Assembly: GCA_046735335.1 (NCBI GenBank)
Contig: JBKPTE010000038.1
Span: 6,707 to 70,706 of the forward strand
Direction of reading: 5' to 3'
DNA length: 64,000 nucleotides
Source: Acidobacteriota bacterium
Lineage (GTDB): Bacteria > Acidobacteriota > Vicinamibacteria > Vicinamibacterales > 2-12-FULL-66-21
A model generated the notes under the pieces. That model ran no database searches. It was not told where the DNA came from and was given only the letters and a program-made list of their open reading frames with translations. A program made the translations under genes and the position numbers. This document shows, piece after piece, positions 1-64,000 of this stretch. How positions within the stretch are numbered: the stretch's first letter is position 1; each line of letters begins with the position of its first letter.

Positions 1-65
1 CGCGGACGGCGCGGACCAACACGGAGTAGTTGTTGTAACGCGCAACTTCAGTTAACGGGGGCAGC

Positions 66-1817
66 ATGACGATCGCAGCAACCAGCACAAAGGGCGGCGC
101 GTGGCTCGTCGACGAGACGGCACCGGCTGCCGTGATGACGCGCGATCGATTGACCGACGAACAGCGCCTGATCAGCGAGACTGCCGAGGCGTTCGTCGAC
201 AATGAAGTCGCCCCTGCGCTCGAGAGGCTCGAAGGAAAAGACTGGGATCTCGCAAGAGCGCTGCTGCGCCGCTGCGCGGACCTTGGCCTGCTCGCAACCG
301 ACGTTCCCGAAGCCTATGGCGGCATCGAAGTCGACAAGGTCTCCTCCGTCATCGTCGGAGAGGCGATGGGACGGTGCGCTTCGTTTGCGACGGCGTACGG
401 CGCGCAAACGGGCCTCGCGATCACGCCCCTGCTCTGCTTCGGCACCGAAGAGCAGAAGCGGAAGTACCTGCCGCGCCTCGTCAACGGAGAGATCGTGGGC
501 GCCTACGCGCTGAGCGAATCGGGATCGGGATCCGATGCGCTCGGGGCGAAGGCGAAGGCCGTCCGCGAGGCGGACGGCTCGTTCGTGCTCAACGGCGAGA
601 AGATGTGGATCACGAACGGCGGGTTTGCGGATCTCTTCATCGTGTTCGCGAAGGTGGACGGCAGCGAGTTCAGCGCCTTTCTCGTCGAGCGATCCTTGCC
701 CGGCGTGTCGACTGGAAAGGAAGAGCACAAGCTCGGGCTGCTCGGCTCGTCGACGACGCCGCTCCTCCTGCACGACGCGCGGGTGCCCGCGGAGAACCTC
801 CTCGGGGAGATTGGCAAGGGGCACAAGATCGCGTTCAACACGCTCAATTACGGACGTCTGAAGCTCGGCGCGATGTGCAGCGGCGGCGGGCGGCTCGCCA
901 TCGGCGAAGCGGTGCGCTACGCGTCGGAGCGCAAGCAGTTTGGAAAGCCAATCGCGGCGTTCGGCGCGATAAAGCAGAAGCTGGGCGAGATGATCGCGCG
1001 GCAGCATGCTGTCGAATCGATGCTGTACCGGACGGCTGGCCTCATCGACGACAGGCTTCAGGGAAGCCACGCGTCCGCGGATCTCCTCGCAGCGCTCGAA
1101 GAGTTCGCGATCGAATCGTCCATCCTCAAAGTCGCGAGCAGCGAGACGATCGACTACATCCTCGACGAGAACCTGCAGATCCACGGCGGCAACGGGTTCG
1201 TGAAGGACTACCCTGCGGAGCGTCACTACCGTGACGCGCGGGTCAACCGGATCTTCGAGGGCACGAACGAGATCAATCGCATGCTCATTCCGGGCATGCT
1301 CGTGAGGCGCGCGGTGAAGGGCGGGCCGCCGATCATTGCCGCGGCGAAACGCCTGATGGACGAATTGCTCGCACCGCCTGCGCTGACGCCGCCGGCCGAC
1401 GCGCCGCTCGAAGCGGAAGTGCGCACGGTGCAGGCGATGAAGAAGATCGGCCTGATGGTCGTCGGCACCGCGCTGCAGACCTACGGTGAGCGGCTTGCCG
1501 ACCAGCAGGAGGTGCTCCTCGCCGCGGCCGACATCCTGATCGACATCTACGGCTCCGAAAGCGCGCTGCTGCGTGCACTTTCGGCGTCAGCGGCTCAGCC
1601 GCTCCACGCGGCGGCGGCGCAGGTCTCCGTCAACGACGCGGCCGGACGCGTAGAGCAGGCAGCCAGGACAGCGCTCGCGGGCATGGCCGAGGGAGATTCG
1701 CTGCGAACGCTCCTCGCGGCGCTGCGGCGTCTGCTGAAGCCGGTGCCGATCAATACGATCGCGCTGCGCCGGACGCTGGCGGATGCGGCCGTCGAGGGGC
1801 GGAAGTATCCATTTTGA
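66..1817 (+). CDS. acyl-CoA dehydrogenase (long ~580 aa form)
   Basis: 583-aa ORF with an ATG start. ACAD-type motifs are present (YALSESGSGSDA, MWITNGG, QIHGGNGF, RIFEGTNEI). Confidence 0.9.
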   Translation: MTIAATSTKGGAWLVDETAPAAVMTRDRLTDEQRLISETAEAFVDNEVAPALERLEGKDWDLARALLRRCADLGLLATDVPEAYGGIEVDKVSSVIVGEAMGRCASFATAYGAQTGLAITPLLCFGTEEQKRKYLPRLVNGEIVGAYALSESGSGSDALGAKAKAVREADGSFVLNGEKMWITNGGFADLFIVFAKVDGSEFSAFLVERSLPGVSTGKEEHKLGLLGSSTTPLLLHDARVPAENLLGEIGKGHKIAFNTLNYGRLKLGAMCSGGGRLAIGEAVRYASERKQFGKPIAAFGAIKQKLGEMIARQHAVESMLYRTAGLIDDRLQGSHASADLLAALEEFAIESSILKVASSETIDYILDENLQIHGGNGFVKDYPAERHYRDARVNRIFEGTNEINRMLIPGMLVRRAVKGGPPIIAAAKRLMDELLAPPALTPPADAPLEAEVRTVQAMKKIGLMVVGTALQTYGERLADQQEVLLAAADILIDIYGSESALLRALSASAAQPLHAAAAQVSVNDAAGRVEQAARTALAGMAEGDSLRTLLAALRRLLKPVPINTIALRRTLADAAVEGRKYPF

Positions 1818-1910
1818 TCCTCGCAACTGAGGTTGCGCGCGACGGGCAGTTGCGCGGCGACGAGAAACGATCCCCGAAATCGCGGCGTATAATCAAAGGT
1901 TCTACCCGCC

Positions 1911-4900
1911 GTGTGGATTGTCCGCATTGCTCTGACCCGGCCGTACACGTTCGTCGTGCTGGCTGTCGCGATCCTGTTTCTGGGCCCGATCGCGATTGCC
2001 AGGACGCCGACGGACATCTTCCCGAACATCGACATACCCGTCGTCACGGTCGTCTGGAACTACGGCGGCCTCTCCGCGGACGAGCTGTCCTACCGGATCA
2101 TCAACAACTTCGAACGCGGCATGACGACGACCGTCAACGACATCGAGCACATCGAGTCGCAGACGCTGCGCAGCACGTCGGTCGTCAAGGTGTTCTTCCA
2201 ACCGGGTGCGAAGGTCGAGGCGGCAATCGCGCAGATCACCGCCATCGGGCAGGCAGGCCTCCGGCAGATGCCGCCGGGCACGACGCCGCCGTTCATCATC
2301 GCGTATAACGCCTCGAGCGTTCCGATCCTTCAGCTCGCGCTTTCCGGCCGCGGTCTCTCCGAGCAGCAGCTCTACGACCTCGGGACGAACTTCATCCGCA
2401 CGCAGCTCGCCACGGTTCAGGGCGCATCGATCCCGCTGCCCTACGGCGGCAAGCAGCCGCAGATCCAGGTGGACCTCGACCCCGTGGCGCTCCAGTCGAA
2501 GGGACTCTCGCCGAGCGACGTCGTCAGCGCGATCAGCGTCCAGAACCTGATCCTGCCGGGAGGGACGTCGAAGATCGGCGACCTCGAGTACGACGTCCGG
2601 CTGCAAGGCAGCCCGGAGCGCGTCGAAGAGCTGAACGATCTGCCCATCAAGAGCGTCGGCGGCACGCCGATCTACATCCGCGACGTCGCCCACGTCCGCA
2701 ACGGCTATCCGCCGCAGACGAACATCGTCCGCGTGAACGGCCAGCGCGCGGCGCTCCTCACGATCATGAAGACCGGGCAGGCCTCCACGCTGGACATCAT
2801 CCGGCGCGTCAAGGAGACGCTGCCACGGATTGCCGCGGGTCTCCCCCCGGAGCTCGAGATCAAGCCGCTCGCGGATCAGTCGCTCTTCGTCAGCGCCGCA
2901 ATCCAGGGCGTCATTCGAGAGGCGGTGATCGCGGCGTGCCTCACCGCGCTCATGATTCTGACCTTCCTCGGGAGCTGGCGGAGCACGGTCATCATCGCCG
3001 TCTCGATTCCCCTCTCGATTCTGACGTCGATCATCGTGCTGAGCGCGCTCGGCGAAACGATCAACATCATGACGCTCGGCGGCCTCGCCCTTGCCGTCGG
3101 CATCCTGGTGGACGATGCGACGGTGGCGATCGAGAACATCAACTGGCACCTGGAGCAGGGGAAGGACCTGGAGCCCGCGATTCTCGACGGCGCCGATCAA
3201 ATCGCGGTACCGGCATTCGTCTCGACGCTGTGCATCTGCATCGTGTTCGTCCCGATGTTCTTCCTGAGCGGCGTCGCACGGTACCTGTTCGTGCCGATGG
3301 CGGAAGCGGTCGTGTTCGCGATGCTCGCCTCGTACGTGCTCTCGCGAACGCTCGTGCCGACGATGGCGAAGTACCTGTTGAAGGCGCACGAGCCGCACTA
3401 CGCGCCGCGGAACATCCTCGGCCGCCTGCAGGAGTCAATCGACAACGGCTTCGTCCGGGTGCGCGAGGCGTACAGGAACACTCTGGATCGGTGCCTGACC
3501 CGGCGCGCCCTGTTCGGCTCGGGCTTTCTTGCGGCGTGCGTGGCTTCGTTGTTCCTGCTGCCGTGGGTCGGGCAGGACTTCTTTCCTTCGGTCGACAGCG
3601 GCCAATTCAAGCTGCACCTCCGGGCGCCGACCGGAACGCGGATCGAGCAGACCGCGGTTCTCTGCGATCAGGTCGAGCAGGCGATTCGCGACCTGATCCC
3701 GGCGAGCGAAATCGCGAACCTCATCGACAACATCGGGCTGCCGTACAGCGGAATCAATCTCTCGTACACGAACTCCGCGCCTGTCGGACCGCAGGACGCC
3801 GACATCCTCGTCTCGCTCTCGCACGATCATCGGCCGACGGCCGACTACATCCACGACCTCCGGCTGGCGCTGCTCGACCGGTTTCCCGGCGTGCAGTTCT
3901 CGTTCATCCCATCCGACATCGTCAGCCAGATTCTGAGCTTCGGGCTCCCGGCGCCGATCGACGTGCAGGTCGTCGGGCGCAACATCGAGGCGAATCGCCG
4001 GTTCGCGTCCGCGCTGCGCGCCAGGATGGCGGACGTGCCCGGGATCGTCGATCTGCGCGTGCACCAGGTCGCGAACCAGCCGGCGCTGGAGCTCGACGTG
4101 GATCGCACGCGCGCCGCGCAGGCCGGCTTCACGCAGCGCGACATCGCGAACAACCTGCTCATCTCGCTCAGCGGAAGCGGACAGACGTCGCCGACGTTCT
4201 GGCTGAATCCGGCGACGGGCGTGAGCTACATCATCGCGACGCAGACGCCGCAGTACCGGATGGACTCGCTCCAGGACTTGCGCAACATCCAGGTCACTGG
4301 GCCGGCGTCGGACTCGGGGCCGCAGCTCCTCGAGAGCTTCGCGTCGATTCGACGCGAGGCTGGGATGGCAGTCGTCTCGCATTACGACGTCCAGCCGGTC
4401 GTAGACATTTACGGCTCCGTGCAGCGGCGCGATCTCGGCGGCGTCGCATCCGAGCTGAGGCCCATTCTCGACGAAGCGCGAAAGGAGCTGCCGCGCGGTT
4501 CGCAACTGGTCGTGCGCGGCACGATCGACACGATGCGGACGTCGTTCTTCGGGCTGCTCGCCGGCCTGACGCTCGCGATCGTGCTCGTGTATCTCCTCAT
4601 TGTCGTGAACTTCCAGTCCTGGCTCGACCCGTTCATCATCATTTCCGCCCTGCCCGCCGCGCTGGCGGGGATCGTGTGGATCCTGTTCGTCTCGCACACG
4701 ACGATCAGCGTCCCAGCGCTCACCGGCGCGATAATGTGCATGGGCGTGGCAACCGCAAACAGCATTCTCGTCGTGAGCTTCGCGAAGGACGAGCTGGCCA
4801 GGGGACGGCCGGCCGTCGACGCCGCGCTCGACGCGGGCTTCAGCCGCTTCCGTCCGGTCCTCATGACCGCGCTCGCGATGATCATCGGCATGATTCCCAT

Positions 4901-5054
4901 GGCGCTGGGCTGGGGCGAGGGCGCCGAACAGAACGCGCCGCTCGGCCGAGCCGTGATCGGCGGCCTGACGCTCGCGACCATCGCCACGCTCTTCTTCGTT
5001 CCTGTCGTGTTCGCGCTGCTCCACGGGCGGAACCGTTCGGAGATCGCTCAGTGA
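1911..5054 (+). CDS. RND (AcrB/HAE1-type) efflux permease
   Basis: 1047 aa with the typical RND N-terminus (IALTRPYTFVVLAV) and 12-TM/large-loop architecture. GTG start; TATAAT at 1888-1893 upstream. Confidence 0.93.
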   Translation: MWIVRIALTRPYTFVVLAVAILFLGPIAIARTPTDIFPNIDIPVVTVVWNYGGLSADELSYRIINNFERGMTTTVNDIEHIESQTLRSTSVVKVFFQPGAKVEAAIAQITAIGQAGLRQMPPGTTPPFIIAYNASSVPILQLALSGRGLSEQQLYDLGTNFIRTQLATVQGASIPLPYGGKQPQIQVDLDPVALQSKGLSPSDVVSAISVQNLILPGGTSKIGDLEYDVRLQGSPERVEELNDLPIKSVGGTPIYIRDVAHVRNGYPPQTNIVRVNGQRAALLTIMKTGQASTLDIIRRVKETLPRIAAGLPPELEIKPLADQSLFVSAAIQGVIREAVIAACLTALMILTFLGSWRSTVIIAVSIPLSILTSIIVLSALGETINIMTLGGLALAVGILVDDATVAIENINWHLEQGKDLEPAILDGADQIAVPAFVSTLCICIVFVPMFFLSGVARYLFVPMAEAVVFAMLASYVLSRTLVPTMAKYLLKAHEPHYAPRNILGRLQESIDNGFVRVREAYRNTLDRCLTRRALFGSGFLAACVASLFLLPWVGQDFFPSVDSGQFKLHLRAPTGTRIEQTAVLCDQVEQAIRDLIPASEIANLIDNIGLPYSGINLSYTNSAPVGPQDADILVSLSHDHRPTADYIHDLRLALLDRFPGVQFSFIPSDIVSQILSFGLPAPIDVQVVGRNIEANRRFASALRARMADVPGIVDLRVHQVANQPALELDVDRTRAAQAGFTQRDIANNLLISLSGSGQTSPTFWLNPATGVSYIIATQTPQYRMDSLQDLRNIQVTGPASDSGPQLLESFASIRREAGMAVVSHYDVQPVVDIYGSVQRRDLGGVASELRPILDEARKELPRGSQLVVRGTIDTMRTSFFGLLAGLTLAIVLVYLLIVVNFQSWLDPFIIISALPAALAGIVWILFVSHTTISVPALTGAIMCMGVATANSILVVSFAKDELARGRPAVDAALDAGFSRFRPVLMTALAMIIGMIPMALGWGEGAEQNAPLGRAVIGGLTLATIATLFFVPVVFALLHGRNRSEIAQ

Positions 5055-6214
5055 CCGCGCCGTCTCGCGGCCGCCGCTCGTCGGGCCCCATCCTCGCCGT
5101 GATCATCGTGCTGGCCGTCGCAGCCGTCGCGGCGGTCTGGGGCATTACGAGCCGATCGCGCGCGCTTGCCGCGCTCTCGCGCGAGACGCGCGACATGTCG
5201 GTGCCGACCGTTTCAATCACGCATCCCGAGAGGGGGGCCGCGCAGGAGGATCTCTCGCTTCCGGGCAACATCCAGCCGTACACGGATGCCGCGATCTTCG
5301 CGCGGACCACCGGGTATCTGAAGGCGAGGCATGCGGACATCGGCTCGCGGGTCAAGGCCGGACAACTGCTCGCGGAGATCGATACCCCGGAGATCGATCA
5401 GCAGCTCCTGCAGGCACGCGCAGACCTGGCAACGGCTCAAGCGAACACGCGCCTCGCGCTCACGACCGCGGAGCGCTACCGCGATCTGATCAGGAGCGAA
5501 TCCGTCTCGCAGCAGGACCTCGACAACGCGAACGGGAACTACGAGGCCAAGCGAGCCGCCGAGCAGTCGGCGGCGGCTAACGTAAAGCGCCTCGAGCAGC
5601 TTCAATCGTTCAAGAAGATCTACGCGCCGTTCGACGGAGTGGTCACGGCGCGGAATACCGACATCGGTGCGTTGATCGGTTCGCAGGCGAACGCGAAGGA
5701 ACTGTTTCACATCGCGTCGACGGGCAGGCTGCGCGTGTTCGTCAACGTTCCGCAGATCTACTCGCGTGCCGTGCAGCCCGGCCTCGACGCAGAGGTCGAG
5801 CTGAAGGAGCTGCCGGGCAAGCAGTTCAAGGGGACGCTCACGCGCACCGCGCAGTCGATCGATCCGTCCACCCGGACGCTGCTGTGCGAAGTGGACCTGC
5901 CGAACCCGGCGGGCGAGCTGCTGCCGGGGTCGTATGGGGAGGTCCACCTGAAGCTTCCGGCGCAGGCGAGCACCTTTCGCCTGCCGGTGAACACGTTGAT
6001 CTTTCGCGCGGAAGGCGTGCGCGTGGCGCTCGTGAACGACCGCCGCGTCGCGTTGGCACCGGTCACGCTCGGGCGCGATTTCGGCAGCACCGTCGAGATC
6101 GTATTGGGCCTCACCGGCGGCGAAACCGTCGTCGTCAATCCTCCGGACTCGCTCACATCGGGACAGGTGGTCCGGGTGGCTCCCGAAGCCGGCGGCCGCG
6201 GAGCGCAGCCGTGA
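5051..6214 (+). CDS. RND efflux periplasmic adaptor (membrane fusion protein)
   Basis: Only the 3' 387 codons of frame 2936..6214 look real. GTG 5051 overlaps the pump stop (GTGA). Has a TM anchor (ILAVIIVLAVAAVAAV) and HlyD-like lipoyl/coiled-coil motifs (GQLLAEIDTPEIDQQL). Confidence 0.88.
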   Translation: MTAPSRGRRSSGPILAVIIVLAVAAVAAVWGITSRSRALAALSRETRDMSVPTVSITHPERGAAQEDLSLPGNIQPYTDAAIFARTTGYLKARHADIGSRVKAGQLLAEIDTPEIDQQLLQARADLATAQANTRLALTTAERYRDLIRSESVSQQDLDNANGNYEAKRAAEQSAAANVKRLEQLQSFKKIYAPFDGVVTARNTDIGALIGSQANAKELFHIASTGRLRVFVNVPQIYSRAVQPGLDAEVELKELPGKQFKGTLTRTAQSIDPSTRTLLCEVDLPNPAGELLPGSYGEVHLKLPAQASTFRLPVNTLIFRAEGVRVALVNDRRVALAPVTLGRDFGSTVEIVLGLTGGETVVVNPPDSLTSGQVVRVAPEAGGRGAQP

Positions 6215-7641
6215 AGACGGCTGCGTCACTCTTTCTTCTTTTCTCCGGCCTGATGAACGCCGGCTGCGGTGCAGCGAGGCAATACGAAAGGCCCGCGCCG
6301 CCCGAACCGCCGGCCGCGTTCAAGGAGAACTGGCAGCCGGCACGTCCGGCAGATCAGGCTCTCCGCGGCGCGTGGTGGGACGCCTTTCAGGATCCACAGC
6401 TCAGCGCGCTCGAGACGCAGATCGAGGTGTCGAACGAGACGCTACGCGCGCAGCAGGCGCGCTTCGAACAGGCGCGCGCGGCAATCGGGATCCGCCGCGC
6501 GGATCGGTATCCGCAGGTCTCGTCGTCGCCCTCGATCTCTGGAGGAGAAGCGTCGGGCAATCGTCAGAACGCCACGTCGCACCAGTCGTCGCCCAGCTTC
6601 GTGCTCCCCGTCGACGTCGCCTACGAGGCGGACGCCTGGGGCCGTATCCGCGCGAACATCGAGTCCGCGCGCGCCGGCGCGCAGGCAAGCGCGGCGGATC
6701 TGGAGTTCGTCCGGCTGTCGCTGCACACGGAGCTCGCGCTCGATTACTTCGAGCTGAGAGGGCTCGATGCGGAGAAGGCGACGCTCGATGCCGCCGTGGG
6801 CGCATTCGAGCGCGCGCTCGATCTGACGCGGAGCCGATTCACCGGCGGCATCGCATCGCAGGCAGACGTCGCGCAGGCAGAGACGCAACTCGAGAGCACT
6901 CGGGCGCAAGCCGTGGATCTGGGCGTCCGGCGCGCAGCGCTGGAGCATGCCATCGCCGTCCTGATCGGGAGGCCCGCGGCGTCCTTTTCGCTGCAGGGCG
7001 CGCCGCTCTCTCTGCTGCCCCCCGACATTCCTCCTGGCCTCCCGTCGGAGCTGCTCGAACGCCGGCCCGATATCGCCGGAGCCGAGCGGCGCGTCGCGTC
7101 GGCGAACGCCGACGTCGGCGTCGCGAACGCGGCCTTCTTCCCGCGTCTGTTCCTGACGGCGAGCGCGGGGTTCGAGAGCACGTCGCTGCGATCGTGGCTC
7201 ACGGGCCTGAGCACGTTCTGGTCAGCAGGTCCCGCCGCGGCGCAGACCCTGTTCGACGCGGGACGGCGTCGGGCGGTAAAGGCGCAGGCACAGGCAGCCT
7301 ACGATGCGAGCGTCGCCGACTACCGGAACACGATTCTCACAGCCTTTCAGGAGGTCGAAGACAACCTGGCGGCGCTGCGGCTGCTTCAACAGGAGGCGGA
7401 GATTCAGGCCGCGGCCGTCGCCGCTGCGGATCGATCGCTGACGCTTGCCACCAACCGCTATCGCGGCGGCGTCGCGAGCTACCTCGAAGTGATCACCGCG
7501 CAGAGCGCGTCGCTTGCGAGCCAGCGGACGGCCGTCCAGATCCTGTCGCGGCGGCTCGCCGCAAGCGTGCTGCTCATGAAGGCGCTCGGAGGCGGATGGA
7601 ACGCTGCCGCGCTGCCGGCGCTCAGGACGGAGGCGCGCTGA
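6211..7641 (+). CDS. efflux outer-membrane factor lipoprotein (NodT family)
   Basis: GTG 6211 overlaps the adaptor stop (GTGA). Lipobox LMNAGC. Two OEP/TolC-like repeats (WWDAFQDPQL...; ASYLEVITAQ...). Confidence 0.88.
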   Translation: MKTAASLFLLFSGLMNAGCGAARQYERPAPPEPPAAFKENWQPARPADQALRGAWWDAFQDPQLSALETQIEVSNETLRAQQARFEQARAAIGIRRADRYPQVSSSPSISGGEASGNRQNATSHQSSPSFVLPVDVAYEADAWGRIRANIESARAGAQASAADLEFVRLSLHTELALDYFELRGLDAEKATLDAAVGAFERALDLTRSRFTGGIASQADVAQAETQLESTRAQAVDLGVRRAALEHAIAVLIGRPAASFSLQGAPLSLLPPDIPPGLPSELLERRPDIAGAERRVASANADVGVANAAFFPRLFLTASAGFESTSLRSWLTGLSTFWSAGPAAAQTLFDAGRRRAVKAQAQAAYDASVADYRNTILTAFQEVEDNLAALRLLQQEAEIQAAAVAAADRSLTLATNRYRGGVASYLEVITAQSASLASQRTAVQILSRRLAASVLLMKALGGGWNAAALPALRTEAR

Positions 7642-7644
7642 CTC

Positions 7645-8253
7645 ATGCTGCGTCGCGTGCTGCCATGGTTCGCGAGCGCTGTGCTGCTCACGACTCTCTC
7701 GTGCACCAAGCCGCCCGTTCCCTATGCCGATCAAATCAACGCATGGCACGCCGAGAAAGATCGGTTCATGCGCGAGTCGTCGGAGTCTCCGGTTCTCCCC
7801 GAGAAGCGCGCCAACTTTCCGCCCCTGACGTACTTTCCAACCGACTCCTCCTATCGCGTCCCCGCGCAGCTGACGGTCGTCGAGGGAGGCCCGCCGATCG
7901 ACATGCTGACGTCGACCGGACAGCTGCGGAAGATGCGGCGCGTCGGCGTCCTCGCGTTCACGCTCACGGGGCAGCCGCTCACGCTCGGGGCGTTCGTGGA
8001 GGCCGACGAGACGGACATGCGGCGGCTGTTCGTGCCGTTCGGGGACCTCACGAACGGCACCGAAACGTACCCCGGCGGGCGCTACCTCGATCTCGATCGC
8101 ACCGCCACCGGCATCTACGATCTCGACTTCAACCGCGCCTATCACCCGTTCTGTTTCTTCAACAGCAAGTACGACTGCCCCTATCCGCCCGCCGAGAACC
8201 GGCTCAAGGTGCCCATCCGCGCCGGCGAGCGCCTTCCGGTGCCGAACCGGTGA
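7645..8253 (+). CDS. DUF1684 domain lipoprotein
   Basis: 202 aa with signal/lipobox LLTTLSC. The C-terminal motif YHPFCFFNSKYDCPYPPAENRL is typical of DUF1684. Starts 3 nt after the OMF stop. Confidence 0.75.
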   Translation: MLRRVLPWFASAVLLTTLSCTKPPVPYADQINAWHAEKDRFMRESSESPVLPEKRANFPPLTYFPTDSSYRVPAQLTVVEGGPPIDMLTSTGQLRKMRRVGVLAFTLTGQPLTLGAFVEADETDMRRLFVPFGDLTNGTETYPGGRYLDLDRTATGIYDLDFNRAYHPFCFFNSKYDCPYPPAENRLKVPIRAGERLPVPNR

Positions 8254-8945
8254 CACGTCCCGTCAGCGCGATCGTGTTCGACTTCGACGGCGTCCTTGCG
8301 GACTCGGAGCCGATTCATCTGCGCGTCTATCAGGAACTCCTCGCGCCCGTCGGCGTCACGCTCACCAAGGAGGAGTACTGCGCGCGCTACCTCGGGTTCG
8401 ACGATGAGGGAGCGTTCCGCCAGATGGGATCGGATTTCGGCCTGCTCATGGGCGACGAAGAGATCGAGCTGCTGATGGCGGCCAAGACCGAACGCTTCCA
8501 GGAGATCGTATCGGGCACGAACGTGCTCTACCCGGACGCGAGCGCATGCGTTCGGGCGCTCGGCGGGCGATGGCCGATCGGGATCGCATCGGGCGCGCTG
8601 CGCCACGAGATCGAGCTGATGCTGAAAGGGGCGGGGCTGGGGACGGCCTTCAGGTTCATCGTTGCGGCGGGCGAGACGGAACGTACGAAGCCGGCGCCCG
8701 ATCCGTATCTGCGCGCCGCGGCGCTGCACGGCGTTCCGGCGCACGAGTGCGTCGCCATCGAGGACTCGCGATGGGGGCTGCTCTCGGCGCGCGAGGCGGG
8801 CATGCGCACGATCGCAATCACGCACACGTATCCGCGCGAGGCGCTTGCCGCCGACGCGGACGTCGTCGTCGACTCGCTGCGCGAGATCACGCCGGAGTTC
8901 GTCGCCGGGATTGCCGGGGCCCAGAAACCCGGCCTACAGGTGTAG
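8250..8945 (+). CDS. HAD-superfamily hydrolase (subfamily IA, beta-phosphoglucomutase-like)
   Basis: GTG 8250 overlaps the preceding stop (GTGA). HAD motifs I-IV are present: FDFDGVLADSE, IASGA, KPAPDPY, EDSRWG. The last codons are encoded by a REP-like half element. Confidence 0.85.
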   Translation: MTRPVSAIVFDFDGVLADSEPIHLRVYQELLAPVGVTLTKEEYCARYLGFDDEGAFRQMGSDFGLLMGDEEIELLMAAKTERFQEIVSGTNVLYPDASACVRALGGRWPIGIASGALRHEIELMLKGAGLGTAFRFIVAAGETERTKPAPDPYLRAAALHGVPAHECVAIEDSRWGLLSAREAGMRTIAITHTYPREALAADADVVVDSLREITPEFVAGIAGAQKPGLQV

Positions 8946-8952
8946 AGATCGC

Positions 8953-8976
8953 CGGGTCTGAGAGACCCGGCCTACG
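8953..8976. repeat. REP-like hairpin element (CCGGGTCT-GAG-AGACCCGG + CCTAC)
   Basis: Perfect 8-bp stem. The same family occurs at 19650-19676 and three times in 39424-39507. A half copy (CCCGGCCTACAG) at 8929-8940 lies inside the HAD 3' end. Confidence 0.8.
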
Positions 8977-9007
8977 GGTCGGATGCGTACGACGTTAGAA
9001 TGATCTC

Positions 9008-9925
9008 GTGCCTCAATCCCTGCGGGCGCGCGTTCCCCTCGTTTCGGCGGAGCTGCTGCGCGCGCTCGACGAACCAGGGCAGGCCATCGCGCCGGCGGCG
9101 CTCGCCATCGCGCGCATCGAATATCCGGCGCTGGACGCCGCGCCGTACCTTCACCGCGTCGAGCACATGGGCGAGGCGGCCGCCACGCGCCTCGAGCGGT
9201 GCACGCACGCGGCGCTCCAGCCCAGAGTCACGGCGCTGAACGCATATCTCTACGAAGAGCTCGGCTTCAGCGGCAACCGCGCGCACTACGACGACTCGCG
9301 CAACAGCTTCCTCAACGAAGTCCTCGATCGGCGAACGGGCATCCCGATCACGCTTGCACTGATCTACCTCGAGGTCGGCCGACGCGCGGGTCTGCACCTG
9401 GAGGGCGTCAACTTCCCCGGCCACTTCCTCGTGCGCGCCTGCTCCGAGCAGGAGCCCGAGGACTTGATCATCGATCCATTCCACGGGGGCGCCCTCCTGT
9501 CGGAGGTCGACTGCCGGCAGCTGCTCCGCGAGCACGTGGGTGAGGACGCGGCGTTCGATCCGTCGCTGCTGGCCACGGCCACGCGCCAGCAGATCGTCGT
9601 CAGAATGCTGGTGAACCTGAAGCGGCTGTACGTCCGGATGCGATCGTTTCCACAGGCCCGCTTCGCCGCAGATCTACTGCTTGCGGTGGACCCCTCGGCC
9701 TTCTCCGAACTGCGCGACCGCGGGCTGCTCGCCTATCACATGGAGGATTTCGCCGCGGCGCTGCGCGATCTGGAGGCCTACCTGCGCCTGATGCCCCGCG
9801 AAGACTCAGTGGAGGAAGAGGACGCTCCACCGGACGAGAACACCGAAGAAGAGGAGCCCTCGGAGTCCTCGCAGATCTGGGAGCACGTCAAAGCGCTCCG
9901 CCGGCGCGTCGCAGGATTCAACTAA
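9008..9925 (+). CDS. SirB1/transglutaminase-like plus TPR protein (UPF0162 family)
   Basis: 305 aa, GTG start. The motif block RTGIPITLALIYLEVGRRAGL...GVNFPGHFLVR is typical of SirB1-N. TPR-like C-terminus with an acidic tail. Confidence 0.75.
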   Translation: MPQSLRARVPLVSAELLRALDEPGQAIAPAALAIARIEYPALDAAPYLHRVEHMGEAAATRLERCTHAALQPRVTALNAYLYEELGFSGNRAHYDDSRNSFLNEVLDRRTGIPITLALIYLEVGRRAGLHLEGVNFPGHFLVRACSEQEPEDLIIDPFHGGALLSEVDCRQLLREHVGEDAAFDPSLLATATRQQIVVRMLVNLKRLYVRMRSFPQARFAADLLLAVDPSAFSELRDRGLLAYHMEDFAAALRDLEAYLRLMPREDSVEEEDAPPDENTEEEEPSESSQIWEHVKALRRRVAGFN

Positions 9926-9927
9926 GT

Positions 9928-9947
9928 CCGGGGGGCTTCGCCCCGCC
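9928..9947. terminator. GC hairpin (GGGGC-TTC-GCCCC core), convergent-gene terminator candidate
   Basis: 20-nt element CCGGGGGGCTTCGCCCCGCC. Its exact reverse complement recurs at 31169-31188. No U-tract. Confidence 0.45.
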
Positions 9948-9981
9948 CGCTCCCCCATCGCGCCTGTGGCGCGCCGCTGTC

Positions 9982-10701
9982 CTACTGCCACCCGACCAGC
10001 CTGGCCAATCGATCGAGCAGCTTCGGCTGCGTGCGCGCGAGGCTGGCCTGATCCAGGATCCCGAGGCATTCGGAAATCCCGGACGCCGTTCCAATCCCGA
10101 GCTTCCGCGCGCTGACGATGGTCGTCTCCTCTCCGGGCTCCACGATCAGCAGCGGCTTCGCGCCGGACTGCGCCTTCACTTCGATGCAGTTTCGCGCGCT
10201 GTCGTCCACGTGGTAATCGAGGCGCAGCGCCGCGGCCGCCGCTCCGCGCGATCCCGAAATGACGAGGACGGACGGCATGTCGAACCCCTGCGCGATGAGC
10301 CATCGCTGCGTCTGCCGCTGGACGGTATCGCCGCTCGTCGCCGGGCGCTGCGTGATGAAGAACACTTCCCATCGATGCTGCAGCGCGAGCGCGTGCAGCC
10401 GCGCGACCGCTCCGGTGTCGAGCGGCCTCAACGACGTCCAGAAATCGCTCGTTTCCTCGATGGCCTGCCAGATGAGATCGCGGCGCCGCCGCTGCTCGGA
10501 CGGGCTCTCCACGACCGGCGGCTGCCTGATCGAATTCCCGGTGCGCTCGGCGCGCTCCATCTCTGCCGCCGCTTCTTCCTCGGGATCCCCCGCCCGCGTC
10601 GTCGCGGCGGAGGAGCCGAAGATCCGCTCTTCGTACTCGCGATAGGCGGCAGCGAAGTCGGCCAGCACGCCGTCCATGTCGAAACCAATCCTGAGGGGCA
10701 C
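9982..10701 (-). CDS. HAD-superfamily hydrolase, 5'(3')-nucleotidase-like
   Basis: 239 aa. N-terminal DMDGVLADF motif, with an acidic low-complexity insert. Confidence 0.7.
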   Translation of the reverse strand: MPLRIGFDMDGVLADFAAAYREYEERIFGSSAATTRAGDPEEEAAAEMERAERTGNSIRQPPVVESPSEQRRRRDLIWQAIEETSDFWTSLRPLDTGAVARLHALALQHRWEVFFITQRPATSGDTVQRQTQRWLIAQGFDMPSVLVISGSRGAAAAALRLDYHVDDSARNCIEVKAQSGAKPLLIVEPGEETTIVSARKLGIGTASGISECLGILDQASLARTQPKLLDRLARLVGWQ

Positions 10702-10776
10702 ACCTCAATCGTAGCGGAAGAGATTGCGCGATCAGCGATCACAAATCTGTGCGCGCGAAGTCGTCGCGGAGAGCGA

Positions 10777-11742
10777 CTACTGCGCGAGCGACGCGGGGGC
10801 GGTTGACAAACGAAGCTGTGTCTGATTCTGCAGGAACCAACGGTAGGTCGATTCGATGCCCTCCCGCAGCGACGTACGATGCCGCCACCCGAGCGCATGC
10901 AGCCTCGAGACGTCGAGCAGCTTGCGCGGCGTTCCGTCCGGCTTCGACGTATCGAACGCGAGCGCTGCGTCCGGATACACGACGTCGCGCACGAGCACGG
11001 CGAGGTCGCGGATGCTGAGATCCTCACCCGTGCCGACGTTGATGTGGCGCTCGTCCTCGTAGTGCGCCATGAGGAACACGCACGCGTCCGCCAGGTCGTC
11101 GACGTGCAGGAACTCGCGTTTGGCGGATCCGGTCCCCCAGATCGTGACCTCGCCGCTGCCGGCGATCTTCGCCTCGTGAAACTTGCGGATGAGCGCCGGA
11201 AGCACGTGCGAGCTCGCCAGATCGAAATTGTCGTTCGGGCCGTAGAGGTTCGTCGGCATCGCCGAGATGAAGTTCGACCCGTACTGGCGCCGGTAGGCCT
11301 GGCACAACTTGATCCCTGCGATCTTCGCGATTGCATAGGACTCGTTCGTCGGTTCGAGCGGACCCGTCAGCAACTCCTCCTCGGTCATCGGCTGCGCGCA
11401 GATGCGAGGGTAGATGCACGAACTGCCGAGATACAGCAGCTTGTTCACGCCGTACACGTGCGCCGCGTGCACCACCGTGGCGTGAATGAGCATGTTGTCG
11501 TAGATGAATTCGGCCGGCCTCGTAGCGTTCGCAAGGATGCCGCCCACCGTCCCCGCGACGAGATACACGTAGTCGGGCCGATTGGCGCGGAACCAGTAGT
11601 TCACCGCCGCCTGATCGCGCAGATCGAGCTGTTCGCGCGTGGCGGTCAGGACCTCGACGTTCTCCTGCGCCAGCCGGCGCAGGATAGCGGAACCGACCAG
11701 GCCGCGATGACCCGCCACAAAAAGGCGCGCGCGTGCGCTCAT
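10777..11742 (-). CDS. fcl: GDP-L-fucose synthase
   Basis: 321 aa. Rossmann GHRGLVGSA, catalytic YAIAKIAG, and full-length resemblance to Fcl/WcaG. Its ATG overlaps the upstream stop (ATGA). Confidence 0.92.
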
Positions 11743-12383
11743 CGCTGAATGGATTCCTTCCTGGTGTAACGGCCCGTCCCGTCCGGGCCCGATTCTATGG
11801 ACGCGAGCTGCGGCCCGTCGTAGGTGAGCCGACGGTCCGGCCGGCCGTCACGATCCTCATCGAAGGACGCGGTTGACACGCCGCCGTTCGCATCGTACGT
11901 CGTCCACGTATCGATGCGCCCGTCGCGGTCGGCATCCTCTTCGCTCCTCACCATCCGGCCGCCCTCGTAGTACTCGCGTCGATCGATGCGGCTCTCGTCG
12001 GCCGCCGTAGACACGTCGACGCGCTCGAGGGATCCATCCTGGCGGGAGAACGCCCACGCATCCGGCTTGTCGCCGCGCTGCCTGGAAAATCCGACCTTCA
12101 CGAGCTTGCCCGCCGCATCATAGTACTCCCACCGATCGATCCGCCCGTCCTCATCGAGGTCGACGCGCGAGCGGAGCGGGCGTCCGCCGTCCATGTCCGT
12201 CCACGTATCGATCGTTCCGTTGCCGTTCCGATCATAGGTCAGGAGCAGCAGCTTGTTCGTCGTCTTGTCGTAGGCTCCCGAGACGCCGTGCGCAGCCGGC
12301 GCGTTCGGGGACCGCGAGCAGGCGGCGGCCAGCAGCATCGCAGCGCCCATCGCCCCAGCCCTCGTGAGGTCAGCTCTTCGCAA
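11739..12383 (-). CDS. lipoprotein with six ~21-aa DxDxDG-type repeats
   Basis: TTG start gives the signal [22 protein letters not shown] (lipobox). Repeated units such as [15 protein letters not shown] and [15 protein letters not shown]. An alternative ATG lies at 12350. Confidence 0.65.
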
Positions 12384-13734
12384 TCTCGTCGTAGAGATAG
12401 GCGGACGCGATGATCCCGCCGTGGAAGTTTCCGAGATCGAGCTTCTCGTTCGGTGCGTGCGCGTTCTCGTCCGGCAGCCCGACGCCGAACAGCACGGACG
12501 GAAGACCGAGAATCTCCTGGAACGTCGCGACGACCGGAATCGATCCGCCTTCGCGGTTGAACACCGGCTTCTGCCCGAATCCTTTTTCGATCGCGCGTCC
12601 GGCGGCCTGGACGTACTTGTTCTCGAACTCCGTCATCCACGGTTTGCCACCGTGCATGCGCGTGACCTTCACCTCGACGGTCTTCGGCGCCACCTTCCTG
12701 ACGTAATCCTCGAACAGCTTCGCGATCTTGTCCGGATCCTGATCCGGCACGAGCCGCATGCTCACCTTCGCCATCGCGACCGCGGGAATGACCGTCTTCG
12801 CGCCTTCGCCAGTGAAGCCGGACAGGATCCCATTCACTTCGAAAGTCGGCCGCGCCCACACGCGCTCGAGGGTGCTGTAACCGCTCTCGCCGAACAGGCG
12901 AGGCGCGCCCAGCTCTTTCGCATAGCGCTTCTCGTTGAAGGGCAGCCGCTTCCACTGCTCGCGCTCCTCCTCCCGCAGCTCTCTCACATCGTCATAGAAG
13001 CCGGGGATCTTCACGCGACCGCCGCGGTCCTTCATCTGCGCCAGGATGTTGGCGAGCACGAACGCAGGATTGGCGACCGCTCCACCGAACGAGCCCGAGT
13101 GAAGATCGGACTTCGTGCCCCGCAGGTCGATCTGGAAATACGCCAGGCCGCGCAGGCCGTAGCAGATCGAGGGGACCCCGCGGTCGAACATCGGCGAGTC
13201 CGAGATGACGACGACGTCGGCCTTCAGCTCGTCGCGATGATCCTTGACGAAGTTGTCGAGATTCGCCGACCCGACCTCCTCCTCGCCTTCAAGGATGATC
13301 TTGATGTTGACGGGCAGGCGACCGTTCTCCTTCAGGTGCGCTTCGATTGCCTTGAAGTGCATGAACACCTGGCCCTTGTCGTCGGCCGCGCCGCGCGCGT
13401 AGATCTCGCCGTCGCGCACCGTCGCCTCGAACGGCGGCGAGTCCCACAGCTCGATGGGATCGACGGGCTGCACGTCGTAGTGGCCGTAGAAGAGAATCGT
13501 CGGCGCGCCTTCCGCGCCGAGCCAATCGCCGTAGACCACCGGGAAGCCCGGCGTCTCGACCAGGCGGACATTCTGCAGGCCGATGCGACGCATCTCGTCC
13601 GCCGTCCACTCGGCGCACCGCCGCACGTCAGCCCGATGCTCCGGCAGCGCGCTGATGCTCGGGATGGCCAGATAGTGCTTCAGCTCCTCAACGTACCGAT
13701 CGCGGTTGGTATTGATGTAATCGAGTACTGACAT
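12370..13734 (-). CDS. M20 family dipeptidase
   Basis: 454 aa. Motifs FYGHYDVQPV, RGAADDKG, EGEEEVGS. Confidence 0.9.
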   Translation of the reverse strand: MSVLDYINTNRDRYVEELKHYLAIPSISALPEHRADVRRCAEWTADEMRRIGLQNVRLVETPGFPVVYGDWLGAEGAPTILFYGHYDVQPVDPIELWDSPPFEATVRDGEIYARGAADDKGQVFMHFKAIEAHLKENGRLPVNIKIILEGEEEVGSANLDNFVKDHRDELKADVVVISDSPMFDRGVPSICYGLRGLAYFQIDLRGTKSDLHSGSFGGAVANPAFVLANILAQMKDRGGRVKIPGFYDDVRELREEEREQWKRLPFNEKRYAKELGAPRLFGESGYSTLERVWARPTFEVNGILSGFTGEGAKTVIPAVAMAKVSMRLVPDQDPDKIAKLFEDYVRKVAPKTVEVKVTRMHGGKPWMTEFENKYVQAAGRAIEKGFGQKPVFNREGGSIPVVATFQEILGLPSVLFGVGLPDENAHAPNEKLDLGNFHGGIIASAYLYDEIAKS

Positions 13735-13738
13735 GAAA

Positions 13739-13904
13739 GGTTCTACGGTTCTCAGGTTCTCAGGTTCTCAGGTTCTACGGTTCTCAGGTTCTAGGTTCTC
13801 AGGTTCTAGGTTCTCAGGTTCTGGTTCTAAGGTTCTCGGATTCCCGGTCTAGGGGAACCCCAGAAGCGGAACCTCAGAACGTAGAACCCGAGAACCTCAG
13901 AACC
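13739..13904. repeat. tandem GGTTCT word array (13 copies, period 6-8) followed by about 5 inverted (A)GAACC copies
   Basis: GGTTCT starts at 13739, 13747, 13755, 13763, 13771, 13779, 13787, 13794, 13802, 13809, 13817, 13823 and 13831. The inverted arm is 13868-13904 and overlaps the last codons of the rhodanese gene. Confidence 0.9.
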
Positions 13905-14736
13905 GTGTCTTCGCAATCGGCAGATCTTCGCGATCTCCCCATTCCTTCCAGGATCCGGTGTAGTTGCGGACGCGCGGATAGCCGAGGAGCCGGAGCGCGA
14001 GATACGCGTGCGCGGCGCGGTAGCCGCCCTGGCAATAGGTGATGACTTCCTTATCGGGCGTCACGCCCGCTGATTCATACATCGCGCGCAGCTCGGAAGC
14101 CGGCTTGAATTCGCCGGCGGGCGTCAGATTGTTCTTCCATTCGATGTGCACGGCGCCCGGGATCGCGCCGCCCCGCTTCGCGCGCGCCATCGCGCCGGAA
14201 TACTCTTCGTCGGTGCGCGTGTCGAGGATGACGGCATCCGATTTGCCCAGGCGGTCTTTCACGTCGCGCCACGTCGCGATCGTCGAAGGCTGCTGGAGGC
14301 CACTCCAGGTGCTGCGCGGCGGCGGCGCCGCATCACGCGTCACGGGGAGGCCGGCACGCGTCCACGCGCCGAAGCCGCCGTCGAGGATCCGCGTATCCGG
14401 GTGGCCGAAGTACTCGAGAAACCAGAACGCACGCGCCGCACGAACGCCGGACTGCTCGTCGTAGACGACCACCGGCGTGTCCGCCGACACCCCGCGTAGG
14501 TTCAGCACGTGGTCGATCATCCACATGAACGCGCGCAGCGGCGCCGGATCGGTGTCGATCAGCGACACGCCCCAGAGATCCACGTGGACCGCGGTGGGAA
14601 TGTGTCCCGACGCGAAATCCTCCGCGGGCCGCAAGTCCAGCACGAGCGGGCGGCGCTCCCCTTCGAGCGCCTTCGCAAGCTCGCCAGCCGTCACGAGCAG
14701 CTGCGGGTTCGCGTAGCCTTTCGCCGATGCGGACAT
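13897..14736 (-). CDS. thiosulfate/3-mercaptopyruvate sulfurtransferase (tandem rhodanese)
   Basis: 279 aa with two rhodanese domains. Active-site loop YCQGGYRAA. Confidence 0.88.
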   Translation of the reverse strand: MSASAKGYANPQLLVTAGELAKALEGERRPLVLDLRPAEDFASGHIPTAVHVDLWGVSLIDTDPAPLRAFMWMIDHVLNLRGVSADTPVVVYDEQSGVRAARAFWFLEYFGHPDTRILDGGFGAWTRAGLPVTRDAAPPPRSTWSGLQQPSTIATWRDVKDRLGKSDAVILDTRTDEEYSGAMARAKRGGAIPGAVHIEWKNNLTPAGEFKPASELRAMYESAGVTPDKEVITYCQGGYRAAHAYLALRLLGYPRVRNYTGSWKEWGDREDLPIAKTRF

Positions 14737-14791
14737 CGCGTCATCGTACTACCGCCACGCCTTGACGCGAAGGTCTTTACGCGGCAAAGTA

Positions 14792-15394
14792 ATGGACGTG
14801 GACGTCTCGCGGGCGCTCGACCAAATCGCCGAGATCCATCAGCAGATCGCCAAGGCGGAAATCTACCGCGGGTATCGCTCGCTGCCGGTCGCCGCGTCTG
14901 CGCTGATTGGAATCGGCGCCGCGGCCGTCCAGCCGCGGGCGGTCGGGCAGGAGCCGCTCCGCTTTGTCGTCTACTGGATGGCCGTCGCCGCGTGCGCCGG
15001 CGCCATCGGCGCGAGCGAGATCGTCTTCAATCACATCGCCCGCGAGGATGAAACCGGTCGGCGACGAACGCGGCAGGTGGTGGGACAGTTCCTTCCCGCA
15101 ATTGCTGCGGGAGCTGCCGTCGGCCTGCCCTTCACGCACGCGTTTCCGTCGGGGGTCGTGCTGCTGCCCGGCATCTGGGCCGTATGCTTCGGCCTCGGCG
15201 TGTTCGCGTCGCGGCCGTACCTGCCCCGCGCATCGGGGTGGATCGCTCTCTATTACCTGATCGCCGGCATCCTGCTCCTGTGGAGCGCGGACGGACCCGG
15301 CGCGCTCAGCGGGTGGCGCGTGGGCGGCACGTTCGGCGCGGGGCAACTCCTGGCGGCCCTCGTGCTCTGGTGGAACCTGGAACGGGAAGTCTGA
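14792..15394 (+). CDS. hypothetical integral membrane protein
   Basis: About 200 aa with 4-5 predicted TM helices. I chose the ATG at 14792 within ORF 14762..15394. Coupled to the following regulator (TGATG). Confidence 0.6.
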   Translation: MDVDVSRALDQIAEIHQQIAKAEIYRGYRSLPVAASALIGIGAAAVQPRAVGQEPLRFVVYWMAVAACAGAIGASEIVFNHIAREDETGRRRTRQVVGQFLPAIAAGAAVGLPFTHAFPSGVVLLPGIWAVCFGLGVFASRPYLPRASGWIALYYLIAGILLLWSADGPGALSGWRVGGTFGAGQLLAALVLWWNLEREV

Positions 15395-15789
15395 TGCCTC
15401 GAAAGCAGAATCGGCAGACGGAGCCCGGGCGCTTTGCCTACGAGGGGCTCGATCGCGTGCTCCACGAGAAGGCGCGGCTGGGCATCATGACGTCGCTCGT
15501 CGCGCGGCCCGAAGGGCTGCTCTTCACGGAGTTGAAGCGGCTGTGCGCGTTGACGGACGGAAATCTCAGCCGCCACATCGACGTCCTGCAGGATGCGGGC
15601 CTCGTGCACGCGTGGCGTGGAAGCGAAGGGGGCCGGCCGCAGACGCTCTATCGGCTCACGACCGAAGGCCGCGCGCGCTTCGTCGCGTATCTGGAAGAAC
15701 TCGAACAAGTGGTCCGCGATGCGCTCCCGAAGGCCGCCAGGCGCCCCGAGCGCATCCCCGACCTGCCCCCCGGCTTCCAGCCCGCGTGA
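15394..15789 (+). CDS. winged-helix transcriptional regulator (ArsR/MarR-like)
   Basis: 131 aa. The ATG overlaps the upstream stop by 1 nt. wHTH segment FTELKRLCALTDGNLSRHIDVLQDAGLV. Confidence 0.75.
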   Translation: MPRKQNRQTEPGRFAYEGLDRVLHEKARLGIMTSLVARPEGLLFTELKRLCALTDGNLSRHIDVLQDAGLVHAWRGSEGGRPQTLYRLTTEGRARFVAYLEELEQVVRDALPKAARRPERIPDLPPGFQPA

Positions 15790-15791
15790 CG

Positions 15792-16005
15792 CCACGGAAC
15801 ACACGGACTCCGGGAGCCACGGAACCCACGGAATACACGGATCCGGGGAGCCACGGAGCACACGGAATACACGATCCGGGGAGCCACGGAACACACGGAA
15901 CACACGGAGCCACGGGAGCCACCGAATACACGGATGAGGGGAGCCACGGAACACACGGAAGACACGGATCACGGGGAGCCACCGAATACACGGAAGACAC
16001 AGAAT
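15792..16005. repeat. unidirectional tandem array of 8-nt words built on CACGGA (about 15 exact cores, about 26 slots)
   Basis: Reads ccACGGAAcaCACGGActcc...; a higher-order unit of about 34 bp (GGGGAGCCACGGAACACACGGAAnACACGGAT) recurs. A period of 8 is incompatible with coding. Confidence 0.9.
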
Positions 16006-16024
16006 CGTCGGCGAGAATGAAGGG

Positions 16025-16231
16025 ATGGTTCTCATCTTCGGCAAAGACACCTGCCCTTACACGCAGGCGGCGCGCGATGATTTCGCGGCGCGCAGCATTC
16101 CGTTCGAATACATCAACGTCAAGAAGGATCCCGAGGAGCTGACGCGCATGCTGCGCTACAGCAACGGCCGCCGCTCGGTGCCGGTGATCGTAGACGGCGA
16201 GTCGGTGAGGATCGGCTTCGGCGGGACCTGA
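16025..16231 (+). CDS. glutaredoxin/NrdH-like small redox protein (possible Sec-x-x-stop extension to 16240)
   Basis: 68 aa. N-terminal CPYT redox motif and Grx fold signature (SVPVIVDGE). The TGA is followed by 2 codons and then TAG. Confidence 0.8.
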   Translation: MVLIFGKDTCPYTQAARDDFAARSIPFEYINVKKDPEELTRMLRYSNGRRSVPVIVDGESVRIGFGGT

Positions 16232-16236
16232 GGCGT

Positions 16237-16650
16237 CTAGGGTTGGCGCCCGGCGGGCGCCTGCAGCCGCCTCCGCACCTCGTCGGGAATGGGCACGGGG
16301 CGTCCCGCGCGGTAGTCGTACATCACCTGCACCGTCTTCGCCGTCGCGACGGTTCTCTGCTGCTCGTCGACGATTTCGTACTCGTAGTGAAAGCTCGAAC
16401 GCCCCATCGCTCCGAGGCGCAGACGAATCTCCAGCGTCTCACCCTGCAGCGCGGCGCGTTTGTAGTCGCACTCCGCGTGCGCGATGATCACGCTCGGGAT
16501 GGCCTCATCTCCACCTGCCCTGCCGCCAAGCGCGCGCCAGTGCGCGAACCGGGTCTGCTCGAGATACGTAAAATACACGGAGTGATTCACGTGCCCCATC
16601 GGATCGCAGTCGCGGAAGCGCACCTCGAGCCGGTGCACGAAGTCGGCCAT
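16237..16650 (-). CDS. acyl-CoA thioesterase (4HBT/YbgC family)
   Basis: 137 aa. N-terminal motif VRFRDCDPMGHVNHSVYFTY. Confidence 0.88.
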   Translation of the reverse strand: MADFVHRLEVRFRDCDPMGHVNHSVYFTYLEQTRFAHWRALGGRAGGDEAIPSVIIAHAECDYKRAALQGETLEIRLRLGAMGRSSFHYEYEIVDEQQRTVATAKTVQVMYDYRAGRPVPIPDEVRRRLQAPAGRQP

Positions 16651-16662
16651 GGCCCCGCATTG

Positions 16663-16668
16663 TACAAT
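16663..16668 (+). promoter_or_regulatory. -10-like TACAAT placed for a leaderless ThyX-like transcript
   Basis: TACAAT ends 7 nt before GTG 16676. No SD precedes either candidate start. Confidence 0.4.
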
Positions 16669-16675
16669 CGGCCCC

Positions 16676-18304
16676 GTGCCGCCATCCGTTTCGCCTCCTG
16701 AAACCTTTACGGACGCCGAACGCCGGGTGCTCGCGCCCTACTTCACGAATCTCGACAGCCACATCTTCGCGCTCCGGAATCTTCCGGAGACGGTCAAGGG
16801 CGCCTTGTTTGCGCGGTACTCACGTTCGGCGAAATCACTTAGGCGGCTCTTCCTCGACGAGTTCGCGGGCAGTGTCACGGAAGACGCGTCGAATGCAGCA
16901 ACGGTCGGCCTCGAGCGCGCCGAGAAGCTGTACTCGCGCGTGTTCAACGAATACGGCGACGATTCCGTCGCGCAGCTCGGCGGCGCGCACATCGCGTGCG
17001 AGTACGTCTCGAACGTGCTGACGAAGGTGCTCGAGTGGGGCCGGTTGATGGCGTACCTCGAGCAGTCGACCCGGTACGTCCCGTACACGGACAGGCTGCA
17101 CGGCCGCTGGCGCTATCACGTCCCGTCGGAGCTGACGGGATCGCTGCGCGATCGCTTCTGCAGAACGATGGACGCGACGTTCGAGACGTACGCGCGCCTG
17201 ATCGATCCGATGCAGCGGTACTTCGCCGCACGATATCCGCGGGGACCCGAGGACTCGGACGCGGTGCACCGGTCCGCGACGCGCGCGAAAGCGCTCGACA
17301 CGCTGCGCGGCATGCTCCCCGCCGCGACACAATCGAACGTCGGGATATTCGGGAGCGGGCAAGGGTTCGAGGCGCTGCTGCTGCGAATGCGCGCACACCC
17401 GCTCGAGGAAGTCCGGGCCTGTGCCGATCAGATGCTGTTCGAGCTTCGACAGGTGATTCCGGCCTTCCTCGCGCGCGTCGATCAGCCCGACCGCGGGGGC
17501 CGATGGACCGCGTATCTCGCGGACGCGCGCGAACGCACGGCCGCAATCGCGCAGCAGCTGACCGCTGACGTCGAGCCCGGCGCGCGCGACGAAGTCACGT
17601 TGACCGATTTCGACCCGGACGGCGAGATCAAGATCGCCGCGGCCGCGCTGTACTCGTCGACATCGCTCCCCGACGATCAGCTCCTCGACCTCGCGCGCAG
17701 CATGACGAGCGATGAACGGGCCGCAGTGCTCCAGGCGTACGTTGGAGATCGATCGAATCGGCGACACAAGCCGGGGCGAGCGTTCGAGCGGACGTCGTAC
17801 CGCTTCGACGTCCTGACCGACTACGGCGCCTTCCGCGATCTGCAGCGGCATCGGCTGCTCACCATCGAATGGCAGCCGCTTTCGACCCGCCGCGGATACG
17901 TCGAACCAGAGGCGATCGAAGACGCCGGCGCGCTCGAGGACTGGTCCCGTGTCATGGATGGCTCGTCGGAGCTGTACGAGGCGATCTCAACGGCAGGTCT
18001 TCGCCACGTCGCGCAGTACGCGGTCTCGATGGCGTTCAGGATTCGCTTCTGCGTGGAGATGAATGCCCGCGAAGCCATGCACATGATCGAGCTGCGAACC
18101 GCGCCGCAGGGACACCCGGCCTATCGGCGCGTGTGCCAGCAGATGCACACGCTCATCGATTCACGCGCCGGCCACCACGGCCTCGCAGCAGCGATGAAGT
18201 TCGCGGATCACTCGGAGGTCGCACTCGAGCGACTGAAAGCCGAACGCGATCTCGAACGCAGGAGGCGGACTGCCAATTCCCAATTGCCCACTCCCAATCC
18301 CTGA
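16676..18304 (+). CDS. ThyX-like FAD-dependent thymidylate synthase family protein, double-length
   Basis: About 540 aa. ThyX-type elements are split over two halves (ALFARYSRS ...; FRDLQRHRLLT; MIELRTAPQGHPAYR). The start is uncertain: ATG 16649 overlaps the divergent thioesterase start, and GTG 16676 fits a leaderless promoter. Confidence 0.7.
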   Translation: MPPSVSPPETFTDAERRVLAPYFTNLDSHIFALRNLPETVKGALFARYSRSAKSLRRLFLDEFAGSVTEDASNAATVGLERAEKLYSRVFNEYGDDSVAQLGGAHIACEYVSNVLTKVLEWGRLMAYLEQSTRYVPYTDRLHGRWRYHVPSELTGSLRDRFCRTMDATFETYARLIDPMQRYFAARYPRGPEDSDAVHRSATRAKALDTLRGMLPAATQSNVGIFGSGQGFEALLLRMRAHPLEEVRACADQMLFELRQVIPAFLARVDQPDRGGRWTAYLADARERTAAIAQQLTADVEPGARDEVTLTDFDPDGEIKIAAAALYSSTSLPDDQLLDLARSMTSDERAAVLQAYVGDRSNRRHKPGRAFERTSYRFDVLTDYGAFRDLQRHRLLTIEWQPLSTRRGYVEPEAIEDAGALEDWSRVMDGSSELYEAISTAGLRHVAQYAVSMAFRIRFCVEMNAREAMHMIELRTAPQGHPAYRRVCQQMHTLIDSRAGHHGLAAAMKFADHSEVALERLKAERDLERRRRTANSQLPTPNP

Positions 18305-18345
18305 CGCGATCCGGGTTGGACCCTGGGAGTTGCGGACTTCGACGT

Positions 18346-18915
18346 TCATTCCTCGGGCACGTCCCGCGAGTTCCAGTAGCGGCCGAACTCGTCGAGAAAC
18401 GTCAGGGTATCGAACGATTTCATCCGGTCGAAGAACAGGACGCCGTCGAGATGGTCGGTCTCGTGCTGGATCACCCGGGCGGTGAAGCCGCGAGTGCGAA
18501 TCTCGACCCGGCGTCCCTTCCGGTCCAAGGCCTTCACCTGAATAGCGGAGGCGCGCGGCACCTTGCCGCGAATGTCGGGAATGCTGAGGCAGCCTTCCCA
18601 GTCCTCCACGATGCCGGTTCCGACAGTCTCGATCTCAGGGTTGATCAGCGCCATCAGAGGCACGTTGCGATCGTCCTCGCCTTCCTTTTCCTTGGCGTCC
18701 CCCGGGCGGTCGGGCTCGAATCCCGCGACAAACAGCCGAAGGCCAACATGGACCTGCGGAGCCGCCAGCCCCACGCCTTGATACTCGTGCATCGTCTCGA
18801 ACATGTCGTCGATGAGCTGCTGGACGTGCGGAGACTTGATCTCGGAGGGGTCGATCGCCTTCGCGCGCGCGCGAAGGACAGGATGGCCCATGCGCGCGAC
18901 CTTTAGGATGGACAC
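18346..18915 (-). CDS. def: peptide deformylase
   Basis: 189 aa. Motifs GVGLAAPQ, EGCLSIP, HETDHLDG. GTG start. Confidence 0.93.
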   Translation of the reverse strand: MSILKVARMGHPVLRARAKAIDPSEIKSPHVQQLIDDMFETMHEYQGVGLAAPQVHVGLRLFVAGFEPDRPGDAKEKEGEDDRNVPLMALINPEIETVGTGIVEDWEGCLSIPDIRGKVPRASAIQVKALDRKGRRVEIRTRGFTARVIQHETDHLDGVLFFDRMKSFDTLTFLDEFGRYWNSRDVPEE

Positions 18916-18929
18916 GGATTGATTGTACT

Positions 18930-19121
18930 GGGTTGACAGGGTTCGGGGTTCACGGGGTTCACGGGTTCAGGGCTGGGGTTCTGGGTTCGGGGTCCGGGGT
19001 GCAAGGTCCGCGATGAATTCTGTGAACATTGCGAACCCCTGCGAACCCAGCCATGAACCGTGAACCGTCCGAACCCTGCGAACCCCGCCATGCGAACCCT
19101 GTGAACCCGGAACCCCGCGAA
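18930..19121. repeat. inverted word arrays: about 7 GGGTTC words (18930-18999) facing about 10 GAACCC words (19022-19121)
   Basis: Fills the divergent def/lipoprotein intergenic region. Word period is 7-9 nt. Confidence 0.88.
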
Positions 19122-19185
19122 GCCTTGCTATACTCAACCTTCCCCAACAACCCAGGTCCTATCCTCCAACCGATAAATCACTTCG

Positions 19186-19644
19186 ATGAACAAACATCTG
19201 TTCGCCTGCTTTTTTGCCGCGCTGGCCGCCGTTTCGCTGGCGGGCTGCTTCGGATTCGAACATACGAGCACGCTGACGGGCCCTTCGGCCTCCGGGGTCA
19301 ATGCCTTGATGGGAAGCTGGACGTCGGCGTCGGTCGTACCATCACCCTCGTCCTGCACCGACTTCAAGTGGAACGTAACGGAACAGACCGCCACGACGGC
19401 GAAGGGATCGTTCAGCGCGACGTGCGCGAACGATTTGAAGGTTGCCGGAACGGCCGAAGGGACGCTGAGCGGCTCGACGATCGCGTGGACCGCCGCCGGA
19501 AACGCGACGGCTCCGAGCCTTTCGTCGTGCGCCATCACGCTGGCGGGCACCGCCGAGATCGGCACGGATTCCATTCGAGTGCCTTACTCCGGCGATACCT
19601 GCCTCGGGAAGGTCAGCGGCGTAGAGGTTCTGAAGCGGCGTTGA
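19186..19644 (+). CDS. hypothetical small lipoprotein
   Basis: 152 aa. Signal/lipobox AAVSLAGC. No recognisable domain. Confidence 0.6.
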   Translation: MNKHLFACFFAALAAVSLAGCFGFEHTSTLTGPSASGVNALMGSWTSASVVPSPSSCTDFKWNVTEQTATTAKGSFSATCANDLKVAGTAEGTLSGSTIAWTAAGNATAPSLSSCAITLAGTAEIGTDSIRVPYSGDTCLGKVSGVEVLKRR

Positions 19645-19649
19645 GAACG

Positions 19650-19676
19650 GGCCGGGTCTCATGACCCGGCCTACAG
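19650..19676. repeat. REP-like hairpin (GGCCGGGTC-TCAT-GACCCGGCC + TACAG), convergent terminator position
   Basis: Perfect 9-bp stem between two convergent stops. Same family as 8953-8976 and 39424-39507. Confidence 0.8.
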
Positions 19677-19684
19677 ATACCAGA

Positions 19685-20695
19685 TCAGCCTCTCAGCTCG
19701 TCGGCTGACCTGGCGCCGTAGAAGGCGTACCACGGGCGCGCGGGCGTCAGGTGATCGTTGACGTTGGTGATGTTCTTCACGCCTTCCGACTGCAGCCACT
19801 GCTGGAATGCGGCGGCGCCCTGTTTCGCGTACACAGGGATGCCGTCCTTCCATGTGGCGCGTCCGCAGAGCACGCCTGAGAACGGCACGCCCGATTCGGC
19901 GGCGAGCTCGAGCGATTCGGTGAACTCGGCGTTGCTGACGCCGGCGGACAGATAGATGAATGGCTTCGTCGCGACGTCGGCCGCGCGCCTGAACGCGTCC
20001 TTCGCTTCGTCCTTCGAGTAGACCTTCGTTCCGCCGAACGCCTTCGTCCCTTCGACGAACTTCATGTTGATCGGGACTTCGACCTTCAACACGTCGACGT
20101 TGTAGCGGTCCTTCGTGAACTCGCGCATGCTGCCGAGCACGACTCCGGGCTTCTTGCGCGCGAACTCCGCGCCCTTTTCGTCGGCGCCTTCTTCGTAGCC
20201 GACCAACTCGAGGAAGAACGGGATGTCGTTCGAACGGCACTCGTCGCCAATCCGGTCGACCCACGCGTGCTTCTTGTCGTTGACGTCCTTCGGGTCGTCG
20301 GGCGTGTAGTACAGCAGGATCTTGATGCAGTCGGCACCGGCTTCCTTCAGCCGGCGGACGGACCAGTCGTCGAGGAGATCGGGCAGCCGTCCTGGGCCCG
20401 TCTTGTCGTAGCCCGTCTTCTCGTACGCGAGGAGGAGGCCGGCGTTCCTGTCGCGGCGCTTGCTCGCTGGAAGGCCCCATTCGGGATCGAGGAGGATCGC
20501 GCTCGCGTGCTTCGTCAGCACCTCGGTCACGAGCGTCTTGAACTCCTCCATGTCATGGTCGCCGACGCTGCCGCCGCGCTCCTTCGCGAGAGCCTTCTGC
20601 AGCGATCCGCGCTGATCCATCGCTGCCGCGGCAATGACGCCGCGCGCGTCCGACACGGCCTTCATGCCGGCCAGCTTCCCTGCTGTCATCTTCAC
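19685..20695 (-). CDS. tagatose-bisphosphate aldolase family protein (LacD-like class I aldolase)
   Basis: 336 aa with full-length LacD-like pattern (AAAMDQRGSL, ILLDPEWG, DVLKVEVP, YLSAGV). Confidence 0.8.
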   Translation of the reverse strand: MKMTAGKLAGMKAVSDARGVIAAAAMDQRGSLQKALAKERGGSVGDHDMEEFKTLVTEVLTKHASAILLDPEWGLPASKRRDRNAGLLLAYEKTGYDKTGPGRLPDLLDDWSVRRLKEAGADCIKILLYYTPDDPKDVNDKKHAWVDRIGDECRSNDIPFFLELVGYEEGADEKGAEFARKKPGVVLGSMREFTKDRYNVDVLKVEVPINMKFVEGTKAFGGTKVYSKDEAKDAFRRAADVATKPFIYLSAGVSNAEFTESLELAAESGVPFSGVLCGRATWKDGIPVYAKQGAAAFQQWLQSEGVKNITNVNDHLTPARPWYAFYGARSADELRG

Positions 20696-20767
20696 GTGTG
20701 ACTCCTGGCTCGAAATCGTGTGGCGTGCCGCTGCGGCATGCCTACAGCTGTCCCCAAACCTCTCATT

Positions 20768-21973
20768 TTATCGCGGCGGAGCCTCGGCGTGGTCCGTAAC
20801 GGCCCTGCGCGATTCCGGAAACGTGAACGTCTCGATCGAAGAGGTGCGGACAACCGATTCGATCATCTCGTCGATCGCGAGCGGCTGCTCTGCCTGTTCC
20901 ACCTCGAAGCGCTGCGCCTTCGTCGCCGGGTGACGGGGCGTGAAGAGCGTGCAGCAATCCTGATCGGGGATGATCGACACGGGATACGTCCCAAGCCGCT
21001 GCGCCTCGAGAGTGATCTCCTCCTTGTCCATCCCGACGAGCGGACGAAGCACCGGCAGCGTGGCCACGCTGCCGATCACCGACAGGTTCTCGATCGTCTG
21101 CGATGCGACCTGCCCGACCACTTCTCCTGTGACGAGCGCCTGCGCGCGCTCCTGCCGTGCGATGCGTTCCGCAATGCGCAGCATCAGGCGGCGATAGATG
21201 ACGACCCGCAGCGGCGGCGCGACGGAGAGGACGACCTTCTGCTGCAGCTCGCCGAACGGCACGAGGAACAATCGCGAATGGAATTGAAATCGCGTCAGCA
21301 TGCGCGCCAGCTCGCGCGCCTTCTCCTGCGACGCGCGGGAGAGAATCGGATAGCTGTGGAAGTGCACGAACAGGACGCGGCAGCCCCTCCGCATCATCCG
21401 CCAGGACGCGACGGGCGAGTCGATGCCGCCCGACAGGAGCGCGACGACGCGCCCGCTCGCGCCGACGGGAAGCCCGCCCGGCCCGCGTTCCTTGCCGAAG
21501 AAGTAGAACGCGTCGGTGCTCAGCGCTTCGACGTGAATCGTCAGCGCCGGCGCGTCCAGGTTCACCGTCCAGCCTCGCGCCTCCTTGATCCGGCCGCCGA
21601 CCTCGCGTTCGATCTGTGGTGACGTGAGCGGGAACCGCTTGTCGGCCCGGCGCGCCGACACGCGGAAGCTGGCCGGATTGTCGGGACCGAGATCGTCGAG
21701 GATCTCTCGCGCGATTGCGTCGACATCCAGGGGCGCTCGGCCGGCCCGGGCGAAATTCCCGATGCCGAACACGTCGCGCAGCCGGTCCCTCACCGCTTCC
21801 CAGCTCGCCGCCGGGCCGAGCACGAGCTCGATACGCCCCATCAGCACACGCACGTCCTGGATATCCAGGTCCTCGGTCGCCTGGCGGATGTTGCGGACCA
21901 GGCGCGCGATGAACCAGGGGCGGTTCTTCCCTTTGAGCGCGATCTCCTGGTAGTGGATGACGATCGATTTCAT
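20768..21973 (-). CDS. thiI: tRNA 4-thiouridine(8) synthase
   Basis: THUMP region plus PP-loop LLSGGIDSPVA. I chose ATG 21973 because it overlaps the hpnE stop (ATGA). The longer 22036 start adds only a TRTRARTRT low-complexity tail. Confidence 0.88.
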   Translation of the reverse strand: MKSIVIHYQEIALKGKNRPWFIARLVRNIRQATEDLDIQDVRVLMGRIELVLGPAASWEAVRDRLRDVFGIGNFARAGRAPLDVDAIAREILDDLGPDNPASFRVSARRADKRFPLTSPQIEREVGGRIKEARGWTVNLDAPALTIHVEALSTDAFYFFGKERGPGGLPVGASGRVVALLSGGIDSPVASWRMMRRGCRVLFVHFHSYPILSRASQEKARELARMLTRFQFHSRLFLVPFGELQQKVVLSVAPPLRVVIYRRLMLRIAERIARQERAQALVTGEVVGQVASQTIENLSVIGSVATLPVLRPLVGMDKEEITLEAQRLGTYPVSIIPDQDCCTLFTPRHPATKAQRFEVEQAEQPLAIDEMIESVVRTSSIETFTFPESRRAVTDHAEAPPR

Positions 21974-23358
21974 GTGCGGCGTGCGGGTGCGTGCGCGAGT
22001 GCGGGTGCGGACGGGGTTGGCGATGGCGGAAGGCAACGGTTCGCCGCCGCCGCGGCACGGTGCCCGGCAACCGCCGCGCTCTCAATTGTGCCCGGCAACC
22101 CCGTGTCGATCCAGTCGCCGGCGAGGAAGAGCCAGGGCAGGGGCGTCGCGACCCCCGGCCTCTGCGGCGCGTCCGGTGCCAGCGAGAACGTCGCGCGCTT
22201 CTCGCGGACGACAGTCCCGCGGACGAGCGTCGCGGCCGCGGCTCCCGGAATGGATTCCCTCACTTCACGCGCCGCCCGCGCGACGAGCGCCTCGGCGTCC
22301 AGCCCCACGAGCTCCTCTGCGCCGCTGGACACGAGCGACAGATGCGACGCCTGCTCGCCAAACACGCGGCGCTTGTCGAACACCCACTGCATCGCCCGCC
22401 CGGGAAGCCCCGTGAACGAATCGTTCATCACGGGACGGTCGTACCAGAGGTTCACGGTCACGATCGGCTTCGATTCCAGCGCTGACGCGTCCCGCACGAC
22501 GTGCTCGAGCGCGCCGATGTCGCCCGAGAACAACGAGCCGAGATCGAACCATGGCACCGCGGCGATGACGAGACGCGCGGCAACAGGGTCGCCCCGGCTC
22601 TCGATCCCTGCCAGACGTCCGCCATCGAGGTGTACGCGCGACAGCGCATTCAGCCGCACCTCTCCGCCGCGCTCCGCGATGTAGCGTTCCGCGGGAAGCG
22701 CATACATCTCGTCGAGCGGCTTCAGCGGCATGGCCAGCGACGCATCGGTTGGCTCGCGCCCGAACATCGCGGCGAGCACTCGAACGAACGGCTCGGCCGC
22801 CGCTTCGGACGGGGACTGATTCAGCGCCGCCACGGCCAGCGGCTCCCAGAGCCACTCGCGCAAACGCCCTCCCTGACCGTGGCGCGTCAACCACGACGCG
22901 ACGGTCTCGCCGTCACGAACATCGAGGCTGCCGCGCCTCGCTCGCAGCAGCGGTCCGGCGAGCCGCAACGCGCGCACGCGATCGCTCCACGAAAGCGCGC
23001 TCCAGCGGAAGACGCCCGCCAGCAGGTGCAGGGGCGAAGGAAGGGACGGACACTGGAGGACGCTGCGGCGCCCCTGCCCGTCCAGGTAGGGCACCTCGAG
23101 GGTGGGCTGCACGGCAACGTTCGATTCGGCGCCGATTCGCCGAAGAAACCGGAACGTCTCCCGATAGCAGCCGAACAGGACGTGCTGGCCGTTGTCGACG
23201 CGTTCGCCGGTCGCCCGATCCGCGAACGCCGTCGCGCGGCCGCCCAGACGTCCTCGCGCCTCGAGCACGATCACGGATCGGCCCGATTCGACGAGGGCGC
23301 TGGCCGCCGCGAGTCCCGCGACGCCGCCGCCGACGACCGCGACGTCGAAACGGCTCAT
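21970..23358 (-). CDS. hpnE: hydroxysqualene dehydroxylase (FAD-dependent, phytoene-desaturase-like)
   Basis: 462 aa. N-terminal VAVVGGGVAGLAAA and VLEARGRLGGR, in context directly after hpnC and hpnD. Confidence 0.85.
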   Translation of the reverse strand: MSRFDVAVVGGGVAGLAAASALVESGRSVIVLEARGRLGGRATAFADRATGERVDNGQHVLFGCYRETFRFLRRIGAESNVAVQPTLEVPYLDGQGRRSVLQCPSLPSPLHLLAGVFRWSALSWSDRVRALRLAGPLLRARRGSLDVRDGETVASWLTRHGQGGRLREWLWEPLAVAALNQSPSEAAAEPFVRVLAAMFGREPTDASLAMPLKPLDEMYALPAERYIAERGGEVRLNALSRVHLDGGRLAGIESRGDPVAARLVIAAVPWFDLGSLFSGDIGALEHVVRDASALESKPIVTVNLWYDRPVMNDSFTGLPGRAMQWVFDKRRVFGEQASHLSLVSSGAEELVGLDAEALVARAAREVRESIPGAAAATLVRGTVVREKRATFSLAPDAPQRPGVATPLPWLFLAGDWIDTGLPGTIESAAVAGHRAAAAANRCLPPSPTPSAPALAHAPARRT

Positions 23359-24227
23359 CGTCCGATCGCGAGCGTGCGCAGCCAGACCGTTGCGGCAATC
23401 AGCGCGCGGCGCGGACGCGGTACGCGGATCACGCGAGAAAAGACGTCGTAATCCGCCGCCTCGATGCGATCGAGAATGCCGCGGTAGATCGCGCCCATGA
23501 TCCGGGCGGCGACCATCCGGCGGGCGTCCTCCCGCGGCAGCGCGACAGCGGCGCGCTGGTAATAGCCGCGCGCGCGCGCAGCGTGGGCCGCGAGCAGCCG
23601 CTTGACAGCCGGCGAATGCACGCCGCCGCCCGCAGATGCAATCTCGCCCGCGAGATCTTCCTCACGGCAGCCCGTCGCCGCGAAGTCCTCCTGCGGGACG
23701 TAGACGCGGCCGCGCGCGAAGTCACCCGGAATGTCCCTGAGGATGTTCGTCAACTGCAGCGCAACGCCAAGCTCGATCGCGTACTGCCGTGATGCGGGAT
23801 TCTCGTACCCGAAGATCTCCACGCACATCAGCCCGACCGCGGATGCAACGCGGATGCAGTACTCGTACAGGTCTCGGAACGTCTCATAGCGCCGGGGCCG
23901 CAGATCCATCTCGACACCTTCGATCAACGCGTCGAAAGCGGACCGCGGAAGGCTGAAACGATCGACAAACGGCTGCAGCGCCCGTCCCTGCGGCGTTGCA
24001 GGCGGCTGGCCATCGAAGCACCTCGCCAGTTCGGCCCTCCACGATCGAATGGCGGCTTCCGGATCTCCGTGGCCGCTTCCCGCCTCGTCGACCGAGTCGT
24101 CCACCGCACGGCAGAAGTCCCACACTGCGACGATGGCCCTGCGCTTTTCCGGCGGCAGGACGAGAAACGAGTAGTAGAAGCTCGTATCGCGGGCCACGGT
24201 CAGGTGCGAGGCGGTCGCCTCCGCCAC
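23355..24227 (-). CDS. hpnD: presqualene diphosphate synthase
   Basis: 290 aa. Squalene/phytoene synthase fold with SFYYSF, AVWDFCRAVDDSVDE and NILRDI. Confidence 0.85.
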   Translation of the reverse strand: MAEATASHLTVARDTSFYYSFLVLPPEKRRAIVAVWDFCRAVDDSVDEAGSGHGDPEAAIRSWRAELARCFDGQPPATPQGRALQPFVDRFSLPRSAFDALIEGVEMDLRPRRYETFRDLYEYCIRVASAVGLMCVEIFGYENPASRQYAIELGVALQLTNILRDIPGDFARGRVYVPQEDFAATGCREEDLAGEIASAGGGVHSPAVKRLLAAHAARARGYYQRAAVALPREDARRMVAARIMGAIYRGILDRIEAADYDVFSRVIRVPRPRRALIAATVWLRTLAIGR

Positions 24228-25072
24228 GTGAGCACCTGCCAGATCAGAACGGGACCGTCCGTGGCGGGGCTCAGGGTCGGACGCCGCGAGAAGACGTCGA
24301 AGTGCACGGCTTCCAGCTTATCGAGAATACGGACACCTCCCAGCCACGTCGCGCGCAGCTCCCACCGGAGGCGGCCGCGCACCGCATCGCACACCGTTCG
24401 CCCTGCCTCGAACAGCGCGCGCGTCCGGCGCCCTGCGTCTTCGAGCGCGCTGCGCCACTCACGCGTCACGCGGCGATCCGCAAGATCCTCCTCGCGCGCA
24501 CCGGCCTCCTTCCGGATCTCGAGCGGCACGTAGATGCGCCCCTTCGCGTGGTCGCGTTCGAGGTCCTGCCAGAAGTTCGTCAGTTGCAGCGCCGTGCACA
24601 CCGCATCGGACGCGCGATCGATGCGCTCGTCGTCGTATCCGGCGATTCGCAGGACGAGGCGCCCCACGGGGTTCGCCGAACGGCGGCAGTAGTCGAGCAG
24701 ATCGGTCCACGTCGCGTAGCGCGTGACGGTCACGTCCTGTTTGAAGGCGCTCAGCAGATCCGAGAGCAGCACGGGCGGAAGACGGCACTCGCGAATCGTC
24801 GCCCCGAGCGCCTCGAACACCTGCGTATGCGGACCGCCAGGGTCGTCGGCTCCGGCGGCCGCCGCCTGGAGACGCCGGTCCCAGCGATCGAGCGCGTCGA
24901 GGCGCGCCTGAGGCGCTTCCGATCCTTCGTCGGCGAAGTCGTCCGCGATGCGGGCGAACGCATAGACCGCCGCCACGTGCGGCCGCATGAAGGAGGGCAG
25001 CAGGTGGGATGCGACCGGAAAGTTTTCGTAGTGCGCGCGGGCGATCGCCTCGCAGTACTCGTAGGCGCTCAC
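24200..25072 (-). CDS. hpnC: squalene synthase HpnC
   Basis: GTG 25072 overlaps the pduO stop (GTGA). Motifs HYENFPVAS, YAFARIADDFADE, NFWQDL. The longer ORF N-terminus (to 25324) overlaps pduO and I rejected it. Confidence 0.85.
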   Translation of the reverse strand: MSAYEYCEAIARAHYENFPVASHLLPSFMRPHVAAVYAFARIADDFADEGSEAPQARLDALDRWDRRLQAAAAGADDPGGPHTQVFEALGATIRECRLPPVLLSDLLSAFKQDVTVTRYATWTDLLDYCRRSANPVGRLVLRIAGYDDERIDRASDAVCTALQLTNFWQDLERDHAKGRIYVPLEIRKEAGAREEDLADRRVTREWRSALEDAGRRTRALFEAGRTVCDAVRGRLRWELRATWLGGVRILDKLEAVHFDVFSRRPTLSPATDGPVLIWQVLTWRRRPPRT

Positions 25073-25617
25073 CACTCGCGTTCGGGAACGCCGGATCGGT
25101 GGTTGGCGGTCCTCGCCATCACGAAGAGCAGGTCGGACAGGCGATTCACGTAGGTGAGAACGACTGGATCGACGCTCCCGGGCGTCGCCGCGAGCGCAAC
25201 GATGGCGCGCTCGGCGCGGCGGCAGACAGTCCGCGCCACGTGCAGCGCGGCGCCGGTCGTGGAGCCGCCCGCGAGGACGAAGCGGCGAAGCGCGGGAAGC
25301 TTCGCGTCCAGGGCGTCGATCCACTCCTCGAGCCGCGCGACGTCCTCCGGCGCAACGGCAGATGCCTTCGTGACGCGCTCCGCGATGCGATGACGCGGAT
25401 CCGCGAGCCGCGCGCCAATCGCGAAGAGATCTCGCTGAATGTGCTCGAGCATCACGTCCAGCTCCGGATCCTGAGTACCGGCGCGCACGAACCCGAGCCA
25501 GGCGTTCAGCTCGTCGACGTCACCGTAGGTCGCCACACGTGCATCGCCCTTCGACACGCGCGTGCCGTCGAACAGTGCGGTGTCCCCTTCGTCTCCAGTC
25601 CTGGTGTAGATTTTCAC
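25069..25617 (-). CDS. ATP:cob(I)alamin adenosyltransferase, PduO type
   Basis: GTG 25617 gives VKIYTRTGDEGDT..., the canonical PduO-type N-terminus. The upstream part of the ORF lies inside a tandem repeat. Confidence 0.88.
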   Translation of the reverse strand: MKIYTRTGDEGDTALFDGTRVSKGDARVATYGDVDELNAWLGFVRAGTQDPELDVMLEHIQRDLFAIGARLADPRHRIAERVTKASAVAPEDVARLEEWIDALDAKLPALRRFVLAGGSTTGAALHVARTVCRRAERAIVALAATPGSVDPVVLTYVNRLSDLLFVMARTANHRSGVPEREW

Positions 25618-25634
25618 GGCGAGGTCGATTATAC

Positions 25635-25790
25635 GGGCCGCGGACTTACGCGGACAACGCGGGCCGCGGACTGACGCGGACAACGCGGGCCGCGGACTTG
25701 CGCGGACAACGCGGGCCGCGGACTGACGCGGACAACGCGGGCCGCGGACTGACGCGGACAACGTGGGCCGCGGACTTGCGCGGACGACGC
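25635..25790. repeat. six tandem copies of a 26-bp unit (GGGCCGCGGACTnnCGCGGACAACGC)
   Basis: Copies start at 25635, 25661, 25687, 25713, 25739 and 25765. They differ only at 2-3 positions and carry an internal GCGGAC sub-word. No spacers. Confidence 0.93.
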
Positions 25791-25836
25791 GGACGAGGTG
25801 ACGTGGCGTGCAACTTCAGTTGCGCGGACGGAGGCG

Positions 25837-26538
25837 ATGAAAGCACCTATTCGTTCACACGCTGCGCACCTCATCGCCCCAGCGGCACGGCAGCGTTTCA
25901 GGCGCCGCCTTCTCGAATGGTATCGCCGCCACGGACGGGACCTCCCGTGGCGCCAGACGAGCGATCCGTACCACATCCTCGTCTCCGAGGTGATGCTGCA
26001 GCAGACGCAGGTCGATCGCGTGCTGCCGAAATATCGCGAGTGGCTCGACAAATATCCCACGTTGCACGCGCTCGCGTCGGCCCCCGAACAGGACGTCCGA
26101 GAGACCTGGAGGCCGCTCGGCTACAACATCCGTCCGCAGCGGCTCCACGCCATCGCGCGCGAATCGGTCGCAAGGTACGGTGGAGCGCTGCCTTCCGATG
26201 AGGCCACGCTGCGATCGTTCAAGGGGATTGGCGAGTACACCGCGGGGGCGGTGCTGAGCTTCGCGTTCGGCCAGCGCGCGGCCATCCTCGACACGAATGT
26301 CGCGCGCGTGCTGTTCCGGGTGTTCGTGGGCCGCGGCAATCCGAAAGGGCACGCCATGAAGCGGCACTTGTGGAGCATCTCCCGCACGGTGCTGCCGCGG
26401 CGGCACGTCTTCGATTTCAATCAGGCGTTGATGGATTTCGGCGCGACCGTCTGCGTCGCGAGGAAGCCGAAATGTCTCGTGTGCCCGATGAGCTCCGCGT
26501 GCGCGGCGTACCCGTTCAACCCGGAAGGGGAAGCGTGA
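25837..26538 (+). CDS. mutY: A/G-specific adenine glycosylase, catalytic domain only (MutY-type HhH-GPD with 4Fe-4S)
   Basis: 233 aa. Motifs LVSEVMLQQT, GIGEYTAGAV, DTNVARV and the FeS loop C-x6-C-x2-C-x5-C. There is no C-terminal NUDIX-like domain. Confidence 0.85.
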   Translation: MKAPIRSHAAHLIAPAARQRFRRRLLEWYRRHGRDLPWRQTSDPYHILVSEVMLQQTQVDRVLPKYREWLDKYPTLHALASAPEQDVRETWRPLGYNIRPQRLHAIARESVARYGGALPSDEATLRSFKGIGEYTAGAVLSFAFGQRAAILDTNVARVLFRVFVGRGNPKGHAMKRHLWSISRTVLPRRHVFDFNQALMDFGATVCVARKPKCLVCPMSSACAAYPFNPEGEA

Positions 26539-26942
26539 ACGAGCATGCAACCGAGCCGCGCCTCGTAGTGGCGGCTGCAGTGATCGAGCGCGACGAGGCG
26601 TACCTCGTGACGCGGCGCCAGCGCGGTGTGCACCTCGAAGGGTACTGGGAGTTTCCCGGCGGCAAATGCGAGCACGCAGAGTCCCTGCACGACTGTCTGC
26701 GGCGCGAGCTCGTCGAAGAACTGGGAGTGGACGCCTGGATCGGCGGCGAGATCCTCTCGGTCACGCACCGGTATCCCGAACGAACGGTGGAGCTGCATTT
26801 CATCGCGTGCGAGCTACGTGGAACGCCCCGGCCGCTGCTCGGCCAGGAGATGCGCTGGGCTCGTCGCGATGAGCTGCACGATCTGCGCTTCCCGCCGGCA
26901 GACGAACAACTCATCGCACTGCTGATGGATCATTCCTCCTGA
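26535..26942 (+). CDS. mutT: NUDIX hydrolase, 8-oxo-dGTP diphosphatase-like
   Basis: 135 aa. GTG overlaps the mutY stop (GTGA). Intact Nudix box GGKCEHAESLHDCLRRELVEELGV. Confidence 0.85.
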   Translation: MNEHATEPRLVVAAAVIERDEAYLVTRRQRGVHLEGYWEFPGGKCEHAESLHDCLRRELVEELGVDAWIGGEILSVTHRYPERTVELHFIACELRGTPRPLLGQEMRWARRDELHDLRFPPADEQLIALLMDHSS

Positions 26943-27952
26943 ACTGCTGATCTCCCGTAATCCACGGGGAAGGGCAGATCCGATACGCGTGCCGCAAGCC
27001 CGCCCAGCGTCACGTCGGTGCCCTGCGCCGTGAAATCCCGATGAACGTATGCGAGCGCAATCGGCTTGCGCAGCGCCGGTGACATCGTCGCGCTCGTCAC
27101 GCGCCCGATCTCGCGGGCACCCGACGTGATCGTCGCCCCTCGATCCGGAACCGGGTCGCCTTCGGCGAGCACAAGGCCCACCAGCCGCTTCGCGACGCGC
27201 CCCTGACCTCGATCCAGCACCCGAACGATCACCTCCTGCCCGACGTAGCAGCCCTTCGTGCGCGAGATCGCACGGTCCTCGATCCCTGCTTCGAGCGGTA
27301 TCGTCTCGCTGTCCATATCGACGCCAAAGAGCGGCCGGCCGGCTTCGATCCTCACGCTTTCGACGTCAGCCGGATCGACGTCGACGGCTCCGGCGCTTCG
27401 CAGCACGTCCCGAATGCGCTCCGCGCGATCGGCGTCGACGATCAGATCGAACCCCGACACACCTGACTCGTCGCTGCGGATGATGAGGACGTCCGTGTCG
27501 TCGATAGTGCGCGTCACGGTGCCGAACAACGGCAGCGACACGAGATCGGCGGAAGGCGCGGCCACCTTCTCGAGCACGCTGGCGGCCGATGGGCCGTAGA
27601 CGCCGACCTCCGTCAGCGCGGCGCTCACGTCTTCGACCTGGACGTCCTCGCTGAACACGAAACGATCGAGATGCGCGCGGACGGCCTCGGCGAGATCGCT
27701 GGGGAGATCGATCAGCATGCGGTCGCCCAATTCGAACACGCGCATGTCGCTGATCATTCGCCCCTGCGGCGTGAGGAGCGCCGCGTAGCAGCCGGTCCCG
27801 GGCTGCAGCGACGCGATGTCGTTCGTGAGCAGGTTGTGCAGGTAATCGCGGCGATCGCGGCCGCTCAGCCGCAGGAGTCCGGTACGCGCGCGCGCGACCA
27901 GCCCCGCTCCCCCCCGCAATGCCGTGTATCCATTGCTGTTATCCTGTGTCAA
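26930..27952 (-). CDS. YgfZ/GcvT-family folate-binding protein
   Basis: 340 aa. Motifs SGRDRRDYLHNLLTND, TPQGRM, and KGCYVGQE near the C-terminus. TTG start. Confidence 0.82.
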   Translation of the reverse strand: MTQDNSNGYTALRGGAGLVARARTGLLRLSGRDRRDYLHNLLTNDIASLQPGTGCYAALLTPQGRMISDMRVFELGDRMLIDLPSDLAEAVRAHLDRFVFSEDVQVEDVSAALTEVGVYGPSAASVLEKVAAPSADLVSLPLFGTVTRTIDDTDVLIIRSDESGVSGFDLIVDADRAERIRDVLRSAGAVDVDPADVESVRIEAGRPLFGVDMDSETIPLEAGIEDRAISRTKGCYVGQEVIVRVLDRGQGRVAKRLVGLVLAEGDPVPDRGATITSGAREIGRVTSATMSPALRKPIALAYVHRDFTAQGTDVTLGGLAARVSDLPFPVDYGRSAVQEE

Positions 27953-29604
27953 TGCACTTTCATTGTACCGCCCTGGCCGCGGTGCTGCTGACGGCGTCGA
28001 GCGCTGCCGCGCAGCAGGCGGTACCCATCCCCGGCACCGGGGAAGCGGTCTTCAACATCGTGTTCAAGGGAGCGCAAATCGGCCGCGAGCAGACGTCCGT
28101 TGCGCGCGGCACCGCCGGCTGGATCATCACGTCGACCGGACGTCAGGCGGCGCCAATCGATTTGACGATCAGCCACTTCGAGATGAAGTACACGGACGAT
28201 TGGCAGCCGCTCGAGCTGAAGGCGGAGGCCACGCTGCGCAACGCCCCGATCGCGCTCAGCACGTCGTTCACCCTGACGACGGCCATCAACGAGGTCACGC
28301 AGAACGGCGCGACGTTCTCGAAGGAAGACAAGATCAGCCCGCGGACGATCGTCCTGCCGAACAACTTCTACGGCGCCTACGAGGCGCTCGCCATCCGGCT
28401 CGCCGGAACCCAGGACGGCGCCGAGCTGCCCGTCTACGTCGCTCCTCAAGGAGAAGTCGTCGTCAAGGTGCGTTCGGTCACGCAGCAGACGATCAGCGGG
28501 CCGTCCGGCGCCCTGCAGACGCGCCGGTTCGATATCACCTTCGCCAATCCCGGCAGCCCGCTCGACGCCACAGTGACCGTCGACGATCGATCGCGTTTGG
28601 TACGGGTCGAGCTCCCGGCCGCCGAGCTGCACGTCATCCGCGACGACGCGTCGAGCGTCGCGATGCGGCGGACGACCGTGAGGAATCCAACCGACGTGGA
28701 CGTTCAGATTCCGGCGAACGGCTTCCACGTCTCCGGAACGCTGACGACCCCGCCCGCGGTCGCCGATCGTCTCCGATCCCCCGCAATTCTCCTCATCGCG
28801 GGTTCGGGTCCGATGGACCGCGACGAAACGGTCGCCGGCGTGCCGATCTTCGCGCAGCTCGCAAAGGCGCTCGCCGACGACGGGTTCCTCGTGCTGCGAT
28901 ACGACAAGCGCGGCGTCGGGCAGAGCGGCGGCAGAACGGAATCGGCGACGCTGAACGACTACGCGGACGATGCGATCGCCGCGGTGAAGTGGCTGTCGAA
29001 GCGCAAGGATGTGGATCCCAAGCGGATCGTGCTCTGCGGCCACAGCGAAGGAGGCGCCGTCGCGCTGATCGCCGCCTCGCGCGAGAAGAAGATAGACGCG
29101 GTCGTCACCCTTGGCGCGCCGGGCAGCACGGGCGCGGAGCTGATTCTCGCGCAGCAGCAGCACGTGCTCGATCGGATGAACGTACCGGAAGCGGAGAAGC
29201 AGGCGAAGGTCGCGCTTCAGCAGAAGATCCAAAGCGCGGTCGTGAACGGCAGCGGCTGGGAAGGGGTTCCCGAGGATCTCCGCCGCCAGGCGGACACGCC
29301 GTGGTTCCGCAGCCTGCTGCTGTACGATCCGGCGCAGATTCTTCAGAAGGTGTCGCAACCGCTCCTCGTCATTCAGGGTGACCTCGACACGCAGGTGCCG
29401 CCCGCGCAGGCGGATCGGCTTGGCGAGCTCGGGAAGGCGAGGAAGAAGTCGCCGCCGACGGAGGTCGTCCATCTGCCGGGGATCAATCACCTGCTGCTCC
29501 CCGCAAAGACGGGGGAGGTGAGCGAATACGCTTCGCTCGGCGGCAACTCGGTGACGCGGAAGGTCGCGCAGACGATTTCGGAATGGGTGAAGAAGACGCT
29601 GTAG
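27952..29604 (+). CDS. secreted alpha/beta hydrolase with N-terminal beta-rich domain
   Basis: ATG 27952 gives the signal peptide MHFHCTALAAVLLTASSAAAQ. Nucleophile elbow CGHSEGG. Confidence 0.78.
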   Translation: MHFHCTALAAVLLTASSAAAQQAVPIPGTGEAVFNIVFKGAQIGREQTSVARGTAGWIITSTGRQAAPIDLTISHFEMKYTDDWQPLELKAEATLRNAPIALSTSFTLTTAINEVTQNGATFSKEDKISPRTIVLPNNFYGAYEALAIRLAGTQDGAELPVYVAPQGEVVVKVRSVTQQTISGPSGALQTRRFDITFANPGSPLDATVTVDDRSRLVRVELPAAELHVIRDDASSVAMRRTTVRNPTDVDVQIPANGFHVSGTLTTPPAVADRLRSPAILLIAGSGPMDRDETVAGVPIFAQLAKALADDGFLVLRYDKRGVGQSGGRTESATLNDYADDAIAAVKWLSKRKDVDPKRIVLCGHSEGGAVALIAASREKKIDAVVTLGAPGSTGAELILAQQQHVLDRMNVPEAEKQAKVALQQKIQSAVVNGSGWEGVPEDLRRQADTPWFRSLLLYDPAQILQKVSQPLLVIQGDLDTQVPPAQADRLGELGKARKKSPPTEVVHLPGINHLLLPAKTGEVSEYASLGGNSVTRKVAQTISEWVKKTL

Positions 29605-29609
29605 ACTGT

Positions 29610-29624
29610 CGCGGCGAAGCCGCG
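29610..29624 (+). terminator. GC hairpin CGCGGC-GAA-GCCGCG after the hydrolase stop
   Basis: 6-bp perfect stem 6 nt after the TAG. No U-tract. Confidence 0.35.
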
Positions 29625-29645
29625 AAGGCGGGAGGTCGGAGGCAA

Positions 29646-30803
29646 ATGAGAGCAGGCGTCGCGAAGGAAACCTGGCCAGGGGAAACGCGCGTGGCGCTGG
29701 TGCCGGCTGGCGTGACGGCCCTGAAGAAGGCGGGCCTCGACGTACTCGTGCAGTCGGGCGCGGGTGCGGCAGCCGGATTCCCGGACGCCTCGTATCAACA
29801 GGTCGGGGCCGAGCTCCTGCCCTCGCGCGCCGACGTCTTCTCCACCGCGGACATCGTCCTGCAGGTCCGCATGGTCCCGCCGCAGCTGGATCTGATCCGC
29901 CAGGGACAGACGCTGATCGGATTCGCGGATCCGCTCGGTTCACCCGATGCGGTGAGCGCCATCGCGCAGCGCGGCGCCACGGCGCTGTCGATGGAGCTGA
30001 TGCCGCGCATCACGCGGGCGCAGAGCATGGACGCGCTATCGTCCATGGCGACGATCGCCGGATACAAGGGCGTCCTCATGGCGGCCAACGCGCTCCCGCG
30101 GATGTTTCCGATGATGATGACGGCCGCGGGCACGCTCGCCGCTGCGCGAGTGTTCGTCGTCGGCGCGGGGGTCGCCGGCCTGCAGGCGATCGCCAGCTCG
30201 CGTCGACTCGGCGCGAAGGTTGAGGCATACGACGTGCGTCCGGCCGTCAAGGAGCAGGTGCAGAGCCTCGGGGCCAGGTTCGTCGAGATGGCGCTCGAGA
30301 CGGGGGACGCCGAGGACAAGGGCGGCTACGCGAAGGCGCAGGACGAGTCGTTCTATCGCCGCCAGCGCGAGATGATGCTGAAGGTGGTCGCCGCAACCGA
30401 CGTCGTGATCACGACCGCGCTCATTCCGGGCCGCAAGGCCCCGACGCTCGTGACGAAGGAAATGGTCGAAGGCATGGCCGCGGGTTCCGTCGTCGTCGAC
30501 CTTGCGGCGGAGCGCGGCGGAAACTGCGAGCTGACGGAGCCGGACCAGACCGTTCTGCACAACGGCGTCACGATTCTGGGCCCGACGAATCCTGCCGCTG
30601 GCGTGCCGTACCATGCGAGCCAGATGTACTCGAAGAACATCACGACATTTCTCGCGCATCTTCTTGGGAAGGACGGCGGCAAGAAGCCGTCGCTCGAACT
30701 CGACCTGAGCGACGAGATCCCGCGTGAGACGCTGCTCACGCGCAACGGCGAAGTCGTTCACGCGCGGGTCAAGGAGCTGCTCGCCGCACCGGCGCGAGGC
30801 TGA
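29646..30803 (+). CDS. NAD(P) transhydrogenase alpha part 1 (dI domain)/alanine dehydrogenase-fold protein
   Basis: 385 aa. SD GGAGG precedes ATG 29646. Motifs ETRVALVP and VFVVGAGVAGLQAI. No pntAB or pntB follows. Confidence 0.8.
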   Translation: MRAGVAKETWPGETRVALVPAGVTALKKAGLDVLVQSGAGAAAGFPDASYQQVGAELLPSRADVFSTADIVLQVRMVPPQLDLIRQGQTLIGFADPLGSPDAVSAIAQRGATALSMELMPRITRAQSMDALSSMATIAGYKGVLMAANALPRMFPMMMTAAGTLAAARVFVVGAGVAGLQAIASSRRLGAKVEAYDVRPAVKEQVQSLGARFVEMALETGDAEDKGGYAKAQDESFYRRQREMMLKVVAATDVVITTALIPGRKAPTLVTKEMVEGMAAGSVVVDLAAERGGNCELTEPDQTVLHNGVTILGPTNPAAGVPYHASQMYSKNITTFLAHLLGKDGGKKPSLELDLSDEIPRETLLTRNGEVVHARVKELLAAPARG

Positions 30804-30805
30804 GC

Positions 30806-31096
30806 ATGTGGGTGCTGACGACCGCGGAAGGCGCCGAGCTGCCGCTCACGTTCCGCCTGCTTCCGGGAAGCACCAAGACCGTCGGACGGGCGACGCGCGC
30901 CGATTTCATCGTCGACGCGCCGCTGGTCTCACGAGTGCACTGCCGGCTTTCGGCCGGCGCCGCCGAGCTCGAGGTCGTGGATCTGGAGAGCACGAACGGG
31001 ACCTTCGTCAATGGCGAGCGCATCACGCGCGCGCTCCTGAAGCAGGGCGATCGGCTCGGGGTCGGCCGCGTCGAGATGACGATCGAGCGCGGGTGA
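30806..31096 (+). CDS. stand-alone FHA domain protein
   Basis: 96 aa. FHA signature GRATRADFIVDAPLVSRVHC...STNGTFVNG. Confidence 0.85.
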   Translation: MWVLTTAEGAELPLTFRLLPGSTKTVGRATRADFIVDAPLVSRVHCRLSAGAAELEVVDLESTNGTFVNGERITRALLKQGDRLGVGRVEMTIERG

Positions 31097-31097
31097 T

Positions 31098-31115
31098 GCG
31101 CGCCGTCAGGCGCGC
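31098..31115. terminator. GC hairpin GCGCGCC-GTCA-GGCGCGC
   Basis: Perfect 7-bp stem 2 nt after the FHA stop, in a convergent intergenic region. Confidence 0.4.
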
Positions 31116-31168
31116 CGCGCCGGAGCGGAGCGGGTCGGGGCCCGCGAGCGACGGCGATGCGGGGGTCC

Positions 31169-31188
31169 GGCGGGGCGAAGCCCCCCGG
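31169..31188. terminator. GC hairpin, exact inverse copy of the 9928-9947 element
   Basis: GGCGGGGCGAAGCCCCCCGG, immediately after the MBL-fold gene stop. Confidence 0.45.
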
Positions 31189-31842
31189 TCAAGAAAGAAA
31201 TGGGTTGGTCCGCCGCTCGCGGCCGATCGTCGTCGGTTCGCCGTGACCTGAGTGCACCACCGTCTCGTCGGGATAGCTGAAAAGCACGGTCCTGATCGAC
31301 CGCAGCAGCGTGTCGAGGTTTCCGCCCGGCAGATCGGTCCGCCCAATCGACCCCGCAAACAACGTGTCTCCTACGAACAACGTTGCAGCGCTCTCTCCCT
31401 CACGGCTGACCGCCAGACACACACCACCGGCGCAGTGCCCAGGCGTGTGACGGACGCGCACCTCATAGCTTCCGAATCGCCATGGCCCCTCGCTGTCGTA
31501 GAAGAAATCCACCTTGGGCTGCGGCTCGACGCGCAGGCCGAACATGAGGCCCTGCTGAACGACGGCCTCGTAGAGGAAGTTGTCGTCGCGATGCAGGCCG
31601 ACGGGGGCGCCAAGCGCTGCCTTCGCGCGCCCCACACCCGTGATGTGATCGAGATGCGCGTGCGTGAGGAGGATGTACTTGATCGTGAGCCGGTGTTCGT
31701 CGACGGCCACGAGCAGCTCATCCACCTCGTCGCCGGGATCGATGACCACGCCTTCCTGCGTGTCCTCACAACCCAGCACGAAGCCGTTCTTGAAGAACGG
31801 CTGCACGGCACGGACTTCCATGATCATGGCGCACTGCAGCAT
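31189..31842 (-). CDS. MBL-fold metallo-hydrolase (glyoxalase II-like)
   Basis: 217 aa. Motif THAHLDH plus a downstream HTPGH. Confidence 0.85.
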   Translation of the reverse strand: MLQCAMIMEVRAVQPFFKNGFVLGCEDTQEGVVIDPGDEVDELLVAVDEHRLTIKYILLTHAHLDHITGVGRAKAALGAPVGLHRDDNFLYEAVVQQGLMFGLRVEPQPKVDFFYDSEGPWRFGSYEVRVRHTPGHCAGGVCLAVSREGESAATLFVGDTLFAGSIGRTDLPGGNLDTLLRSIRTVLFSYPDETVVHSGHGEPTTIGRERRTNPFLS

Positions 31843-31891
31843 ATCGCACGCGTCCTGAGCCGGTTTCGCGTGCTCCTGCGCCTATCAGGGC

Positions 31892-32575
31892 ATGAGCGCG
31901 ACTTCAACGTTCCAGCCGGCGGTCCGGATTCAGACGAGCATCCTCGCAGATCTGGAAAAGAGGGTTCTGGTGTTCCTTGCGCGCCACATGCCCCCGCGCG
32001 TCAATTCCGATCAGCTGACGGCGATCGGCGCCCTTTCGATGGCTGGTGTCGGCGCGGCGTTCTGGATCGCGGGCACGCATCCGCTTGCGCTGATTGCAGT
32101 CCCCGTCCTTCTCGGGTTGAACTGGTTCGGCGACAGCCTCGACGGAACACTCGCCCGGGTTCGACATCAGGAGCGCCCGCGCTACGGGTATTACCTGGAT
32201 CACGTGCTCGATGCCACGGGAATGGCGTTGCTCACGGCCGGGCTGGTCCTTGGCGGCCACATGTCTCCCTCTCCCGGTCTCGTGTTTCTGGGCGCCTACT
32301 ACCTGCTGACGATCGAGATCGCGCTCGCGGCGCACGCACGGCGCGAGTTCCGGATGGCCTTCTGGCGCATCGGGCCAACGGAGCTGCGGATCATCCTGGC
32401 GATCGGCGCGCTCATGCGGCTGCGAGCGCCAACGGTCTCCCCGTTCGGCTCACCATGGCTGCTGTTCGACATAGGCGCATGGATCGCTGTCGCAGGGCTC
32501 TTGATGACGTTCACCGTTTCCGCGATCGCCAACACCCGCGCGCTCTATCGCGAGGAATCGTGCCGCGCGCTATGA
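31892..32575 (+). CDS. CDP-alcohol phosphatidyltransferase family protein
   Basis: 227 aa, multi-TM. Motif DSLDGTLAR...GYYLDHVLD. Confidence 0.85.
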   Translation: MSATSTFQPAVRIQTSILADLEKRVLVFLARHMPPRVNSDQLTAIGALSMAGVGAAFWIAGTHPLALIAVPVLLGLNWFGDSLDGTLARVRHQERPRYGYYLDHVLDATGMALLTAGLVLGGHMSPSPGLVFLGAYYLLTIEIALAAHARREFRMAFWRIGPTELRIILAIGALMRLRAPTVSPFGSPWLLFDIGAWIAVAGLLMTFTVSAIANTRALYREESCRAL

Positions 32576-32582
32576 TGGCGCC

Positions 32583-32957
32583 ATGGCGATTCTGGCTGCT
32601 GTCGACGATCTCCTCTTCAGCTCGAAGATCCGCGCGACGGCGAAGCAGGTCGGCGTCGACGTGCAGTTCGCCCGTTCGCCGGAGGAGATCCTCACCCAGG
32701 CGCGCGCCCTCAAGCCGACGCTCGCGATCTTCGATCTGAACAGCGGGAAGACGGACCCGATCGCCACGATTGCCGCATTGAAGGCAGACCCCGAAATTGG
32801 CGCGATCCGAACGATCGGCTTCGCGTCCCACGTTCACACGGATCTGATTGCCGCAGCGCGGAAGGCGGGAGCGGACGAAGTGATGCCGCGGTCGGCGTTC
32901 GCGGGCCGGCTCGCGGCGATCCTTGTCAACGGCGAATTACGAACGACGAATGAATGA
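32583..32957 (+). CDS. receiver (REC)-like single-domain protein, atypical
   Basis: 124 aa. DD pair and IFDLN acceptor-like Asp are present, but the conserved Lys position reads MPR. Confidence 0.6.
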   Translation: MAILAAVDDLLFSSKIRATAKQVGVDVQFARSPEEILTQARALKPTLAIFDLNSGKTDPIATIAALKADPEIGAIRTIGFASHVHTDLIAAARKAGADEVMPRSAFAGRLAAILVNGELRTTNE

Positions 32958-32994
32958 CGAACGACCAATGACGAATGCCGACGGCGTGACGAAG
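32939..32994. repeat. short ACGAA word array (5 exact cores)
   Basis: ACGAA at 32939, 32946, 32957, 32971 and 32989. Overlaps the last codons of the REC-like gene. Confidence 0.6.
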
Positions 32995-33009
32995 CCCTAC
33001 GCTGGATGG

Positions 33010-34032
33010 CTATTTGATTCGTGAGCGTCCCCTGCTCCTTGGCGGCCTCTGCGTGAGGTCGTGACCGTCCTCTATCGCCGCGGCAAGGCGCTCCCGATCG
33101 ATGTTGGCCCCCGTCAGGATCACGACGGCACGTTGACCCGCCACATCCACCCTGCCCTCGAGCAGCGCCGCGACCCCGACCGCCGCTGCCCCTTCGACGA
33201 TGAGATGTTCGTTGAGCACGACATCGCGCAGGGCGCTGCTCAGTGCGGCCTCGTCCACGACGTCGATGCGGCCCACCAGCCGCCGAACGATGTCGAACGT
33301 GATTGTGTCCGGATCGAGATTGCCCGTCAGCCCGTCCGCGATTGACGGCTTCACGTCGATCGGCACGATCCGTCCCGCAGCCAGGCTGCGGGTGAACGGG
33401 CAGGATGCCTCCACTTCGATACCGATGATCCGAACGTGCGGCGAGAGCGCCCTTGCGGCAATGGCAATCCCGCTGATCAGCCCACCTCCGCCGACAGGCA
33501 CCATAATCGTATCGATGCTGGAGAGGTCCTCGAACAGCTCGAGCGCGATCGTGCCGGCGCCTGCGATTACGTCGGGATGCGAGTACGGCGAGATGTACAG
33601 CGCGCTCTCCGAGGCGGCGTAGCGCTTGGCCGCGCGTTCGGCCTCGTCGAAATCGGCGCAGAACTCCAGCGCGGCCCCCGAGGCGCGGATCGGGTCCACC
33701 TTCGCGCACGGCGCAGACGATGGCAGGAACACGGTCAGCGGCAGCGACAACGCGCGCGCGGCGTGCGCAAGCGCGCGGCCGTGATTGCCTGCCGACGCGG
33801 TGACCAGCCGCGCCGAAGGATCCCGGTCCTTTGCGAGCGCCGCGGCATTGAACGCGCCGCGAATCTTGTACGAGCCCGTGGGCTGTACGACTTCCAGCTT
33901 GAGGAACACGTCGCCGCGGCAGGCGTCGGACAACCAGTCGGAGCGTCGCGCGGGCGTATGAAAGACATGGCTGCGCAGGCGGTTCGCCGCGCCGCGCACA
34001 TCGTCAATCGTCAACGAGCGAGCCACCACCAC
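33010..34032 (-). CDS. PLP-dependent threonine/serine dehydratase-like enzyme
   Basis: About 340 aa. PLP lysine motif GSYKIRGA, plus GNHG and GGGGL. Three consecutive GTG codons (34032, 34029, 34026) are the candidate starts, and all overlap the kinase 3' end. Confidence 0.82.
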   Translation of the reverse strand: MVVARSLTIDDVRGAANRLRSHVFHTPARRSDWLSDACRGDVFLKLEVVQPTGSYKIRGAFNAAALAKDRDPSARLVTASAGNHGRALAHAARALSLPLTVFLPSSAPCAKVDPIRASGAALEFCADFDEAERAAKRYAASESALYISPYSHPDVIAGAGTIALELFEDLSSIDTIMVPVGGGGLISGIAIAARALSPHVRIIGIEVEASCPFTRSLAAGRIVPIDVKPSIADGLTGNLDPDTITFDIVRRLVGRIDVVDEAALSSALRDVVLNEHLIVEGAAAVGVAALLEGRVDVAGQRAVVILTGANIDRERLAAAIEDGHDLTQRPPRSRGRSRIK

Positions 34033-35003
34033 ACGACGCCCGCCGCAACGACTGCCGCGGCGATGGCGCCAATCAGAAGGCCGGTTGCGGACGTGGACTT
34101 GTCGGGAGTCTCGTCGAGCGGCAGCAGGCCCGAGTCCTTCGGCGGGTCGAACGCGCGCGGCTCGAGCGAGTCCAGCACGGATCGCAGTTCCGCCGCGAAG
34201 TCGGCGACGCTCTGGTGCCGCTCCGAGATGTCCCGCGCGAGCGCGCGCGCGAGAATCGCATCGAGAACGGTGGGCACTGACGGGTTGACCTCGGACACGG
34301 CCGGAATGCGCCCCTGAATGACGGCGACGAGCGTATCGGCGGGCGTCGCGCCGGTGAACGGGTTCCGCCCCGTCAACAGCTCGAACGTGATGATGCCGAG
34401 CGAAAAGACGTCGGTACGGCTGTCGACCGCCCCGCCGAGCGCCTGCTCGGGCGATAGGTACGCCAGCACCTTCACGGCGTCGGCGGGCAGCGCGTCCGGA
34501 TCCCTGGCCGCGCGGGCGCGCAGCATCCCGCCGCGGGTCCACCGCGCGAACCCGAAGTCGAGAATCTTCGCGCTCCCCTTGGTCGTGATGATGATGGTCT
34601 CCGGCCGGAGATCGCCGTGGACGATGCCGTGCGCGTGCGCGTCGGCGACGCCTTCCGCGAGCTGCGTTGCCAGCTCGAGCGCGCGGCGCGGATTGAGCGC
34701 GCCGCCCGACATCTCCCCGCGGAGCGGGCTGCCGGGTGCGTACTCGTACGCGAGGTAGATTTGACCGCCCGAATCGCCGGTATCGAACAGCGTTGCGACG
34801 TTGGGATGCGAGAGCGTGGCGGCGGTCCGCGCTTCCTGCAGCAGGAGATCGCGGCGCTCCTGATCCGGAGCGACGTCGGCGGCGATCAGCTTGATCGCGA
34901 CCGTCCGCCCGACGCGCGAATCGCGCGCGCGCCACGTATCGCCAAGGCCGCCCTTGCCGATCTGCTCGAGCAGGTTGTAGTGCGCAATCGTCTGCATGCT
35001 CAC
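34011..35003 (-). CDS. Hanks-type Ser/Thr protein kinase with C-terminal TM anchor, atypical catalytic loop
   Basis: 330 aa. Motifs GKGGLG, VAIK, DFG, SPE and DVFSLG. The catalytic loop is HGDLRPET rather than HRDLKPxN. GTG overlaps the upstream stop (GTGA). Confidence 0.85.
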   Translation of the reverse strand: MSMQTIAHYNLLEQIGKGGLGDTWRARDSRVGRTVAIKLIAADVAPDQERRDLLLQEARTAATLSHPNVATLFDTGDSGGQIYLAYEYAPGSPLRGEMSGGALNPRRALELATQLAEGVADAHAHGIVHGDLRPETIIITTKGSAKILDFGFARWTRGGMLRARAARDPDALPADAVKVLAYLSPEQALGGAVDSRTDVFSLGIITFELLTGRNPFTGATPADTLVAVIQGRIPAVSEVNPSVPTVLDAILARALARDISERHQSVADFAAELRSVLDSLEPRAFDPPKDSGLLPLDETPDKSTSATGLLIGAIAAAVVAAGVVWWWLAR

Positions 35004-35839
35004 TTCGATGTGGCCTGCTTGGCAATCTCCACGACGTCTTCCGCAGGCAGGATGACCGGCAGCAGCCCGAGCCCTTCCGAGCTTCCCATCATCGCGAGCA
35101 TCCCGGGGCGTCCGGGATCGACCGAACGAAGCGTCATGAGTCCGACGACCTTGCCGTTCGGCAGGAAGGCGGGCGTTCCCATCGAGGTTCCGCCGCCTGG
35201 AGCATCGGTCACGAAGAACGTCCGCGGCTTCTCGATGATCGCACCGATGTTGTGCAGCGAGGCCGCGGGGGCCCAGCCGCCGACCCGGCCCAACCGCGAC
35301 AGGACGACGACCTCGTCCAGCAGCGACGGCTTCGTCGCGTTCGTCAGATCGATCGCCAGGAGAGGCTTGTCGAGCTTTCCCGTCGGCATCAGGAAGGCAA
35401 GGTCGAGGTCCTCGTCCCTGAGCACGATGCGCGCCGAGAGCTCACGGCCGTCCGGGATCCGGATTTTCACGTCCGTAGGCTCGCTGTTCAACTGTGGACG
35501 CTCGCCGCCGCCGCCCTGCGAGGCCGCGCCCATGATCTTGTTCATCATCGCGCCCGGGTTGAGCGCGCCGAGCGAGAGCACGGTCAAGCCTGATGGATCG
35601 ATGACGGTCCCGACCGTGTCCGCGGAATCATCGCTGGCGTTCATCTCGCGGCCGCCGACCGACATGCGCAGCTTCAGCGTGACCCTGACGTTGACGATGG
35701 CGTCCTGCCACTTGCGAACGAGCTCCCGTGCGGCCGTGCGGGCCTCGGTTTGCGCGCCCCCCGACACGGGAACGAGAAGGACCAGGCCAACCGCCGCAGC
35801 GAGCGCACGGACACGCATGCTCTGACTCCCTCCGCTCAT
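35000..35839 (-). CDS. trypsin-fold (HtrA-like) protein lacking the catalytic His
   Basis: I chose ATG 35839 because it overlaps the HtrA stop (ATGA). Signal peptide present. DLAFL (Asp) and GTSMG (Ser) are retained, but no His occurs at the TNxHV position. Confidence 0.65.
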   Translation of the reverse strand: MSGGSQSMRVRALAAAVGLVLLVPVSGGAQTEARTAARELVRKWQDAIVNVRVTLKLRMSVGGREMNASDDSADTVGTVIDPSGLTVLSLGALNPGAMMNKIMGAASQGGGGERPQLNSEPTDVKIRIPDGRELSARIVLRDEDLDLAFLMPTGKLDKPLLAIDLTNATKPSLLDEVVVLSRLGRVGGWAPAASLHNIGAIIEKPRTFFVTDAPGGGTSMGTPAFLPNGKVVGLMTLRSVDPGRPGMLAMMGSSEGLGLLPVILPAEDVVEIAKQATSK

Positions 35840-37830
35840 CGGGTCCATGCCGACTGCATCTCGACGAAGAACGTCCGGATCCCGCGGCGAACGGACAGCA
35901 CGACGGACGGCGGCCGAGACGCCGCGATCTGCGCCATCTTCTGCTGCACGTCCGTCACGCTGGTCACCTTCTCACCGTTGATCGTCAAGATCAGATCGCC
36001 CTCAGCGAGATGGCCGAGCGCCGCCCAGCCGCCCTCGGTCACCGATTCCACGAGCACGCCCTGCCCTTCCGGCCAGCCGCCGCGCTCGCGATCGATCGGC
36101 GACACGTCCCTGACGCGGAACTCGAACGTGTCGTCGTCGTACTTCTTCATCTCGCGCGGAAGCCGCGGCGATGGCTGCAGCTTCACCTGAAGCGTCTGTT
36201 CACGCTCGCCTCTGAGGACCGTCAGCTGGACCTCGGTGCCGATCTTGTACTGGCGGATCGTGGTCGCCAGCAGCTCGCCGTCGCTCGGCTGCGATGCCTG
36301 CAGGCGGTCGTCGTTCACGGCAAGGATGATGTCGCCGACCTGAAGGCCGAGGCCGGCGGAGCCGTTCAGCAACTGCGTGATGCGGAATCCGCTGCGCCCT
36401 TTCGCCTTCAACATCTCCGCAAGCTCCGGCGTCAGCACCTGCGTGTTGATCGGCAGCCATGCCTTGGTGGCCTCGCGCCCCGGATCGTCGAGCGCGGACC
36501 CATTGAGGCTGACCACGGTGAGCAGACGCTCTCCGGAGCGGTCGAAGCCAATCATCGTCGGCACCGCTTCGGGCGATCCTTTCACGGCCTTCTCGAGTGC
36601 GGCGGACAGCGCCTCAACGCCATGGACCGGGGCGCCATCCATTTCCACGATCACATCGTCGTCTTCGAGGGGCGGCTTCGCTTCTGCCGATGCGCCGCCG
36701 GGGCGGACGTCCCGCACACGGACGCCGTCGAGGTCCTTGCGCTTCAGCTCTTTTGCTGACCAGAACGACAGATTCGAGGCCGTGAGCCCCAGCAACGGCA
36801 ATTCCTTGACGGGCGCTTCGACGCTCGCCCGCTCCACAGGCGTCACGTGCAAAATCCTTTCGGAGCCGCCGCGGAGCACGGTCGCGTCGATCCGCTGGCC
36901 GAGCGGCAGGCGCATGACGTACTGATTGAAGATCGGCACTTCCTCGGCAAACTGGACGTCGACGTCGCGGGCACCAAGACGCAGCAGGATGTCCCCGGGC
37001 TGGAATCCTGCCTGTGCGGCCGGCGACCCCTCGATCGTGCTGCCGACGAGCGCGCCCTTCTTCACGGGCGAGCTCTTGAGCCGCGGCTGAATCTCGAGAC
37101 CAATCCAGCTCCGGCGCACGTGGCCGTCCTTGATGAGGGCGGCCGAGACTTCCTTTGCGAGATCCGCGGGAATCGCCCCTGCGAGGCCGAGGCTGATCTC
37201 GTTGATGCCGACGATCTCTCCCTGGAGGTTCACGAGCGGACCGCCCGAGTTGCCGCCGTAAATAGGCGCATCGTGGCCGATCCATCGGACGATGGATCCG
37301 ACGTCCTCGCCGTCGAGCGTCATGCGATTGAAGGGCCAGAACAGGCCCGGCATGATCATCTCCACATTGGAGACGATGCCCATCGTGACCGACTGGGAGA
37401 GGGCGAGTGGGCTTCCGAGCGCGAGGACGGGATCCCCGACCTTCAGCTTCGACACGTCGCCGAACGACGCGACAGGGAACGTGCGCGGCGATCGCGGGCG
37501 CAGCTTGAGGACGGCGAGATCGGAAAGCGGATCAGTGCCGACGAGATCGGCCGGGACCTCTTCGCGCGTCACGAGCGTGCAGGTGATCGCGCGCGTGCGT
37601 CCCGCGACGTGATGGTTCGTGAGAACGTATCCATCGGGGGAGATGATCGTGCCGCTTCCCGCGGCTTCGCGCTTCACCTCGCGCCCCGCCACGTGATCGA
37701 GCGTGACGACGTGGATGCGAACGAGGCTCGGACCGACGCGGGCTATCGCGGCCTGGACGGCGGCTGTCTGCTCAACGGACGCTTGCGTGAGGACGGAGGC
37801 GAGGAGGGCGGCAAGCGGAAGAAAGGTCAC
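35836..37830 (-). CDS. HtrA/DegP-family serine protease with four PDZ-like domains
   Basis: About 664 aa. Catalytic triad context TNHHV, DLAVLK, GNSGGPL. GTG 37830 has AGGAG 6 nt upstream (the TTG at 37836 is less likely). Confidence 0.88.
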   Translation of the reverse strand: MTFLPLAALLASVLTQASVEQTAAVQAAIARVGPSLVRIHVVTLDHVAGREVKREAAGSGTIISPDGYVLTNHHVAGRTRAITCTLVTREEVPADLVGTDPLSDLAVLKLRPRSPRTFPVASFGDVSKLKVGDPVLALGSPLALSQSVTMGIVSNVEMIMPGLFWPFNRMTLDGEDVGSIVRWIGHDAPIYGGNSGGPLVNLQGEIVGINEISLGLAGAIPADLAKEVSAALIKDGHVRRSWIGLEIQPRLKSSPVKKGALVGSTIEGSPAAQAGFQPGDILLRLGARDVDVQFAEEVPIFNQYVMRLPLGQRIDATVLRGGSERILHVTPVERASVEAPVKELPLLGLTASNLSFWSAKELKRKDLDGVRVRDVRPGGASAEAKPPLEDDDVIVEMDGAPVHGVEALSAALEKAVKGSPEAVPTMIGFDRSGERLLTVVSLNGSALDDPGREATKAWLPINTQVLTPELAEMLKAKGRSGFRITQLLNGSAGLGLQVGDIILAVNDDRLQASQPSDGELLATTIRQYKIGTEVQLTVLRGEREQTLQVKLQPSPRLPREMKKYDDDTFEFRVRDVSPIDRERGGWPEGQGVLVESVTEGGWAALGHLAEGDLILTINGEKVTSVTDVQQKMAQIAASRPPSVVLSVRRGIRTFFVEMQSAWTR

Positions 37831-37843
37831 CGGCAACTCCTGC

Positions 37844-38554
37844 CTAACTCCTGCGTGGCGGACGCGCGGGCCTCAGCTCGACGCGGCTTGGCAGGCTTCT
37901 CGGATCGTGTTCGACGAGGTTCACGACGGTGCGCGCCACGTCCTCGGGCGCCAGCTTCCAGTCCGCTTCGCCGCCTACGCCGCGATCGCCGAAGCCGGTG
38001 GAGACCGATCCGGGCATCACGTAACTGACGCGGATGTTGTCGTGCCGCACTTCCTGCATCAGCGCCTCGCTGAACGCGTTCAACCCCGATTTCGAGGCGC
38101 AGTAAGCCGCCGCGCCAGCAAACGCGTTCTTGCCGGCAAGGCTGCTGATGTTGATGATCCAGCCGCCGCCGCGGCGCCGCATCTCGGGAATGGCGGCACG
38201 GCTGCAGAAGAACGGCCCGCTCAAATTCGTCTCGATGACCCGGTGCCACTCGTCGACGCTCATGTCCGCGACGTTGACGAAGCGGCCGATGCCCGCGTTG
38301 TTGACGAGGACGTCGAGACCTCCGAAGCGTTGCACGGTTTCCGCGACCAGGCGCTCCGCATCAGCGGGCACGCTGACGTCGGCACGTACCGCGAGCGCGT
38401 TCGCGTCGCCGCCAAGCTGCTGCTGCGCCCGGCGCAGCTCCGCCTCGCTTCGCGCCGAGAGCACCGCTTTCATGCCCCGATCGACGAACGCCCTCGCGAT
38501 GGCAAAGCCAATCCCCTTCGACGCACCCGTGACGATGGCGACTTGCGAACTCAT
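37844..38554 (-). CDS. SDR family oxidoreductase
   Basis: ATG 38554 gives MSSQVAIVTGASKGIG. Motifs NNAG and YCASK. Confidence 0.88.
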   Translation of the reverse strand: MSSQVAIVTGASKGIGFAIARAFVDRGMKAVLSARSEAELRRAQQQLGGDANALAVRADVSVPADAERLVAETVQRFGGLDVLVNNAGIGRFVNVADMSVDEWHRVIETNLSGPFFCSRAAIPEMRRRGGGWIINISSLAGKNAFAGAAAYCASKSGLNAFSEALMQEVRHDNIRVSYVMPGSVSTGFGDRGVGGEADWKLAPEDVARTVVNLVEHDPRSLPSRVELRPARPPRRS

Positions 38555-38597
38555 GGGCCCTGATCCTATCGCGAGAACGATACAATATTGCGCCTCA

Positions 38598-39419
38598 GTG
38601 TCGACGATAGCGGTGATTGGAGCCGGTCCGGTCGGCGGCGCGCTCGCGCAGAAGCTGGCCAGCCGCGAGGGCGTGCGCCTCGTCACGCTGATCGATCCGC
38701 AGGGACACGTTGCCCAGGGCAAGGCGCTCGACATCCTCGAGTCGTCCGGGGTCGACGGCTTCACCACCCGGGTGATCGGCGCAGAGGTCGTGACGGCGGC
38801 GGCAGGCGCGGACGCGATCGTTCTGGCGGATCTTGCAGCGGCAGGCGAGATCTCGGGCGAGAGCGGGCTGTCGCTGGTGGCTCAGCTCCTGCGCGTCGAG
38901 CAGGCGGCGCCCATCGTCTTCGCCGGCGGCGGCCAGCGCGAGCTGATGTTGCGCATCTCGTCAGAGCTGCACGTCACCGCGAGGCGCCTGATCGGATCCG
39001 CGCCGCTCGCGCTCGAATCGAGCGTTCGGGCGGTCGTGGCAGCGCTTCTGGATGCGAGTCCGTCCGATCTTTCCATCGGCATCGCGGGCGTACCGCCGCG
39101 CGACGCCGTGATTGGGTGGGACGCCGCAACCGCATTCCACCAGCCGATTGCGGCCGTGCTGGCGCCGCATCACATGGCGGCGGTCTCCGGGCGCATTCCC
39201 GCGCTCTGGCCTCCTGCACCGTACACGCTTGCGAGTGCCGGGGCGCGCGTTGCTGAAGCTGCGGCGCTCGGCTCGAGACGGCGATACACGTGCTTCGCGG
39301 TCGTCGGCCGAGCCGTTGCAGCCGTGCCGGTAATGATTTCGCGCGGGGGTATGGAGAGCGTTCTCGAACCGGCGCTCAGCCGGCATGAACGCACGGTGTT
39401 CGAGAATGGGTTGAGATGA
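38598..39419 (+). CDS. malate/lactate dehydrogenase-fold protein lacking catalytic residues
   Basis: 273 aa from GTG 38598. Rossmann IAVIGAGPVGG and GKALDILE are retained. The positions of the substrate Arg residues and the catalytic His (GGHGD) read AAAGEISG and GVPPRD. TACAAT lies at 38581-38586. Confidence 0.65.
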   Translation: MSTIAVIGAGPVGGALAQKLASREGVRLVTLIDPQGHVAQGKALDILESSGVDGFTTRVIGAEVVTAAAGADAIVLADLAAAGEISGESGLSLVAQLLRVEQAAPIVFAGGGQRELMLRISSELHVTARRLIGSAPLALESSVRAVVAALLDASPSDLSIGIAGVPPRDAVIGWDAATAFHQPIAAVLAPHHMAAVSGRIPALWPPAPYTLASAGARVAEAAALGSRRRYTCFAVVGRAVAAVPVMISRGGMESVLEPALSRHERTVFENGLR

Positions 39420-39423
39420 AGAA

Positions 39424-39507
39424 GGCGGGTCTGAGAGACCCGCCCTACAGTAGGCCGGGTCTCTTAGAGCCGGCGCGCATCAATAGGCCGGGTCTCTTAG
39501 ACCCGGC
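39424..39507. repeat. three tandem REP-like hairpin elements (GGC(C/G)GGGTCT..AGA(C/G)CCGGC)
   Basis: Copies at 39424-39450, 39453-39474 and 39486-39507, between convergent genes. Confidence 0.85.
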
Positions 39508-39513
39508 TCCCTA

Positions 39514-40131
39514 TCAGTTCACGATCTCTCGCTCGTGGAGCTCGAGACCGCCGGCGAAGTCCGCGAGGTGCTGACGCAGGATCAAGCGTCCGCGGTGCAG
39601 GCGCGACTTGAGCGTCTGCGGCTTGACGCGAAGCACCGCGCTGGCCTCTTCCGTCGAGAGTCCCTGGATGTCGCGCAGCAGGACCGGCACCCGATAGACC
39701 GGGGGCAGGTGCGTCAGCGCGTCGACCAGCCTCTGGCGCATCTCGGCCCGCATCACCTGATCGTCGGCGAGCGACGTCCAGTCCGCCGGCTCGGGTGTAA
39801 CGTGCTCGGTGGACTCGCTCTCGATCTCCGCGGGCTGCACCTCGGCGGGCCGGCTGAAGCGTGCAGTCCGCAGCCGCGACATCGCGGTGTTGAACGTGAT
39901 CCGATAGATCCACGACGAGAGTGCCGCGTCGCCCCTGAAGGCTTCGATTTTCCGGTAGACCTTCACGAGGACGTCCTGCGCGACCTCTTCGGCATCTTCC
40001 CAGTTCTTCAGATATCGGAAAGCGAGCTGCTGGATCCGCGGGCCGTAGGTCGCCGCCAGGTCTGAAACGGCTGAGGCATCCCTGGCGCGCATGCGGCCGA
40101 TCAGATCGCGTTCGCCGGTGTGCTGACGCAT
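39514..40131 (-). CDS. ECF-type RNA polymerase sigma factor
   Basis: I chose ATG 40131, which has GGAGG upstream. Region 2 (EDAEEVAQDVLVKVY, SWIYRITFN) and region 4 (STEEASAVLRVKPQTLKSRLHRGR) are present. There is no adjacent anti-sigma gene. Confidence 0.85.
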   Translation of the reverse strand: MRQHTGERDLIGRMRARDASAVSDLAATYGPRIQQLAFRYLKNWEDAEEVAQDVLVKVYRKIEAFRGDAALSSWIYRITFNTAMSRLRTARFSRPAEVQPAEIESESTEHVTPEPADWTSLADDQVMRAEMRQRLVDALTHLPPVYRVPVLLRDIQGLSTEEASAVLRVKPQTLKSRLHRGRLILRQHLADFAGGLELHEREIVN

Positions 40132-40232
40132 TCTGTGGCCTCCGTGTAAGTGGAGAACACCGACCGGGGTGGTCTTATTCCCTGAAACCGGCGCGTCAGC
40201 CGTAAGTGACTGGCGCAAATAAACTTGGCGCG

Positions 40233-40865
40233 CTACGGACCGAAAACCCGCCCGAAAGCCGCGGTGACGGCGTCCTCAACCGTATCCATTGGCACCGAGC
40301 GGCCGAGCAGCCGCTCCATGGACGTGACGCTCTTGTCGGAGATGCCGCAGGGGACGATGAGGTCGAAGTCCGAGAGCTGCGTGTTCACGTTGAGGGCGAA
40401 GCCGTGGCTCGTGACCCACCGCGAGATCCGGACCCCAATCGCGGCGAGCTTCGCGTCGCCGACCCAGATCCCGGTGAGCCCGGAAATCCGCGCCGCCGAA
40501 ATGCCGAACGCGGCGACCGCGCGGATCAGCACCTCCTCGAGATCGCGAACGTAGCGATGCACGTCGCAGCGATCCGGCCTGAGGTCGATGATTGGATACC
40601 CGACGAGTTGACCGGGCCCATGATAGGTGACGTCTCCGCCGCGTCCGGTTTCGAAGACGCCGACGCCGCGCGCCGAGAGCGCTTCCGGGGTCGCGATCAC
40701 GTGCGACCGATCGCTGCGCGCCCTCACGCCAAGCGTGATGACGGCGGGGTGCTCGAGGAGCAGCAGTTGATCGCCGATACGGCCGGCTTTCCGATCCTCC
40801 ACGAGGCGCTGCTGGAGCGCCAGCGCCTCCTCGTATTCGACGACCCCGAGCCTCTTTACATCCAT
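40233..40865 (-). CDS. lipB: lipoyl(octanoyl) transferase
   Basis: 210 aa. Motifs RGGDVTYHGPGQLVGY and KLAAIGVR. Confidence 0.92.
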   Translation of the reverse strand: MDVKRLGVVEYEEALALQQRLVEDRKAGRIGDQLLLLEHPAVITLGVRARSDRSHVIATPEALSARGVGVFETGRGGDVTYHGPGQLVGYPIIDLRPDRCDVHRYVRDLEEVLIRAVAAFGISAARISGLTGIWVGDAKLAAIGVRISRWVTSHGFALNVNTQLSDFDLIVPCGISDKSVTSMERLLGRSVPMDTVEDAVTAAFGRVFGP

Positions 40866-42193
40866 GCCTCGTCGAACTGCTCCAGCCGCTCCTTGATGAA
40901 GGAGAGGAAGCGTCCCGCATCAGCGCCGTCGATCAGCCGGTGGTCGTAGCCGAGCGACAGGTGGCACGTCGGCCTGATCGCAATCGCATCGTCCACCACG
41001 ACCGTACGCTTCTCGATGCCGCCCACGCCCAGAATCGCCACCTGCGGCTGGTTGATCAGCGGCAGCCCGTAGACCGCGCCGAAGATGCCCGGGTTCGTGA
41101 TGGTGAAGGTACCCCCCTGCACTTCGTCGGGCGAGAGCCTCTTCGATCGCGCCCGCGACGCGAGGTCCTCGATCGCGCGGCACAGTCCGAGCAGGTTCTT
41201 CTCGTCGGCGTTCCTGATGACCGGCACGATGAGCCCCTGTTCGAGCGCCACGGCAATCCCGAGATTGATGTCTTTCTTGTAGACGATGTTGTCGCCGTCG
41301 ATGGAGGCGTTGGCGATCGGAAACGCACGCAGCGCGTCGACGACGACCTTTGCGATGAGCGCGGTGAAGGAGAGCTTTCCTCCCGCGCGCTCGTACTCGG
41401 CCTTCTTGCGTTCGCGCAGCTGCGAGAGCCGGCCGAAATTCACCTCGTAGACGGAGTAGACGTGCGGAGACGTGTGCGCGCTCAGCACCATGTGCTCGGC
41501 GATCTTCCGGCGCATGATCGTCATCGGGACGATTTCCACGCGATCGCCGGGTCGATACGCCGGTCCGGGCGCGGGCCTGCCCTGAGCGGAGTCGAAGGGC
41601 TTGTCTTCCCTGCCGGACTCGAGAAAGCCGAGGATGTCGTTCTTCGTCACGCGGCCGCTGATCCCGGTGCCGTTGATCTGGCGGATGTCGACGTTGTGCT
41701 CGCGCGCGATCCGCCGTACGAGCGGCGAGGATTTCTGACGACGGAGCTCCTCTTTCGTCAGCGCACCCCCCGAGGGCGCTGCGGCTGGCGCGCTGGACGG
41801 CGCAGGCGTGCGAGGTTGAAGTCCCGCGCGTCCTTCAGCCGTCGCAGTGACGGCTGGCGCGCTCTCCGGTTGCCCGGCCGCGGCTTCGGGCATGGCAGAC
41901 GGCGTGGCGGTGGCCGATTCCGTCGCGGCGGCGGGCGGCGCCGCCGGCCTGGCCCCTGCTTCGCCGATCACCGCGACCACGGAGTTGACCGGAACGGTCT
42001 CGCCCTCCTTGACCTTGATCTCGGTCAGGACGCCGGCGCCGGGCGACGGGATCTCTGCGTCGACTTTGTCGGTGGAGATCTCGAACAGCGGCTCGTCGCG
42101 ATCCACGGCGTCGCCGACCTTCTTGATCCAGCGGACCACGGTTCCCTCGGCGATCGATTCCCCCATCTGGGGCATCACGACGTTGGTGGACAT
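40856..42193 (-). CDS. 2-oxoacid dehydrogenase E2 (dihydrolipoamide acyltransferase)
   Basis: ATG 42193 follows GGAG. Has a lipoyl domain (EISTDKVDAEIPS), an Ala/Pro linker, a subunit-binding domain, and catalytic DHRLIDGA. Confidence 0.92.
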   Translation of the reverse strand: MSTNVVMPQMGESIAEGTVVRWIKKVGDAVDRDEPLFEISTDKVDAEIPSPGAGVLTEIKVKEGETVPVNSVVAVIGEAGARPAAPPAAATESATATPSAMPEAAAGQPESAPAVTATAEGRAGLQPRTPAPSSAPAAAPSGGALTKEELRRQKSSPLVRRIAREHNVDIRQINGTGISGRVTKNDILGFLESGREDKPFDSAQGRPAPGPAYRPGDRVEIVPMTIMRRKIAEHMVLSAHTSPHVYSVYEVNFGRLSQLRERKKAEYERAGGKLSFTALIAKVVVDALRAFPIANASIDGDNIVYKKDINLGIAVALEQGLIVPVIRNADEKNLLGLCRAIEDLASRARSKRLSPDEVQGGTFTITNPGIFGAVYGLPLINQPQVAILGVGGIEKRTVVVDDAIAIRPTCHLSLGYDHRLIDGADAGRFLSFIKERLEQFDEAWM

Positions 42194-42253
42194 CTTTACT
42201 CCGCGGTTCAAAAGGCGGCCGGACCCCGTCGCCTCCATGGCGCGCGTCCGTAG

Positions 42254-43228
42254 TCAGTACTCTACCAGCGACTTGACTCCAGCGACTACCTTGTCGACGT
42301 CCGGCAGAAAGGCCGCCTCGAGTGGCGGAGCATACGGGGGTGGCGCGTCGACGGACGCGATGCGGAGGATCGGCGCGTCCAGATATTCGAACGCTTCTTC
42401 CGCGATGATCGCGGCCAATTCTCCCCCGATTCCGCCGGTGCGGCGCGCTTCGTACAGGAGCAGCGCGCGGCTCGTGCGCGCGACGGATTCGAGAATCGCT
42501 TCGCGGTCGAGCGGCGCCAGCGTCCGCAGATCGAGGACCTCCACGTCGATGCCGTCCTTCTCCAGGCGCGTCGCCGCGTCGAGCGCCGTGTGAACCATTG
42601 CACCGAACGTGATGATCGATGCGTCGGACCCTTTCCTTCGCGTCATGGCTTTCCCGATCGGCACGACGTAATCGCCCGCGGGCACTTCGTCCTTGATCCG
42701 CCGGTAGAGGAACTTGTGCTCGAAATACAGCACCGGGTCGTCGTCACGAATCGCGGCCTTGAGGAGCCCTTTCGCATCGTACGCGGTCGACGGCTCGACC
42801 ATCTTCAACCCCGGCGTGTTCAGGAAGAACGCCTCCGGATTGAGCGAATGAAACGGGCCGCCGCCGACGCCGCCGCCGCAGGGTCCCCGGACCACTATCG
42901 GCACGCCCGCACCGTTGCGGTAGCGGCTCGTCGCGGCGAAGTTGGTCAGCATGTCGAAACAGCAGGCGATGAAGTCGATGAACTGAATCTCGCACACCGG
43001 CCGCATGCCCATGTAGGATGCGCCTAACGCCGCGCCGACGATCGCGATTTCCGAGATGGGGGCGTCGATGACGCGCGCCTCGCCGAACCGCTGGTGCAGG
43101 CCTTCGGTGGCCTTGAACGCGCCGCCATACACGCCGACGTCCTCGCCCATGACGAAAACGCGCTCGTCCGCGTCCATCTCTTCGAAGAGCGCCTGGCGAA
43201 TGGCTTCGAGATAGCTGATGACTGGCAT
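42254..43228 (-). CDS. 2-oxoacid dehydrogenase E1 beta subunit
   Basis: 324 aa with typical transketolase-like Pyr/C-terminal domains. Confidence 0.92.
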   Translation of the reverse strand: MPVISYLEAIRQALFEEMDADERVFVMGEDVGVYGGAFKATEGLHQRFGEARVIDAPISEIAIVGAALGASYMGMRPVCEIQFIDFIACCFDMLTNFAATSRYRNGAGVPIVVRGPCGGGVGGGPFHSLNPEAFFLNTPGLKMVEPSTAYDAKGLLKAAIRDDDPVLYFEHKFLYRRIKDEVPAGDYVVPIGKAMTRRKGSDASIITFGAMVHTALDAATRLEKDGIDVEVLDLRTLAPLDREAILESVARTSRALLLYEARRTGGIGGELAAIIAEEAFEYLDAPILRIASVDAPPPYAPPLEAAFLPDVDKVVAGVKSLVEY

Positions 43229-43235
43229 GGTTCTT

Positions 43236-43297
43236 CTTCCGCCTGAAGGCGGAAGCTACGGGTCTCAAGCTTCGTGGCTTCCGCCTTCAGGCGGAAG
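43236..43297. repeat. twin 20-nt palindromic hairpins CTTCCGCC-(TGAA/TTCA)-GGCGGAAG
   Basis: Copies at 43236-43255 and 43278-43297. One holds the E1alpha stop codon in its loop and the other sequesters the E1beta SD. Confidence 0.85.
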
Positions 43298-44348
43298 CGA
43301 ACGGCGACCGCACGAACTCAATCTTCGGCATCGCGTACTCATCGCCCGCGTACACGCCGCGGCCGACCGATGTGGGATCCGGCATCGGCTCGGCCGCCGC
43401 GAGATCCGCTTCGGACGCCGCATACTCGTGCGCCATCCTGTCGATGTGCTCGATCTGCTTCGGCGTTGCCGCGCTCCGGTCGGTGAGCACGCGCGCAAAC
43501 CGCGGCAGGGGGTCCTTTGCGGTCCACTCCTCCAGCATCTCCTTCGGCACGTAGCGCGCATCGTCGTGCTGCGCGTGGCCGAGCATGCGCATCGTATCGA
43601 TGCCGATGAGCGCAGGGCCTTCACCACGGCGCGCGCGGTCCACGAACCGCTTCGCCACGTCGTACACGGCCAGCATGTCATTACCGTCGACCATCTGGTG
43701 AGGCATGCCGTACGCGGCGGCCCGCTCGTCGATGTGGCGAATCGCCATCTGCTTCGAAATCGGCGTCGAGTACGCGTACTTGTTGTCCTCCGCCACGACG
43801 ACGAGCGGAATCTTCTGCACGGCCGCGAAGTTCATCCCTTCGTGGAACGCTCCGGTGCTCGTCGCGCCGTCGCCAATCCACGCCATCGCGACGCGCGGCT
43901 CCGAGCGGGGCTTACGCATGCGTGACCCCATCGCGATCCCTGCAGCCACGGGAATCGAGTCGCCCAGCATGCTGATCGGCCCGACGACGACGGGTTCATC
44001 CGCATCTTCGTCCGGAAGGTGGACGATGTGGATGTTGAGATCGCGGCCGCGCGAGTTGCTGGTGCCCTTCGCCATGTACTGGCGGAAGATCTCCAGCGGG
44101 CGCACGCCGATCGCCATCAACGCGCCCATGTTGCGAATCAGCGGAAGGATTGCGTCCCGCCGATTGAGCGCGTAGGCGGTCGCCACCGACTCCCCTTCCT
44201 GACCAAGACTTCGATAGAGCCCGCCGACGACCTTGCTCTGGCGAAACAGAATGACGAGCCGTTCCTCCACTCCGCGGGCGAGCCGCGCGAAGTAGTACAT
44301 CTCGAGGAGCTGAGTGCTGGTCAGGGAATCCGATGGAGCGGAAGACAT
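43287..44348 (-). CDS. 2-oxoacid dehydrogenase E1 alpha subunit (TPP-dependent)
   Basis: I prefer ATG 44348 over TTG 44378. TPP motif region GDGATSTGAFHEGMNFA. Confidence 0.9.
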   Translation of the reverse strand: MSSAPSDSLTSTQLLEMYYFARLARGVEERLVILFRQSKVVGGLYRSLGQEGESVATAYALNRRDAILPLIRNMGALMAIGVRPLEIFRQYMAKGTSNSRGRDLNIHIVHLPDEDADEPVVVGPISMLGDSIPVAAGIAMGSRMRKPRSEPRVAMAWIGDGATSTGAFHEGMNFAAVQKIPLVVVAEDNKYAYSTPISKQMAIRHIDERAAAYGMPHQMVDGNDMLAVYDVAKRFVDRARRGEGPALIGIDTMRMLGHAQHDDARYVPKEMLEEWTAKDPLPRFARVLTDRSAATPKQIEHIDRMAHEYAASEADLAAAEPMPDPTSVGRGVYAGDEYAMPKIEFVRSPFASA

Positions 44349-44377
44349 GTCAACCTGCTGATCACGGCCGACGGCCA

Positions 44378-44462
44378 ATCACGAAGATCACGACGCGCAC
44401 GAAGTCCTCTAAAAACAACATGTTGGCTATTCGTAATCTTTGACCTTGGTGATCTTCGTGAT
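44378..44462. repeat. perfect 14-bp inverted repeat ATCACGAAGATCAC / GTGATCTTCGTGAT with a 57-nt spacer
   Basis: Arms at 44378-44391 and 44449-44462. The spacer contains the palindrome CAACATGTTG. Lies between lpd and the E1alpha gene. Confidence 0.85.
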
Positions 44463-44500
44463 CAAGCGTCGACCGTGATGCTCGTCGCCTGGCGGGTCCT

Positions 44501-45925
44501 TCACGCATGAATTGCGGCGCCGTGCGCCGCGTGCGCCGCTTCGCCCACCGCCTCTGACATCGTCGGATGCGCGTGAATCGTGCGAATCAGCTCTTCGACC
44601 GTGCACTCGAGCCGCAGCGCGAGCGTGGCCTCGGCGACGAGCTCCGTCGAGCGCAGCCCAATCATGTGGACGCCCAGGATCTCGTCGTGTTTCTTCTCCG
44701 CGACGATTTTGACGAACCCCTCGGTCTCGCCTGCAATGCGCGCGCGTCCGAGGATGCCGAACTTGAACGTGCCGATGCGGACGTCGTAGCCGCGCTCTTT
44801 CGCTTCCGCCTCGGTCAGCCCGACGCTGCCGATTTCAGGATCGCAATACGTGCACGACGGAACGTGGTCGTAGTTGATCGGACGGAACTCGCGGCCCGCA
44901 ATCTGCTCGGCAAGCGCGATGCCTTCGGCGGAGGAGAGGTGCGCGAGCTGCGGATGGCCCGGCTTTTCGAAGGTGATCACGTCGCCAATCGCGGAGATCC
45001 CTTCCACGCCGGTGGCATATTGCGCGTCGACGCGAATGTAGCCGCGTTCCAGATGGAGACCGGCCTCTTCCGCGCCGAGCCCGCTCGTCACCGGCCCGCG
45101 GCCGGTGGCGACGAGCAGGTATTCCGCAGAGAGCTTCATCTTGCCGCCGTCCGCTGTCTGCGCTTCGATGTCGATCCCCGCCGTACCGCTCTTCGCGCTC
45201 GTCACCTTCGTGCCCGTCAGCACCTTGATGCCCTGCTTGCGAAACGAGCGCTCGAGCTCCGCGGAAACCGCTTCGTCCTCGAGCGGAACGATGCGCGGCA
45301 GCAGTTCCACGATCGTGACCTCGCTGCCGAAGCGCCGGAACACCGATCCGAACTCGACGCCAACGGCGCCGCTCCCGAGAATCACGATCGACTTCGGAAT
45401 CTGCCTGAGGCCGATCGCCTCGTCGCTCGTGATGATCCGCTTGCGATCGATCTCGATACCCGGAACGGTCCGCGGCTGCGACCCCGTCGCGACGATGATC
45501 CGCTTGCGGGCCGTAAGGGTCTGCTTGTCGCCTTCGGTGATCTCGACCTTGCCCTTGCCCGCGAGCCGCGCGGACCCCTTAATCCAGTCGATCTTGTTCT
45601 TGCGGAACAGCAGCTCGACGCCCCCGGTGAGCCCCTTCACGATCTTGTCTTTGCGGGCCTGCACCTGGTTCATGTCCACGCCAATCGAGGCCTGTCCGAT
45701 CGTCAGGCCCCACTCCTTCCACTCCTGCGCGATCTTGAGCGAATGGGCGTGCTCGAGGAGTGCTTTCGTCGGGATGCACCCGAGGTTGAGGCACGTTCCG
45801 CCGAGGGTGGACGCGCGTTCGACGACGGCCGTCTTCAGGCCGAGCTGAGCGGCACGAATGGCGGCGACGTAGCCGCCCGTGCCGGAACCAATCACGACAA
45901 CGTCATATTCGTTCGCCATAGGCAT
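44501..45925 (-). CDS. lpdA: dihydrolipoyl dehydrogenase (E3)
   Basis: 474 aa. Motifs GSGTGGYVAA, redox-active GGTCLNLGCIPTK, and C-terminal HAHPT. Confidence 0.93.
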   Translation of the reverse strand: MPMANEYDVVVIGSGTGGYVAAIRAAQLGLKTAVVERASTLGGTCLNLGCIPTKALLEHAHSLKIAQEWKEWGLTIGQASIGVDMNQVQARKDKIVKGLTGGVELLFRKNKIDWIKGSARLAGKGKVEITEGDKQTLTARKRIIVATGSQPRTVPGIEIDRKRIITSDEAIGLRQIPKSIVILGSGAVGVEFGSVFRRFGSEVTIVELLPRIVPLEDEAVSAELERSFRKQGIKVLTGTKVTSAKSGTAGIDIEAQTADGGKMKLSAEYLLVATGRGPVTSGLGAEEAGLHLERGYIRVDAQYATGVEGISAIGDVITFEKPGHPQLAHLSSAEGIALAEQIAGREFRPINYDHVPSCTYCDPEIGSVGLTEAEAKERGYDVRIGTFKFGILGRARIAGETEGFVKIVAEKKHDEILGVHMIGLRSTELVAEATLALRLECTVEELIRTIHAHPTMSEAVGEAAHAAHGAAIHA

Positions 45926-45952
45926 CCATCACCGGCCGCCCTCCCCGCGCGC

Positions 45953-46225
45953 TTACCGCGGTCCGCTCTTCTTGATCGAGGAGAGCGGCACGAACGCCAC
46001 CGTGGCGTTCTGCGCCGGGGCGGGCTCCTGCTCGGTCGGCTCTGCCGGATCGATCCGGGCCACTTGAGACCTGAGACGCGTGTAGTCGTAGCGCAATTCC
46101 CAGTACGACTGGGTCAGCGCGTCGAGCTTGCGCGCGAGGCGACCCGCCCGCGCCCAGGCGGCCCAGGCGACGAGCAGGGCGACAACGGCCAGTATCCACG
46201 GAAGCACAACCTCGTACCGTATCAC
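45953..46225 (-). CDS. hypothetical small single-pass membrane protein
   Basis: 90 aa with one TM helix (VVLPWILAVVALLVAWAAWA). No recognisable domain. Confidence 0.45.
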   Translation of the reverse strand: MIRYEVVLPWILAVVALLVAWAAWARAGRLARKLDALTQSYWELRYDYTRLRSQVARIDPAEPTEQEPAPAQNATVAFVPLSSIKKSGPR

Positions 46226-46324
46226 AGGCGTTTTTCGCGGCGCCCGTAGCGCCCAACTTTAGTTGCGCGAAAGCGGTTGCGCGTAAGTAGTTGCGCCGGG
46301 CGGTAGAATGGCTCGCACCCGTCC

Positions 46325-47713
46325 ATGAACCGATCGACCAAGACGATCTTGATCTGCGACGACGACGAGGGGATGCGGGACACGCTCACGGCGATCCTCA
46401 GGCGCGACTACCGCGTCCTGACGGTGTCGAGCGGCGAGGCGGCCCTGACGCTCGTCAAGGACGAGGACGTCGATCTCATCCTGCTCGACGTCCGACTGCC
46501 CGGCATCAACGGCTTCGACGTGCTGAAGATCGTCAAGGAGAACTACAGCCTGATCGAATGCATCATGATCTCGGCGATCAATGAGGTCGAAACCGCCGTG
46601 CAGGCGATGAAGCACGGCGCCTATCACTACATCACCAAGGATTTCGACTACGACGAGCTGCGCTCTCTCGTGCGGAACGCGTGCGAGCGCCAGGATCTGA
46701 ACCGGCAGGTCATCACCCTCAGCGCGCAGGTCGCCGAGCAGAGCGAACGCGAGTTCCTGATCGGCCCGAGCCGGCAGATCCGCGAAATCGTCGATCTGGT
46801 CCAGCGCGTCGCGAAGCTGTCGGCGACCGTCCTGATCCTCGGCGAGAGCGGGACGGGCAAGGAACTGCTCGCGCGACTGCTCCACCGCGAGTCGGGCCGG
46901 GGCGACGCCCCATTCATCGCGGTGAACATGTCCGCGATTCCGCACGAGCTCGTCGAGAGCACGCTCTTCGGCCACGAGCGCGGCTCGTTCACCGGTGCGC
47001 ACAAGCAGCAGCTCGGAAAGTTCGAGCTCGCCACGGGCGGCACGCTCTTCCTCGACGAGATCGGCGATCTGCGCTTCGACCTGCAGTCCAAGCTGCTGCG
47101 GGCGATTCAGGAGGGGGAGATCGAGCGCGTCGGCGGGACCAAGCCAATCCGGACGGATTTCCGCCTGATCGTCGCCACGAACGTGGACCTGGAAAAGGCG
47201 GTGAAGGAGGGACGGTTCCGCGAGGACCTCTATTACCGGATCAACGTGATCCCGATTCGGATGCCGCCGCTGCGGGACCGGATCGAAGATCTCCCGGAGC
47301 TGGCACGGCTGTTCCTGAATCGCTACAAGGCGAAGTTCAGGAAGCCGCTGAAAGGAATCGCGGATTCGGCCATCCGGATTCTGGCCTCCTACTGGTGGCC
47401 GGGGAACATCCGGGAGCTCGAGAACCTCATCGAGCGGCTCGTCGCCGTCAGCGACAAGGAATGGGTGACGGACGAGGACCTGCCGCTGGAGTACCACTTC
47501 GCGCGGCTCGACGCCTCGTCGACGTCGAACGAAACCCGGTTTCAGGAAGCCTGCGACACGTTCGAGCGCAACTTCATCCTGCGAGCGCTCGAGAAGTCCG
47601 ACTGGAACGTGACGGCCACCGCGCGCTATCTGGGGATTCCGCTCAGCACGCTGAAGCACAAGATGGCGCGGCTGGATCTGCGGGATCTCGCGCGCAAGCT
47701 CCGGGGCGCGTAA
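46325..47713 (+). CDS. sigma-54-dependent response regulator (NtrC family)
   Basis: 462 aa. REC domain (DLILLDVRLPG), AAA+ domain with GESGTGKE, GSFTGA loop (GAFTGA variant), ESTLFGHE, and a C-terminal Fis-type HTH. Confidence 0.93.
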   Translation: MNRSTKTILICDDDEGMRDTLTAILRRDYRVLTVSSGEAALTLVKDEDVDLILLDVRLPGINGFDVLKIVKENYSLIECIMISAINEVETAVQAMKHGAYHYITKDFDYDELRSLVRNACERQDLNRQVITLSAQVAEQSEREFLIGPSRQIREIVDLVQRVAKLSATVLILGESGTGKELLARLLHRESGRGDAPFIAVNMSAIPHELVESTLFGHERGSFTGAHKQQLGKFELATGGTLFLDEIGDLRFDLQSKLLRAIQEGEIERVGGTKPIRTDFRLIVATNVDLEKAVKEGRFREDLYYRINVIPIRMPPLRDRIEDLPELARLFLNRYKAKFRKPLKGIADSAIRILASYWWPGNIRELENLIERLVAVSDKEWVTDEDLPLEYHFARLDASSTSNETRFQEACDTFERNFILRALEKSDWNVTATARYLGIPLSTLKHKMARLDLRDLARKLRGA

Positions 47714-47754
47714 CCGGCCAATCCGTTGGCCGGCGCGGCCAACCCGTTGGCCGC
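47714..47754. promoter_or_regulatory. two 20-bp palindromes (CCGGCCAA-N4-TTGGCCGG; GCGGCCAA-N4-TTGGCCGC), candidate enhancer (UAS) sites or terminator hairpins
   Basis: Perfect 8-bp arms. Centres are 21 bp apart and lie about 150-175 bp upstream of the GG-N10-GC promoter. Confidence 0.4.
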
Positions 47755-47895
47755 TCGCGCAGAAGATCAGCGCCGCGTGCGCGGGAACAGCGCACCCATC
47801 GCGATCATGTAGAGTCCGATCGATCCCGCTGGATTTCCTGAAGAGTGACGGGCGCGTGCCCTTTCAATAGGACTCTTTCGACAGGCGTTCCTTAC

Positions 47896-47911
47896 CGGAA
47901 CATCCGTTGCA
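47896..47911 (+). promoter_or_regulatory. sigma-54 type -24/-12 promoter candidate (cGGaACa-N4-TTGCa)
   Basis: GG at 47897-98 and GC at 47909-10 have the exact consensus spacing. 9 of 12 defined positions of TGGCACG-N4-TTGCW match. Lies 73 nt upstream of the rSAM ATG. Confidence 0.5.
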
Positions 47912-47983
47912 ATTTTGAGGCACACCGGGGTGAGCGCATCCCGGTGCACTACCCGATTTTCCCGAACAGGCCGGAGCGACCCG

Positions 47984-49396
47984 ATGCAACCGTCGATGTT
48001 CAACGTCCGTGTGCCCCTGCCAGAGCGCAACGAGGTGTTCCTCATGAACACCTTTACGGACGCCCAGATCGTCGTCTCTCCCGACGTCGTCGCCCTCCTG
48101 GACCGGTTCGGCGGCGACGACGCGCCGGCGTTTCTCAGCGCCGAAGAGCGCTCGACGGTCGACGAGCTCGCCGAGCACGGGTTTCTCGTCACCGACAGAG
48201 ATCACGAACGGCACGAGCTCGAAACCTACTTCCGCAACATCCGCGAGAGCACGGACCAGCTCCGCGTCACGGTGCTCACGACCCTGCAGTGCAACTTCGC
48301 GTGCGACTACTGCATCCAGGGTGACCACGGCGACTACAACAAGCATGCGGCGAAGATGTCGATGGAAACGGCCGCCCGCGTCGCGGAGTGGACCGAGAGC
48401 CGTCTGGACGCGCTCCGCCCGCAGACGTTCGCCTTGACGCTGTTCGGCGGCGAGCCCCTGCTGAACCTGCCGGTCGCCTACTACCTCGCGGAACGGCTCC
48501 GGGCGTCGTGCGACGCACGCGGCGTGCGGATGCTGATCAACCTGATCACGAACGGGCTGCTCCTGACGCGCGAGGTGGTGACGCGCCTGAACGCGTGCGG
48601 GTTGAACGGCGTGAAGATCACGCTCGACGGCGACCGCGACACGCACAACCGGATGCGCCCGCTGCGCGGCGGCCAGGGCACGTTCGACCGCATCATCCAG
48701 AACGTCCGCGACGTCGCGCACCTCACGCGAATCTCGATTGGCGGCAACTTCGACATGGAGACCGCCGACAGCTATCCGGCCCTTCTCGATTTCCTTCGCG
48801 ATCAGGAGTTCGCCGACAAGCTGGCGCGCGTCTCGTTCAAGCCGGTGATTCGCGAGGCGCAGCCCGCCGCGAAGGGCCTCATCCCGCTCACCGCCGTGAG
48901 CGCGGAGGGCAAACCCCTCAACGGCGCATGCATGACCTCGGCGGGCACCGGCGTGAACCGCGTCTGCGACACGTGCAACTTCGTCGACGAAAAGATGGCG
49001 TTCCTCCGCGAGGAGACCAAGAAGCGCGGCTTCTCCACCGTCGACGGCGTGCACATGGGGCCGTGCGAGATCCACAAGGAGAACGCACACACCGTCGGCC
49101 CCGACGGCTCGCTGTTCGCGTGCCCCGGGTTCGCGGGCGAGGCGCTGCAGTCGATCGGCCACATCGATGGGCGGCAGGACGATTACCGGAGCCAGGCGCT
49201 GCGGCAGTTCGAGCGTCTCGCGGCCTGGAAGCAGTGCCAGGACTGCGCGTTCATCCCGGTCTGCGCGGGCGGCTGCACGGTCGCCGCGCACAACGAGCTG
49301 GGCGACATGCACGCGCCGAACTGCCACAAGACCAGCTTCGAGGCGGGCCTCGTCGCGCTCGCGCAGGACGCGGTGCGCGAACTGGTGCTGGCGTAA
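47984..49396 (+). CDS. radical SAM/SPASM-domain peptide-modifying enzyme
   Basis: 470 aa from ATG 47984, which has GGAG 7 nt upstream. Motifs CNFACDYC, GGEPLL, and a full SPASM region (C-x13-GSLFAC; CQDCAFIPVCAGGC; trailing C). The pre-core extension of about 90 aa is RRE-like. Confidence 0.9.
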   Translation: MQPSMFNVRVPLPERNEVFLMNTFTDAQIVVSPDVVALLDRFGGDDAPAFLSAEERSTVDELAEHGFLVTDRDHERHELETYFRNIRESTDQLRVTVLTTLQCNFACDYCIQGDHGDYNKHAAKMSMETAARVAEWTESRLDALRPQTFALTLFGGEPLLNLPVAYYLAERLRASCDARGVRMLINLITNGLLLTREVVTRLNACGLNGVKITLDGDRDTHNRMRPLRGGQGTFDRIIQNVRDVAHLTRISIGGNFDMETADSYPALLDFLRDQEFADKLARVSFKPVIREAQPAAKGLIPLTAVSAEGKPLNGACMTSAGTGVNRVCDTCNFVDEKMAFLREETKKRGFSTVDGVHMGPCEIHKENAHTVGPDGSLFACPGFAGEALQSIGHIDGRQDDYRSQALRQFERLAAWKQCQDCAFIPVCAGGCTVAAHNELGDMHAPNCHKTSFEAGLVALAQDAVRELVLA

Positions 49397-49457
49397 CCGC
49401 GTCGGGGTGCGGCGCGCGGAATTGGGGATTGGGGATTAGGGATTGTTGGAGGAACGA

Positions 49458-49553
49458 ATGAACGGGAAGAAGAAGACGGAAGACACGCGGAAGACCACGA
49501 GCAGCCCCGTGCGGCCGTGGCTGGTGGACGTCGTCATCGAGGATTTGCGGTAG
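49458..49553 (+). CDS. candidate precursor peptide A (31 aa): MNGKKKTEDTRKTTSSPVRPWLVDVVIEDLR
   Basis: GGAGGA lies 4 nt upstream of the ATG. Paralogous to peptide B. Too short to appear in the ORF track. Confidence 0.55.
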   Translation: MNGKKKTEDTRKTTSSPVRPWLVDVVIEDLR

Positions 49554-49625
49554 GCACCTCGTCGAACGCGTTGCGAGGCCGGTTGAACAACTGACCCCTG
49601 AGGGGGTGACGAAGGAGAGGGACCA

Positions 49626-49718
49626 ATGAAGATCACGGTTGTCAAGAAGAGCAGCACCAAGAAGGTCATGCACGTTTGCCCGTGGATGGTGGAAACCCCT
49701 CCCGAGCCGTCGAAGTAG
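49626..49718 (+). CDS. candidate precursor peptide B (30 aa): MKITVVKKSSTKKVMHVCPWMVETPPEPSK
   Basis: AAGGAG lies 8 nt upstream of the ATG. Shares the block V-x-P-W-(L/M)-V-(D/E) and overall layout with peptide A. Confidence 0.55.
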   Translation: MKITVVKKSSTKKVMHVCPWMVETPPEPSK

Positions 49719-49764
49719 CAGCCCCGTTTTGACGAGCGGCTGCTGCACAGAGGCTGCAGCCGCT
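49717..49764 (+). terminator. two mutually exclusive hairpins after peptide B (AGCAGCC/GGCTGCT; AGCGGCTGC/GCAGCCGCT)
   Basis: Stem 1 pairs 49717-49723 with 49738-49744. Stem 2 pairs 49735-49743 with 49756-49764. They share 49738-49743. There is no clear U-tract. Confidence 0.35.
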
Positions 49765-49820
49765 TGCAAAACTGTGCTATTGCGTGAGGAGCGCTTCGCC
49801 GATAACCTGCAGTAGCGTCA

Positions 49821-51353
49821 ATGTCACTGCAGGTAAGGGGTTGGGCATCCTTTGCCCTGCTAGTCGGGAGTCTGCTCGTTTGGACCGCGTGCGGCCGCGG
49901 CTCTCGTCCGTCCTCTGTTACCCATCCCGTCAGGCTAACGGTTGGGGTCGCGCTTCCATCGGGTGGTTCAGGAAGTGGGATTCCGGCTCTGACAGGCTCG
50001 CTGTTCACTAGCGAGCCACTCGTCAGTCCAGGCATAGACGGCAGGCCGACGCCACGTATTGCCAGCGGCTGGAGCTGGATGGACGGCGGACGGACACTGC
50101 GTGTCACGCTGCGACCGGACGTGTTTCTTCATGATGGAAGACGACTGAACGCGGAGATCGTTGCAAACCTCCTGAAGCCCAGGCCAAAGGGCTTCGGTCT
50201 CAGCTACAGAAGTCTCGCCTCAATCGTCGCGACTGGCGATAGCCAGATCGATTTCAATCTGACGAAACCCGAAGCATTCCTCCTCGCGGACCTCACGGAT
50301 GCATCGGTGGAAATAGCACCGCCTGGCGCAGGCCCGACCATTGGCACAGGTCCGTTCACGCTCGTAAACCAGAAGCCCTATCCGATTCTGCGGGCGTTCG
50401 ACAAGTACTATCAGGGCCGTCCTGCGATCGACGAGATCGCCATCAAGCCGTATCAGAGCCAGCGTCAGGCGTGGGCCGCGATGATGCGCGGTGAAATTGA
50501 CGCGCTCCACGAGGTCAGCCGCGAAGCCGCGGACTTCGTCGAGGCAGAAACCACCGTCCGGGCCTTCTCCTTCACGCGCGAATTCTACGTGCCGCTTGTC
50601 TTCAACGTGCGGCATCCGGTCCTTCGACAGCGCGAGGTGAGAATCGCGCTGAACGAAGCGGTGAACAAACAAGCCGTCGTCAAGGATGCGATGCGCGGAC
50701 GCGGCGAGGTCGCGGACAGCCCGATCTGGCCGCGCCACTGGGCACACAGCTCCGCTCAGCCGACGTTCGCACACAATCCGGCCGCGGCCCGGGTGCGGCT
50801 GGACGCTGCGGGATTTCCCTTGCGGACGCCGCCGAGCGGGTCTGCCGAGATGCCCAACCGCTTCTCGTTCACCTGCCTGATGTACGGCGACGATCCGCGC
50901 TTCGAGCGCATCGGCCTGGTCGTGCAGAAGCAGTTGTTCGACATCGGCGTCGACATGCGGCTGCAGCCGGTGTCGATGCGCGAACTCGGCGAACGCGTGT
51001 CGCGCGGGGACTTCGACGCGTTCCTGTTCGAGATGAACAGCGCGCGCTCGCTGAACTGGGTGTACCTGTTCTGGCACTCGCCGCCTGACGGCCCGTTTCT
51101 GAACACGGGCTACTCCTCCGCCGACGCAGCGCTCGATAGGCTGCGGTATGCGCAGTCCGATGAGGAGACCCGCGTCGGCACGGCGGAACTGCAGCGCGTC
51201 TTCTTCGAGGATCCGCCCGCGGTCTTTCTGGCGTGGGAGCAGGCCACCCGCGCCGTCTCCACGAAGTTCGTCGTTCCCGACGACCCCGGACGCGACGTGA
51301 TCGGGCTGGTTCGGCTCTGGCGTCCGGCCAGCGATTTGAGGGCGAGCCGGTGA
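49821..51353 (+). CDS. family-5 (oligopeptide/nickel type) solute-binding lipoprotein, orphan
   Basis: 510 aa. Lipobox LVWTAC. SBP_bac_5-like pattern throughout. No permease or ATPase genes are nearby. Confidence 0.82.
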   Translation: MSLQVRGWASFALLVGSLLVWTACGRGSRPSSVTHPVRLTVGVALPSGGSGSGIPALTGSLFTSEPLVSPGIDGRPTPRIASGWSWMDGGRTLRVTLRPDVFLHDGRRLNAEIVANLLKPRPKGFGLSYRSLASIVATGDSQIDFNLTKPEAFLLADLTDASVEIAPPGAGPTIGTGPFTLVNQKPYPILRAFDKYYQGRPAIDEIAIKPYQSQRQAWAAMMRGEIDALHEVSREAADFVEAETTVRAFSFTREFYVPLVFNVRHPVLRQREVRIALNEAVNKQAVVKDAMRGRGEVADSPIWPRHWAHSSAQPTFAHNPAAARVRLDAAGFPLRTPPSGSAEMPNRFSFTCLMYGDDPRFERIGLVVQKQLFDIGVDMRLQPVSMRELGERVSRGDFDAFLFEMNSARSLNWVYLFWHSPPDGPFLNTGYSSADAALDRLRYAQSDEETRVGTAELQRVFFEDPPAVFLAWEQATRAVSTKFVVPDDPGRDVIGLVRLWRPASDLRASR

Positions 51354-53089
51354 GACGGATCACCACCCGCTTCGCGCTGCTCATCGCAACGGCTGCCGTC
51401 GCACCGCTCGTGATCTATGGGGCCGTGTCCGTGAATTCCCTCCGGGACGGGACGCGCAACTCCGTGCGCGAAGGAAATCTCGGAGTCGCGCGCCAGGTTG
51501 CAGAGCAGATTCATCTCTATCTCGACAACAACACGCGTGTGCTCCGGTCTGCTGGCGTCGAGCTCACAGCGACTCGCCTGCAGCCGTGGCAGCAGACGCG
51601 GATCCTCCGCGATCACATCCTGGATTTTCCCGAGTTTCGAGAGCTCTCGCTCTTCGACGCGGGCGGGGAACTGATCGCAACCAGCCGTCTGTCCCAGACG
51701 ACGCTCTCGATGCCAGCGGGCGGCACCGGTCTCTCGAACGGCGTGTACGTGGCTCCCTTCAAAGTCGACGACGACCTCCTTCCCGCGACGACGATCGCCA
51801 TCCAGCTTCACTCCGGCTGGATCGTTGGCGAACTGTCGCTGGAAGAACTCTGGAGAATGGTCGACCGCATCCGTGTCGGCGAGGAAGGCTACGCGCTCGT
51901 CGTAGGCGAGGACGACCGCTTGATAGCCCACGGAAATCCGGACGAGAAGCGGCGCATCGCGATCAGCGATCAGCGGTCCGTCAGCCCCGGAATTCAGTTT
52001 GCCGAGCAGGCCCGGCACGATGCGAACGCAAAATTCACCGAATACTCCGACGAGAACGGCCGCCGGATGCTTGCGGTGGCCGCACCTGTGGCAAACGTGG
52101 GCTGGACAGTGGTCGTCGAACAGCCCACGAACGAGGCGTACGGGACGATGCACCGCCTCGAGCGGCAGCTCCTGGCGGCCATTGGCATCGCGCTCCTCGG
52201 CACCGTCGTCCTCGGCTATCTCTGGGGCCGATCGTTCATCCGCCGCATCTTCGCGCTGACGCGCGTGACGCGGTCGATCGCCGAAGGCAAGCTCGACTCG
52301 CGCGTCGCCATCAAGGGGCAGGACGAGATCCGCGAGCTGGGGGACGCCTTCAACTCGATGGCGGACCGCCTCGTCGAACTGCAGGAGGACATCCGCAAGC
52401 AGGAGCGGCAGGCGATGTTCGGCCGCATCGCCGCGGGCCTCGTGCACGACCTCTCGCATCCGATTCAGAACATCGGCAATTCCTGCAAGCTGATTCTGAA
52501 GATGTGGGACGACGCGGAGTACCGCGAGACGTTCAGGCGCATGGTGGAGCGCGAGATGATCATTGTCAAGCGCGTGCTCGACGACCTGCGCAACATCGCG
52601 CGGCCGATCCCGCTCGAGCGTTTCCCCGTCGACTTGAACCGCGCGGTGGCCGAAGTGGTCGAGTCGATGCAGCAGCACGCCGAGACCGCCGGCCTCACGC
52701 TGAAGGCGGAGCTCTCGCCCGAGAGCATCTTCATCGAGGGGGACGTGTTCGCGCTGGGGCGCGTCTACCGCAACCTGATTCTGAACGCGATCCAGGCCAC
52801 CGCGCCGGGCGGCCTGGTCGTCGCGGCGACCGAGGCGCGTCCCGGCCGCGCGCAGGTACGCATCTACGACACGGGCTGCGGCATCCCGGCCGACCGCCTG
52901 CACGCCATTTTCGAGGACTTCGTGACCACCAAGCGCCGCGGCCTGGGCCTCGGGCTCGCCATCTCCAAGAAGATCGTCGAGCAGCTTGGCGGCACGATCA
53001 GCGTGGCGAGCGAAGTCGGCAAGGGCACGACCTTCGTGCTGGAATTCCCGCGCACCGACGCCCGCCCGATGGCGCTGGTGGCAGGCTGA
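51350..53089 (+). CDS. sensor histidine kinase (TM, Cache-like, TM, HAMP, HisKA, HATPase)
   Basis: GTG 51350 overlaps the SBP stop (GTGA). H-box LVHDLSHP, N-box NLILNAIQA, G-boxes DTGCGI and GLGLGLAISK. Confidence 0.9.
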   Translation: MRRITTRFALLIATAAVAPLVIYGAVSVNSLRDGTRNSVREGNLGVARQVAEQIHLYLDNNTRVLRSAGVELTATRLQPWQQTRILRDHILDFPEFRELSLFDAGGELIATSRLSQTTLSMPAGGTGLSNGVYVAPFKVDDDLLPATTIAIQLHSGWIVGELSLEELWRMVDRIRVGEEGYALVVGEDDRLIAHGNPDEKRRIAISDQRSVSPGIQFAEQARHDANAKFTEYSDENGRRMLAVAAPVANVGWTVVVEQPTNEAYGTMHRLERQLLAAIGIALLGTVVLGYLWGRSFIRRIFALTRVTRSIAEGKLDSRVAIKGQDEIRELGDAFNSMADRLVELQEDIRKQERQAMFGRIAAGLVHDLSHPIQNIGNSCKLILKMWDDAEYRETFRRMVEREMIIVKRVLDDLRNIARPIPLERFPVDLNRAVAEVVESMQQHAETAGLTLKAELSPESIFIEGDVFALGRVYRNLILNAIQATAPGGLVVAATEARPGRAQVRIYDTGCGIPADRLHAIFEDFVTTKRRGLGLGLAISKKIVEQLGGTISVASEVGKGTTFVLEFPRTDARPMALVAG

Positions 53090-53165
53090 AACCCGGTTTG
53101 TTCGAAATCCGGGCGGCCGACGTTAATGGAACAAAGGGTGAGGAGTGAGCCCGGGGAGGACGGAC

Positions 53166-53411
53166 ATGCTTCGAAAACTCATTGAGACGCGAAATCTCGA
53201 GATCGACGGCCGCACGTATCAGACCCACTATTTCGAGATGCGGACGGCGCGCGGGGCGCGCCGCTACAGCTGCGAGGTCCTGCTGACGGCCGGGGATCGC
53301 ATCATCCTGGACGACGACACGCTGACGAGCCTGGAAGCCAAGGTCGCCCGGCTGGCGCCGGCGACCGTGTACAGCCGCGCGCTGGCCTCCCGCCGCTGGA
53401 TTGCCGCATAA
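53166..53411 (+). CDS. hypothetical 81-aa protein
   Basis: ATG 53166 has GGAGG 6 nt upstream. No recognisable domain. Confidence 0.45.
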
Positions 53412-53420
53412 CCCCGAAGT

Positions 53421-53500
53421 CCAACTCCCAACTTCCACGTCTCCGATTCCCGTCCGGCCGCTGGAGATTGGAACTTGGGAGTTGGACGTTGGGAGTTGCG
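53421..53500. repeat. inverted word repeat CCAACTCCCAACTTCCA ... TGGAACTTGGGAGTTGG (+ GTTGGGAGTTG)
   Basis: 16 of 17 complementary arms at 53421-53437 and 53469-53485, plus an extra direct copy. Sits between convergent genes. Confidence 0.8.
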
Positions 53501-53503
53501 AAA

Positions 53504-53803
53504 TTATTTCCGCGGAAGCACCGCGTCCTTCAGCTGCTTGGCGATGCGCGCCTTGACCACCGTCTTCGCGGGGATCTTGATCGCTTCGCCGGTCGCCGGG
53601 TTGCGGCCCATGCGCGCTTTCCGCTTCTGAACCACCAGCTTCACCATTCCCGGCAGCACGAACTCACCGGAGCGCTTCAGCTCCTTCTCGGCGAGCACGT
53701 TGAGCTCGTCGAAGAATTCGCGCGCCTGCGTCCGCTTCACCTCGAACCGATCGGCGAAGTGAGAGAAGAGTTCGGATTTGCCCATCCTGCGGGCCTCTGC
53801 CAT
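53504..53803 (-). CDS. HU/IHF-family DNA-binding protein
   Basis: 99 aa (or 93 aa from the internal ATG at 53785). Motif [16 protein letters not shown] is the typical HU arm. Confidence 0.9.
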
Positions 53804-54001
53804 CGGCTATTCCCCTTGCTTGGGCGCGCGTCCTCGAAGTCCGCATCACGGCCGCGCGCGCGGGCGGCGGCAGCGGAACACGTGCCCGCCCCGGTTGAAG
53901 CTGTGGCGGACATCTGCCGTGAATCAGCCCCGTATCCTAGCGCGCCGTCTTTTGCGGTGTCAATTGCGGGCGCGCCGAAAACCGCCGATTTCCGGCCTGA
54001 A

Positions 54002-54010
54002 TGCTACAAT
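54002..54010 (+). promoter_or_regulatory. extended -10 promoter TGcTACAAT placed for a leaderless queF mRNA
   Basis: The hexamer ends 6 nt before ATG 54017. No SD is present. Confidence 0.5.
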
Positions 54011-54016
54011 TTTTCG

Positions 54017-54367
54017 ATGCCGCCGCTCGAGACCTTCCCCAACCCGCAGCCCGGGCGCGACTACGAGATCGCGATCCGCTGCCCCGAGTTCACCTCCGTC
54101 TGCCCGAAGACGGGGCTGCCGGACTTCGGCGAGATCCGCATCAGCTACACGCCGGACGAACGCTGCATCGAGTTGAAATCGTTGAAGTACTATCTCATCG
54201 ATTTCCGCAACAAAGGGATCTTCTACGAGGCGGTTACGAACCAGATCCTCGACGACCTGGTCGCCGCGTGCCAGCCGCGCAGGATGACGGTGGTCGGCGA
54301 TTTCTCCGTCCGGGGCGGCATCTCGACGACTGTCACCGCGGTGTACGAGAAGAACCCGAAGAGGTAG
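54017..54367 (+). CDS. queF: NADPH-dependent 7-cyano-7-deazaguanine reductase
   Basis: 116 aa, type I QueF. Motifs [15 protein letters not shown] and ELKSLKYYL. Confidence 0.92.
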
Positions 54368-54371
54368 ACCG

Positions 54372-54647
54372 CTGGCGCACGAGATCCCGATCGAGGGAAC
54401 GCTCGATCTCCATGCGTTCGCCCCGCGCGACATTCCCTCGGTGGTCGAAGAGTACGTGACGGCCGCCCGCGCTGCGGGGCTCGAAGAGGTCCGGCTGATT
54501 CACGGCCGGGGCAGGGGAATTCAGCGCGGGATCGTGCAGGCCGCGCTCGAGCGGCATCCGCTGGTCATCGAATTCTACGACGCGCCCGAGTCGCATCTGG
54601 GCGCCACGGTGGCGATCCTGCGCAGTCGCGACCCTGCTGCCGGCTGA
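54372..54647 (+). CDS. stand-alone Smr domain protein, apparent CTG start
   Basis: The Smr motifs LDLHAF and LIHGRGRG are in frame, but the first ATG/GTG/TTG (54441) falls after LDLH. CTG 54372 has AAGAGG 7 nt upstream. Confidence 0.55.
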   Translation: MAHEIPIEGTLDLHAFAPRDIPSVVEEYVTAARAAGLEEVRLIHGRGRGIQRGIVQAALERHPLVIEFYDAPESHLGATVAILRSRDPAAG

Positions 54648-54652
54648 AGCCC

Positions 54653-55351
54653 TCAGAACACGCCGGGCAGGACGCGCCAGCGCACCCGCTGCATGTAGTC
54701 GCGGTACCCGGCATCGTGGCCGAGCGCGCGCTCCTCGTACAGGGCCCTGAACATCATCGCGATGTCGGCGACGACGAGCAGCGAGATATTCCACGCCGAC
54801 GCGTTCGCGAGCAGGAAGCCGACGTGGGTCGTCATGTACCCGAGGTAGATGGGATGCCGGACGAAGCGGTAGACGCCCGAGCAGACCACGCCGCGGTTCG
54901 CCGGCGTCAATCCGAAGCTCCGTCCGAGCGACAGCTTGCCGAGCACGACGACCACGAGCCCCAGACCCGTAATCATCGCCGTGAGCATTTCCGGTGCGAG
55001 CGCCATGAACGACGCCGGACGCACGAGCGGAGGCCCGAACATCGACAACGCCGTCAGGAGCCGCGCGGTGGGCGTGCGATCCACGAGGGCGGCCGGGCGC
55101 CTGAACATCGTGAGCACGACTACGAGCGCTTCGCTCACCAGCAGCAGCACGCCCGTGACGTGGCCCGTCGCGCGCGCGTCCGCCGCGAGGCGAACGGCCA
55201 TCAGCGAGAACAGGACGACGATGATCGTTTTCGACACCAGCTCGCCGAGATCGCGCGTGCGCGCGTCCGGATCGGAAACCGGAATCGCGACCGGCCGCCG
55301 CGCAAGGCTGCGCGCGATGCCGGGCGGCGCGTCGAGGGCCAGGCGCTTCAT
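54653..55351 (-). CDS. isoprenylcysteine carboxyl methyltransferase (ICMT/PEMT) family membrane methyltransferase
   Basis: 232 aa from ATG 55351, which overlaps the upstream stop (ATGA). Motifs VRHPIYLGY and EERAL..GYRDYMQRV. Confidence 0.82.
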   Translation of the reverse strand: MKRLALDAPPGIARSLARRPVAIPVSDPDARTRDLGELVSKTIIVVLFSLMAVRLAADARATGHVTGVLLLVSEALVVVLTMFRRPAALVDRTPTARLLTALSMFGPPLVRPASFMALAPEMLTAMITGLGLVVVVLGKLSLGRSFGLTPANRGVVCSGVYRFVRHPIYLGYMTTHVGFLLANASAWNISLLVVADIAMMFRALYEERALGHDAGYRDYMQRVRWRVLPGVF

Positions 55352-56679
55352 GCCTCGTTCCCCTGCGACGCCACCTCCTCGAGGAAGTAGCTCGCGCACG
55401 CCGCATCGAGCAGCTCGCGCGTGATGAGCGGCTCGCGCTGCTGATAGCGGCACATGTCGACGACCTGCTCGATCAAATCGCGCGGATGGCAGGCGCGCAT
55501 CTGGATCTTCCGGGGCTGGTAATACTTCCGCTGCAGGTAGTCGATCATCACGGGGTCGAACGCCAGCGACCGCTTGCGGCAGTTCATCTCGAAGATCTGC
55601 GCGTACTCTTCGCGCGTGGGATTCTTCGCGCGGATCTTGTACGGAATACGGCGCAGGAACGCCTCGTCCGCGAGCGAATCCGGCTTGAGGTTCGTCGCGA
55701 AGATGATGAACACGTTGAACGGGATCTCGAACTTGCGCCCCGTGTGGAGCGTCAGGAAATCGACGCGGCTCTCGAGCGGCACGATCCAGCGGTTCAGGAG
55801 ATCGCGCGGGGGAATCCGCTGCCGCCCGAAGTCGTCGACGACGAATACGCCGCCGTTCGCCTTCAGCTGGATCGGCGCTTCGTAGAACTTGGAGATAGGG
55901 TTGAACGACAGGTCGAGCATCTCGAGCGTCAGCTCGCCTCCAACCACGACGACCGGCCGGCGGATCTGCTCCCACCGGCGATCGTGCTCGGTCTGCGCGA
56001 TCACGCTCTGCGCAGATCCGACAGGGGTGGTCAGTGTGTGGTTGACCGGATCCAGCATCGTGATGACCTGCCCGTCGACGTCGACGGCGTGCGGCACGTG
56101 CATGTCGCTGCCCAGCGCGCGGCCGATCCCTTCGGCGACGACCGTTTTACCGTTGCCCGGCGCGCCGTAGAGGAACAGCGCCTTCCCGGAGTTCACGGCC
56201 GGTCCGAGGAGGTCGTACATGCCCTGGCTCACGATCAGGTTCGTGAACCCCGTCGACAGACGGTTCCGATCCACCCACGGCTTCGCCGCCATGGCGGCGC
56301 GCACGTACGCGTTGTACTGCGAAAGCGGAACCGGGGCAGGGCCGACGTAGCGATTCAGATCGAGGAACTGCATCGCGCGTTCGCGGCCGAGATCCGTCAG
56401 CGCATAGCGATACCCCGCCGAGCCCGCGCCACTCGCGCCGCGCACCTCGATCAGCTTCTCGACCCGTGCGTGCTGGATGAGCGCATCGAGGACGGAATAC
56501 GGCAGCCGGAGCGCCTCGGACAGCTGGGTCCCGCTCGCCTCGCCCGTGACGAGCGTCTTCAGCATCAGCTGCGCGAGGACGTCCGGGTGCAGCCCCGTTT
56601 CCGCAATGGTTACCGGCGGCGCGGGGGGCATGGGCGCCTCGAGCACGCGCGGCTCGAACGTAGCAACGGTGGCGGTCAT
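55348..56679 (-). CDS. AAA+ ATPase with N-terminal winged-helix-like domain
   Basis: 443 aa from ATG 56679 (ATGA overlap). Walker A GAPGNGKT, Walker B VFVVDDFG, sensor FIIFATN. Confidence 0.8.
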   Translation of the reverse strand: MTATVATFEPRVLEAPMPPAPPVTIAETGLHPDVLAQLMLKTLVTGEASGTQLSEALRLPYSVLDALIQHARVEKLIEVRGASGAGSAGYRYALTDLGRERAMQFLDLNRYVGPAPVPLSQYNAYVRAAMAAKPWVDRNRLSTGFTNLIVSQGMYDLLGPAVNSGKALFLYGAPGNGKTVVAEGIGRALGSDMHVPHAVDVDGQVITMLDPVNHTLTTPVGSAQSVIAQTEHDRRWEQIRRPVVVVGGELTLEMLDLSFNPISKFYEAPIQLKANGGVFVVDDFGRQRIPPRDLLNRWIVPLESRVDFLTLHTGRKFEIPFNVFIIFATNLKPDSLADEAFLRRIPYKIRAKNPTREEYAQIFEMNCRKRSLAFDPVMIDYLQRKYYQPRKIQMRACHPRDLIEQVVDMCRYQQREPLITRELLDAACASYFLEEVASQGNEA

Positions 56680-57059
56680 CCTGCCAGCTCCTGCGGTTGG
56701 GTGTCCATCGTTTCGAACAGAATTCGATGCCCGATCGTCGTGCCCGACTCGGCAACGCGGCCCGCGGGAAGCTCCAGCACGCCTGCCGTTCCGCGCCGCG
56801 GCAGCCGGACGCGCCACGGCTTCAGGTTCGAGACGCAGTCGATCACGATGCCTTCCTCGTCGAGCGCCACGACGTCGATCGTGAACCGCATCCCCCACGT
56901 GTGGACGCCGCGGCTGGGCACGATCCAGAGCGCCTCGCCCGGTTCGAGGCCGGTGCGCGCGAGCAGTCCGACCGCCCGCTCCGCGCGCGTGATCGCCACG
57001 CCGACCCGATCAGCGACGACGATTCCCCGGTTCGTGTTGCGCGCGATGAGGCGCTTCAT
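56676..57059 (-). CDS. DUF192 domain protein
   Basis: 127 aa. Motif block GEALWIVPSRGVHTWGMRFTIDVVALD is typical of DUF192/COG1430. Confidence 0.75.
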   Translation of the reverse strand: MKRLIARNTNRGIVVADRVGVAITRAERAVGLLARTGLEPGEALWIVPSRGVHTWGMRFTIDVVALDEEGIVIDCVSNLKPWRVRLPRRGTAGVLELPAGRVAESGTTIGHRILFETMDTQPQELAG

Positions 57060-57071
57060 CTCGTGTCCCGA

Positions 57072-57989
57072 TTACTTGGTCGTGTTCTGAATCATCGGGA
57101 AGAGCACGCGGACGAATCGAATCGCGGCCGGTCCGATCGTGACGACCCAGATTGCGGGAAAGATGCAGAGGACGAGCGGGAACACCATCTTGACGCCCGT
57201 CTTCGCCGCCGCTTCTTCCGCGCGCTGCCGTCGCTTCGTGCGCAGCGTCTCGGAGTAGACGCGCAGCGATTGCGCGACGCTCGTGCCGAACTTGTCCGTC
57301 TGGATGAGCATGGTGACGAGCGAGCTGAGGTCGTCGACGCCGGTGCGATCCGCCAAATTCCTGAGCGCCTCGGGACGCGGCTTGCCAGCGCGCAGTTCCA
57401 GGTTGATCAACCGCAGCTCGTCCGAGAGCTCGGGGTACGCGAACGCCAGCTCCTGACCGACGCGCGTGAGCGCCTGGTCGAGCCCGAGGCCCGCCTCGAC
57501 GCTGACCACGAGCAGGTCGAGCATGTCGGCGAGCGAGAGACGAATCCGATGGGCGCGGCGCTTCGCCAGGCGGGCGAGCACCATGCCCGGGAGGACGTAG
57601 CCGAGACCCAGTCCGCCAAGAGCCATCATGAGATTCGGCTTCGCTATGACCGAGGTCGCGAACAGCGCGAACAGCAGCAGCGAAAACGCCACGCGGATCC
57701 CGAAGAAGATCGTGAGCGCTTCGTCGCGGCGATAGCCGGCCTGCACGAGCCTGAGGCGGAGCGGGCCGATCTCGCGCGCCGATTTCGGGGCCTTTTCGCC
57801 GAGCCGCTTCAGCGTCTTGACCAGACGTTCGAGCCTGGGCTTTCCCTCGCCGGGCTCCCGCCCCATCGTCAGCTCTTCGAGCCGGCGGTCGATCGCGACG
57901 GCGCGCGACGGCATGAAGGCGTAGGCGGCAGCCGCCACGAGGGCGGAGCCGAAGACGAACGCGAGCACCGGCAGCATCATCGTCGTCAC
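57072..57989 (-). CDS. tadC: Tad pilus inner-membrane platform protein TadC (T2SS F family)
   Basis: 305 aa, T2SSF-type domain, located after tadB. Confidence 0.85.
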   Translation of the reverse strand: MTTMMLPVLAFVFGSALVAAAAYAFMPSRAVAIDRRLEELTMGREPGEGKPRLERLVKTLKRLGEKAPKSAREIGPLRLRLVQAGYRRDEALTIFFGIRVAFSLLLFALFATSVIAKPNLMMALGGLGLGYVLPGMVLARLAKRRAHRIRLSLADMLDLLVVSVEAGLGLDQALTRVGQELAFAYPELSDELRLINLELRAGKPRPEALRNLADRTGVDDLSSLVTMLIQTDKFGTSVAQSLRVYSETLRTKRRQRAEEAAAKTGVKMVFPLVLCIFPAIWVVTIGPAAIRFVRVLFPMIQNTTK

Positions 57990-57991
57990 GG

Positions 57992-58960
57992 CTACACCTC
58001 GATCTTGATGACCTGTTTAATCCAGATGTACCCGGCGAACTGCATGCCGGCCGCGGCGATCAGCATGATGTGGCCCATGCGGTCTTTGAACAGGAGCTCC
58101 ATATGCTCGGGGTTGATGAAGCTGAGCGCGATCACGAGAAACGCCGGCAATGCCAGCAGCACGTAGCCGGTGAGGCGGCCGTGCGCCGTATAGACGCGCA
58201 CCTGGCGGAGAATCTTGAAGCGCTCCCGCACGACGTGGGCGAGGTTCTCGAGGATCTCGGAAAGATTGCCGCCCGTCTCGCGTTGAATCAGCACCGCGGT
58301 CGCGAAGAAGCGCACGTCGATCAGCGGGATGCGCTCGGTGAGGTTGTTCAGCGCATCCTTCAGCGGCAGACCGAAGTTCTGCTCGTCGAACGTCTTCCGG
58401 AACTCGGGCCCGATCGGCTCGGGCATCTCGTCCGCGACCATCTTCAGCCCCGTGACGAACGCGTGGCCCGCTTTCAGCGCGCGGGCGATCAGATCCAGCG
58501 CCTCGGGGAATGCTTCCTCGAACGCGCGTAGGCGCCGCGTCCGCTTGGCGCGCAGGAAGATGAAGGGCGCCGCGAACCCGAGGATGCCGCCAATGAGCTG
58601 GCCTGCCGCCATCCGCATCGCCATGCCGCACGCGAACGCGGACAGGACGCCGAGGCCCGCGGCCACGAGCAGGAGCCCGCTGACGCTGATCTTCACCCCC
58701 GTTTGCTCGACCCACATCCCGAGCGCCGAGCCTTTCGACGTGCCGCTCACCAGGCGGTCCAGGAAGGGCAGCGGGCCTTCTTCCTTCGTCTTCACCAGGC
58801 CGGCCTGGGGCTGATCGGTGTCGACGGGGCGGATCACTTCGTCGAGGCGGGTTTCCAGCTTGTGCTGCGCGAGCATGCCGGGCAGCTTCGCGACGCCGAA
58901 GTACACGCCGACCACCGCACCGGCCCCGAGGATGAACATGAACAGAATCGCAAGCGCCAT
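57992..58960 (-). CDS. tadB: Tad pilus inner-membrane platform protein TadB (T2SS F family)
   Basis: ATG 58960 overlaps the cpaF stop (TAATG). T2SSF-type domain. Confidence 0.85.
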   Translation of the reverse strand: MALAILFMFILGAGAVVGVYFGVAKLPGMLAQHKLETRLDEVIRPVDTDQPQAGLVKTKEEGPLPFLDRLVSGTSKGSALGMWVEQTGVKISVSGLLLVAAGLGVLSAFACGMAMRMAAGQLIGGILGFAAPFIFLRAKRTRRLRAFEEAFPEALDLIARALKAGHAFVTGLKMVADEMPEPIGPEFRKTFDEQNFGLPLKDALNNLTERIPLIDVRFFATAVLIQRETGGNLSEILENLAHVVRERFKILRQVRVYTAHGRLTGYVLLALPAFLVIALSFINPEHMELLFKDRMGHIMLIAAAGMQFAGYIWIKQVIKIEV

Positions 58961-60312
58961 TACCGGACCTCCGTGACGCCTTCGAACATGTCCGGCGGCA
59001 GGATGACGCCCGAGGCCTTCAGACGTTCGCACGCCTTCGGCCGGACGCCGGTGGCGCGGAAGCGTCCGATGACCTTGCCGTCGCCGTTCACGCCCAGCTT
59101 CTCGAACAGGAAGATCTCCTGCATCGTGATCACGTCGCCTTCCATGCCCGTGATCTCCGAGATGCTGGTCACCTTGCGCGTGCCGTCGCTCATGCGCGAC
59201 TGCTGGATGACGATCTGGATCGCGGCCGCGATCTGCTGCCGCATCGCGCGCTCGGGCAGGTTCGTCGCGCCCATCGCGATCATCGTCTCGATTCTCGACA
59301 GCGCGTCGCGAGGCGAGTTCGCGTGGACGGTCGTGAGCGACCCGTCGTGGCCGGTGTTCATGGCCTGGAGCATGTCGAGCGCCTCCTCGCCTCGCGTTTC
59401 GCCGACCACGATGCGATCCGGCCGCATACGCAGCGCGTTGACCAGCAGCTGCCGCTGGCGGATCGCGCCCTTGCCCTCGACGTTTGGTGGACGCGTTTCG
59501 AGCCGCGCCACGTGCTCCTGGTGGAGCTGGAGCTCCGCCGCGTCCTCGATCGTGACGATGCGCTCGCGCTCGGAGATGAACGCCGACAGGACGTTCAGCA
59601 GCGTCGTCTTCCCGGCGCCCGTTCCTCCGCTGATCAGCATGTTCAGCCGCGCCTTGACGCAGTGCTGCAGGAACTCGAGCATCGGGCGCGTGAGCGATCG
59701 GATGGTGACGAGGTCCTCGGCCTTCAGGCGCTCGGCGGGAAAGCGCCGGATGGAGAGGAGCGGGCCGTCGACGGCGAGCGGCGGAATGATCGCATTCACG
59801 CGCGATCCGTCTGCCAGGCGGGCGTCCACCATCGGCGAGCTGTCGTCGACACGCCGGCCGACGCCGCTGACGATGCGATCGATGACGCGCATCAGATGCT
59901 TGTCGTCCTGGAACGTCGTCGGCAGGCGATCGAGCTTGCCCTGGCGCTCGACGTAGACGTGCTTGTAGGTGTTGACCAGGATATCGCTGACGCCCGGATC
60001 CCGCAGCAGCGGCTCGAGCGGACCGAGCCCGAAGACCTCATCGATGATGTCGGCGAAGATCAGGTCCCGATCGGCGAGGGTCAGCGGCATGCCTTCTTCG
60101 GCGATCAAGTCGAACAGGAGCGTGCGGATTTCGGCTTCCGCGCGGGCGCGCTCCGCTGAGGCGAGCGCCTCGAGGTTCAGCCGGTTCAACAGCTTCTTGT
60201 GAACGTTGGCCTTCAGCTCGAGATACTGCGTACGCGGGGCCTCCGACCGCGGCTGCGGACGAGGCGAACCAGGCGCCGTGGTGGGCGGCACAATCGACAG
60301 CGGTGAACTCAT
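58960..60312 (-). CDS. cpaF: Tad/Flp pilus assembly ATPase CpaF/TadA
   Basis: 450 aa. Walker [10 protein letters not shown], Asp box, Walker B and His box (TGHDGS). Confidence 0.93.
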
Positions 60313-60327
60313 GGTCCCGAGGCTCCC

Positions 60328-61512
60328 TTAGAAGATCCCCATGAAGACGCGCTTGCGCTCAGGCTCGGCTTTCGCCTCGTCGCTCATGCCGACGAGTTGA
60401 CGCGTGAAGCTGTCGAACTGCGACGCGATTTCCGAGTTATTGGTCAGCGCGAGCGGCACGCCCGAGTTGAGCGCGGTGGATACCGTGCGGTAGTCGCTCG
60501 GGAACGTGTGGTGGATGCCGTAGCCGAGCGCCGTCTCGATCTGCTTCGGCGCGATCAGGATCTGATCCGACGCCCGGTTGAGCAGCACCTTGACGCGTTC
60601 GCTGCCGGCGCCGAGCTGACGCACGCGGTCGACGAGCCGCTGCGCGTTGCGGATCGACGGCACGTCCGGGTTCGTGACGAGGAAGATCGTGTCGGCGCCG
60701 TAGAGGACCGATGCGACGCACGTGCCGATCACGTTCCCCGCATCGATCACGACGTAGTCATACATCCGCGTCAGGACGCGCAGCAGCTCCTCGATGGCGC
60801 CGGCGTCCTGGTTGCCGGGACGCTCGAACTGCTCGGAGCCCGCGAGGATATCCAGGCCCGACTTGTGCTTCGAGACGAGCTCCTTAAGGAAGTCCTTGTC
60901 GAGGCGGTGCAGGTTCTCGATGGCGTCGAGCACCGTGAAACGCGGCCTGACACCGAGGAAGAGCGCGACCTCGCCGAGGGTCGCCTTCATGTCGATGATG
61001 ATCGTGGACCGCTTGGTCAGGCGGGCCAGCTCCACGCCGCAGTTCACCGCCACCGTAGTCGTGCCCGCGCCTCCCTTGGCGCCCAGAAACGCGTGCGTGA
61101 TGCAGGGCGCCTTTCCCCCCGCGTTCGCGGCATCGCGCCGCGTGGCGGTACGGCGGACGGCGCCGTGGAAGGACTCTTCCATGGCGCGCGTGGCCTGCGT
61201 CGGTTCGCCGCCGGACCAGGGGAAGAACTCGTTCGCGCCGGCGCGCATCGACTGCAGGATGAGATCGGGTTCGGCCGAGCTCGCGACCGCGAAGATCGCG
61301 ACGTTGCCGCTGGCGGCGCGCAACCGTTCAATCGCGGCCATGCCCGAGGAGGCGTCGGCCCTGATGTCGACGACAACGACGTCGGGCGCCGCCCCTTCGG
61401 CGCTGCGTCCTTCAACGATTGCGACAGGAACGCCGCACGCGCGCAGGAGCCGTGAGATCTGCTGTTTGAATCCTTCGTCGTGACTGACGATTTGCGCGCT
61501 CAGTTGGGCCAT
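60328..61512 (-). CDS. CpaE/TadZ-like pilus assembly protein (REC-like N-domain plus ParA/MinD-type ATPase)
   Basis: 394 aa. Deviant Walker A GAKGGAGTTT. Confidence 0.85.
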   Translation of the reverse strand: MAQLSAQIVSHDEGFKQQISRLLRACGVPVAIVEGRSAEGAAPDVVVVDIRADASSGMAAIERLRAASGNVAIFAVASSAEPDLILQSMRAGANEFFPWSGGEPTQATRAMEESFHGAVRRTATRRDAANAGGKAPCITHAFLGAKGGAGTTTVAVNCGVELARLTKRSTIIIDMKATLGEVALFLGVRPRFTVLDAIENLHRLDKDFLKELVSKHKSGLDILAGSEQFERPGNQDAGAIEELLRVLTRMYDYVVIDAGNVIGTCVASVLYGADTIFLVTNPDVPSIRNAQRLVDRVRQLGAGSERVKVLLNRASDQILIAPKQIETALGYGIHHTFPSDYRTVSTALNSGVPLALTNNSEIASQFDSFTRQLVGMSDEAKAEPERKRVFMGIF

Positions 61513-61544
61513 GAGTCATGCCGGTTGCTGAATGATGGAGCGTT

Positions 61545-62738
61545 CTATTGCACCAGGCGGATCGTCCTCGGAAACGAGTTCGTCCCGCCGGTGTAGGTCT
61601 TGTCACGAATGCCCGCGATCGGAATGATGCGGCCGTGGATTTCACTGCCGTTGCCGATGTATTCCACGAAAAACCCAATCCAGTTCGCCGTCCGCAGGGC
61701 CGCAACACGGCCCGTCTGCTTGCCGTAGTCGTAGTAGTCGGGGTCGTACAGCGGAATCGGGAAGATCCGCGGGCTCTGGCGTTCTGCGAAGGCGCTGTTT
61801 GTGACCGTGTTGGTCGAGTCGTCCCAAAAGGCGCCGGGATCACGCGCGATCAGATCCTGAATGCCCTGAATCGTCGGCCCTTCTTTGTCGCCCGGCTCCT
61901 GGACCAGCGGATCGCCCCAGTGATAGATCGAGTGGTTGCAGTTCGCGATGTTCCAGCGATAGTCCTGGCCGCCGGTGTCATCGGTCATCGCGAGCGAGAA
62001 ATAGAAGCTCGGCTGGATTTCGCTTCCCTGCCCCGACCGGAGGACGAGCTTCGTCCCGAGATTGCTGGTCGTGTTGTAGCCGACATAGGCGGGATTCGCT
62101 TTCCCGTCGGCCGTGTACGCGGGCGGGTAAGCGTCCGCGGGGGTCAAGACATTTCCCTTCTTGTCGTAGCGGCTGAACCCGTCCGTGGAGCTCCAGGCCT
62201 TGGTCACCGGGTTGGCCTCGACCCACTTGTCAGGAATCGTAAAGGGCTTCACGCAGGTCATCGCGTTCGCCGGCGATGCCTCTGCGGTGGCGACCGCCTC
62301 GATGTTCGCCGTGGCAATGCCGAAGTACTTGGCAATGAGCGTCGACACGGGATTACCGCGCGCGCTCGTCCGGTGCACCGTCACCTGCACGCGATCGGAT
62401 TCGCCGGTGATCGGGTCGTTGAGGAATTTCACGTCCTCGGCTTTCACCGACACCGTTACTCCCATCACCTGATTCGCTTGCGCCGCCGCGATGGCGCTCA
62501 AGACGGCGGGTCCCGCCGGCGTGCGGTCATCCCAGTTGTCGAACACCAGCGCCGTGGCACCCGCCAGCGCGCCCGCATCTGCCGAGTTCTGCGCCTGGTT
62601 GCGCGATGTCATCAACATGCCAACGTCGATCGCCAGCATGCTGGCGGCGACGAAAGCCAGCATTCCGCCGGCCACGAATACGAGAGAGAACCCTCTTTCG
62701 TCGCTTCGCGCTCGAGTCAGTCGAGTCATGCGCTTCAT
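61545..62738 (-). CDS. TadG-like (TadE/G family) pilus-associated protein
   Basis: The N-terminal motif ERGFSLVFVAGGMLAFVAASMLAIDVG is typical of Tad-like pseudopilin/TadG. Start is ATG 62738 or GTG 62750. Confidence 0.75.
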   Translation of the reverse strand: MKRMTRLTRARSDERGFSLVFVAGGMLAFVAASMLAIDVGMLMTSRNQAQNSADAGALAGATALVFDNWDDRTPAGPAVLSAIAAAQANQVMGVTVSVKAEDVKFLNDPITGESDRVQVTVHRTSARGNPVSTLIAKYFGIATANIEAVATAEASPANAMTCVKPFTIPDKWVEANPVTKAWSSTDGFSRYDKKGNVLTPADAYPPAYTADGKANPAYVGYNTTSNLGTKLVLRSGQGSEIQPSFYFSLAMTDDTGGQDYRWNIANCNHSIYHWGDPLVQEPGDKEGPTIQGIQDLIARDPGAFWDDSTNTVTNSAFAERQSPRIFPIPLYDPDYYDYGKQTGRVAALRTANWIGFFVEYIGNGSEIHGRIIPIAGIRDKTYTGGTNSFPRTIRLVQ

Positions 62739-62817
62739 AGAACACCCCACAGACGTTCGTCTGCTTCCCTCCCATTCACCATCTGCCCCCGCAGACGGCT
62801 ATCCTCCCCAGGTTGCC

Positions 62818-64000
62818 TTACTTGATGGGCGCGCCACCTTTGTCACCCTTCGCTGTAGCCAACTTGGTCATCTCGGCCTCGTAGGCAGCTTGAGCCTCGC
62901 GCAGCCGCGCGGCGGCGTCCGCCAGGGCCTTTTCCTTCTTCTTCTGCTCGGCCTGCTTTGCCTTGTCCGCTTCGGCGTTCTTCTTCGCGATCATCGCCTC
63001 GCGCTTCCCCCGCTCTTCGTCGAGCTTCTGCTGCCGAGCCTTTTCTTCCGACGCCTTCTGATCGGCGATCTTCTTCGCCTCGGCGTCCTTCCGATCCTGC
63101 TCGGCCTTCGCCTTCGCCGCGGCCTCCGCCTCGCGCCGTTCCTTCTCCTGCATCGCCGCGCTTGCCTTCTGCTGCGACTTCGCGGACGACGGCATCGAGT
63201 CCACCACCATCGGCGCCGGCGGCGTCTGTGTCTGCGGAGTCACGTTCTGCGGCGCGGGCGCGGGACGGTTCGCTGGCACCTGCGGAGCGGCAGCCACGTT
63301 GGGTTGGGCGGCCGGCTTCTGCTCGACCGTGCGCTTCTGCTCGGGCCGCGTCGCACGCTGCTGCTGGTTCTGCGACGACGAGCCGCCGCCTGCGGGATAG
63401 CGCGGCGATCCGACGTACGGCGCCGGCTGCGGCATCGTGCGCGAAGGCGAACCGAGGTACGGCTCGACGATCGAGGGCAGCCCTTCCGAGACGCCCGTCG
63501 CACCGCGACGGACGATCGTCGGCGTGATCATCACGACGAGCTCGGTCTGGTTCTTCTGATACGCGCGGCTGCGGAAGAGATATCCCAGAATCGGAATGTC
63601 GCCGATCCCCGGAACCTTCTGCAGCGTGCTGTTCATCGTGTTGTTCATCAGGCCGGCGATCGCGAACGTCTGGCCGTTCTGCAGCTCGACCTCGGTCTCC
63701 GTGCGGCGCGTGGACAGCGCGGGCACGCGGAAGCCCTCGAGCGTGACTGCGTTGCTGAAGTCGAGCGAGCTGACCTCGGGACGAACCTTCAGGTTGATCA
63801 GGTCGTTCGCGAGCACCGTCGGCGTGAACGTCAGACGGACGCCGAACTCCTTGAACAGAATCGTAACGGCGTTGTTGCCGCCGCCAGGCTGGACGACGGG
63901 ATACGGGTACTCGCCGCCTGCGAGGAAGCTCGCCTCCTTACCATTGAGCGCGATCAGATTCGGCTCCGCGAGGCTCTGGAAGAGGCCCTTGCTCTGGAGC
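62818..64000 (-). CDS. Tad secretin CpaC/RcpA, 5'-partial, with a ~229-aa low-complexity C-terminal extension
   Basis: The frame stays open to the window edge. Secretin core motifs include VPGIGDIPILGYLFRS and ELVVMITP. A P/Q-rich then K/E/A-rich tail follows. Confidence 0.88.
   Translation of the reverse strand, partial: LQSKGLFQSLAEPNLIALNGKEASFLAGGEYPYPVVQPGGGNNAVTILFKEFGVRLTFTPTVLANDLINLKVRPEVSSLDFSNAVTLEGFRVPALSTRRTETEVELQNGQTFAIAGLMNNTMNSTLQKVPGIGDIPILGYLFRSRAYQKNQTELVVMITPTIVRRGATGVSEGLPSIVEPYLGSPSRTMPQPAPYVGSPRYPAGGGSSSQNQQQRATRPEQKRTVEQKPAAQPNVAAAPQVPANRPAPAPQNVTPQTQTPPAPMVVDSMPSSAKSQQKASAAMQEKERREAEAAAKAKAEQDRKDAEAKKIADQKASEEKARQQKLDEERGKREAMIAKKNAEADKAKQAEQKKKEKALADAAARLREAQAAYEAEMTKLATAKGDKGGAPIK

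Follow-up and report, generated by a model that had tools for sequence, protein, structure and literature searches.

The closest described system to the gene considered here is UXX-star selenoprotein family 1 of NCBIfam (NF041114), which is the 'distant Grx-like protein 1' of the selenoproteome surveys of Zhang and Gladyshev and is listed as such in a 2026 review (PMC13188914); earlier literature on the family also includes PMC2398784. Its members are glutaredoxin (Grx)-like proteins of about 70 amino acids that carry an N-terminal C/U-P-Y-T motif and a selenocysteine (Sec, U) third from the C-terminus. The example given in the review contains two Sec residues, and a possible role in metal binding has been suggested there for the Sec residues of the family (PMC13188914). 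Further UXX-star families are credited to Haft and Tolstoy (2025, mSystems) in the same review, and the parent subfamily NF041212 (Uxx-star family glutaredoxin-like (seleno)protein), families 2 and 3 (NF041211 and NF047338), and the HUGP/GUXX-star fusion (NF045501) share one fold and carry Sec or Cys close to their C-terminal end. No experimental characterization of the family was found in the literature searched. The family, the recoding, and the tail pattern are thus already catalogued, and the locus described in this article adds another member, with a single Sec and C-P-Y-T as its N-terminal motif.

The window, a stretch of 64,000 nucleotides, comes from an uncultured Vicinamibacterales (Acidobacteriota) MAG of 5.4 Mb in 160 contigs that is estimated to be 100% complete. 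Under translation table 11, a clean open reading frame of 68 amino acids is read from 16025 to 16231, terminating at a TGA after ...GFGGT, whereas reading the TGA as Sec extends the tail to G-F-G-G-T-U-G-V. The features of the locus, given as positions in the window, are as follows:

16025..16240, forward strand: complete selenoprotein gene, assigned with high confidence to UXX-star selenoprotein family 1 by its match to NF041114.2; 71 codons (Met1 to Val71, including Sec69), then TAG
16025, forward strand: start codon ATG, from the sequence
16052..16063, forward strand: N-terminal redox motif Cys10-Pro-Tyr-Thr (TGC CCT TAC ACG), in which the Cys/Sec column is invariant in orthologues
16229..16231, forward strand: UGA very probably read as Sec69; TGA in 68 of 68 orthologues, Cys in aligned paralogues, Sec machinery in the genome
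16232..16237, forward strand: Gly70-Val71 codons (GGC GTC) after the Sec codon, with synonymous variation and the residues kept
16238..16240, forward strand: true stop TAG, from the sequence; the same place is a stop in orthologues
16245..16261, forward strand: predicted SECIS apical hairpin, GGCGCCC (16245-16251), loop GGC, GGGCGCC (16255-16261), with conserved placement and pairing
16230..16273, forward strand: predicted SECIS lower or outer helix, GAGGCG (16230-16235) with CGCCTC (16268-16273), from the MFE fold
16237..16650, reverse strand: convergent gene for a hotdog-fold acyl-CoA thioesterase (4HBT_2, 87.4 bits, residues 10-129 of 137; TIGR00051, 66.9 bits)

An earlier note, made from the DNA letters, had placed the open reading frame, its TGA, the two sense codons, the TAG, and the inner and outer stems at these positions, and each agrees with the sequence. 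It had also cautioned that the hairpin overlaps the 3' end of the convergent thioesterase gene, and this is indeed so, with the thioesterase stop lying within the common CTAG at 16237-16240. The last eight thioesterase codons (residues 130-137) are antisense to the SECIS hairpin and lie beyond the 4HBT_2 match, so that the coding constraint on this tail is probably weak. The thioesterase is a neighboring gene, separate from the selenoprotein.

The 71-residue product, with Sec entered as Cys, was searched against family profiles and scored 117.9 bits on NF041114.2 (cut-off 72), its residues 2-71 covering model positions 1-70 of 70, and 101.8 bits on the parent subfamily NF041212 (cut-off 66). 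The 'Uxx-star' family named in the earlier note exists in NCBIfam, and the present protein lies well over its curated cut-off. Families 2 and 3 and the HUGP/GUXX-star fusion scored 64, 60, and 65 bits against cut-offs of 100, 97, and 325, all below threshold, and Pfam returned only the generic Glutaredoxin domain (48.3 bits). The layout is that of the family, with an in-frame TGA third from the C-terminus, two sense codons and a stop, together with a glutaredoxin-like fold and, as CPYT at residues 10-13, the N-terminal C/U-x-x-T motif. No essential difference from NF041114 or 'distant Grx-like protein 1' was seen; in contrast to the two-Sec example of the review, the present copy has one Sec, because Cys rather than Sec occupies its N-terminal motif. 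Other assignments were rejected. On the model for classical dithiol glutaredoxins (TIGR02181, Grx3) the protein reached 40.8 bits where 90 are required, and it has CPYT rather than CPYC and no second Cys; as an NrdH-redoxin (TIGR02194) it scored 29.5 bits against 85.75, with neither a CVQC-type dithiol motif nor a second Cys; and scores on the TIGR02196, YruB, and mycoredoxin models were far under their cut-offs.

A scan of named genomes yielded 70 loci, nearly all from MAGs of Vicinamibacterales or other Acidobacteriota, with a few from Brocadiales and NC10 and one from a bin labeled 'Betaproteobacteria', a distribution that assigns the source organism of the window to Vicinamibacterales. The frame counts rest on the 68 loci in which the gene was readable up to its end. 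All 68 have the form TGA-x-x-stop; 59 of them end in UGV, and the other tails are UHV, UGI, UVV, URV, USV, and UAV. The Gly70 codon is GGC in 27 orthologues, GGG in 24, GGT in 6, and GGA in 4, the Val71 codon is GTC in 31, GTG in 28, GTA in 4, and GTT in 3, and the real stop is TGA in 35, TAG in 22, and TAA in 11. Sequence conservation is lost directly past this second stop. Third-position changes that keep the residue, followed by loss of conservation beyond the stop, are the signature of coding sequence. The earlier note had named, as an outcome contrary to recoding, orthologues that end at ...GGT with an ordinary stop; none of the 68 does so, and the two codons after the TGA are conserved as protein throughout. 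The N-terminal motif offers a second line of evidence, being CPYT in 44 of the 68, UPYT in 23, and UPHT in one, so that the column is always Cys or Sec. Cys10 is thus replaced by TGA in 24 of the 68, where it cannot be a stop, since 60 conserved codons come after it. A Cys form within family 1 itself was not seen among the orthologues; Cys is found in paralogues only. These Cys paralogues from the same order, whose best match is NF041212, have tails of the form ...GW[QR]G[RH][GS]-C-..., one of them ending exactly in G-C-M-V-stop, and their Cys aligns with the Sec position, which is the classic Sec/Cys pairing. They differ from the present protein in that their GW[QR]G[RH]GC tails often run more than two residues past the Cys.

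The capacity to insert Sec was sought in the host genome. Profile searches found selA (539 bits), selB (312 bits, at a contig end), and selD (354 bits), and tRNA-Sec scored 59.6 bits on RF01852 and was called by ARAGORN as tRNA-SeC with anticodon tca (UCA). The search for selA, selB, selC, and selD, which had been proposed as a check, thus found all four, and the objection that the genome might have no Sec genes falls away. The host SelD itself contains Sec, with an in-frame TGA at the active site (M-K-R-L-T-D-Y-A-A-C-A-G-U-A-S-K), and this, together with selA, selB, selD, and tRNA-Sec, indicates that UGA recoding is in use in the organism. Across 61 related genomes, the family profile was matched over its cut-off in 37, with an in-frame TGA in every match. 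Of these carriers, 36 also have selA, the sole exception being a genome that is 84% complete, and the family is missing from all four genomes that lack selA despite a completeness of at least 94%. The selenoprotein gene follows the Sec trait across genomes. Taken with the family match and the orthologous frames, the sequence evidence makes it very probable that the TGA at 16229 is decoded as Sec69 (UGA69) and, with equally high confidence, that the locus is a genuine selenoprotein gene and an ordinary member of UXX-star selenoprotein family 1.

In bacterial SECIS elements such as that of Escherichia coli fdhF, a distance of about 11 nt separates the UGA from the apical minihelix, and the loop has G or U, as known from the work of Heider and Boeck; the 2005 bacterial SECIS model of Zhang and Gladyshev reportedly has a G early in the apical loop. 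At the present locus a perfect 7-bp GC stem with the loop GGC stands 13 nt past the UGA in the 3' UTR, and an outer helix that includes the last two bases of the UGA encloses it; in an RNAfold prediction for the 52 nt from the UGA both helices form, at -27.4 kcal/mol. Taken alone such a hairpin is weak evidence, because GC hairpins are common at the 3' ends of genes in this genome, where they are frequent past stop codons (for example, in a REP-like family). The hairpin was also considered as a REP-like element, and this was rejected, as the REP-like copies read GCCGGGTCT-N4-AGACCCGGCCTACAG and are unrelated to GGCGCCC-GGC-GGGCGCC; the sequence has no T-run after the hairpin.

For comparison across genomes, each locus was searched for its best simple hairpin in a 33-nt segment beginning with the real stop, and control windows of two kinds were treated likewise. 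All 30 loci of a first set had a hairpin of 5 bp or more, and in a second set (n = 69) hairpins of at least 5, 6, and 7 bp were found in 99, 88, and 59% of loci, respectively, compared with 46, 22, and 8% past the stop codons of further long open frames in these loci, which served as controls (Mann-Whitney p = 7e-29). At 88% versus 22% for stems of at least 6 bp, the hairpin exceeds chance. Its 5' arm takes 58 distinct sequences among the 69 loci (e.g., GGCGCCC, GCTCCGCA, GCCTTCGC, GAGGCCCC, and CCGCCA), and the pairing kept through all of these amounts to covariation. The spacer from UGA to stem measures 9-13 nt in 62 of 69 loci, with a mode of 11, and 67 of the 69 loops carry a G at their first or second base, those often seen being GGUC, GGC, CGUGC, and GUC. 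An outer helix comparable to that of the present locus is predicted in 48 of the 69 orthologous loci and is thus frequent, though not universal. Two general methods returned nothing for the element: an Rfam scan of 15700-16700 at E values up to 10 gave no match, and MAFFT with RNAalifold on the 46 nt past the UGA did not recover the hairpin, whose loop and stem vary in length and threw the alignment out of register. Rfam covers bacterial SECIS elements poorly.

Position, spacing, loop features, and covariation across genomes thus agree with the SECIS-compatible placement first suggested for this hairpin, and the outer stem GAGGCG/CGCCTC, proposed at the same time, is present in the MFE fold and has its counterpart in those 48 loci. 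The reading of 16245-16261 as the predicted apical part of a bacterial SECIS is supported. Compared with the fdhF element, it likewise has a stem-loop just 3' of the UGA, a spacing of about 11 nt, and a loop G, but it differs in lying wholly beyond the real stop, in being antisense to the end of another gene, and in its apical loop of 3-5 nt.

A structural model of the protein was obtained with AlphaFold2 from a 43-sequence alignment, with Cys in place of Sec (pLDDT 97.2, pTM 0.85). The predicted topology comprises beta1 (2-6), alpha1 (11-22), beta2 (27-31), alpha2 (36-45), beta3 (54-57), and beta4 (60-63), followed by the tail, and corresponds to a minimal glutaredoxin fold, beta-alpha-beta-alpha-beta-beta, in which the C-terminal helix is absent. 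The best Foldseek matches in the PDB, with a TM-score of about 0.8, were Archaeoglobus fulgidus Grx-1 (3ic4), NrdH (1h75), cGrx1, and the mixed disulfide of E. coli Grx3 with glutathione (3grx). A sequence search of the PDB returned Grx domains only, at E values of 1e-7 or weaker, which indicates that no family member has a solved structure. With the classical Grx and NrdH proteins (3grx/1fov, 1h75, 3ic4) the model has in common the fold, an active-site Cys where helix 1 begins, a V-P-V cis-Pro loop, and a GG after strand 4; it differs from them in lacking the second Cys of the CxxC motif and the C-terminal helices, and for the resolving role a Sec in a three-residue tail is proposed in place of that Cys.

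The sole cysteine of the protein is Cys10. In the DSSP assignment, two-residue strand or bridge segments outside the main sheet occur only at Ser51-Val52 and Sec69-Gly70, and these are taken to pair with one another as the only candidates, the contact of the tail with Cys10 being drawn from the DSSP string rather than from coordinates. When a glutaredoxin binds glutathione, the backbone of the glutathione Cys is held beside the active-site Cys by the residue that precedes the cis-Pro. This pairing ahead of the cis-Pro, together with the Grx structures, would place the Thr-Sec-Gly-Val tail in the glutathione site, with Sec69 beside Cys10.

From these elements a mechanism may be outlined. The mRNA would carry UGA at codon 69, and the GC-rich stem-loop 13 nt downstream, beyond the TAG, would act as the SECIS, recruiting SelB-GTP-Sec-tRNA(Sec) so that the UGA is read as Sec, after which Gly and Val would be added and translation would terminate at the TAG. 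The tail would then fold back and pair with Ser51-Val52 just ahead of cis-Pro53, docking in the place that the Cys-Gly of glutathione occupies in glutaredoxin-glutathione mixed disulfides. There, Cys10 and Sec69 could cycle between the selenol/thiol state and an intramolecular selenenylsulfide. Such a Cys10-Sec69 selenenylsulfide, already proposed in the earlier note, is plausible from the predicted fold, as is a diselenide in the U-P-Y-T forms. The fuller proposal, that the Thr-Sec-Gly-Val tail is a built-in selenium mimic of the Cys-Gly of glutathione and that the protein is a self-contained Cys10-Sec69 switch needing no glutathione, is put forward tentatively and may well not hold. An analogy, though only that, is provided by mammalian thioredoxin reductase and TGR (Gly-Cys-Sec-Gly-stop), which, in the way proposed here, carry a redox Sec one or two residues from the C-terminus in a flexible tail that forms a selenenylsulfide; in both cases the gene offers no room past the Sec codon, and the SECIS is therefore placed in the 3' UTR. 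They differ in belonging to an unrelated family, in using a eukaryotic SECIS and SBP2, and in having an adjacent partner Cys, whereas the proposed partner in the present protein belongs to the Grx active site and is separated from the Sec by 59 residues.

The genomic context was considered for evidence of function, neighbors being counted by tblastn of named window proteins across the 68 loci; clustering of open reading frames was set aside for this purpose, as spurious low-complexity frames dominate high-GC loci. Upstream at this locus lie a rhodanese gene (reverse strand), a gene for a 210-aa membrane protein, one for an ArsR/SmtB-like HTH_34 regulator (71 bits on HTH_34; 27 bits on NF033788, below cut-off), and a 214-bp tandem array (15793-16004). 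In 30 of 68 loci a thioesterase gene, which may face either way, adjoins the selenoprotein gene, and an ABC ATPase gene is directly downstream in 22.

The alternative that survives best accepts the recoding and has Cys10 and Sec69 jointly bind a metal or metalloid (e.g., Hg, As, or Cu), the two residues serving mainly as a chelating pair and not in redox catalysis. Besides the metal binding suggested for the family's Sec residues in the review (PMC13188914), the winged-helix regulator and rhodanese upstream, a set that recurs in 11-16 of the 68 loci, speak for it, but this neighborhood is confined to a minority of loci, neither a metal transporter nor a reductase is a regular neighbor, and the fold and C/U-P-Y-T motif are of the thiol-disulfide oxidoreductase type. 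We regard a mainly metal-binding role as rather unlikely, and it is in any case compatible with redox cycling.

Less probable still is a role as the dedicated redox partner of a ThyX-like flavoprotein, in the manner of NrdH and ribonucleotide reductase. This is suggested by a double-length ThyX-like frame of 551 aa (16649-18304): 57 of the 68 loci have a homologue of it no more than 4 kb from the selenoprotein gene, and at least four arrangements of the pair occur. A survey of 61 genomes nevertheless showed no co-occurrence of the two, with 7 genomes having only the selenoprotein gene and 18 only the ThyX-like gene; this absence led us to reject an obligate functional link and to read the adjacency as order-level synteny, which may be all that it reflects. 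The genes also stand on different contigs in several genomes, the Brocadiales and NC10 copies have no ThyX-like neighbor, and ThyX chemistry is not known to require a thiol partner, all of which leaves a dedicated partnership very unlikely. Sec in the ThyX-like homologues themselves was also rejected, the single TGA flagged in each of five relatives being a real C-terminal stop that had been read through.

The weakest alternative, in which the TGA is an ordinary stop of a 68-aa monothiol glutaredoxin-like protein and the hairpin an intrinsic terminator or REP-like element between convergent genes, can draw on the clean table 11 frame, on the frequency of 3'-end GC hairpins in the genome and at 22% of control stops (at least 6 bp), and on the position of a hairpin between convergent genes that also encodes the antisense thioesterase tail, but is exceedingly improbable given a Gly-Val kept through synonymous changes in 59 of 68 orthologues with a stop always exactly 9 nt on, a further TGA within the conserved frame, at codon 10, in 24, a curated HMM that aligns past the TGA to its last position, a gene that tracks selA across genomes, and a hairpin that has no T-run and is unlike the REP-like consensus GCCGGGTCT...AGACCCGGCCTACAG.

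The preferred reading of the locus is thus a recoded selenoprotein gene, and its consequences are chiefly those of annotation. Standard gene callers cut the gene at the TGA and leave a 68-aa 'glutaredoxin family protein' that is missing its probable catalytic residue; the corrected annotation is a 71-aa selenoprotein, one more entry in the selenoproteome of the soil Vicinamibacterales. This order of Acidobacteriota is very abundant in soil and mostly uncultured. As the family is already in the 2026 review and in NCBIfam, the locus represents a correct annotation and not a discovery, and knowledge of the family is unchanged by it; what the analysis provides is that annotation, comparative figures on a 3'-UTR SECIS, and a predicted docking of the tail. 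For those who would put the family to experimental test, the useful points are a predicted SECIS that lies entirely in the 3' UTR at 9-13 nt from the UGA, a second UGA 9 nt on that is a stop in half of the orthologues, and a tail predicted to lie beside Cys10. The family would be a test-bed for SECIS spacing, since the second UGA is read as a stop in 35 of 68 loci. If the proposed switch is true, the 24 of 68 relatives with Sec in both positions (U-P-Y-T forms) would contain a diselenide switch, and the family would serve as a natural model, of minimal size, for the way in which the roles of resolving Cys and cofactor can both pass to a Sec in the tail.

The selenoprotein gene, which encodes a glutaredoxin-like protein, and the convergent thioesterase gene share a single CTAG in their stop codons, and the SECIS hairpin, read on the opposite strand, encodes the last residues of the thioesterase, Q-A-P-A-G-R-Q-P (window 16237-16263). 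A convergent thioesterase is likewise predicted shortly behind the selenoprotein gene in other genomes (e.g., at loci L055, L057, and L066). The surrounding features are as follows.

Window 8953-8976, 19650-19676, and 39424-39507: REP-like palindromes
Window 15793-16004: tandem array, 214 bp, one-directional (TRF)
Window 16649-18304 (+): double-length ThyX-like ORF, 551 aa, with two Thy1 domains

The REP-like palindromes, GCCGGGTCT-N4-AGACCCGGCCTACAG, lie at the 3' ends of genes and occur in three tandem copies near 39.4 kb of the window. The SECIS hairpin has no relation to this family.

Upstream, the tandem array fills the interval that separates the start of the selenoprotein gene from the HTH_34 regulator gene; TRF resolves in it words of about 8-9 nt, CACGGA(A/N)C, together with higher-order units 34 and 60 nt long. 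Comparable short-word arrays were seen beside the selenoprotein gene at orthologous loci in other genomes, with differing words (AACTCCC at L023, CAGGAGAT at L025, AAGCCCC at L041, GGGAGTT at L043, and GCAGCAGG at L049); such intergenic word arrays look like a general feature of the Vicinamibacterales. The ThyX-like ORF scores below the thyX cut-off (46.5 vs 87.9 bits). Of 68 genomes, 57 have it beside the selenoprotein gene, with four different arrangements among them; across the genomes compared, no co-occurrence of the two genes was found.

Selenophosphate synthetase in the window's genome is itself a selenoprotein, with Sec in the active-site position (…YAACAGUASKLAAGEL…), and paralogues of the wider Uxx_star subfamily that contain Cys are carried both by genomes with the Sec form and by genomes without it.

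G000:C46:51635-52561 (minus strand): selD of the window's genome, locus L012
G002:C45:27450-27859 (minus strand): Cys-containing Uxx_star paralogue L124; the others are L123, L125, and L126

The motifs of these four paralogues are S-C-P-F-T, R-C-E-H-T, or S-C-A-F-T, and their tails read GW[QR]G[RH][GS]C, one having the exact end Cys-Met-Val-stop.

Among the 68 orthologues readable to their end, 24 have a second Sec instead of Cys10, giving U-P-Y-T (within loci L053-L121, e.g., L053:4001-4213, L060, and L066). Within the first set of relatives, forms with two TGAs belonged mostly to the order's other families, and those with one TGA to the family of the window itself. TGA also serves as the real stop in 35 of the 68, producing UGA-GGN-GUN-UGA over the 12 nt that begin with the Sec codon (loci L053-L121). 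Judging from sequence, these orthologues would insert Sec at the first UGA and terminate at the second, 9 nt downstream, an arrangement that would constitute a natural illustration of the distance dependence of SECIS function.

What the first reader, a model, noticed from the sequence alone, without database searches (positions are those of the whole stretch)
46325..53089. Candidate undescribed RiPP/peptide-signalling locus: sigma-54 response regulator, radical SAM/SPASM enzyme, twin mini-peptides, orphan peptide-type SBP, Cache sensor kinase
Seen in the sequence, as one co-directional block:
- an NtrC-type regulator (46325-47713)
- two perfect palindromes (47714-47754)
- a GG-N10-GC promoter (47896-47911)
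- a radical SAM enzyme with CNFACDYC, a complete SPASM domain and a ~90-aa RRE-like N-extension (47984-49396)
- two SD-preceded 31/30-codon ORFs that the ORF track misses
- a family-5 solute-binding lipoprotein with no permease or ATPase partner (49821-51353)
- a Cache-HAMP histidine kinase (51350-53089) whose start overlaps the SBP stop (GTGA)

Established knowledge: rSAM/SPASM enzymes next to tiny ORFs are the hallmark of RiPP maturation. SBP-plus-kinase pairs sense extracellular ligands, as in LuxP/LuxQ. NtrC-type regulators activate sigma-54 promoters from upstream palindromes.

Inference: the SBP/kinase pair may sense the mature peptide and, through the regulator, drive the maturase-precursor promoter. 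That would make a self-contained autoinducing circuit. No leader peptidase, exporter or immunity gene is present. The shared core V-x-P-W-(L/M)-V-(D/E) does not match any RiPP class I can name. An HU/IHF-family gene (53504-53803) and an unknown 81-aa ORF flank the block.
Basis: partly seen in the sequence, partly recalled or inferred. Interest (0 to 1): 0.88.

Follow-up and report, generated by a model that had tools for sequence, protein, structure and literature searches.

The report
Peptide-maturase operon wired to its sensor
A soil Acidobacteriota genome carries a radical-SAM enzyme and tiny cysteine-containing peptide genes behind a sigma-54 promoter, next to an orphan peptide-type binding protein, a sensor kinase and their regulator; the same gene set recurs in several bacterial phyla, which suggests an undescribed modified-peptide signalling circuit.

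Summary

**Conservation**
- In 80 Vicinamibacterales/Acidobacteriota genomes, 72/72 loci with enough upstream sequence have the regulator.
- 62/62 loci with enough downstream sequence have the binding protein (SBP) plus kinase.
- 67/70 have the small ORFs, which vary mainly at third codon positions.
- 64/72 keep the sigma-54 promoter; 66/72 keep a GGCCAA-N4-TTGGCC dyad about 170 nt upstream.

**Other phyla.** The rSAM + Cys-peptide + SBP_bac_5 + dCache-kinase set, usually with a sigma-54 regulator, recurs in shuffled gene order. It appears in Syntrophobacterales, Planctomycetota and Nitrospiria. In Poribacteria the SBP domain is fused to an HTH domain.

**Enzyme.** It has an RRE + rSAM + SPASM fold, closest to the thioether-forming CteB. 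It misses every curated family cutoff; the nearest is the geopeptide maturase (270 bits against a cutoff of 400).

**Corrections**
- The constant peptide feature is Cys-X4-Asp/Glu (85/86 type-B peptides), not P-W.
- The palindromes are an activator-binding site.
- HU is not part of the module; the 81-aa ORF probably is.

**Not shown.** Whether the SBP/kinase senses the mature peptide is inferred only. The support is that SBP divergence tracks peptide-core divergence (partial Mantel r=0.45). The chemistry, export and ligand are untested.

**Verdict:** real, apparently undescribed, and a new variant of known kinds.

The parts
46325..47713 (+). NtrC-type sigma-54-dependent response regulator (receiver + AAA+ with GSFTGA loop + HTH_8)
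   Evidence: Pfam Response_reg, Sigma54_activat and HTH_8. Best NCBIfam hits are NtrC/AtoC/ZraR, all below cutoff. Found upstream of the rSAM gene in 72/72 loci with enough sequence. Also adjacent in Syntrophobacterales, Planctomycetota and Latescibacteria loci.
47716..47752 (.). Two GGCCAA-N4-TTGGCC dyads 21 bp apart; probable upstream activator sequence for the regulator
   Evidence: The only two matches in the window, against 0.09 expected. At least one dyad in 66/72 orthologous intergenic regions and 0/72 shuffled ones. 26 pairs are exactly 21 bp apart. Median distance to the -24 element is 170 nt. Arms are conserved while the spacer varies. The same dyad and the same 21-bp pair occur in Syntrophobacterales L085/L090.
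47896..47911 (+). Sigma-54 (-24/-12) promoter CGGAAC-N5-TTGCA, 88 nt upstream of the rSAM start
   Evidence: The pattern YGG[ACT]AY-N4-5-TTGC[AT] is present in 64/72 orthologous intergenic regions, mostly 75-135 nt upstream of the start. TGGCAY-N5-TTGCT lies 56 nt upstream of the rSAM gene in L085/L090.
47984..49396 (+). Radical SAM/SPASM peptide maturase with an N-terminal RRE domain
   Evidence: Contains CNFACDYC and a 7-Cys SPASM pattern. Best NCBIfam hit is TIGR04280 at 270 bits (cutoff 400), followed by CefB, TIGR04463, FlmE/OhkG, PapB, QhpD and SCIFF maturases, all below cutoff. The closest PDB sequence and fold is CteB, 5wgg/5why. AF2 mean pLDDT is 80.7.
49458..49553 (+). Type-A mini-peptide MNGKKKTEDTRKTTSSPVRPWLVDVVIEDLR. 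It has Arg where type B has Cys and lacks the MKIxVIKK leader
   Evidence: Found in 56 of 80 genome loci with a near-invariant KK.GTLRPWLVDVxxDxLR-stop. Shows a third-codon-position variation pattern. Absent from deep-branching Acidobacteriota loci and from other phyla.
49626..49718 (+). Type-B precursor peptide MKITVVKKSSTKKVMHVCPWMVETPPEPSK (leader MKIxV[IV]KK, core C-X4-[DE])
   Evidence: One to four copies per locus. 85/86 copies carry C-X4-[DE]. An SD is present in 52/53. Peptides with the same leader and a Cys core lie next to the rSAM gene in other phyla.
49726..49772 (+). Stem-loop after the last peptide gene; possible partial terminator or transcript-stabilising hairpin
   Evidence: For the folded segment 49700-49830: MFE -52.9 kcal/mol, z = -2.3. 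There is no T-tract here. Deep-branching loci have a clear AACGCCGCACC...GGTGCGGCGTTTT terminator at the same place. Weak evidence in this window.
49821..51353 (+). Orphan SBP_bac_5 (Opp/Dpp/Nik-type) solute-binding lipoprotein; proposed ligand receptor
   Evidence: Pfam SBP_bac_5, E = 1e-56. No NCBIfam family reaches its cutoff. No ABC permease or ATPase in any locus. Present with the kinase in 62/62 loci. It is the fastest-evolving component and tracks peptide-core divergence.
51350..53089 (+). dCache_1-HAMP histidine kinase (AtoS/ZraS-like core); start overlaps the SBP stop
   Evidence: Pfam and NCBIfam hits. The dCache kinase is directly linked to the rSAM gene in L084, L085, L086, L088, L170, L172 and L174.
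53166..53411 (+). Conserved 81-aa protein of unknown function; probable accessory member
   Evidence: A homologue follows the kinase in 36 Vicinamibacterales loci and in Syntrophobacterales L085/L090, E = 9e-12. 521 homologues, all 'hypothetical', with no Pfam match. AF2 pLDDT is 86, showing four strands plus a long helix. No significant structural match.

Best explanation
The block is a self-regulating modified-peptide module.

Proposed mechanism
1. The NtrC-type regulator binds the two GGCCAA-N4-TTGGCC dyads and activates the sigma-54 promoter in front of the rSAM gene and the peptide genes.
2. The rSAM/SPASM enzyme recognises the MKIxVIKK leader of the type-B peptide through its N-terminal RRE domain.
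3. It then modifies the Cys-X4-Asp/Glu core. The most likely product is a thioether ring between the Cys sulfur and a carbon of the Asp/Glu, as in ranthipeptides and QhpC.
4. The trimmed product reaches the periplasm, where the orphan SBP5 lipoprotein binds it.
5. The SBP presents it to the dCache domain of the kinase, which phosphorylates the regulator. This closes a positive-feedback (autoinduction or cell-cell signalling) loop.

Shown by comparative evidence
- The genes, peptides, promoter and dyads are real and conserved.
- The SBP, kinase, rSAM gene and peptide travel together across phyla.

Inferred
- The regulator acts at this promoter.
- The kinase and regulator are partners.
- The SBP ligand is the mature peptide.
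- The chemistry of the modification.
- The export route.
For: Conservation within the order (80 Vicinamibacterales/Acidobacteriota genomes)
- Regulator present in 72/72 loci, SBP plus kinase in 62/62, and peptides in 67/70.

The same components in shuffled order outside the order
- Syntrophobacterales: RR-rSAM-pep-SBP-HK.
- Planctomycetota: SBP-pep-rSAM-HK-RR.
- Nitrospiria: rSAM-pep-SBP-HK.
- Two unclassified MAG lineages: SBP-pep-rSAM-hybrid HK.
- Latescibacteria: pep-rSAM-HK-RR.
- Poribacteria and one other lineage: rSAM-[HTH::SBP5]-pep.

Regulatory DNA
- The sigma-54 promoter is kept in 64/72 loci and the dyad in 66/72, with 21-bp pairs. Both are also present in Syntrophobacterales.

Peptides
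- The pattern of codon variation is that of a coding sequence.
- C-X4-[DE] is present in 85/86 type-B copies.

Enzyme
- It sits among thioether-forming peptide maturases by sequence and by fold. CteB is the top hit over the full length, including the RRE.

Receptor-ligand signal
- Mean pairwise identity is 39% for the SBP, against 82% for the RR, 69% for the rSAM, 49% for the kinase sensor and 71% for the kinase core.
- In a partial Mantel test against peptide-core divergence, controlling for rSAM divergence: SBP r=0.45 (p<=0.0005), kinase r=0.32, RR r=0.04 (not significant).
Against: - No exporter, leader peptidase or immunity gene lies in the conserved module, so how the peptide would reach a periplasmic receptor is unexplained.
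- Physical linkage of a sensor to the operon it controls is expected whatever the sensor's ligand is.
- The Mantel signal could partly reflect shared fast evolution or residual phylogeny.
- Type A, the first peptide gene in this window, lacks both the Cys and the leader. A thioether model does not explain it.
- Syntrophobacterales cores (CFWYLYV, CWWMIYK) and locus L081 (CPWMIC) lack Asp/Glu at +5.
- The SBP's weak best family hits are to nickel/metallophore binders.
- The sister geopeptide loci sit next to TonB-dependent receptors, which fits uptake rather than signalling.
- Deep-branching loci have a terminator between the peptide gene and the SBP gene. The sensor genes are therefore probably not under the same promoter.
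Confidence: 0.5

Rival explanations
1. Cue-induced RiPP production. The SBP and kinase sense an external cue unrelated to the locus's own peptide, such as nutrient oligopeptides, a metal or a competitor's molecule. The regulator then switches on a modified peptide that acts as an antimicrobial, a stress effector or another effector rather than as a signal.
For: - A regulator adjacent to its regulon is the default arrangement, so linkage alone does not identify the ligand.
- No exporter lies in the module, so a dedicated secreted signal is not demonstrated.
- A terminator follows the peptide gene in deep-branching loci. The sensor genes would then be expressed separately, as for any environmental sensor.
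Against: - SBP divergence tracks peptide-core divergence after controlling for the rSAM enzyme, whereas the regulator does not.
- The SBP is far more variable than expected for a receptor of a common nutrient or metal.
- The SBP5 domain stays next to the rSAM gene even where the kinase is replaced by an HTH fusion.
- No immunity or self-resistance gene is present.
- The locus lies in a conserved core-genome position with uniform GC, which is unlike a typical antibiotic cluster.
Confidence: 0.3
2. Metallophore-type system. The modified Cys-peptide chelates a metal outside the cell. The SBP5 protein, related to NikA/CntA/MbnE-type binders, recognises the metal-peptide complex. It signals through the kinase in the way siderophore-receptor signalling works.
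For: - The SBP's best, though weak, NCBIfam hits are Opp5A/NikA nickel binders and the staphylopine binder CntA.
- True geopeptide loci, the sister family, lie next to TonB-dependent receptor genes.
- Syntrophobacterales locus L085 has a TonB-dependent receptor gene about 1.2 kb downstream of the kinase.
- From general knowledge: methanobactin operons combine a RiPP, an SBP5-type MbnE and a TonB-dependent transporter.
Against: - Acidobacteriota cores contain a single Cys and no His- or Cys-rich ligand set.
- The enzyme's relatives consume the thiol by forming a thioether.
- No ABC importer is present.
- No TonB-dependent receptor lies within the examined part of this window or in the Vicinamibacterales synteny.
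- All the SBP family scores are far below their cutoffs (87 bits against 600).
Confidence: 0.12
3. The small ORFs are not substrates of the enzyme. They are either chance ORFs or unrelated micro-proteins, and the rSAM enzyme acts on something else, such as a protein or a small molecule.
For: No biochemical data exist. Type A lacks both a leader and a Cys.
Against: - The ORFs are conserved in 67/70 loci, with coding-type substitution patterns and SD sequences.
- Peptides of the same leader-plus-Cys-core type lie next to the rSAM homologue in other phyla and in the sister geopeptide family.
- The enzyme has an RRE domain and the fold of a peptide maturase.
Confidence: 0.03

Closest known systems
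Geopeptide system (NCBIfam TIGR04280 geopeptide radical SAM maturase; defined only in silico, no published chemistry found)
   Same: - It is the best-scoring family over the full length of the enzyme.
- True members found here (L107-L113, 480-630 bits) also have a ~30-aa precursor with a beta-strand-type leader (..IIVLDKG..) and a Cys core next to the maturase.
- At least one has a sigma-54 activator nearby.
   Different: - The window enzyme scores 270 bits against a cutoff of 400.
- Geopeptide precursors lie upstream of the maturase and have a CC core.
- Their neighbours are TonB-dependent receptors, not an SBP5 protein plus a dCache kinase.
- The window peptides match no NCBIfam model.
Thioether-forming rSAM/SPASM maturases: CteB (SCIFF/ranthipeptides), PapB, and QhpD (Cys-Asp/Glu links in QhpC)
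   Same: - RRE + rSAM + two-cluster SPASM architecture.
- CteB is the top sequence and fold match in the PDB.
- The substrate core pairs a Cys with an Asp/Glu a few residues downstream (C-X4-[DE]). From general knowledge, this resembles PapB's C-X3-D and QhpD's Cys-Asp/Glu links.
   Different: - All curated cutoffs are missed: PapB 123/340, SCIFF 102/425, QhpD 108/453.
- There is a single Cys per peptide rather than several.
- The sensor and regulator context is different.
- The chemistry is untested.
Quorum-sensing-controlled rSAM RiPPs of streptococci (Rgg/SHP-regulated RaS-RiPPs such as streptide; reviewed in PMC13361665)
   Same: A short precursor and an rSAM/SPASM maturase with an RRE are transcribed under the control of a peptide-responsive regulator.
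   Different: - In streptococci the sensed peptide (SHP) is a separate, unmodified pheromone. It is imported by Opp and bound by a cytoplasmic Rgg regulator.
- Here the sensor is a periplasmic SBP, a dCache kinase and a sigma-54 activator in diderm bacteria.
- Here the proposed ligand is the RiPP itself.
Three-component SBP + histidine kinase + sigma-54 activator sensors (AioX/AioS/AioR for arsenite; also LuxP/LuxQ and TorT/TorS). Cited from general knowledge, not tested here
   Same: An orphan periplasmic binding protein with no transporter is encoded next to a sensor kinase. An NtrC-type regulator drives a sigma-54 promoter from upstream dyads.
   Different: The SBP here is of the peptide/nickel family 5, and the controlled operon encodes a peptide and its maturase. 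No sequence relationship to those systems was tested.

Membership tests
rSAM/SPASM RiPP maturase superfamily | CX3CX2C radical SAM motif plus a C-terminal SPASM Cys pattern for two auxiliary clusters | tested here: met
   CNFACDYC is present, followed by C-X13-G-X4-C ... C-X2-C-X5-C-X3-C ... C. The Cys columns are invariant in 16- and 40-sequence alignments. Pfam Radical_SAM.
rSAM/SPASM RiPP maturase superfamily | N-terminal RiPP recognition element (PqqD-like three strands plus three helices) | tested here: met
   In the AF2 model residues 1-88 form three strands and three helices with pLDDT above 90. Foldseek aligns the full length to the RRE-containing CteB. No Pfam PqqD hit.
rSAM/SPASM RiPP maturase superfamily | Adjacent short precursor gene(s) with a conserved leader and core | tested here: met
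   Type-B peptides are conserved in Acidobacteriota and in other phyla.
rSAM/SPASM RiPP maturase superfamily | The enzyme modifies the peptide | not testable with these tools
   Requires co-expression and mass spectrometry.
Geopeptide maturase (TIGR04280) | Score at or above the curated cutoff of 400 bits | tested here: not met
   The window enzyme scores 270.4 bits. Module relatives score 240-345 bits. True members score 480-630 bits.
Geopeptide maturase (TIGR04280) | CC-core precursor immediately upstream of the maturase, as seen in the true members found here | tested here: not met
   The window peptides lie downstream of the enzyme. One has a single Cys and the other has none.
Ranthipeptide / SCIFF / PapB / QhpD thioether maturases | Score at or above the curated cutoffs (SCIFF 425, PapB 340, QhpD 453) | tested here: not met
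   Scores are 102.5, 123 and 107.8 bits.
Ranthipeptide / SCIFF / PapB / QhpD thioether maturases | Cys donor and acceptor residue in the core; thioether product | tested here: inconclusive
   C-X4-[DE] is present in 85/86 type-B peptides, which is compatible with a thioether. The product is unknown, type A has no Cys, and some lineages lack D/E at +5.
NtrC-type bacterial enhancer-binding response regulator with a sigma-54 promoter | Receiver domain, AAA+ sigma-54 interaction domain with a GAFTGA-type loop, and HTH_8 | tested here: met
   Pfam domains. GSFTGA is readable in the translation.
NtrC-type bacterial enhancer-binding response regulator with a sigma-54 promoter | -24 GG / -12 GC promoter with upstream dyad sites at the target operon | tested here: met
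   Promoter and dyads are conserved across 64/72 and 66/72 loci, and in a second phylum. Binding and rpoN dependence are not testable here.
Autoinducing peptide (quorum-sensing) circuit | The product of the regulated operon is the ligand of the sensor that activates it | not testable with these tools
   Only indirect support: co-diversification of the SBP and the peptide core, and HTH::SBP5 fusions.
Autoinducing peptide (quorum-sensing) circuit | Dedicated export and processing of the signal | tested here: not met
   No transporter or peptidase gene is conserved in the module. Peptidase genes (M29, M55) are neighbours in only two lineages.
ABC importer substrate-binding protein (Opp/Dpp/Nik) | Co-encoded permease and ATPase; score above a curated family cutoff | tested here: not met
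   No permease or ATPase appears in any locus. The best NCBIfam score is 87 bits against a cutoff of 600.

The most novel reading that the evidence does not exclude
This would be a widespread peptide-pheromone system of diderm soil and sediment bacteria, fixed across the order in Vicinamibacterales.
- A radical-SAM-cyclised Cys-X4-Asp/Glu peptide is read in the periplasm by an orphan SBP5 lipoprotein and a dCache kinase, and it amplifies its own synthesis through a sigma-54 activator.
- Receptor and peptide core co-diversify into 'pherotypes'.
- The Cys-less, leaderless type-A paralogue acts as an unmodified mimic, for example an antagonist or a second signal.
- The crosslink chemistry may also be new.
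Probability: 0.35. Interest if true: 0.88.

Novelty: new variant of a known kind. Interest (0 to 1): 0.76.

Why it matters
Acidobacteriota of the Vicinamibacterales are among the most abundant and least cultured soil bacteria, and almost nothing is known about how they communicate.

- **A new kind of signal.** Peptide pheromones are regarded as a Gram-positive speciality. A ribosomal, enzyme-cyclised peptide sensed by a binding-protein/kinase pair in diderm bacteria would add a new class of signalling system. Because the system spans several phyla, it would not be confined to one group.
- **A defined experimental starting point.** The locus offers a promoter, operator dyads, a small enzyme-substrate pair and a soluble receptor. 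All of these can be tested in a heterologous host without culturing the organism.
- **Annotation and enzymology.** It places a large set of proteins annotated only as 'radical SAM' or 'SPASM domain' (thousands of homologues) next to the uncharacterised geopeptide family. It also predicts a Cys-Asp/Glu crosslink that can be checked by mass spectrometry.

Tried and rejected
- **Literature.** Six full-text searches found no description of this module: 'geopeptide' (0 papers) and combinations of radical SAM, RiPP, Acidobacteria, sigma-54, SBP, histidine kinase and ranthipeptide quorum sensing.
- **Peptides against NCBIfam.** No hits even at E<=10.
- **RNA genes.** No Rfam family and no tRNA in the window.
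- **Generic promoter/terminator scan.** Uninformative; counts were no higher than in shuffles.
- **P-W as the defining core.** Rejected. Relaxed scanning shows CPF, CPY, CAW, CAF, CGW, CST, CDV and CAM cores.
- **Trp-centred crosslink.** Considered because type A has R-P-W and a W-P-R Trp-Arg crosslinking enzyme, WprB, exists (PMC11851443 abstract). It was set aside as the general chemistry because Trp is not conserved.
- **Palindromes as a terminator of the regulator gene.** Rejected. The arm sequence is conserved while the spacer varies, pairs are spaced 21 bp apart, and the same motif occurs in another phylum.
- **HU/IHF gene as a module member.** Rejected. It is syntenic only within the order.
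- **Horizontal island.** No GC anomaly, and the flanking synteny is conserved.
- **Strict sigma-54 pattern in other loci.** Not found in the Planctomycetota, Nitrospiria or hybrid-kinase loci. The Planctomycetota locus does have its own tandem dyads, TGCACAAGTTCTTGTGCA x2.
- **The 81-aa protein.** The fold search gave no significant match; the best hit was a PUR repeat at E = 0.04.
- **Uninformative or negative distant rSAM contexts.** L082 (contig ends just after the rSAM gene) was uninformative and L083 (no SBP or kinase nearby) was negative.

Full report
**1. Observation**

- **Regulator.** Pfam finds Response_reg, Sigma54_activat, AAA_lid_14 and HTH_8.
- **Enzyme.** Pfam finds Radical_SAM. 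By eye the protein has CNFACDYC and a complete SPASM cysteine pattern.
- **Binding protein and kinase.** Pfam finds SBP_bac_5 in the lipoprotein, and dCache_1, HAMP and HATPase_c in the kinase.
- **Small ORFs.** MNGKKKTEDTRKTTSSPVRPWLVDVVIEDLR (49458-49553, 'type A') and MKITVVKKSSTKKVMHVCPWMVETPPEPSK (49626-49718, 'type B'). Each has a GGAGG-type ribosome-binding site.
- **Dyads.** GGCCAA-N4-TTGGCC occurs exactly twice in the 64-kb window, at 47716 and 47737. The chance expectation is 0.09.
- **Promoter.** A single GG-N10-GC match at 47896 is not significant on its own. It gains meaning only from conservation, described below.

**2. Conservation within the order**

The rSAM protein has thousands of homologues (3,225 with E<=1e-10 among those scored). 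The closest are 73-99% identical, come from soil metagenomes and carry no informative name.

A scan of one genome per species returned 297 relatives. The best 80 are nearly all Vicinamibacterales/Acidobacteriota MAGs; a few records carry other taxonomic labels. Their gene order is lpd - orf90 - regulator - rSAM - peptides - SBP - kinase - (81-aa ORF) - HU - queF.

| Feature | Loci with the feature / loci with enough sequence |
|---|---|
| Regulator upstream | 72/72 |
| SBP + kinase downstream | 62/62 |
| Type-A or type-B peptide | 67/70 |

- **Type A.** Near-invariant (..KK.GTLRPWLVDVxxDxLR-stop) and present in 56 loci.
- **Type B.** Present in one to four tandem copies, with the leader MK[IV]x[VI][IV]KK.
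- **Coding signature.** In both types, variation is concentrated at third codon positions while the amino acids are kept. SD sequences precede 52/53 type-B genes. These are real coding genes.

**3. Regulatory DNA**

- YGG[ACT]AY-N4-5-TTGC[AT] lies mostly 75-135 nt upstream of the rSAM start in 64/72 orthologous intergenic regions.
- At least one GGCCAA-N4-TTGGCC dyad (at most one mismatch) is present in 66/72 regions and in 0/72 shuffled controls.
- 33 regions have two or more dyads, and 26 adjacent pairs are exactly 21 bp (two helical turns) apart.
- The median distance from a dyad to the -24 element is 170 nt.
- The arms keep their sequence while the 4-nt spacer varies.

This is the behaviour of a protein-binding site, not of a hairpin. 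I therefore read the two 'perfect palindromes' as the upstream activator sequence of the NtrC-type regulator.

**4. Beyond the order**

Synteny within a single order could simply be inherited. I therefore looked at distant relatives of the rSAM protein (about 30-40% identity), found through a search of 50%-identity representatives and a second homologue search.

| Lineage (locus) | Gene order | Peptide |
|---|---|---|
| Syntrophobacterales (L085, L090) | RR - rSAM - pep - SBP_bac_5 - dCache kinase - homologue of the 81-aa ORF | MKLKVVKKGSKEDKKVLWCFWYLYV |
| Planctomycetota (L170) | SBP5 - pep - rSAM - dCache kinase - sigma-54 RR | MKVIKKGEERLSEKNQVCCPAFAFPYNGYDEEE |
| Nitrospiria (L172) | rSAM - pep - SBP5 - dCache kinase | MKIVKKGERKVKIKRAYCTWFVG |
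| Unclassified MAG lineages (L086/87, L088/89) | SBP5 - pep - rSAM - dCache-HAMP-PAS hybrid kinase | ..LECCAWINDDYGR; MIVKVLDRGTENPVDILAFCCLWFEGDYA |
| Latescibacteria (L174) | pep - rSAM - dCache kinase - sigma-54 RR | contains ..GVCCASPW.. |
| Unassigned metagenome contig (L084) | rSAM - dCache kinase (upstream side cut off) | none found |
| Poribacteria (L171) and L173 | glycosyltransferase - rSAM - [HTH_11::SBP_bac_5 fusion] - pep | CC-core peptide |

Only L083 lacked the partners, and L082 was uninformative because its contig ends just after the rSAM gene.

The Syntrophobacterales loci also have a canonical sigma-54 promoter (TGGCAY-N5-TTGCT) 56 nt upstream of the rSAM gene. They carry the same GGCCAA-N4-TTGGCC dyads, including a pair 21 bp apart. 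The Planctomycetota locus has its own pair of tandem dyads upstream of the SBP gene.

Linkage that survives gene-order shuffling across phyla argues that the SBP5 domain, the Cys-peptide, the rSAM enzyme and the sensor/regulator work together.

**5. The enzyme and the likely chemistry**

- **Sequence.** The best curated family is TIGR04280, the 'geopeptide radical SAM maturase', at 270 bits over the full length but below its 400-bit cutoff. Next come CefB, TIGR04463, FlmE/OhkG, PapB, Clo7bot, QhpD, nif11, SCIFF and CcpM maturases, all below cutoff. Most of the named ones are maturases of Cys-containing peptides.
- **Structure.** The only solved relatives by sequence are CteB (E = 5e-17), ChlB, TigE and MoaA. 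An AF2 model (pLDDT 80.7) has an N-terminal three-strand, three-helix domain. Its best full-length structural match is CteB, followed by TigE, ChlB, SuiB and anSME.
- **Peptide cores.** A relaxed scan for type-B peptides shows that Pro and Trp are not constant (CPW, CPF, CPY, CAW, CAF, CGW, CST, CDV, CAM...). Cys followed four residues later by Asp or Glu is constant, in 85/86 copies.

From what is known of PapB, QhpD and CteB (general knowledge), a Cys-S to Asp/Glu-carbon thioether ring is the most economical prediction. I give it roughly 0.4.

Exceptions to this prediction:
- Syntrophobacterales cores have Tyr at +5.
- L081 has Cys at +5.
- Type A has Arg in place of Cys and lacks the hydrophobic leader. 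It may be a non-substrate paralogue derived from type B: compare type-B CPWLVDVP in L015 with type-A RPWLVDV.

**6. Relation to geopeptide**

The metagenome scan also recovered true TIGR04280 members, scoring 480-630 bits.

- Their precursors lie just upstream of the maturase. Examples are MKKRIIVLDKGVTGKDLLTGGCCPSSSQRA and MSDVVVILDEGVKEEELAQTACCPSSTSRA.
- Their neighbours are TonB-dependent receptors. In one case there is also an RR-PAS-sigma-54 activator.
- No SBP5 or dCache kinase was detected in them.

The window's system is therefore a sister of the geopeptide system, not a member. Both share the leader-plus-Cys-core design. Both are also associated with an envelope binding or uptake protein.

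**7. Is the SBP the receptor for the peptide?**

Indirect evidence comes from 41 complete loci.

| Component | Mean pairwise identity | Partial Mantel r against peptide-core divergence, controlling for rSAM |
|---|---|---|
| SBP | 39% | 0.45 (p<=0.0005) |
| Kinase, sensor part | 49% | 0.32 (whole kinase) |
| Kinase, cytoplasmic part | 71% | as above |
| rSAM | 69% | control variable |
| Regulator | 82% | 0.04 (not significant) |

The SBP signal also survives controlling for the kinase (r=0.34). The permutation test does not fully remove phylogeny, so this is supportive rather than decisive.

The HTH::SBP5 fusions next to the rSAM gene in two lineages fit the idea that the SBP5 domain is the product's receptor, whether in the periplasm or the cytoplasm.

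Points against:
- No exporter or leader peptidase is conserved in the module.
- Deep-branching loci have a clean terminator after the peptide gene. The sensor genes probably have their own promoter. That is compatible with a sensor needing basal expression, but it means the 'single co-directional block' is at least two transcription units.

**8. Rivals**

- (a) The sensor responds to an unrelated cue and the peptide is an effector (0.3).
- (b) A metallophore-type system (0.12). This is suggested by the nickel/staphylopine-type weak SBP hits and by the TonB-receptor neighbours of the sister family. It is weakened by the single Cys and by the thioether-type enzyme.
- (c) The ORFs are not substrates (0.03).

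**9. Novelty**

- No source names these proteins beyond 'radical SAM', 'SPASM domain' or 'hypothetical'.
- No curated family cutoff is reached.
- Six literature searches found nothing on this module or on geopeptide. The library does not cover all journals, so prior description cannot be excluded.

The parts are known kinds: an rSAM RiPP pair, an SBP-assisted two-component sensor and an NtrC/sigma-54 switch. Their fixed combination appears to be new. So does the order-wide, core-genome conservation in Vicinamibacterales, with uniform GC and conserved flanks. I rate it a new variant of a known kind, with interest 0.76.

**10. Verdict**

The autoinduction step, the chemistry and the export route remain inferences, with an overall confidence of 0.5 for the full mechanism.

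Noticed in passing
window 53166-53411 (+): An 81-aa protein follows the kinase. It is very conserved (77% mean column identity over 22 homologues) and ends in a conserved -VAA/-AA. The AF2 model has four antiparallel strands plus a long C-terminal helix (PUR-repeat-like topology), with no significant structural match. A homologue also follows the kinase in Syntrophobacterales (L085 12344-12577).
   Followed up: partly
L064 9475-9621; L022 9603-10095: L064 encodes a type-B peptide with two fused core repeats (...KPSTCPWMVDVPE twice in one ORF). L022 carries four tandem near-identical type-B genes, three of them encoding identical peptides.
   Followed up: no
window 48854-48973 (rSAM residues ~291-330): Vicinamibacterales enzymes carry an insertion of about 35-40 aa between the rSAM barrel and the SPASM domain. 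It contains ..NGACMTSAG.. with an extra Cys, has pLDDT below 50, and is absent from relatives in other phyla.
   Followed up: no
L107 4918-8299; L112 2219-5579; L113 2279-7790: True geopeptide maturase loci (TIGR04280 above 480 bits) have one or two TonB-dependent receptor genes directly beside the CC-core precursor and the maturase. L107 also has an RR-PAS-sigma-54 activator and a CZB-domain chemoreceptor.
   Followed up: partly
L171 4913-9528; L173 4842-10764: In Poribacteria and one further lineage the rSAM gene is flanked by glycosyltransferase family 2 genes. It is followed by a cytoplasmic HTH_11::SBP_bac_5 fusion (SgrR-like architecture) and a CC-core peptide gene.
   Followed up: partly
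window 53504-53803 (-): The HU/IHF-family gene is mostly 93-100% identical across the examined Vicinamibacterales loci (down to about 81% in a few). It is syntenic only within the order, so it is probably the housekeeping HU rather than a dedicated bending factor for the sigma-54 promoter.
   Followed up: yes
L050, L056, L058, L060, L063, L070, L073-L076, L080 (about 30-80 nt after the type-B stop): A conserved intrinsic terminator, AACGCCGCACC..GGTGCGGCGTTTT, follows the single type-B gene in the deep-branching loci. The window has only a T-less hairpin at the same place (49726-49772).
   Followed up: partly
L084 3187-4554; L086 4223-5023: Aminopeptidase genes (Peptidase_M29 and Peptidase_M55) lie next to the module in two distant lineages. 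They are possible leader-trimming enzymes. No counterpart occurs in the window.
   Followed up: no
window 54653-55975 (-) and 55348-56898 (-): Two long minus-strand ORFs overlap by about 630 nt. One has a C-terminal ICMT/PEMT-type methyltransferase domain. The other is a 516-aa protein with a Walker-A motif and no Pfam match. At least one of the predicted starts must be wrong.
   Followed up: no
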